DNA of 24,384 bases, from contig MGEP01000030.1 in the NCBI GenBank assembly GCA_001791425.1, forward strand, positions 1-24,384. Direction: 5' to 3'. Shown piece by piece: positions 1 through 24,384 of this stretch (within the stretch, counting starts at the first letter, position 1; each line of letters starts with the position of its first letter). A model generated the notes under the pieces. The model worked only from the letters and a program-made list of their open reading frames with translations, had not been told where the DNA came from and did not search any database. The stretch is from Candidatus Uhrbacteria bacterium RIFCSPLOWO2_02_FULL_48_12. GTDB taxonomy: Bacteria; Patescibacteriota; Patescibacteriia; GWA2-46-9. The position numbers and the translations under genes are program-made.

Positions 1-2
1 CG

Positions 3-1514
3 CGTTATATAACGGATAGATTTCTGCCGGACAAAGCCGTTGATCTGATAGACGAAGCGGCTTCGTCTCTGCGCATGGAAATTGACAGCATGCCCACAGA
101 ATTGGATAAACTGAAGCGGCGGATTATTCAGCTGGAAATCGAAAAACAGGCCCTGCTAAATGAAACTGAAGTTTCATCAGTGGAGCGCCGACGCGCTCTT
201 GAGTCGGAGCTCGCTTCTTTGCAGGAGAAAAATAATCAATTATCCGTGCATTGGAAAAATGAAAAAGAAGCCATTGGTAAAATTCGCGAAGCCAAAAAGA
301 GAATAGAAACACTGAAACAGGAAGCCGAGATAGCGGAAAGGCAGGCGCAGTTTCAGCGCGTGGCGGAAATTCGTTACGGGCAGATTCCCGATTTGGAAAA
401 AGAAGTTAAGAAACAGGAAGCGAAATTAATAGCCATGCAAAAAGAAAGCGGTCAGCGCATTTTAAAAGAAGAAATAATGGAGCGCGATATTGCCGCGGTA
501 GTGGCCCGTTGGACAGGCATTCCGGTGACAAAAATGCTGGAAGAAGAAACGCATAAATTAGCGAGAGCTGAAGAAGAATTAAATAATCGCGTAGTGGGTC
601 AAGCCAAGGCCATTATTTCGGCGGCCAATGCTTTGCGCCGTTCACGCGTCGGCATCGGCGAAGAAAATCGGCCAATTGGAAGCTTCATGTTTGTGGGGCC
701 GACCGGGGTGGGTAAAACAGAGTTAGCCAAGGCCTTGGCTGAATTTATGTTTAATGATGAGCAAGCGCTGGTGCGTGTGGATATGTCTGAATATATGGAA
801 AAACACAGCGTGGCAAAATTGATCGGCTCTCCGCCCGGCTATGTTGGTTATGAGGAAGGCGGACAGCTGACGGAAAAAATTCGCCGCCGGCCGTATGCCG
901 TTATACTTTTTGACGAAATTGAGAAAGCGCATCCGGACGTATTTAATATTTTGCTGCAAATATTAGACGATGGACGACTAACCGACGCCAAGGGCAGAGT
1001 GACAAATTTCAAAAATACCATCGTTATTATGACCTCTAACTTGGGCAATCAAGTGATTCATGAGTACACGCTTGGTTTTGCTGAGGCCAAGCGACGTGCG
1101 GGCCCGCAGGACAACGAAGAAGAGATGGAGCAAAAAGTTATGGCTGTAATAAAAGAGCATTTTAAACCGGAATTTCTAAACCGCATTGATGATATAATCG
1201 TTTTCCATCATCTCGCCGAAGATAAGCTTGCGGAAATTGTTAATAAGCAATTGCTTAAGGTGCAGGGGCGGTTGAAAGAGAAAAATATTACTATCAAAGT
1301 ATCAGAAGCGGCAAAAGCGTTCATAAGCAAACAGGGTTACAATCCTGAATATGGAGCGCGGCCGCTAAAAAGAGCGATTCAGAATCTCCTGCTCGACCCC
1401 TTGGCTAAAAAAATTGTTGAAGGAAAGATATCGGAAAATTCCGAGGTGATCGTAGACAGTGACGATAAAGGAATTAATATTAAATCAGTTAAAAATAAAA
1501 CCAAATCCTCGTAG
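3..1514 (+). CDS. clpB: Chaperone ClpB, 5'-truncated by the window edge (end of NBD1, M-domain, NBD2)
   Basis: Frame is open from base 3 (RYITDRFLPDKAVDLIDEAASSLRMEID). Long ClpB-type coiled-coil M-domain with AEIRYGQIPDLEK. NBD2 Walker A GPTGVGKTE, Walker B VILFDEIEKAHPDVFN, and GARPLKRAIQ motif. Confidence 0.93.
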   Translation, partial: RYITDRFLPDKAVDLIDEAASSLRMEIDSMPTELDKLKRRIIQLEIEKQALLNETEVSSVERRRALESELASLQEKNNQLSVHWKNEKEAIGKIREAKKRIETLKQEAEIAERQAQFQRVAEIRYGQIPDLEKEVKKQEAKLIAMQKESGQRILKEEIMERDIAAVVARWTGIPVTKMLEEETHKLARAEEELNNRVVGQAKAIISAANALRRSRVGIGEENRPIGSFMFVGPTGVGKTELAKALAEFMFNDEQALVRVDMSEYMEKHSVAKLIGSPPGYVGYEEGGQLTEKIRRRPYAVILFDEIEKAHPDVFNILLQILDDGRLTDAKGRVTNFKNTIVIMTSNLGNQVIHEYTLGFAEAKRRAGPQDNEEEMEQKVMAVIKEHFKPEFLNRIDDIIVFHHLAEDKLAEIVNKQLLKVQGRLKEKNITIKVSEAAKAFISKQGYNPEYGARPLKRAIQNLLLDPLAKKIVEGKISENSEVIVDSDDKGINIKSVKNKTKSS

Positions 1515-1551
1515 AGTAAAATGACCCCGCAACAATAACGGTCTGGCTGTA

Positions 1552-1580
1552 TTGTCAGAGCTCGTGCAATAAAGTATAAT
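1552..1580 (+). promoter_or_regulatory. Sigma70-type promoter, probably leaderless
   Basis: TTGTCA (1552-1557), 17-bp spacer, TATAAT (1575-1580); ATG at 1588 is 7 nt downstream; no SD. Confidence 0.7.
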
Positions 1581-1587
1581 ATCAAGC

Positions 1588-2967
1588 ATGAAATTACGTA
1601 CTAATGTTTGGCTAATATTTTTATTAGCTTTTTTTATCTTTCAACCAGCCCGTGCCCAAGAGCAAAATAATGAATCGGCGGGGAAACCATTTAATCCAAA
1701 TTTCATCATTGACGATTGGGAACTGACTGACTATGAGTCAATGTCGGTAGATTCAATCAGGAGGTTTCTTGGCGGCAAGAGCGGTATTTTATCATCATAT
1801 CGGACCAAGGATGTTGACGGCATTGAGCGAGATGCTTCAGAAATTATTTGGCGCGCCGCGAATAGTTATAGAATCAACCCAAAATTCTTGATTGTACTTT
1901 TGCAGCGCGAGCAAAGTTTGGTGGAGAATTCTAATCCATCGCCGCGTGATTTAGATTGGGCCGCCGGCTATGCGGTTTGCGATGGATGCAGTACTGATGA
2001 TCCGGCCATTCAAAAATTTAAGGGATTCGCCGTTCAGGTTGATCGGGCCGCCTGGCGCCAGCTCTATTACCTTGAGCATCCAGCGGAATTTGGCGTTAAG
2101 CGCGGCGAAGCCAGACTGATTGACGATACCATCGTGACGCCAGCCACGCAGGCCACGGCCAATTTATACATCTATACCCCGCACCTTAATGGCAACCGTA
2201 ATTTTTGGATTAAATGGAATGAATATTTTGCCAGAAATTATCCCAACGGAACGCTCTTACAAGAGCGCGGCACTGAAAATATTTGGCTGCTGACTAATGG
2301 AGAGCTTCGCTTGGTCACATCCAAGGCCGCCTTATTTTCTGATTACGATGCCAAAAAAATCGTGACTGTTTCCACCAATGATATCTTGCGTTATGATATT
2401 GGTTTACCAATTAAATTTCCAAATTACTCGCTGCTGCGCTCGCCCAGAGGAACAGTCTTTTTGTTAGTGGATGATAAGCGCCGCGGCATTGCTTCTCGTG
2501 AAATTTTCCGCGCTCTGGGGTTTAATCCTGAAGAGGTTATTGATGCCGGCTGGGATGATATTAATTTATACTTTGAGGGTGTGCCTATTACCACAGCCGA
2601 TGCCAAGCCCTTAGGAGAGCTCATGCAGGATAAAACGACCGGCGGCGTATATTATGTATCCTATGGCGTCAAGCATCCCATCAAGTCAAGAGAAATACTG
2701 CGCAACCGTTTCGCGCGATATCCCATAAAGCCAGTGCCGCCGGCCGCCTTGGAAAAATATTATACTGGTGAACCGGTTAAATTTAAAGACGCTGAATTAG
2801 TGACTGCCCCCAATCAACCTACGGTTTATGTTATATCAAACGGGCAAAAGCGCCCCATCGCTTCCGCCGAAATCTTTAAAGACCTTGGTTACCAGTGGTC
2901 AAATATCATTGTGACGACGCCGGACGCCTTAGCCGTCCATCCTGATGGTCCGCCTATTACCGGTTAA
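1588..2967 (+). CDS. Secreted protein: signal peptide, lysozyme/SLT-like N-terminal domain and four ~60-aa tandem repeats
   Basis: N-terminal MKLRTNVWLIFLLAFFIFQPARA ends in an A-R-A signal peptidase site. INPKFLIVLLQREQS resembles the SLT/muramidase catalytic-Glu helix. Four repeats of pattern G/YxLL...V(Y/W/F)xIxxGxKRxIxS start near 2239, 2416, 2608 and 2782. Confidence 0.75.
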   Translation: MKLRTNVWLIFLLAFFIFQPARAQEQNNESAGKPFNPNFIIDDWELTDYESMSVDSIRRFLGGKSGILSSYRTKDVDGIERDASEIIWRAANSYRINPKFLIVLLQREQSLVENSNPSPRDLDWAAGYAVCDGCSTDDPAIQKFKGFAVQVDRAAWRQLYYLEHPAEFGVKRGEARLIDDTIVTPATQATANLYIYTPHLNGNRNFWIKWNEYFARNYPNGTLLQERGTENIWLLTNGELRLVTSKAALFSDYDAKKIVTVSTNDILRYDIGLPIKFPNYSLLRSPRGTVFLLVDDKRRGIASREIFRALGFNPEEVIDAGWDDINLYFEGVPITTADAKPLGELMQDKTTGGVYYVSYGVKHPIKSREILRNRFARYPIKPVPPAALEKYYTGEPVKFKDAELVTAPNQPTVYVISNGQKRPIASAEIFKDLGYQWSNIIVTTPDALAVHPDGPPITG

Positions 2968-2991
2968 AATTAAATTAATAAATACTCTAAT

Positions 2992-3798
2992 ATGGCCCTA
3001 GTCTTTGCTGCCATTGTACCGCACTCGCCGCTATTGATTCCCTCAATCGGCAAGAAAAATACTAATAATCTGTCCAAAACAATTGAGGCCATGCAAGCCG
3101 TCACTCAACAGCTTATGGCCGCCAAACCGGAAACTATTATTATTTTGTCAAACCACCCGCTTAACCCAAGCAGTAATTCTAAATCGCTCACCTTTAACAT
3201 TCATGCCCGCTACCTGGCCAATTTTGAAGAGTTCGGTGAATACGGTGCAGGTTTCAGCATGCCGGGTGATATTGCCATGGCCCACCATTTAAAACACCGT
3301 TTTGACACACTGCGCGAAAAGTATCCTGTCACAATTTCAAGCCAAGAAAAACTGGACGGGAGCATTAGCACTACCCTGTTTTATTTATTGAAGAGCCAGC
3401 CAAATATAAAACTTGTGCCCATCAATGATACCATAGAAGACGATAAGCCGGAATTTATTATTGGTGAAAGATTGCGGCGGCCGATTTATCAGGAAAAAAC
3501 AAGAATCGCTTTGGTGGCCTCGCTCAACTTATCTCATCGGTTAAGTGAACTGTCGCCGGCCGGCTATTCAGCCAAGGCCAAAACGTTTGACCAAAGAGTG
3601 CTGGAGGCCATATCCAAAAAGCATCCTTTAACCTTGGCTCGTTTTAAAAAGGAAACACTGCTAGAGGTTAAAGAATGCGCTGTGCGTCCGCTTTTGCTGC
3701 TATTTGGCATAGTGAAAAACACACATTACACTCCAGAGATATTATCTTACGAGAATCCGTTTGGTATCGGTCATATGGTCATTAATCTTAAATTGTGA
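2992..3798 (+). CDS. LigB/MEMO-fold (class III extradiol dioxygenase-like, AmmeMemoRadiSam protein B-like) protein
   Basis: N-terminal FAAIVPHSPLLIPSIGK, PETIIILS, RIALVASLNLSHRLS..SPAGY and C-terminal LSYENPFGIGHMV match the family pattern. Confidence 0.75.
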   Translation: MALVFAAIVPHSPLLIPSIGKKNTNNLSKTIEAMQAVTQQLMAAKPETIIILSNHPLNPSSNSKSLTFNIHARYLANFEEFGEYGAGFSMPGDIAMAHHLKHRFDTLREKYPVTISSQEKLDGSISTTLFYLLKSQPNIKLVPINDTIEDDKPEFIIGERLRRPIYQEKTRIALVASLNLSHRLSELSPAGYSAKAKTFDQRVLEAISKKHPLTLARFKKETLLEVKECAVRPLLLLFGIVKNTHYTPEILSYENPFGIGHMVINLKL

Positions 3799-5831
3799 TC
3801 ATGTTCGCCGACGTTGTTCCCATCAAATATTTACCGCGGGGTATTGACCAGGAATTTACTTATCGCCTGCCGGTTGGTCTTCAAAAAAACATAAAACCGG
3901 GCCAGCTTGTGATCATACCTTTTCGCCGCCAAAACATACAAGGTGCGGCGGTGAGGATATACCATGAGCAAAAAACGGCGATAAAAAAAATATTAGGTAT
4001 TAAAGCAGTTCTCCCCTATCCCCCGCTGACCTTTGGCCAGCGGGGGCTTATTGATGAATTAGAAAATCATTATGGCGCCAGCCGAACCTTGGCTTACAAA
4101 ACTGTAGTCTCGCGGCTGACGGCCAAAATCCACCTCGTCCCGCCGCGGCAGGGCGAGCAGGCTAAAAATCAGCGCCATCGTCAAAAATCAACTGCCCTGC
4201 CTTTGGCCAAGATCAATCGCCGCACTTTGCGACTGCTTCTCGGAGCACGGAGCAAGCTAACCATTATTGGCTCTCTTTATGATCCGCGTCATCCTTTGTT
4301 CATTGAATATATACGTCGCCGCCTCAAAAATAGAGGTCAAGTCCTTTTGCTTTTTCCGGACAATGAGTCAGCAGAGATTGCCAAAAAGTCTTATGAAAAA
4401 TATTTTAATGAGTTCGCTTTGGTAATTTGGTCTTCTCGCGCGCCAATCAGTCAGCTAGGCCTTGACTGGATGCGCATCAGCACTGGAGAGGCCAGCGTCA
4501 TATTTGCTACGCGGAGCGGGCCATTTTTACCATTCAAGTCCCTGCGGTCAGTTATCCTTTTTGACGAAGCGGATGATAATTATAAATCATGGGATCAACA
4601 GCCATATTATGACACCAGATATTTGGCCGAGAGATTGACGGCGTTTGAGCAAGTGCCGTTTTTAACAACGCGGATTTTACCGCCTCTTTGGCCGAAAAAT
4701 AGAATTCTTGGCAGGATTCAAGCTGGCGCCAAAGCAAAATTAATCATCTTGGACCGCCGTGTTTCTCGTGAGGAAAATCGGGCCGCAATTATTCCCGAGG
4801 CCGCTCTCAAAGCCATTGGCCAATCTTCAACGAGCGCTCAAAGTTTAGTTTTTGTAAATCGTCTTGGTTATGCGGCTGTTTTATGCAATGATTGTCAATA
4901 TGCTTTTCGCTGTTCTGCATGCCATTCATTTTTAACTTATTTTACCCACGCACCAGTCCCGCTTGGCGGGACGGTGCGGGGTTCCGCTCCACGGAACCCC
5001 GTTCGGCAAGAAGCCACGGCTGTAAAGCCGTGGAGCTTCACTCCCGCCCCCGTTCCGCCGAGCGGGGTTCAGCCGCAGGACCCAACTTCGGCCGAGCATT
5101 CGGCCGCTGCCCTTAAGTGCCAGAAATGCGGTCACATAGAAAATAACCTCAACTCTTGCCCCCACTGCCATGGTTTAAAATTGCGATATTTTGGGTTGGG
5201 CATTGAAAGAATTTTAGAGGAGCTAAAACATAAATTTCCAAACAAAATAATTCAGCGCTTGGATCGTGATTCTTTGAAAAAGAGCAGTAATCTTTTTGCC
5301 CTGCTCAATAAGATTAAATCCAACCAAGTGGAGATCACCGTTGCCACCTCTATAATTTTGCCTCGCCTCTGGGCTCTGCCCTTATTTAATACAGTGACTA
5401 TAATGCAGGCCGAGAGCTTGTTTTTGTCGCCCCAATGGCATGCCAATGAGGATGGCCTAACCGCAATCCATCAATTATGGGCCGCCGCTAAACAATATTG
5501 CTATGTTGAGACCAATCTGCCTGAACATCCGGCGATTAAAGCCGTTAAATCCGGCCAAGAGAGCGAATTTGCCAAACACGAACTTTATGACAGAAAGAGG
5601 TTTCATTACCCGCCCTACGCGCGTCTCATTAAGCTAACCGCCGCCAATCAGCAATTTGTTTTGCCGCGGTCAATTGAGGACGATCATAATTTAAATATCG
5701 TTAACCTGGACCAGCAAAAAAATAAAAAAACAGTTTTAATAAAAGCGCCGCTTGATTATAAATTAAATCAGCTCTGGCCGCACCTTGACGCCAATTGGAA
5801 AATTGACGTTGATCCGGTGTCTATTAGTTAG
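3795..5831 (+). CDS. priA: Primosomal protein N' (PriA) with degenerate helicase motifs and an in-frame insert (start GTG 3795 or ATG 3801)
   Basis: N-terminal 3'-DNA-binding domain (EFTYRLP..KPGQLVIIPF), IFATRSGPFLP, DEADDNYK, FVNRLGYA, four CxxC pairs, GLGIERI, and C-terminal RFHYPPY. Lies in the usual priA-def-fmt context. Confidence 0.9.
   Translation: MIMFADVVPIKYLPRGIDQEFTYRLPVGLQKNIKPGQLVIIPFRRQNIQGAAVRIYHEQKTAIKKILGIKAVLPYPPLTFGQRGLIDELENHYGASRTLAYKTVVSRLTAKIHLVPPRQGEQAKNQRHRQKSTALPLAKINRRTLRLLLGARSKLTIIGSLYDPRHPLFIEYIRRRLKNRGQVLLLFPDNESAEIAKKSYEKYFNEFALVIWSSRAPISQLGLDWMRISTGEASVIFATRSGPFLPFKSLRSVILFDEADDNYKSWDQQPYYDTRYLAERLTAFEQVPFLTTRILPPLWPKNRILGRIQAGAKAKLIILDRRVSREENRAAIIPEAALKAIGQSSTSAQSLVFVNRLGYAAVLCNDCQYAFRCSACHSFLTYFTHAPVPLGGTVRGSAPRNPVRQEATAVKPWSFTPAPVPPSGVQPQDPTSAEHSAAALKCQKCGHIENNLNSCPHCHGLKLRYFGLGIERILEELKHKFPNKIIQRLDRDSLKKSSNLFALLNKIKSNQVEITVATSIILPRLWALPLFNTVTIMQAESLFLSPQWHANEDGLTAIHQLWAAAKQYCYVETNLPEHPAIKAVKSGQESEFAKHELYDRKRFHYPPYARLIKLTAANQQFVLPRSIEDDHNLNIVNLDQQKNKKTVLIKAPLDYKLNQLWPHLDANWKIDVDPVSIS
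4950..5106. repeat. GC-rich multi-hairpin palindromic insert inside priA (~153 bp, in frame)
   Basis: Hairpins at 4950-4977, 4977-5001, 5010-5039, 5048-5067 and 5089-5106. GC is 103/150 over 4951-5100 versus 21/60 in the preceding 60 bp. The CxxC spacer is 65 aa instead of the usual 14. Confidence 0.75.
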
Positions 5832-5840
5832 TACAAAAAA

Positions 5841-5869
5841 TAGACAGATTAAAAATTATATATCATAAT
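5841..5869 (+). promoter_or_regulatory. Putative sigma70 promoter for def-fmt, leaderless
   Basis: TAGACA (5841-5846), 17 bp, CATAAT (5864-5869); ATG 5876 is 6 nt downstream. Confidence 0.55.
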
Positions 5870-5875
5870 CTAGCC

Positions 5876-6361
5876 ATGCTTAAAATACTTCCAATTCTTC
5901 GCCACCCCAATCCCCTTCTCAGACAAAGAGCCAAAGAAGTTGATTTGAAAGTGTTGACGGAAAAAATTTTTCAGGATTTAGCGGAAGACATGATCGCCAC
6001 GATGTGGCAAGCTGATGGTGTGGGACTGGCCGCGCCGCAGATCGGGCAAGGTCTGCGTTTAATTATCGTGGCCTCGGGCAAGCAAGCCGCTACTCTCATA
6101 AATCCGGTCATTATATACAAATCATTTCGCAAAGAAGTCATGGAGGAGGGTTGTCTCTCTGTTCCCGGATTATTTGGACCGGTCAAACGCTCAAAAACGA
6201 TTCGCTATCGGGCCTACACCAGAGAAGGCAAAAAAGTGTCATTTAAGGCCGAGGGATTAACAGCGCGCATTATTCAGCATGAATTGGACCATCTGAATGG
6301 CGTATTATTTATTGATCGGGCCAAGTGGATCGCTTCGGTAGGGACGTCGGCTGAATTATGA
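5876..6361 (+). CDS. def: Peptide deformylase
   Basis: All three PDF motifs are present: GVGLAAPQIG, EGCLS and QHELDHLNG. Confidence 0.97.
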   Translation: MLKILPILRHPNPLLRQRAKEVDLKVLTEKIFQDLAEDMIATMWQADGVGLAAPQIGQGLRLIIVASGKQAATLINPVIIYKSFRKEVMEEGCLSVPGLFGPVKRSKTIRYRAYTREGKKVSFKAEGLTARIIQHELDHLNGVLFIDRAKWIASVGTSAEL

Positions 6362-7296
6362 GCAAAGCAAAGTTGATCTTTGTTGGAACAGGCCCATTCG
6401 CTGTTCCCAGTTTGTTGGCGCTGGCCGACGCCAGCAATATAGTTTTAGTTATTAGCCAGCCGCCGCGTCCGAGCGGCAAAAAACAACTGCTCATACCTTC
6501 AGCGGTTGAGGCCGCCGCTAAAAAAATCAAGCTAAACATTTTAACCCCTCAGCGCCTAGAGGATTTAAACGATAAATTTATTGATGGTCAGGCGGATTTA
6601 ATGATTGTCGCCGATTATGGGCAAATTATCCCAGAAAATATTTTAAAAATTCCAAGCCGCGGCGCCATAAACATTCATCCGTCTCTTCTGCCCAAACACC
6701 GCGGTCCGGCGCCAATTGCTGCCGCCATACTTAACGGCGATACTGCTACCGGCGTTTCTATAATTTTAATGGATGCAAAAATGGATCATGGGCCAATCAT
6801 TGCCCAGGAAAGCTATACCTTGACTGGCTGGGAGAGGGCGGTTGATCTTGAGCAAAATTTAGCCCAGCAGGCCGCGGCCATGGTTGTAAAATACATACCA
6901 GCGTTCTTGGCCGGGCAAATTCAGCCCCAAGAGCAAAACCATGAGTTAGCTACTTACCATAAATTAATCAAACGCACTGATGGTGAAATAATATGGAATA
7001 AGTCAGCCGTCACCATTGAGCGCAAGTGGCGTGCTTATTATCCTTGGCCGGGTATATGGTGGCGCCGGAAAATAAACAAACAAGATAAAATTATTAAATT
7101 GCTTGAGGTGGAATTATTCTCTGCGCCCGCGCCAGCCCTTACACCCGGCACATTTTTTTGGCTAAATCATACGCTGGGTGTGGCCGCCGCTAACGGCTCC
7201 CTGAAAATTAATAAACTACAGGTGGAAGGCAAAATGCCGTTGATGGCAGAACAATTTTTCAGAGGTTATCATGATATAATTATTCAGTTGCCATAA
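6358..7296 (+). CDS. fmt: Methionyl-tRNA formyltransferase
   Basis: IFVGTGPFA, VADYGQII, NIHPSLLPKHRGPAPI and MDHGPI motifs; ATGA overlap with def. Confidence 0.97.
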   Translation: MSKAKLIFVGTGPFAVPSLLALADASNIVLVISQPPRPSGKKQLLIPSAVEAAAKKIKLNILTPQRLEDLNDKFIDGQADLMIVADYGQIIPENILKIPSRGAINIHPSLLPKHRGPAPIAAAILNGDTATGVSIILMDAKMDHGPIIAQESYTLTGWERAVDLEQNLAQQAAAMVVKYIPAFLAGQIQPQEQNHELATYHKLIKRTDGEIIWNKSAVTIERKWRAYYPWPGIWWRRKINKQDKIIKLLEVELFSAPAPALTPGTFFWLNHTLGVAAANGSLKINKLQVEGKMPLMAEQFFRGYHDIIIQLP

Positions 7297-7298
7297 CA

Positions 7299-7326
7299 CA
7301 ACAACCCCGCCTCGGCGGGGTTGTTG
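7299..7326. terminator. Bidirectional hairpin/terminator between convergent fmt and CxxC gene
   Basis: Perfect 12-bp stem CAACAACCCCGC-ctcg-GCGGGGTTGTTG between two convergent stop codons. Confidence 0.8.
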
Positions 7327-7344
7327 ATTAAAGAATTTTAATTC

Positions 7345-7581
7345 TTAGTAACGGTTGCGCGGTCCGCTGAAATTTTGCCGGCGCTGACGATTACAATCGC
7401 GACAATAGACAGGTCGGTCAGTAGACGGCTGGAACGGCAGTTCTTTAATATCCATGCCGCAATTCGCGCACTTCAAACCCATGCTTGATACATCAACCAT
7501 CGGTCGCGGCGCGAATCCGCGTCCGCCGGAGAAACCGCCCTGTCCTTGAGGGGCGTAGTTTCCATCATTTTGGAATGCCAT
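7345..7581 (-). CDS. CxxC-x17-CxxC family small zinc-finger protein (TIGR04272-like)
   Basis: CANC-(18 aa, ELPFQPSTDRPVY)-CRDC; Gly/Arg-rich N-terminus and Arg-rich C-terminus. Confidence 0.85.
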   Translation of the reverse strand: MAFQNDGNYAPQGQGGFSGGRGFAPRPMVDVSSMGLKCANCGMDIKELPFQPSTDRPVYCRDCNRQRRQNFSGPRNRY

Positions 7582-7642
7582 GTTAAATAGTCACCTCGCT
7601 TTCGTCCCAGTAGGGATTCGTTCTAAAGCTCGACTATTTAAC
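7582..7642 (-). promoter_or_regulatory. Structured 5' UTR stem-loop directly abutting the start codon
   Basis: Perfect 11-bp inverted repeat GTTAAATAGTC/GACTATTTAAC (7582-7592 and 7632-7642). It encloses inner stems GCTTT/AAAGC and TCCC/GGGA and a GAGGT SD-like sequence. Confidence 0.6.
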
Positions 7643-7699
7643 TTGGCGATGGAAACTCGCTGTTTGTTAAAATCGTTCGTGGCTTTAAACGTTGAAAGC

Positions 7700-7728
7700 A
7701 GTATAGCAGTTACCAATTGTTTTGTCAA
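7700..7728 (-). promoter_or_regulatory. Near-consensus sigma70 promoter for the CxxC gene
   Basis: Minus strand TTGACA (7728-7723), 17 bp, TATACT (7705-7700). Confidence 0.8.
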
Positions 7729-7739
7729 TGCACAATATC

Positions 7740-9185
7740 TCATCCATAAAAACGCTTAAAATCAGGCCGGCTGACAGTGAGGGTATAAAGAAGCAGAACC
7801 AGCCCCAAGCCCAGCGGATGGTTTAGATAAGGACTGGCCACATGAACGGCCGCCACCGCCAATAAACCAGTCAATAACCCCGCCAGAGAGCTATTTAAAT
7901 TTAACGTTTGACTGGCCGCGGAAAATATTTTCCAAATTATCCAGACATATACCGCTAGACCAAGGAGGCCGATTTTTAACCAAATATCAAGATAGCCCCA
8001 TTCAAAGGCCGTCGTTGTATATCGCCCATCCGGGGAAAGACTGCGCACGCGAGGATCGTTGCTGGTATAGGTAACGGCGGCGCCAAAGCCGGCTCCCCAA
8101 ATCATATTTTTTTTGACAGCTGACCAGAGAGGAGTTAGTAAATTCCAGCGGCTGGAGGCCGCTTCCTCAATTTGCAGACGCTCCGACAAATTTAAAGTTC
8201 CGTCGGTGCTGGCGGCCGGCAGTGGTATTTTCATGACCCCTATAATAATGACGATTCCCAAAACGAAACTGATAATACTCGCCATTGTTAACATGGCCAA
8301 TTCTTTAAATTGGCGATTATATAGTTTCCAGAAGCCCACCGCGCCCATGCTTAAGATTAAACCAAACCAAAAGCTGCGAGAAAAGCTAATGAGCAAAGCA
8401 GACATAAATAAACTAAGGATAAAGATAATTTTGGGCGATATTAAAATAGAATAATCTGGTTCGCTTTTTGAGGCGACCATCCACCAAGCCACTAATACGT
8501 AAATTTGACTTTGTATAAAAATGCGCCAAGCGCCGGTGGTTGTCCAGGTAATCTCCCCTACCCCGCTATGGCGTACCCATTGATAAAGATCAGGCAGAAA
8601 AAACTCAAACTGATGAGTAAAAAAATACAATAGCAAAAGCGTTTTGACCGACAAATAAACGGCGCTGTAGAATAAAAGATAGGCCACACGCTCCAAGAAT
8701 TCTTTTTTTTGGGTGACGATAAATAAGGGCAGAAGGAGCCCGAGGAAAAAATAAGCATTGGCATCAAAAAATACCTGCCAAAATCCATAGCCGTGAGCGA
8801 GTCCGCGAATAAAGGACAGAAAGACAATAAAGCCCAGGGCCAATATTGGTTTGGCCCATCCCACTAATTTTAAAATTGCTTCTTTGTCTAAATTTTTTAT
8901 CTGCTGTAAGCTTACCAAGAACAGAATTATGAACGCCGCCAATCTAAAGGAGATAGTAATATCGTTATAGGTAAACAAAAAAAGATATCCCTTTGACCCC
9001 ACAAAAATTTCAGCCAGAGTAATTAATAGAGCCAGCTCCAGATTCCTTAAGGATACAACCAAAAAAGCAGTTACGGCGATAATAAACAGCGCTTGACTGA
9101 CCGTTGGTTCATAATGTCCCAAAAAAGACAAAAGGTCGGCCAATAGTAATCCCGCGATCCAATATTGAACTTCAGTTTTTGTCAT
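7740..9185 (-). CDS. O-antigen ligase/Wzy_C-like polytopic membrane protein
   Basis: About 12 hydrophobic segments; ISFSRSFW motif; extracytoplasmic loop with SSRWNL..MIWGAGFG and YLDIWLKIGLLG; last gene of the glycan operon. Confidence 0.8.
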   Translation of the reverse strand: MTKTEVQYWIAGLLLADLLSFLGHYEPTVSQALFIIAVTAFLVVSLRNLELALLITLAEIFVGSKGYLFLFTYNDITISFRLAAFIILFLVSLQQIKNLDKEAILKLVGWAKPILALGFIVFLSFIRGLAHGYGFWQVFFDANAYFFLGLLLPLFIVTQKKEFLERVAYLLFYSAVYLSVKTLLLLYFFTHQFEFFLPDLYQWVRHSGVGEITWTTTGAWRIFIQSQIYVLVAWWMVASKSEPDYSILISPKIIFILSLFMSALLISFSRSFWFGLILSMGAVGFWKLYNRQFKELAMLTMASIISFVLGIVIIIGVMKIPLPAASTDGTLNLSERLQIEEAASSRWNLLTPLWSAVKKNMIWGAGFGAAVTYTSNDPRVRSLSPDGRYTTTAFEWGYLDIWLKIGLLGLAVYVWIIWKIFSAASQTLNLNSSLAGLLTGLLAVAAVHVASPYLNHPLGLGLVLLLYTLTVSRPDFKRFYG

Positions 9186-9193
9186 GACGGCTT

Positions 9194-10117
9194 CTATAAA
9201 TTCTCATTCTTGGCCAGTCGTACGCCAAGGGAGTTGATAAACGTCAAGATTAATGCCGGACCCAAAGAGATAAAAGACACGATGGCAAGTAAGCTAGCTG
9301 GCAATACGCCATGGTGCTTCCAAAAATAGCGGCGAGAACTTCTGGCAAAATGCCATTGCCGCCAGAGAATCCGCCGCTGCTGAAAGGCGCTGGAACGGTG
9401 ATGCCGCACCACCGCCTCGGGGTAAAAGAAAATAATATAGCCGGCCTCATTAATTTTTTTGCAGAGATCCACTTCTTCAAAAAAAATAAAAAATTTTTCA
9501 TCAAAATAACCCACTTCGTCCAAAACTTTACGATTAATCATCATACAGGCGCCCATCACTTGATCAACGCGCCGCATCGTCTGATATTTAAACGACCACA
9601 TGTAATATCGTCTTATGGGCAGACTATTTGGGAAAAAATTGTGCAGCTTCAAGAGGATCATGAAGGCCGACCAAAAAGTTGGAAAACGTCGGCAAGAGCG
9701 CTGCAGGGAGCCGTTCGGATTCTCCAGTTTCGGGCCAACCAGGCCAACCAGCGGCTGCTCTTGCATAAACTCGTACATTTGCCATAGGGCGCCGCCTATC
9801 AACTCCGCATCCGGGTTTAGAAAAAGGATATAGCGGCCGCGGGCGGCGGCTAATCCTTGATTATTAGCCGCGGCAAAACCGCGATTTACCTTATTGACTA
9901 TGAACTGCACTGCTGGAAACAGGGTGCTCACCATCTCCGCTGTGCCATCGTTTGAATTATTATCTACCACGATTGTTTCCACGTTTAAGGCATGGCCGGC
10001 GCGGCGCGCTTGCTCAACTGAATTGACAATGCTAAGAAGTGCTTGCTTTAGCAGATGGCGAACGCGCCAGCTGACAATAATAACAGAAATATCGGGGGCG
10101 GCGGCGCTCTCGTTCAT
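9194..10117 (-). CDS. Glycosyltransferase family 2 (WbbL/rhamnosyltransferase-like)
   Basis: SVIIVSW, VVDNNSNDGT, NRGFAAANNQG, LFLNPDA, GACMMI, FDEKFFIFFEEVDLC. Confidence 0.9.
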   Translation of the reverse strand: MNESAAAPDISVIIVSWRVRHLLKQALLSIVNSVEQARRAGHALNVETIVVDNNSNDGTAEMVSTLFPAVQFIVNKVNRGFAAANNQGLAAARGRYILFLNPDAELIGGALWQMYEFMQEQPLVGLVGPKLENPNGSLQRSCRRFPTFWSAFMILLKLHNFFPNSLPIRRYYMWSFKYQTMRRVDQVMGACMMINRKVLDEVGYFDEKFFIFFEEVDLCKKINEAGYIIFFYPEAVVRHHRSSAFQQRRILWRQWHFARSSRRYFWKHHGVLPASLLAIVSFISLGPALILTFINSLGVRLAKNENL

Positions 10118-10836
10118 ATGAGGCCGTGCTTAAGTTGGACAATTTTTTTAGCCTCCAGGTAGCGGTGAAACGATGCTGGGGCGAGCCCAATCAAACGAAC
10201 AACCAAAGACCAAAAGTAATACCAGGCGCGCGGCCGCCAGGCGCTAATGCCGCGGCGAGTGACACGGGCCTGAAATAAAATTTCAGGCACAAATACTCCA
10301 ATGTGGCCTCCTTTCAGCATGGTTAACCACAGATCCCAGTCCTGAAAACGCTTAAGCTGTTCGTCAAAGCCGGGGAAACATTCGCGTCGGATAAGAGCCG
10401 AGGTATGAATATAATTGTTTTGCCGCAAGGCCGCCGCGTTAAAGGTTCGGCCGGTAAATTTTTTCCAGCCAAATTTGAAACTGCAGTAGGCGTAAGCGGC
10501 TTGAGGATTATTTTTTAGGGCGGCAAACATTTTTTTTAAAGCCGTCTGGTCAAAGATTAAATCAGCGTCAGCAAACAGCAAATAACTGCCGCGGGCCAGT
10601 TTAGCGCCGGCATTGCGGGCTCGGGGCGCGCCGCTATGATCTAATTTAAAATAACGAATGCACTGTTCTGGGCGGCAGCTCTGCGTATAATTATTCACGA
10701 TTTGTTCCGTGTCATCTGTTGATCCGTCGTCAACGATGATTGCTTCCCAATCGCTAAACGATTGGCGGCGTAAACTGGCTAAACAAGACGGCAGGGCCGC
10801 GCCGTGATTGTAGGCGGGAATGATGATACTAATCAT
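10114..10836 (-). CDS. Glycosyltransferase family 2 (GT-A fold)
   Basis: ISIIIPAYN, IVDDGSTD, GAPRARNAG, FADAD (DxD), FDEQLKRFQDWDLWL. Confidence 0.9.
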   Translation of the reverse strand: MISIIIPAYNHGAALPSCLASLRRQSFSDWEAIIVDDGSTDDTEQIVNNYTQSCRPEQCIRYFKLDHSGAPRARNAGAKLARGSYLLFADADLIFDQTALKKMFAALKNNPQAAYAYCSFKFGWKKFTGRTFNAAALRQNNYIHTSALIRRECFPGFDEQLKRFQDWDLWLTMLKGGHIGVFVPEILFQARVTRRGISAWRPRAWYYFWSLVVRLIGLAPASFHRYLEAKKIVQLKHGLI

Positions 10837-11972
10837 CGTGTTTGATGATTAAAAAATTCTAAGATTTTACTGGCGCCGGATCTGGCGCTAAAACCAAGAG
10901 CCCGTTTGCGTCCAGCCGCGCCCATACGAGCGGCGAGCGCCGGGTCATGAAGTAATTTAAGAATGGCGGCCGTGGTTGCCTTAATATCATTTTCCGGAAC
11001 CAGCAAGCCAGTTTCCCCGTCAACTATTGCCTCTGACACTCCGCCCGAGTAACTGCCAATAACGGGTTTACCGGCATAGCCGGCCTCTAAATAAACAATG
11101 CCCAATCCTTCCACGTCACCATTGGGCAGAGTGCGCGGTGTCATAATAAAGATAGCGGCGAGCGACAGCCAAGCAGTCGTCTCATCGTCGTCTAGTGCCC
11201 CCAAAAATTTAACTTGTTCATGGCGAGATAGAGTATTTTTAAGAATCTTTAGGCGCGCTCTCATTGGCCCATCGCCAATTATAAAATATCTTAAATCAGG
11301 TACCTCGCGCCAGACTATTTCCAGGGCGCGAAGCACAACATCATGTCCCTTGCGCTCCACCAATCGGCTGATAGTCAGCAAAACTGGCGCTTTTGCTAAA
11401 TCAAACTCGTCGCCCAAGCGTTTCACTAGCGCGGCGTTGGGGAATTTGCTTAAGGCAGGGCTTGGATAAATAACCGTAATTTTCGCGGACGGTACGTCCA
11501 GTTCTTTAATCAAGCCAGCCACGAATTTATTGGCTGCAAAAATACCGTTGGCTCTATGGAAAATTTTTTTAATCAGCCATTTTTTGCGTTTTGATTTCAT
11601 CGGTTTCAACACATCCAGGCCATGAACAAACACGGCATAATGCAGGGGCCGCACCAGACTAAGCAGCCACACTGCCGTGCCGAGCGGCAATACTTGGCCG
11701 ACTATAATCTGATCAATGCCTTGCTGTTCTAAGTATGCGTCCAGTCTAAAAATCGTTACCAGCCAGCGCGGCCAGCCCCAAGAGCTAAGCAAGGGAGAGC
11801 GCCGGATAGTATAATTATCGGTATAAAAGGCGTCTGGCGATATTTCGGCGGTTGACGGTGCCGCCCATACGACTATTCGTTCAGGGGGCATGGCTCGGGC
11901 GAGCTCGCGATACATTCGGCCCACGCCGCCCGACGGCGGATATTCAAGAGTTAATAACAGTATTTTACCCAT
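10833..11972 (-). CDS. Glycosyltransferase family 4 (GT-B fold)
   Basis: YPPSGGV, VFVHGLD, SRLVERKGHD, EGLGIVYLEA (E-x7-E) GKPVI and GGVSEAIVDGETG. Confidence 0.9.
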   Translation of the reverse strand: MGKILLLTLEYPPSGGVGRMYRELARAMPPERIVVWAAPSTAEISPDAFYTDNYTIRRSPLLSSWGWPRWLVTIFRLDAYLEQQGIDQIIVGQVLPLGTAVWLLSLVRPLHYAVFVHGLDVLKPMKSKRKKWLIKKIFHRANGIFAANKFVAGLIKELDVPSAKITVIYPSPALSKFPNAALVKRLGDEFDLAKAPVLLTISRLVERKGHDVVLRALEIVWREVPDLRYFIIGDGPMRARLKILKNTLSRHEQVKFLGALDDDETTAWLSLAAIFIMTPRTLPNGDVEGLGIVYLEAGYAGKPVIGSYSGGVSEAIVDGETGLLVPENDIKATTAAILKLLHDPALAARMGAAGRKRALGFSARSGASKILEFFNHQTR

Positions 11973-11985
11973 AAGCAGGAATATG

Positions 11986-13464
11986 TTATTCAGAACTGGA
12001 GACTGTAATTAATTCAGCTTCGCGCCGGTGAAATAATCCCCAAAAATACTGCACGTCGGCCAGTGATAATTCGCGCAGCGCAAAAAGCCCGGCCGTATAA
12101 ATTATGCCGCTGAGCAACACCACCAGCAATAACGGCATAAACGCAGTCATGGCCAGCGTCGCCCATCCCATTACAGCCACAGATACCAAAACTCGGCCTA
12201 AAGATTTTACGAGCGGCCATATTCGGTAAGCCACCACCAAACGCGCCAGCCATAATCCAATTAGCAAAACAGCCGCATTGGTAATAAACCATGACCAGCT
12301 TGCTCCAATGTAGCTAAGAGCAGGAATCAGCCATATATTTAAACCAATATTTATAATCATGCTAAGTCCAATGACCGCGGTCTGCCAGTGCTGGCGGTTG
12401 GCGGCGTTTAACAGCGCTCCCAGAGGGAAGGACAAAAAAACAAAAACCAGACTGGGCACAAGAATGCGCACGGCCAGAGCCGCTGGCCAATAGTCTGCCC
12501 CCAATTGCGCCACGAACTGATCGGCTAGGACAAAGAGCCCAATAGCCAAAGGCGCGCTGATAAGAAGAAGGTAGCGAAACGATTGCTCAAAAATATCACG
12601 CAGCCGTTCCGGGGCATGGCGGTGATAATAACTCATGGCCGGAAAGACCGCCGCCATAAAAGCCATGGGAATAAATTGAAAGGCATTCATTGTTTTAGCC
12701 GCTACGCTGTAAATGCCCACGGCCTGACTGCCTTTCAGAAAACTTAAAAGCACGGAATCGCTATAGGCGTACACCGCGGCAAAAATATTTGCCAGAGCAA
12801 ATGGCAGGGCCAATTTTTTAAGTTCTAGAATAACTATTTTATTCAGGCGCGGCCGCCACGATAAATGAAGCTCGCGGTTGAGAAAGTATGTTAGGGCAAA
12901 AAACGAAACAATACTGCCGGCGAGTATAGTGAGAGCTACATTGAGCGCGGAGGGCCAAAGGTAAAGCGCCACCAGGCCGAGACCAAGAATCAGAACTTTA
13001 TTCAGAATAACAACTATTGATTCAAACCAAAGATTTTGCCGCCCTCGAAAAACGCTTGTCCCAGTGAGAGCGAAAGAGTCAACAATCATAACAGCGCCGG
13101 CGACGATAATCAGTGCTAACGGCGGATGGCCGCCACCCAATAGCCGAACCGCATAAACCGTGCCCACTAAGGCGCCAAAAGCAATTACCGATAACCATAA
13201 TTTTATAGCGATAATGTTACCGAGATAGATAACGCTCTTTGATTCGTCGTGCGCCAGCTCACGTATGAGAACCGGCCCTAGTCCAAAATCCGCGAAAACC
13301 CCAAAAATGGAGCTCAAAGAAAAAGCGGCCACATACTCCCCGGTTCCGCCATTCCCTAAGGTTTTAGCGATAAATAAAAAGAAGAAGAAAGAAAGTATCT
13401 TCTGAACAACAAGAGCGACCGTTAGATAGGTTGTATTTTTAGCAATATTTTCTGGCGACGGCAT
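11986..13464 (-). CDS. wzx: Wzx-type polysaccharide flippase (MOP superfamily)
   Basis: IAKNT..., FADFGLGPVLIRE, YSDSVLLSFL..QAVGIYSVA, LNIWLIPALSYIGA; about 12-14 TM segments. Confidence 0.88.
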   Translation of the reverse strand: MPSPENIAKNTTYLTVALVVQKILSFFFFLFIAKTLGNGGTGEYVAAFSLSSIFGVFADFGLGPVLIRELAHDESKSVIYLGNIIAIKLWLSVIAFGALVGTVYAVRLLGGGHPPLALIIVAGAVMIVDSFALTGTSVFRGRQNLWFESIVVILNKVLILGLGLVALYLWPSALNVALTILAGSIVSFFALTYFLNRELHLSWRPRLNKIVILELKKLALPFALANIFAAVYAYSDSVLLSFLKGSQAVGIYSVAAKTMNAFQFIPMAFMAAVFPAMSYYHRHAPERLRDIFEQSFRYLLLISAPLAIGLFVLADQFVAQLGADYWPAALAVRILVPSLVFVFLSFPLGALLNAANRQHWQTAVIGLSMIINIGLNIWLIPALSYIGASWSWFITNAAVLLIGLWLARLVVAYRIWPLVKSLGRVLVSVAVMGWATLAMTAFMPLLLVVLLSGIIYTAGLFALRELSLADVQYFWGLFHRREAELITVSSSE

Positions 13465-13545
13465 ATTGATTATGAGTGACCCGGCCTCTACTCAATGATT
13501 AACGGGGCAGAATGAATTTTAACATATTAAAGAAACCATAGCTAA

Positions 13546-13580
13546 CTGAAAAACGAAGGCTGTTTGACCTTCGCTTTCAG
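13546..13580 (-). terminator. Rho-independent terminator after rpsI
   Basis: Minus strand GCGAAGG-tcaaacag-CCTTCGT followed by a T-run, about 20 nt after the rpsI stop. Confidence 0.65.
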
Positions 13581-13600
13581 TATAGAGTTTAGGGTGACGA

Positions 13601-14149
13601 TTATCGTTTTTGCCATTGCGGCGCACGTCTGGCCCGTTTAAGACCCGGCTTTTTACGTTCTTTCTCGCGAGGATCGCGCGTTAAGTATCCCATTTTACGC
13701 AAAACAGGACGCCAATCTGCGTTATGAACAAGCAAGGCTCTCGCCAAAGCCAGACGGATGGCCTCGGCTTGGGCAGGCAAACCGCCGCCGCTCACTTTAA
13801 CGGATATATCAATATCCTTATCTAATCCTACCAACGGTAGTGGTTCGGTCACCACCTCCTGCCATAAGGCAAACGGAAAATATTGTTTGTAGTTTTTGTT
13901 GTTAACTATTAACTGCCCGCTCCCCTGCATCTTGAGACGCAATCGCGCTATTGCTGTTTTTCGCCGGCCTACCGTTTGGATGTAATCGCGTTTATGCTCT
14001 ATTATTTTTGCGGGCGGGACATTGGCCGCTGATTTTTTGGCTGTCGGTCTTGCCTGAACGTGCTCGCGCCGCGTGGCGGCGGTACGCTTCGTTCGGGGTA
14101 ACGATCTGGCAGCAGTCGGTTTATTTGTTTTTGGTTTAGTCGCAGTCAT
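13601..14149 (-). CDS. rpsI: 30S ribosomal protein S9 with a basic N-terminal extension
   Basis: TVGRRKTAIARLRL, VSGGGLPAQAEAIRLALARAL, LTRDPREKERKKPGLKRARRAPQWQKR. Confidence 0.97.
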   Translation of the reverse strand: MTATKPKTNKPTAARSLPRTKRTAATRREHVQARPTAKKSAANVPPAKIIEHKRDYIQTVGRRKTAIARLRLKMQGSGQLIVNNKNYKQYFPFALWQEVVTEPLPLVGLDKDIDISVKVSGGGLPAQAEAIRLALARALLVHNADWRPVLRKMGYLTRDPREKERKKPGLKRARRAPQWQKR

Positions 14150-14159
14150 AAAAATATCA

Positions 14160-14540
14160 TTATCTTGTTTTTAGATCTTCGGCTTCAAATTTTAAACGCC
14201 TTAGCCATTTTTTGCGCAAGGTATTATCCGGCAGCATTTGTTTGACCACGCGAACAAAAACCGAGGCCGGATTCTTAGACCATAAATCTTGCAGTAAATC
14301 CTGACGCATACCGCCGGGATAACCGCTGTAGTGAAAATATTTTTTTTGTCCGATCTTTTTGCCAGTAAAAACAGCTCGCCTAATGTTTTTTATAATTACC
14401 GTATCGCCGCAATCGCGGTTTGGCGCGTAAACAGCTTTATTTTTCCCCTGTAATATAAGGGCAATGCTTGAGGCCAAGCGGCCAACTGTTTGGCCAGCGG
14501 CGTCCACCACATGAATTTTGCGCGTTATAGCAGCGGGCAT
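14160..14540 (-). CDS. rplM: 50S ribosomal protein L13
   Basis: VVDAAGQTVGRLAS, GKNKAVYAPNRDCGD, YFHYSGYPGG, VKQMLP. Confidence 0.97.
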   Translation of the reverse strand: MPAAITRKIHVVDAAGQTVGRLASSIALILQGKNKAVYAPNRDCGDTVIIKNIRRAVFTGKKIGQKKYFHYSGYPGGMRQDLLQDLWSKNPASVFVRVVKQMLPDNTLRKKWLRRLKFEAEDLKTR

Positions 14541-14544
14541 AGTG

Positions 14545-14898
14545 TTAATCTATTAATTCTAAGCGCACTGTTTTGGCGTTATCTCCGAGGCGACGCGACA
14601 GCTTTATGATTCTACTATAACCTCCCGTACGATTCTTGTATCGCGGCCCCAAATCCTCAACTACCTTGGCCGCGGCATTTTTTACCGGTAAAATTCTTAA
14701 GAGCTCGCGTCGCGCCGCAAGATCGCCCTTGCGCCCAAGAGAAATCAGGCGCTCGACCATGCTCTTTACGGCCTTGGCGCGCGCAGTCGTGGTTGTTACT
14801 TTTTCATATAAAATTAAACTTGACGCTAAATTGCGCAGCATTAAATTACGCGGCTGTGCTTTTCTATCTAAAGTTTTTCCCTTATGGCGATGACGCAT
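14545..14898 (-). CDS. rplQ: 50S ribosomal protein L17
   Basis: MRHRHKGKTLDR, LRNLASSLI, TTTARAK, RTGGYSRIIK, RLGDNA. Confidence 0.97.
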   Translation of the reverse strand: MRHRHKGKTLDRKAQPRNLMLRNLASSLILYEKVTTTTARAKAVKSMVERLISLGRKGDLAARRELLRILPVKNAAAKVVEDLGPRYKNRTGGYSRIIKLSRRLGDNAKTVRLELID

Positions 14899-14908
14899 TT
14901 TGTTATCT

Positions 14909-15706
14909 TTATTCTTCTTTGACTTTTGGTTTACGGCCTCGCTTTTTCTTCGGCGCTACTGCTGTTTCTTCTGGCACCGTCACCGTGGTGTCCGCCGCCG
15001 CCGTTTCCGCTGCCGTGACTAGACTCTCAGAAACAAGCATGAGGTGGCTGGTTAAAAGTTTGCCAGCCGCCAAAACTGCCTCGGCCGCCGTTATCGTGCC
15101 GTCGGTGGAAATATTCATGATTAATTTATCATAATTAGTCATTTGCCCGACGCGCGCCGGTTCTATTCTGAAGGTTACTTGGTGAACTGGTGAAAAAAAT
15201 GAATCAATGGCAATAGTGCCTATCTCCATTTTTTCTTTTTCTCTGGCTTCGGTGGGTACATAACCGCGTCCTTGGCTGACCCAAATATCCATTTCTAGCT
15301 CTGCATTGCGCGCGGTGAGGGTGGCAATGAGTAAGTCTGGATTCACAATTATCACATTGCTGTCTTTCTCAATATCGGCGGCCGTAACCCGGCACTCGCC
15401 CTTAGCCGCTAGACGCAATCTAACGGGCTCGTCGCTAAACACCTTCACGCGCAATTGTTTTAAATTGAGAATAATTTGCAAAACATCTTCCTGCACTTTG
15501 GGCAAGGTTGTGAATTCGTGCGGGGCATTCTGTATTTTTACGGCTGTCACCGCCGCTCCCGGAAGCGATGAAAGCAATACCCGTCTCAAGGCAATGCCGA
15601 TCGTCGTACCATAACCCGGATAGAGCGGCTCAATTACCAGCGTGCCCGTTCGCGCGTCCGCCTCCCTTTGATAGTCTATCTTCGTCGGAAGAGAAATTTG
15701 CTCCAT
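14909..15706 (-). CDS. rpoA: RNA polymerase alpha subunit, NTD only plus a low-complexity basic tail
   Basis: IEPLYPGYGTTIGIALRRVLLSSLPGAAVT, HEFTT, QGRGYVP, IDSFFSPV, RVGQMTNYDKL. No alphaCTD; ends APKKKRGRKPKVKEE. Confidence 0.96.
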   Translation of the reverse strand: MEQISLPTKIDYQREADARTGTLVIEPLYPGYGTTIGIALRRVLLSSLPGAAVTAVKIQNAPHEFTTLPKVQEDVLQIILNLKQLRVKVFSDEPVRLRLAAKGECRVTAADIEKDSNVIIVNPDLLIATLTARNAELEMDIWVSQGRGYVPTEAREKEKMEIGTIAIDSFFSPVHQVTFRIEPARVGQMTNYDKLIMNISTDGTITAAEAVLAAGKLLTSHLMLVSESLVTAAETAAADTTVTVPEETAVAPKKKRGRKPKVKEE

Positions 15707-15716
15707 ATAAAAATTT

Positions 15717-16328
15717 TTAACGAGAATAAAATTCGACGACGAGCGTCATATTTATGTTTTTGGGAAAATCGTTCTGGCTGGGCAAAGACATAACCTTGCC
15801 TGATAAATTAGCATCCTCAAACATGAGCCAGCTCACAGGCGTGCGCGCTTGTGTGTACTCCCCTATCGCCTTTAGGCGCGCACTATTTTTTGCTTCTTTC
15901 TTTAGGGAAATCGTTTCGCCAACCTTGACAATGTAGGACGGAATGTTGACGCGCTGGCCATTAACTAATACCCAGCCGTGGCTAACGAGTTGCCGCGCCT
16001 CCTGTCGGGAACGAGCAAAACCAAGTCGCCAAACAACATTATCTAAGCGCCGCTCCAACTGCTGAAGAAAAATTTCTGCCGTGTTGCCGGTCTGGGATAG
16101 CGCTTGTTCGTAATAACGTCTAAACTGTCTCTCCATCACTCCATATGTGTATTTCGCTTTTTGTTTTTCCCTTAGCTGTGTCCCGTACTCGGTGACGCGG
16201 CCATATCCTTTGGGGCCATGCACGCCCGGCGGATAAGCGCGGCGCATCACCGGGCACTTTTCTGAAGTACAAACACGCTCCCCTAAGCGGCGGCAGAGAT
16301 GATGTTTTGGACCAAGCAATCGACCCAT
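15717..16328 (-). CDS. rpsD: 30S ribosomal protein S4 (start corrected to ATG 16328, 203 aa)
   Basis: MGRLLGPKHHLCRRLG, YPPGVHG, EYGTQLREKQKAK, LERRLDNVVWRLGFA, VEFYSR. The upstream part of the track ORF overlaps rpsK. Confidence 0.96.
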   Translation of the reverse strand: MGRLLGPKHHLCRRLGERVCTSEKCPVMRRAYPPGVHGPKGYGRVTEYGTQLREKQKAKYTYGVMERQFRRYYEQALSQTGNTAEIFLQQLERRLDNVVWRLGFARSRQEARQLVSHGWVLVNGQRVNIPSYIVKVGETISLKKEAKNSARLKAIGEYTQARTPVSWLMFEDANLSGKVMSLPSQNDFPKNINMTLVVEFYSR

Positions 16329-16332
16329 AAAA

Positions 16333-16818
16333 CTAGACTCTCCTTGGCCGCGGCGGACGACAGCCGTTGTGCGGAATGGGTGTAACATCGCGGATGGAAA
16401 GAACTTGCAGACCATTGGCGTGCAGGGCGCGAATAGCGGCTTCACGTCCAGAGCCCACGCCGCGAACAAAAACACTAACTTCGCTCAAACCATAGGGTTT
16501 AACTTTTTCCACTACGTCCCTAACGATAACGCCGGCGGCGTATGGCGTTGATTTTTTTGGGCCGCGAAAGCCCATCCGTCCGGCGCTGGACCAGGCCAAT
16601 ACATTACCTTGTAAATCGCTCAGCGTCACTATGGTATTGTTATAGGTGGCCTGCACATGCGCATGGCCAGTGCGTACCTGACGGATTACTTTTCTGCGCC
16701 GTGAACGCACCATCGGACTCTTTTTTTCGGGCGTCGGTTGTTCAGCTGGCGGCGAATCAGCCGCGCTACTAGCGAGTTCAGTTGGTAGTGTCGGCTCTGA
16801 TGATGGCGTGGTAATCAT
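16333..16818 (-). CDS. rpsK: 30S ribosomal protein S11 with an N-terminal extension (start probably ATG 16818)
   Basis: AHVQATYNNTIVT, AWSSAG, GPKKSTPYAA, GVGSGREAAIRAL, DVTPIPHNGCRPPRPRRV; AGGGTG lies 6 nt before ATG 16818. Confidence 0.96.
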   Translation of the reverse strand: MITTPSSEPTLPTELASSAADSPPAEQPTPEKKSPMVRSRRRKVIRQVRTGHAHVQATYNNTIVTLSDLQGNVLAWSSAGRMGFRGPKKSTPYAAGVIVRDVVEKVKPYGLSEVSVFVRGVGSGREAAIRALHANGLQVLSIRDVTPIPHNGCRPPRPRRV

Positions 16819-16828
16819 AAAATTCACC

Positions 16829-17221
16829 CTAGGTTTTTTGATGAGCATCTTTGCGCCCGCTGCCCATTGTGCGGCGGACGTTGCCGCGGACTGTGCGAGT
16901 ATTGGTTTTAGTACGCTGGCCGCGTAATGGCAAATGTTTTATATGACGAACCCCACGATAACAGCCAATGTCCTTTAGCCGCCTGATGTGCATGAGAATG
17001 TCGCGCTTGAGGTCGCCTTCCACCCTAAGTTTTTTATTTTCAATTTGTTCGCGAATGGCGCTAAGCTGGTTCTCTTTTAAATCTTTGACTCTAATGTTGC
17101 CGTCAATTTTTGCCCCGGCCAAAATGGAGTGCGACAAGTTAATCCCTACACCGTAAATGTAAGTCAGAGCGATTTCTATGCGTTTGTCGTTCGGTAAAGT
17201 TACGCCGGCAATGCGAGCCAT
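16829..17221 (-). CDS. rpsM: 30S ribosomal protein S13
   Basis: [46 protein letters not shown]. Confidence 0.97.
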
Positions 17222-17244
17222 ACAAAGAATTACTCAGAATTTAG

Positions 17245-17358
17245 TTAGCCCTGTCGCTGTTTGTGCTTCGGTGTTGTGCAAACAACAATCAACCGCTTTC
17301 GACGGCGGATGACACGGCACTGTTTGCACATTTTTTTGACCGAGGCGCGAACCTTCAT
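17245..17358 (-). CDS. rpmJ: 50S ribosomal protein L36 (not in the ORF track; 37 aa, Zn-type)
   Basis: Manual translation gives [37 protein letters not shown]; lies between infA and rpsM. Confidence 0.97.
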
Positions 17359-17381
17359 GAGCGACATTTATAAAACAAAAA

Positions 17382-17663
17382 TTAAAAACGATATATAATT
17401 CTTCCTTTGGTTAGATCGTAAGGGGTCATTTGAACTTTAACTTTGTCGCCGGGCAAAAGACGAATGCGATGCATGCGCATGCGGCCCGATAAATGACCCA
17501 ATATTTCGTGTCCATTTTGGAGGCGTACCCGAAAAGTAGCCGCTGGTAAAAGTTCAACAATCTCCCCTTCTGCTTCAAGGAAATCTTTTGAGCTCCCTGT
17601 ATTGTTGGTTGTTCCATTAGCTGGAACATCAGAATCTTGCACTGTATGTATAGATAATCCCAT
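17382..17663 (-). CDS. infA: Translation initiation factor IF-1 (start uncertain, N-terminal extension)
   Basis: [61 protein letters not shown]. Confidence 0.95.
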
Positions 17664-17694
17664 CTAAACGTTCCCAATCTCTAGGCGGTATAAA

Positions 17695-17757
17695 TTAGGA
17701 ACATAAAATAACGCCAACGGTGTTATCCGTGGTTACAAAATAGATTGGTTCTAACAT
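17695..17757 (-). CDS. Putative 20-aa leaderless leader peptide/uORF (MLEPIYFVTTDNTVGVILCS)
   Basis: ATG lies 6 nt after a TACAAT -10 box; open for 20 codons; TAA ends 31 nt before the infA ATG. No homology evidence. Confidence 0.35.
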   Translation of the reverse strand: MLEPIYFVTTDNTVGVILCS

Positions 17758-17763
17758 GGCCAT

Positions 17764-17792
17764 ATTGTAAACAATAGTTTAGTGCGTGTCAA
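17764..17792 (-). promoter_or_regulatory. Sigma70 promoter for the infA-alpha operon
   Basis: Minus strand TTGACA (17792-17787), 17 bp, TACAAT (17769-17764). Confidence 0.75.
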
Positions 17793-18462
17793 TAGCGTCA
17801 GCGCTAAATATGATTTGCTTAGATCGGAGCGGTAAAAACGGCCAAAAACGCGGGGAAATACTTATTTTAACATCATCCACGCCATCAATGGATTCAATAT
17901 CGGCCTGCAGTTGTTCCGGGCGGCGGCCGGCCTCTTGGCGCCACTTGTCATATAGCAGAGATGGCACGGCCGTTGCTTCCACGGTCGCTACTACTAGAGC
18001 GCCGGCTTCGTCAGCGTCAAGGATAACCCTTTGCAGTTTAATTTTTGGTTGGCTATCCGGCAGAATTTCCCATCCCTGACGCAGTACTTTAGCAATCTCC
18101 CGTTTGGCCAGTAAAACCAAATTTGTCTTTCGGTAAAGAAATATTTTCCTGTTAGCGTCTCCCTCAAGCGCCAGTCGGTCATCAGTAACCCAATCATGTT
18201 CAGCCAAATCACCGATCTTGAGATATTCATCTCTCGTGACCAGGCGAGCCGGCACACTCAAGAGTGTCGGCGATAATTTGGATAAATTTAAATCAAGGCG
18301 CACATTAATAATTATGGCCACGGGTTCGCTTTTGGTTTTAATGTTGACTGTGGCTGATGGTAAAAAAATTAAGGTTGTTAATAATAAAGCCAAAACCAAT
18401 TCCGCTAGAAAAAAAGCGATAACAAATTTTCCAGCGCCATTAAATTTTATGATTGATCTCAT
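17779..18462 (-). CDS. Membrane-anchored hypothetical protein (227 aa; start corrected to ATG 18462)
   Basis: MRSIIK... is followed by a hydrophobic TM segment (FVIAFFLAELVLALLLTTLIFL), then PSATVNIK, and C-terminal IDGVDDVKISISPRFWPFLP. The first 70 codons of the track ORF overlap alaS. Confidence 0.7.
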   Translation of the reverse strand: MRSIIKFNGAGKFVIAFFLAELVLALLLTTLIFLPSATVNIKTKSEPVAIIINVRLDLNLSKLSPTLLSVPARLVTRDEYLKIGDLAEHDWVTDDRLALEGDANRKIFLYRKTNLVLLAKREIAKVLRQGWEILPDSQPKIKLQRVILDADEAGALVVATVEATAVPSLLYDKWRQEAGRRPEQLQADIESIDGVDDVKISISPRFWPFLPLRSKQIIFSADAIDTH

Positions 18463-18466
18463 TAAC

Positions 18467-20314
18467 TTATGAAACCGTGGCCTTGAGGCGGCGAATACCG
18501 GCAGACACGGCCTCTTCTTTGACAATTTTAAGGCCGCCCACTTCGGCCGTATGGCTGACGTGTGGCCCGCCGCACACCTCTTTGCTGAAATCTCCCACTG
18601 AATACACTTTGACTTTTTCGCCGTAGCGGCTGGCGAACAGACCAATGGCGCCGGCCGCCTTGGCCTCATCATAAGACATCTCTTGCCAAGAGACGGCTAA
18701 ATCTCGCCGAATAGCATCATTAACTAAATCCTCAACCTTCTTTATTTCCTCGTTGGTTAATTTCGCGGGGTGTGAAAAATCAAAACGTAAACGTTCGGCC
18801 GTAATATTTGAACCCTTTTGCAGAACATGATTGCCCAAAACTTTGCGGAGAGCGGCCTGCAGTAAATGAGTGGCGGTGTGCAAACGGGTCGTTTCCCATG
18901 AATGATCGGCCAGCCCCCCTTTGAACTTTTTTTCCGTGCCGACTCGCGAGATGTCCTGATGCTTTTGAAATTCTTCCCAAAAACCCTTTTCATCAACCTC
19001 AATGCGGCGCTCTTTGGCCATTTCCACTGTCATCTCCAGAGGAAATCCATAGGTTGAAAAAAGCGTGAAAGCGTCTTCACCAGATAATCTTTCGGTCACA
19101 CGATCGCTTTGGGCCAGACGTTCAAATTCTTTAAGGCCGCGCGCCAAGGTTTTTATAAATTTTTCCTCTTCATCGCGCATGGCCGACACGATATCATGGT
19201 GATGATGCTGGAGTTCGGGGTATTCCGCGCCGTATTTACTGACCACTACGTCGGTTAGTTTAACGGTAAAATCTTTTATCATTCCCAATTTTTGTCCAAA
19301 ACGCACCGCGCGGCGGATTAACCGCCGCAAAACATATCCCCTCTCCACGTTAGACGGAGTTACCCGGTCGCCCAAAATAAATACGGCCGTGCGGATATGA
19401 TCAGCGACAATGCGCGCGGAACGCATATCGTAACTGCTGGAATTTTTCTGAATTGTTTCCATGATCGGCTGGAATAAATCAGTGGCAAAAATATCGTTTT
19501 TGTTTTGTAAAATCATAGCGGTGCGTTCCAGCCCCATGCCCGTATCCACGTTTTTTTGCTTCAAAGGATCATAAGCGCCGTCTGCTGTTTTATTGTATTC
19601 CATAAAAACGTCATTCCAAAATTCAATGAACCGTCCGCAGTCGCAATTGGGATGACAAAATTGTCCGTAACGTTCTTCGTCACCCTCGTGCAGGTGTCCG
19701 GCTGTTCCCACCCCGCCCGGCTTCATGTCGTAAAACATTTCTGTGTCCGGTCCGCACGGGCCGGTTTGCCCGGCCGGACCCCACCAATTTTTATCTTTGC
19801 CATAGGCGTAAATTCTAACGCCCTCTGTCCTATCGTTTATGTTCTCTGCTAGCCCAGCCGCTATATTCGCTTTTTTAAACTGTTCTTGCCAAATACGAAT
19901 TGATTCATCGTCGCGCGGCGCGTCATTATCACCTTCAAAAATCGTCACGTAAACGCGGGCTGGATCAAGGCCCAGCCATTTTTTGTCGGAAAAAAATTCA
20001 AAACTCCATTCAATTGCCTCTTTTTTAAAATAATCGCCAAGCGACCAATTGCCAAGCATTTCAAAAAATGTGTCATGGCGATTGTCCCCCACTTCGTCAA
20101 TATCCTGAACGCGCACGCATTTTTGGACATTGGCAAGACGCGTGCCGGCCGGATGTTTTTGTCCCAGTAAATACGGCACCAGTGGGTGCATGCCAGCCGT
20201 GGTGAAAAGCACGGTGGGGTCGTTTTCCGGCACCAGCGAAGCCGAAGCAATAATAGCGTGCCCTTTGGATTCAAAAAATTGCAAAAATTTTCTGCGAATT
20301 TCGTCAGCTTTCAT
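18467..20314 (-). CDS. alaS: Alanine--tRNA ligase, short form without C-Ala
   Basis: LVPENDPTVLFTTAGM, QKCVR, HDTFFEMLGNWSLGDYFK, GPCGPDTE, VDTGMGLER; editing motifs HTATH and CGGPH; ends GIRRLKATVS. Confidence 0.97.
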   Translation of the reverse strand: MKADEIRRKFLQFFESKGHAIIASASLVPENDPTVLFTTAGMHPLVPYLLGQKHPAGTRLANVQKCVRVQDIDEVGDNRHDTFFEMLGNWSLGDYFKKEAIEWSFEFFSDKKWLGLDPARVYVTIFEGDNDAPRDDESIRIWQEQFKKANIAAGLAENINDRTEGVRIYAYGKDKNWWGPAGQTGPCGPDTEMFYDMKPGGVGTAGHLHEGDEERYGQFCHPNCDCGRFIEFWNDVFMEYNKTADGAYDPLKQKNVDTGMGLERTAMILQNKNDIFATDLFQPIMETIQKNSSSYDMRSARIVADHIRTAVFILGDRVTPSNVERGYVLRRLIRRAVRFGQKLGMIKDFTVKLTDVVVSKYGAEYPELQHHHHDIVSAMRDEEEKFIKTLARGLKEFERLAQSDRVTERLSGEDAFTLFSTYGFPLEMTVEMAKERRIEVDEKGFWEEFQKHQDISRVGTEKKFKGGLADHSWETTRLHTATHLLQAALRKVLGNHVLQKGSNITAERLRFDFSHPAKLTNEEIKKVEDLVNDAIRRDLAVSWQEMSYDEAKAAGAIGLFASRYGEKVKVYSVGDFSKEVCGGPHVSHTAEVGGLKIVKEEAVSAGIRRLKATVS

Positions 20315-20323
20315 ATAATGGCT

Positions 20324-20352
20324 ATTTTACTCATAAACATCTTTGTTCGCAA
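20324..20352 (-). promoter_or_regulatory. Putative sigma70 promoter for alaS, near-leaderless
   Basis: Minus strand TTGCGA (20352-20347), 17 bp, TAAAAT (20329-20324); ATG is 9 nt downstream. Confidence 0.55.
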
Positions 20353-20433
20353 GTGTCGTGAAGCAAAACGAGCGCAAGGAAGAGCCCGTTTTTTAGAAAT
20401 ATGCCTCAGGTTGCTGGATCAGGGTTGAGTAAC

Positions 20434-21042
20434 CTAAGCGCGGCGCTTCCATTGGACAATTTTTCCGGCTTTAATTTCAATAGGATCAGCCCGGCGTAAT
20501 TTAGCAATTGAACTGGAATTCAAAATTTTTTTGTGCGGCACCGCGTCAAGATATTCCGAGATATACCAAAGATCGTCTTTGGAGGTAAGCCATCCCCGTT
20601 TCAAGAAACGAGTAAGATCAATCGGTTGCGAATATTCGCGCAAAGTCTTTTTGCCGTTATTCAAAAAATACTCATGAAAATAGGACATGACTAATTCTCT
20701 AATATTTTTATAGACTGGCTCACGGTATCGCAAAACAGCGTGATTTGTTTTACTGATTGCGCCCCAGTGATTGTCTTGGCGAAATAGAGCAACAACATGA
20801 TCATCGTCGCGCTTTACGGCCCGTAAATCAAGCAGTAACGGCCGTTCGCCGTGAATTAGCAAAGCCGCAGCCGCCATCATTGCGCCTTCCAGACAATGCG
20901 CTTTTTTCTCGCGTATGACCCGACGAGGCGAGAGGCACGTGTCAGCAAAATTTATTTTGATGGTTTCTAGGTAATCTTGGATTCTGGACGGAGAATTTAG
21001 AGCACGCAGTAATTTCATTTCCTGTCGGTCAAATCCAAACAT
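20434..21042 (-). CDS. Conserved hypothetical protein, transglutaminase/papain-like fold suspected
   Basis: AHCLEGA (candidate nucleophile Cys at a helix N-terminus) and DHVVALF (candidate His) spaced as in transglutaminase-like cores. Confidence 0.6.
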   Translation of the reverse strand: MFGFDRQEMKLLRALNSPSRIQDYLETIKINFADTCLSPRRVIREKKAHCLEGAMMAAAALLIHGERPLLLDLRAVKRDDDHVVALFRQDNHWGAISKTNHAVLRYREPVYKNIRELVMSYFHEYFLNNGKKTLREYSQPIDLTRFLKRGWLTSKDDLWYISEYLDAVPHKKILNSSSIAKLRRADPIEIKAGKIVQWKRRA

Positions 21043-21046
21043 ACCC

Positions 21047-22378
21047 CTACATGATTACTCCGCCGCCCACCACTCTTTCGCCCTCATAGAGCACGATGGA
21101 TTGCCCCGGGGTTACCGCTCTTTGCGGCCGATCAAATTTAAATAACCACGACATCCTTACATTCTCAAGTATGTTAGTATGTTTATTTAACTCATGACGG
21201 ATACCGATTACAGTAAGGGGCTCTGATTTTTGGCGATATCTGATTTTGGCCGTTAATCTATTACCCACTCGCGGCGCCTTGTTAACCCACGACACCTCAC
21301 TTGCTTCAACCATATCTTGGTAAAGCGCCGGGTCATCATTGCCTTCCGCCACTCTAACAATATTGTTGGCAATGTCTTTGCCGCATACATAATACGGCAA
21401 ACGCGAACTTAATTTTAAACCATGCCGCTGTCCAATAGTGTAAAACACCGCTCCTTCGTGCTCCCCTATTATTCGACCATCAGCCGTTATCACCGCGCCG
21501 ACGCGACTTTGCAGCCGCGTCCTCAAGAATTCAACAATAGGCACTTCTCCAATAAAACAAATGCCCTGACTGTCCGGCTTTTTGGCCGTTGGCAGATCAG
21601 CCTGACCTGCCATCTCTCGCACTTCTGTCTTTGTGTATTCGCCGATTGGAAACAAACAACGAGCAAGCTGTCTTTGGGTTAACGTCCACAAAAAATATGA
21701 CTGATCTTTGGCGCTGTCTTTGGCTTGCAAAAGCTCAAAAATATTTAAACTATTTAGACTGCCTGATCTGCTTACGGCTTCTGGTTTACGGCTTACGGCT
21801 CGCAGTCTAACATAATGACCTGTGGCCACAAAATCAGCGCCCTCATTGAGCGCCCGTTCCAAGAATAATTTAAACTTAATTTCTTTATTGCACTTTATAT
21901 CAGGATTTGGCGTCCGACCGGCCGCGTGTTCATTAAAAAAATATTCAATAACTCGATTACGGTAAGCGGACATAAAATCATACGTCAAAAAAGGAATTTT
22001 TAATTTCGCGGCCACGCGCATGGCGTCGCGGCGGTCTTCTCTCCAGCGGCACTGCTCGCGAAATTTAATGCCATTTTTTGTCGGTAAACCATCCCAGCTT
22101 TTAATAAACACGCCCACTACGTCGTATCCCTGTTTTTTCAGCAAATACGCGGCCACGCTTGAATCAACGCCCCCAGACAATCCTACGAAGACCTTTCGCC
22201 TGCCCCGTAGCGAACTGGTATGGGGTTTAAGAGGGGCATTTGATTGTTTATGTTTATTCCAAATTCTGGCCATATTCGTTTCGTTGACCGGACCCAAGGT
22301 GACCCCGCTGGTAGCATTTCCGCCGAAGGCGGATCCGCCTCTGGAGGAAAAAGTACCGGGAATGTCAGTTTTGTCCAT
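21047..22378 (-). CDS. mnmA: tRNA-specific 2-thiouridylase MnmA with several repeat-derived inserts (alternative start ATG 22273)
   Basis: VGLSGGVDSSVAA, RTPNPDIKCN, ATGHY, KDQSYFL, DSQGICF, YTIGQRHGL, RAVTPGQ. Confidence 0.96.
   Translation of the reverse strand: MDKTDIPGTFSSRGGSAFGGNATSGVTLGPVNETNMARIWNKHKQSNAPLKPHTSSLRGRRKVFVGLSGGVDSSVAAYLLKKQGYDVVGVFIKSWDGLPTKNGIKFREQCRWREDRRDAMRVAAKLKIPFLTYDFMSAYRNRVIEYFFNEHAAGRTPNPDIKCNKEIKFKLFLERALNEGADFVATGHYVRLRAVSRKPEAVSRSGSLNSLNIFELLQAKDSAKDQSYFLWTLTQRQLARCLFPIGEYTKTEVREMAGQADLPTAKKPDSQGICFIGEVPIVEFLRTRLQSRVGAVITADGRIIGEHEGAVFYTIGQRHGLKLSSRLPYYVCGKDIANNIVRVAEGNDDPALYQDMVEASEVSWVNKAPRVGNRLTAKIRYRQKSEPLTVIGIRHELNKHTNILENVRMSWLFKFDRPQRAVTPGQSIVLYEGERVVGGGVIM
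21150..21183. repeat. Diverged copy of the 34-bp AACATCC...GGATGTT palindrome, in frame inside mnmA
   Basis: gacatccttacattctcaagtatgttagtatgtt aligns without gaps to 22393-22426 with 25/34 identity; translated as HTNILENVRMS. Confidence 0.65.
21771..21798. repeat. Heptamer tandem repeat (consensus CTTACGG x4) inside mnmA
   Basis: cttacgg-cttctgg-tttacgg-cttacgg; encodes part of RAVSRKPEAVSR. Confidence 0.65.
22202..22226. repeat. Short palindrome in the mnmA N-terminal extension
   Basis: gCCCCGTA-gcgaactgg-TATGGGGt; shares the 13-mer CCCGTAGCGAACT with 22838-22850. Confidence 0.5.
22319..22348. repeat. Tandem pair of 15-bp palindromes TCCGCC-NNN-GG(C/A)GGA
   Basis: tccgccgaaggcgga followed by tccgcctctggagga; 2 x 5 codons, read as SSRGGSAFGG in mnmA. 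Confidence 0.7.
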
Positions 22379-22392
22379 TTTATTTGTACATT

Positions 22393-22429
22393 AACATCCC
22401 TACAAACTCCAGTTTATAAGGATGTTATT
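22393..22429. repeat. 37-bp palindromic direct repeat, copy 1 (between the HTH gene stop and mnmA)
   Basis: aacatccctacaaactccagtttataaggatgttatt; 36/37 identical to 22728-22764. Confidence 0.9.
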
Positions 22430-22712
22430 ACGTCTTTTGAAAATCTTGCAAGAAGCGGACGAAAGTTTTGCCGTACGGCGATAGTGTATGTTCCACAAAC
22501 TTGCCGCGATATTTTTTATTCACCAATCCAGCCACGTACAAGCGCCTAGTATGCTCGCCAATAGTCTTTTCGTTGGCATCCAGGGCTTTAACTACCCCCT
22601 CCAAAGTTATGCCGTCGCTGGCCGCGATCAGGAGCAATATTTCAATGCGGTAATGGTTCGCCATCCCCTTCAAATGCCGCTCCATTTGTTTTGCTGTTTT
22701 CATCTTCGCCAT
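22428..22712 (-). CDS. Small winged-HTH (ArsR/SmtB-like) transcription factor, 94 aa from ATG 22712
   Basis: LKGMANHYRIEILLLI..GITLEGVVKAL..NEKTIGEHTRRLYVAGLVNKKYRG matches the ArsR pattern (fkALadptRl.Il..L...HL..L..aGLV...r.G). No Cys residues. Confidence 0.8.
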   Translation of the reverse strand: MAKMKTAKQMERHLKGMANHYRIEILLLIAASDGITLEGVVKALDANEKTIGEHTRRLYVAGLVNKKYRGKFVEHTLSPYGKTFVRFLQDFQKT

Positions 22713-22718
22713 AGTTTC

Positions 22719-22724
22719 ATTATA
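22719..22724 (-). promoter_or_regulatory. -10 box (TATAAT) for the HTH gene, leaderless; -35 region covered by the palindrome
   Basis: Minus strand TATAAT-gaaact-ATG(22712); no -35 match at 17-bp spacing. Confidence 0.5.
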
Positions 22725-22727
22725 CAC

Positions 22728-22764
22728 AACATCCCTATAAACTCCAGTTTATAAGGATGTTATT
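22728..22764. repeat. 37-bp palindromic direct repeat, copy 2 (upstream of the HTH gene)
   Basis: aacatccctataaac-tcca-gtttataaggatgtt(att): 15-bp arms with one mismatch; contains the stop codon of the 78-aa ORF. Confidence 0.9.
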
Positions 22765-22996
22765 TTTGGGGCTGGTGATGCTCTAATAATTGTTCGGCCG
22801 GGGAGATGCCGCCGAGAACCTTGTGCGGAAAGCATGTCCCGTAGCGAACTTGTTCTGCTACTGGGGTAATTCCAAAATCGGTTTCTTTGAGCATGTCCAT
22901 GAGTTCCTGCTCAATCTCTTTCCGCCGTTCAAGAATTTGTCTGCCCCGTTGCAACGCGGAGCGTTTGCTTCGGGGTTGTTTTGATTCGATTTCCAT
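22760..22996 (-). CDS. Small hypothetical protein (78 aa), possibly an internally disrupted gene
   Basis: ATG lies 3 nt after the Res stop; helical N-terminus; central palindromic segment GITPVAEQVRYG; C-terminal FPHKVLGGISPAEQLL. Confidence 0.6.
   Translation of the reverse strand: MEIESKQPRSKRSALQRGRQILERRKEIEQELMDMLKETDFGITPVAEQVRYGTCFPHKVLGGISPAEQLLEHHQPQK
22838..22865. repeat. Imperfect palindrome inside the 78-aa ORF
   Basis: CCC-GTAGC-GAA cttg TTC-t-GCTAC-t-GGG; 13-mer identical to 22204-22216. Confidence 0.5.
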
Positions 22997-22999
22997 AAA

Positions 23000-24384
23000 C
23001 TAAACTAAATCTCCTAACCGTATAAATCTTCCTTTCTCAAATCGCGCTTGGTCTATCCTCTTATATGACCACTCTTTACCAGTTAGTTTAGACACTTGCT
23101 TACACCATTCTTCGGCTCGTTTATCTTTGAGTTTTACATCAACATCTTCTCTGCCTTTCGTTTCAATAACCCAGCAAGTATCCTTTGTTTTAGCGATGAA
23201 ATCCGGTATATAGTTCCTTACAAATCCGTTGGTATCAATATACGGAATACGGAAATTGAGCGTCTGTTGGTGATTTTTCATAAACGCCAGCACATCGTCG
23301 TCGTTATCAAGTAAGCGTGTAAATTGGTCCTCTAATTTATTCTCAATCGGCGTGAAATTAAGGACAATTTTCTTTGCTTCAAAAATATCCCGCGACCACG
23401 GAAATGGTTTTATGTCAATGGCTCGCAATTCTTCACCAACTAATTCTATATCCTCGGATACGGCCGTAAGGTCATTGATGCGGTCAACAAAAACCTCTAT
23501 CAGCCGCACTCTGACTTTGGCGTTATTGAGCCGCTTCAAATCATCCTCGTTAAAGTCCAACGATTTATCAAAGAGTTTATTTTTTATGTAATCCTTTGTT
23601 ATGCCCGCAATGTTTTCAAACTGGCCGGGCACGCGGCTATATTTCTGAATCTTTTTTGTAATCGCGCTGATGTAAATATCCGGTCTATCAGCAAATGGCA
23701 TTGTGAGTATTTCTTCTGCTTCAACTTGCTTGGTAAGCAAATCCCGCTTACGCATTTTAATCTCCACGGGGTTTAAATCCTTATAGTGAAATAGTGGAGA
23801 TGGAAAATCAGAAACTTTTAATTCTTGGAGTTTCTTTACCGACCTTGTTACACCTCCTTGTGTAACCGGAACGGCAATATTATACTCTTTTTTGTTCTCA
23901 TCAACGCTGATAATTTTCGGGAGTGTCTCCGGTTTTTGTATTGGGACAAACTCAATCTCCACTCCTTGCTCGGTTAGTGCGTCTTGAATCAAATCGTGGA
24001 ACGCGGGGTGTTCAATCACAATCAACTCATCGGTGTAATTGCCTAAAAGTTGGCCGGGGAACATTCGCCGTAGTCCGCGACCAAGTGTCTGCTCCGGTAA
24101 GATTTTTGAGTCCGCGCTCAATGGTCGTAACGGGGCAATCACTTTTACATTCTTTACATCCCAACCTTCCCGAAGCATAAGCACGGAAACAACGGCAAGG
24201 TATGGATTATCTGGCTCATCAACTTCTCTTGCCCATTTGCGCGCGTTATCCAAATCTTTTTTACTGACCTCGCCTTTCTTGTCGGTGTGAATAGTTAAAA
24301 CTTTATCAGACAGCTCTTTGAAAGAATCCAAATAGTCGGCCACTTGGTCTGCGGCGGTAGTGTTTTCGGCCATAACGAATAGAA
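23000..24384 (-). CDS. res: Type III restriction-modification Res subunit (SF2 helicase C-terminal half plus nuclease), 5'-truncated by the window edge
   Basis: Frame stays open past ATG 24373 (LFVMAENT). Helicase motifs VSVLMLREGWDVKNV and EQTLGRGLRRM; C-terminal PD-(D/E)xK nuclease YIPDFI..WVIETKG. Confidence 0.85.
   Translation of the reverse strand, partial: LFVMAENTTAADQVADYLDSFKELSDKVLTIHTDKKGEVSKKDLDNARKWAREVDEPDNPYLAVVSVLMLREGWDVKNVKVIAPLRPLSADSKILPEQTLGRGLRRMFPGQLLGNYTDELIVIEHPAFHDLIQDALTEQGVEIEFVPIQKPETLPKIISVDENKKEYNIAVPVTQGGVTRSVKKLQELKVSDFPSPLFHYKDLNPVEIKMRKRDLLTKQVEAEEILTMPFADRPDIYISAITKKIQKYSRVPGQFENIAGITKDYIKNKLFDKSLDFNEDDLKRLNNAKVRVRLIEVFVDRINDLTAVSEDIELVGEELRAIDIKPFPWSRDIFEAKKIVLNFTPIENKLEDQFTRLLDNDDDVLAFMKNHQQTLNFRIPYIDTNGFVRNYIPDFIAKTKDTCWVIETKGREDVDVKLKDKRAEEWCKQVSKLTGKEWSYKRIDQARFEKGRFIRLGDLV

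Follow-up and report, generated by a model that had tools for sequence, protein, structure and literature searches.

CPR/Patescibacteria have very small genomes that are thought to be poor in mobile DNA. Among described repeats, the closest counterparts of the element reported here are the Rickettsia palindromic elements (RPEs; Ogata et al. 2000, as summarised in PMC10969869). Both are repeats of ~100–150 bp with strong secondary structure that are numerous in a small, reduced genome; both are often found in frame within unrelated housekeeping genes, which they leave intact, and neither has coding capacity or a known transposase. The element described here differs in its host (Patescibacteria rather than Alphaproteobacteria), in being GC-rich within a 47% GC genome, in that most copies are intergenic, and in combining conserved ends with modular internal hairpins. 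We use "RPE-like" for a functional kind and not a lineage: the comparison is of features, not of sequences, and, judged from the host lineage, descent shared with Rickettsia RPE-1 to RPE-10 is unlikely.

Two further systems invite comparison. Like the non-autonomous IS200/IS605 derivatives known as PATEs (PMC10055086, PMC3597680; defining traits of IS200/IS605 from PMC3597680), the element combines an absence of terminal inverted repeats and target duplication with hairpins near both ends and an orientation bias, and its short 5′ motif, TTTA(C), resembles its own 3′ end, TTCAC. Unlike them, it comes without TnpA (Y1) or TnpB in the two genomes with the most copies, and its motif-to-hairpin distance is much shorter than that of IS608; a cognate Y1 (HUH) TnpA and an autonomous relative sharing its ends were both looked for in the two genus genomes and at Y1 loci elsewhere, and neither was found. 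REP/REPIN sequences share its character of short, GC-rich, dispersed and mainly intergenic palindromes, but a REP is a 20–40-nt palindrome or inverted pair, whereas the element is a ~100-nt two-helix composite with specific unpaired ends. The inspected RAYT genes have other repeats beside them, never this one, and the genus is without RAYT. Related CPR genomes do contain RAYT-like Y1 genes, flanked by palindromes of their own.

The copy that introduced us to this family lies in priA of a very small bacterium from groundwater, Candidatus Uhrbacteria (3795–5831; positions refer to the window, the 24,384-nt stretch of DNA analysed here, and all features at this locus are on its + strand). The 678-aa ORF is an intact PriA, the replication-restart helicase, by profile match (PriA_3primeBD, E 6.5e-11) and by matches to PDB chains of E. 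coli and Klebsiella PriA (E 1e-26). Its cysteines read C364-x2-C367-x5-C373-x2-C376-x65-C442-x2-C445-x9-C455-x2-C458, which confirms the 5-65-9 CxxC spacing reported in an initial annotation of this DNA; the zinc-finger loop has 65 residues here vs 14–17 normally. All eight zinc ligands are retained—C364, C367, C373, and C376 (first two CxxC pairs; 4884–4922) 5′ of the insert and C442, C445, C455, and C458 (last two pairs; 5118–5168) 3′ of it—and all are invariant in 16/16 aligned PriA sequences. The 51 extra residues of the initial annotation hold approximately against E. coli PriA (~51), but against 15 CPR orthologues with a 17-residue loop the extra part is 48 aa (F383–P430; 4941–5084), or 144 nt, a stop-free multiple of three. 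This insert of 48–51 residues is absent from all 15 CPR orthologues examined and from E. coli PriA; one of the 15, PriA of the same-genus genome (62% identity), is contiguous across the insertion site. In the AlphaFold2 model (mean pLDDT 81, pTM 0.81) the insert forms a disordered loop, with residues 385–437 below pLDDT 50 between confident strands, a low score that is partly expected because the alignment holds no homologues for the insert.

The block is distinct in composition and structure. GC content is 0.35 at 4850–4949, 0.69 at 4950–5049, and 0.47 genome-wide, in agreement with the jump from ~35% to ~69% noted initially, and all five stems and both internal direct repeats (GCGGGGTTC at 4976 and 5062; CCCCGTTC at 4997 and 5048) reported there are in the sequence. 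The block folds at −97.7 kcal/mol (z = −6.45 on the + strand and −5.64 on the − strand; 0/200 shuffles as good). It had been taken for one ~153-bp five-hairpin element; the insert is real, but the repeat unit is ~101 nt and has three hairpins. Repeated DNA within the block is limited to 4941–5041, a full subtype A copy (TTTA + CCCACGCACC ... GGAGCTTCAC) that scores 116.6 bits (E 5e-25) against the covariance model of the family and is read in frame as FTHAPVPLGGTVRGSAPRNPVRQEATAVKPWSF(T). Next to it, 5042–5084 is a GC-rich in-frame extension of 42–43 nt (14 codons) with the fourth stem (CCCCG 5048–5052/CGGGG 5063–5067), absent from orthologues and without a significant match to the covariance model; a 17-nt stretch of it is similar to the cap hairpin read in reverse orientation, at a nonsignificant E of 0.61. 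Positions 5043–5117 have no significant match anywhere in the genome and are single-copy. Codons 5085–5117 (TSAEHSAAALK) are the probable native second half of the PriA loop, aligning with VSNQSNGANIR of the same-genus PriA at equal length and weak identity; on this weak alignment, the fifth hairpin (CGGCCGA/TCGGCCG, 5089–5106) probably lies within native loop codons.

Family members are ~47–160 nt long (101 nt in priA) and share conserved ends, TTTA|CCCA(A)CGCACC ... GGAGCTTCAC. TTTA directly precedes nearly every copy (4941–4944 here; T 26/31, T 29/31, T 27/31, and A 29/31 at positions −4 to −1) and conservation stops further out; it may be either the first bases of the element or a preferred target, and no empty site resolved to the nucleotide turned up that would assign the motif to the target. 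In a tandem pair on another contig, the second copy takes the TTCA at the end of the first in place of TTTA. At the other end, GCTTCAC terminates 28/31 copies (TTCAC at 5037–5041 here), and nothing beyond it is conserved. No terminal inverted repeats were found (TTTACCCA... and ...GAGCTTCAC are not inverted copies), nor any target-site duplication in the flanks of copies. Miniature copies of 47–61 nt consist of the two ends and one hairpin and nothing else, which points to the ends as active parts.

The element contains two helices. The left helix P1 with its exchangeable cap occupies 4945–4981: P1 pairs CCC/GGG and CGCACC (4949–4954)/GGTGCG (4973–4978) around the cap hairpin GTCCCGC-TTG-GCGGGAC (4956–4972). 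Its pairing is retained in 24–25/27 copies, G-U variants included, and the cap is swapped for other palindromes or deleted in other copies. The right helix P3 (4986–5036), located by anchoring the alignment on the conserved core and 3′ end, pairs GCTCCACGG (4986–4994) with CCGTGGAGC (5028–5036) in competition with two local hairpins, GGGGTTCCG/CGGAACCCC (4978–5000) and CCACGGCT/AGCCGTGG (5015–5033). Other copies and genomes carry compensatory P3 variants (GCCCCACGG/CCGTGGGGC, GCGCTCCG/TGGAGCGC, GCTCTGCA/TGCGGAGC, and GCCCACGGAT/ATCCGTGGGC), and in a register test 232/287 cells pair vs 38–51% when the arms are slid, a value that 0/2000 shuffles reach. P1 and P3 are both maintained by compensatory changes. 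RNAalifold on the full family alignment gives a weak consensus.

The family is dispersed: this genome, of 795 kb, holds 38 copies or more, and the same-genus genome 19 or more. Seven other genomic copies are 93–99% identical to the priA copy over 4941–5041, and in four metagenomes word depth is 181–427 inside the element vs 3.5–10 in its flanks. About 0.5% of a 0.8-Mb genome is one protein-less repeat. Roughly 29/38 copies are intergenic and ~9/38 lie within genes, though ~89% of the genome is coding; 26/38 are oriented with local genes (26:12), a bias that GC skew cannot assign to replication or to transcription because genes carry skew themselves. In Patescibacteria the spread is patchy (14/151 genomes of the class and 5/150 from other classes), and an order-level search of five genomes added no family matches. 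A 3′-end 17-mer occurs in 12 IMG/VR viral contigs, roughly as many as chance would give, and none of them fits the family model.

At least nine genes carry an in-frame copy, in either orientation. A 2234-aa surface protein holds a copy in the same frame and with the same peptide as PriA. At least four copies are antisense to the host gene with the frame still open, among them those in a GT4 glycosyltransferase, a DHFR-like protein, and UvrB, which has 30 extra residues relative to solved UvrB structures; further copies lie in UvrC, a pilin-like leader, and the C terminus of HicA. In PriA, UvrB, GT4, the DHFR-like protein, UvrC, and the 2234-aa protein, the genes are intact and the frame-preserving copies are absent from orthologues. 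Essential genes of replication and repair have taken up the repeat and survived, which makes it a second, independent example of something long considered peculiar to Rickettsia, and the unstructured loops it would add to conserved proteins are raw material for new protein segments.

These observations support an RPE-like reading of the priA block. The initial annotation had proposed an RPE-like parasite of coding sequence, and the copy number, the empty orthologue sites, the other in-frame copies in both orientations, and the unitigs across both junctions bear this out; the insert is neither single-copy nor conserved across orthologues. We consider it likely that 4941–5041 was inserted recently and belongs to a mobile repeat family of Patescibacteria that is non-autonomous and encodes no protein. 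In PriA the element sits in the loop that separates the two halves of the zinc-binding region. The insert, with the 14 further codons, would be translated as a disordered surface loop. PriA may tolerate it because the fold around it and all eight zinc cysteines are preserved, and in-frame, stop-free copies such as this one would be survivors of selection. The least certain step is movement, which may, though at less than even odds, be that of single-stranded DNA, like the "peel-and-paste" elements of IS200/IS605 type: insertion would occur 3′ of the TTTA(C) motif, hairpins would mark the ends, and the enzyme would be supplied in trans and be absent from the binned genomes. The gap of 3–4 nt between the motif and the foot of P1 counts against this model; short linkers impair IS608 (PMC3597680).

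No transposase is tied to the family. Models for Y1_Tnp, the TnpB Zn-ribbon, OrfB_IS605, rve, and DDE_Tnp_1 find none in this or the same-genus genome, of which the latter is marker-complete, though mobile DNA may be missing from bins. With five CPR Y1 proteins as queries, tblastn returns nothing below E 0.1 in either, and Phage_integrase finds one or two Xer-like genes per genome and nothing more. Elsewhere, Y1 genes occur in 13/18 element-bearing genomes vs 18/37 without the element, a difference that is not significant, and related genomes are not independent. The inspected Y1 genes are flanked by repeats of their own that differ from the element, and the element's ends were not found at the Y1 loci of other genomes. 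One Y1 gene in another genome, 135 nt from a copy, was rejected as the mobiliser since its own flanking palindromes differ from the element. Six small GIY-YIG genes per genome sit beside tRNA and tmRNA genes, and the family model finds no copy near them. Neither this nor the same-genus genome has a long copy with a gene between its ends: solo ends in this genome proved to be miniature copies, and end motifs in the same-genus genome pair only at distances of 46–110 nt. With ends and helices well defined and no transposase in sight, the family is a tractable case for how such elements move.

It is unlikely, but conceivable, that the family represents a new kind of small mobile element, with a two-helix single-strand fold and no transposase of a known family, that moves via a host replication or repair enzyme or via an RNA intermediate and reverse transcriptase; its landing in priA, uvrB, and uvrC would then perhaps not be accidental. 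Both genus genomes carry a reverse transcriptase gene, 11 kb from the nearest copy in this genome; in the same-genus genome it appears frameshifted, and the nearby copy lies in uvrC. No link to copies was found in either genome, and the gene was set aside as a candidate mobiliser.

The helices could instead mark the family as a structured RNA with a function, either a small RNA or a cis-acting mRNA element that the cell maintains in many copies, with the priA copy as a by-product. Maintenance of both helices by compensatory changes across genomes, the alternative and mutually exclusive pairings, the stability of the fold, and the lean of copies toward the sense orientation of their neighbours all fit such a role. 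The same helices, however, would form equally in single-stranded DNA, in-gene copies occur in both orientations, and the internal hairpins are modular—exchanged, gained, or lost freely among copies, down to miniatures. Near-identical copies and the patchy, cross-class distribution indicate spread rather than vertical descent, and scanning the priA copy together with 13 diverse copies against Rfam 15 yielded chance matches alone (E ≥0.035, far below gathering scores). We regard a functional RNA as quite unlikely.

A classical MITE, moved as double-stranded DNA by a DDE transposase, would suit the size, copy number, and absent coding capacity of the family. The family, however, has neither terminal inverted repeats nor target-site duplications, double-strand cut-and-paste gives no reason to expect selection on hairpins, and neither genus genome has an rve or DDE_Tnp_1 gene; this origin is very improbable.

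Insertions in rRNA genes are known from CPR bacteria, and the strong structure draws the element's two ends together, as would befit a small structured intron or other excised RNA that leaves a normal PriA loop. The initial annotation had named this alternative, and it now has hardly any claim on belief: an intron has no need of an insert of exactly 144 stop-free nucleotides, antisense copies keep the GT4, DHFR-like, and UvrB frames open, and the Rfam scans matched no intron or ribozyme family. A further copy sits in front of rplE, where, as read from the sequence, its removal would strip L5 of its in-frame start.

That the block is an assembly artefact, with the repeat mis-threaded into priA, is the faintest prospect of all: the repeat is known to break and mis-join assemblies here, but the flanks of the block are two halves of one priA, ordered and in frame, and unitigs from four runs carry both priA–element junctions. 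In two of the four runs, error-free unitigs cross the left junction from native priA 15–29 nt into the element and the right junction from 28–29 nt inside it outwards; the empty-site joint was not seen among the unitigs. Metagenome contigs, searched for a strain whose priA lacks the insert, returned a chimeric contig and distant orthologues, nothing else. In that public JGI contig, the left half of priA is joined through the element to another locus. Elsewhere, two copies of the family adjoin runs of N. The element also inflates annotated protein lengths.

An intact 678-aa ORF at window 3795–5831 encodes PriA, matching the PriA 3′ DNA-binding domain (E = 6.5e-11) and the solved PriA chains of E. 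coli and Klebsiella (E about 1e-26). The initial annotation described an in-frame, five-hairpin element of ~153 bp within its zinc-binding region. The zinc ligands (C364, C367, C373, C376, C442, C445, C455, and C458) do have the 5-65-9 spacing reported there, GC content does jump from 0.35 (4850–4949) to 0.69 (4950–5049; genome 0.47), and all five stems and the two short direct repeats are present in the window sequence. The predicted fold of 4935–5120 is highly stable (−97.7 kcal/mol, z = −6.45; 0/200 dinucleotide shuffles as stable), as is that of the opposite strand (z = −5.64). The hairpins thus stood, but the single unit did not: only the first ~101 nt are repeated in the genome. The family covariance model matches the window solely at 4940–5043, and 5043–5117 had no significant match in the whole genome. 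In a 16-sequence PriA alignment, F383–P430 (4941–5084, 144 nt) is unique to the window protein, and TSAEHSAAALK (5085–5117) aligns with the orthologues' native loop at the same length and weak identity. Because only 4941–5041 is repeated and 5085–5117 aligns with the native loop, the block divides into a three-hairpin family copy of 101 nt, 14 further codons carrying the fourth stem, and probably native codons carrying the fifth. At 4100–4166, priA contains another GC-rich palindrome, reading GCCCTGCCGCGGCGGGAC on the minus strand; it matches the family model at chance level (E = 0.21) and falls in a linker (residues 118–132) of low pLDDT and poor conservation.

The priA copy belongs to a dispersed family, as anticipated. 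In the window's own genome (795 kb, 64 contigs, 89% complete), seven places match window 4941–5042 at 93–99% identity and many others at lower identity; a profile search returned 28 full-length and several partial copies, the covariance model 37, and the addition of miniature copies recognized by end motifs gives at least 38. Copies share a common layout: TTTA, CCCA(A)CGCACC-AG-[cap hairpin]-CGGTGCG-GGGTTYC-[optional hairpin]-GCTCCAC, a variable stretch with one or two hairpins, then GTGGAGC-TTCAC. Conservation ends abruptly four bases 5′ of CCCA and directly 3′ of TTCAC, and neither target duplications nor terminal inverted repeats were found at the copies. Internal hairpins behave as modules: the palindromes TCCGCC-N3-5-GGCGGA (52 genome-wide) and CCCGCC...GGCGGG (74) occur mostly outside the family, yet at three positions of the element they act as interchangeable caps. 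Small palindromes of this kind stand in the window at, for example, 7299–7326 and 22319. In miniature copies (47–61 nt), nothing but both ends and a single hairpin remains, and on contig C57 a diverged second copy begins immediately 3′ of the first copy's TTCAC.

Two helices are under selection. P1, on the left (4945–4981 in the priA copy), pairs CGCACC with GGTGCG; P3, on the right (4986–5036), pairs bases immediately 3′ of the GGGGTTYC core with bases immediately 5′ of TTCAC, with compensatory variants in this and other genomes. In register, 232 of 287 P3 cells pair, against 38–51% when the partner is slid, and 0/2000 shuffles of the 31 distinct variants reach the observed value. In the priA copy, P3 (4986–4994 with 5028–5036) competes with two of the local hairpins of the initial annotation.

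By a rough gene call, ~29 of the 38 copies are intergenic in a genome that is ~89% coding, and copies favor the direction of surrounding genes (26:12). Four of the six frames of the canonical unit are open, and in-gene copies all lie in an open frame. Sense copies occur in a 2234-aa surface-type protein (frame and peptide identical to those in PriA), in the GIY-YIG domain of UvrC (partial), in a pilin-like leader peptide (miniature), and in a HicA-toxin-like gene (C2:6347–6694), whose C-terminus the copy replaces and encodes. Antisense copies lie in a GT4 glycosyltransferase, a DHFR/RibD_C-like protein, an unnamed ORF on contig C9, and UvrB, where a partial copy accounts for 30 residues without counterpart in solved UvrB.

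Covariation and sense bias would both be explained if the family were a functional RNA, a reading we consider unlikely: it leaves unexplained the antisense in-gene copies, the free exchange of internal hairpins, miniatures consisting of ends, and near-identical dispersed copies, and an Rfam search of the element gave no family match. The intron that the initial annotation held as its alternative is very improbable: it conflicts with the frame constraint and with antisense copies whose host frames likewise stay open, and no ribozyme or intron family matched.

A diverged copy at C18:13073–13185 adjoins the point where conservation of ribosomal protein L5 begins (…LKEKYQQEIVP); because in-frame start codons lie solely within or 5′ of the element, the repeat seems to have supplied L5 with up to ~40 additional N-terminal residues. 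UvrC of G001, the same-genus genome RIFCSPLOWO2_01_FULL_47_25, carries a ~70-aa in-frame block of several GC-rich palindromes (L101:2740–2950, minus strand) that includes a variant of the family; uvrC was therefore struck independently in both species. The UvrB of the window's genome (locus L087) also has an in-frame tandem duplication of ~18 residues at about residues 500–530 (LTDYLSEAGIKV twice), absent from solved UvrB proteins; it may be genuine or may reflect an assembly slip.

The expectation that orthologues lack the insert held for 15/15 CPR PriA proteins and E. coli PriA. G001 PriA is contiguous across the insertion site (identity 62% in the N-terminal aligned part, 47% in the C-terminal part). 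It has its own ~35-aa insertion near the N-terminus (~codons 40–75, NPVRELARGIRPSARTGKLHPAESTSWRSGAFSNG; locus L030), absent from the 15 other aligned sequences; in genome-wide searches the family model matched nothing on this G001 contig. In an AlphaFold2 model built from the 16-sequence alignment (mean pLDDT 81, pTM 0.81), residues 385–437 have pLDDT <50 and no secondary structure, low confidence being partly expected because no homologue of the insert is in the alignment, and confident strands (379–383 and 439–442) border them. This predicted loop between strands, together with zinc cysteines invariant in the alignment, is consistent with PriA tolerating a loop where the zinc-binding hairpin has its tip.

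The priA region was compared with Logan unitigs of four runs from groundwater and soil. In two of the four (X1 and X4), error-free unitigs reach 15–29 nt into the element from native priA (4580–4969, 4580–4955) and lead out of it on the right (5014–5700, 5013–5468); word depth is 181–427 within the element vs. 3.5–10 in the flanks, and no empty-site read-through was seen in unitigs of the four runs. The JGI metagenome contig Ga0209541_10033177 is chimeric: it starts in priA (left half), crosses the element, and continues into contig C2 at the hicA-like locus, so the repeat gives rise to chimeras elsewhere. In the window, a single priA gene supplies both flanks, its halves ordered and in frame, and an assembly error that put the block into priA, contradicted by this intact gene and the junction unitigs, is scarcely credible.

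The distribution of the element is patchy. By the family model, G001 holds at least 19 copies and the other three genomes of the taxonomic family (a family equal to the whole order as sampled) hold none; 12 further genomes of the class have 1–3 copies each (14/151 with copies, including G001 and the window's genome). In other classes of the phylum, 5/150 genomes have copies, three of these in one genus.

The most likely reading is that the element is mobile, protein-less, and moved in trans. As proposed in the initial annotation, it behaves like Rickettsia palindromic elements (PMC10969869), here in an unrelated, equally reduced lineage; a literature search found no description of such elements in CPR. 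Its anatomy is closest to non-autonomous elements of the IS200/IS605 type, of which it is a candidate member and which follow a single-strand "peel-and-paste" logic (PMC3597680) and have gene-less derivatives (PMC10055086): like these, it lacks inverted repeats and duplications, has a hairpin near each end that covariation maintains, is preceded on its 5′ side by a conserved short motif similar to its own 3′ end, and shows an orientation bias. Movement as a single strand is a tentative possibility, somewhat doubtful in our judgment. The decisive component of such a system was not found: searches with Y1_Tnp, TnpB, rve, and DDE_Tnp_1 gave nothing in the window's genome or in the marker-complete G001, and neither genome has a long copy whose ends enclose a gene. 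Since mobile DNA is frequently lost from bins, this absence is weak evidence. Y1 genes are frequent across the class (20/41 genomes), occurring in 13/18 genomes with the element vs. 18/37 without (difference not significant), and those inspected are flanked by palindromes of their own that differ from the element.

A 333-aa reverse transcriptase at C29:31–1032 of the window's genome, with weak group-II resemblance and a score under the family cut-off, adjoins a divergent 130-aa ORF and has a counterpart in G001 (C26:5012–5684) that looks frameshifted; it may belong to a diversity-generating retroelement. Each of the two genomes also has six short, free-standing GIY-YIG nuclease genes (80–120 aa), those of the window's genome at C39:11306, C52:769, C22:3634, C1:306, C39:6016, and C55:7001; most lie immediately next to tRNA or tmRNA genes or inside duplicated segments of them, which resembles a homing-type mobile system distinct from the element.
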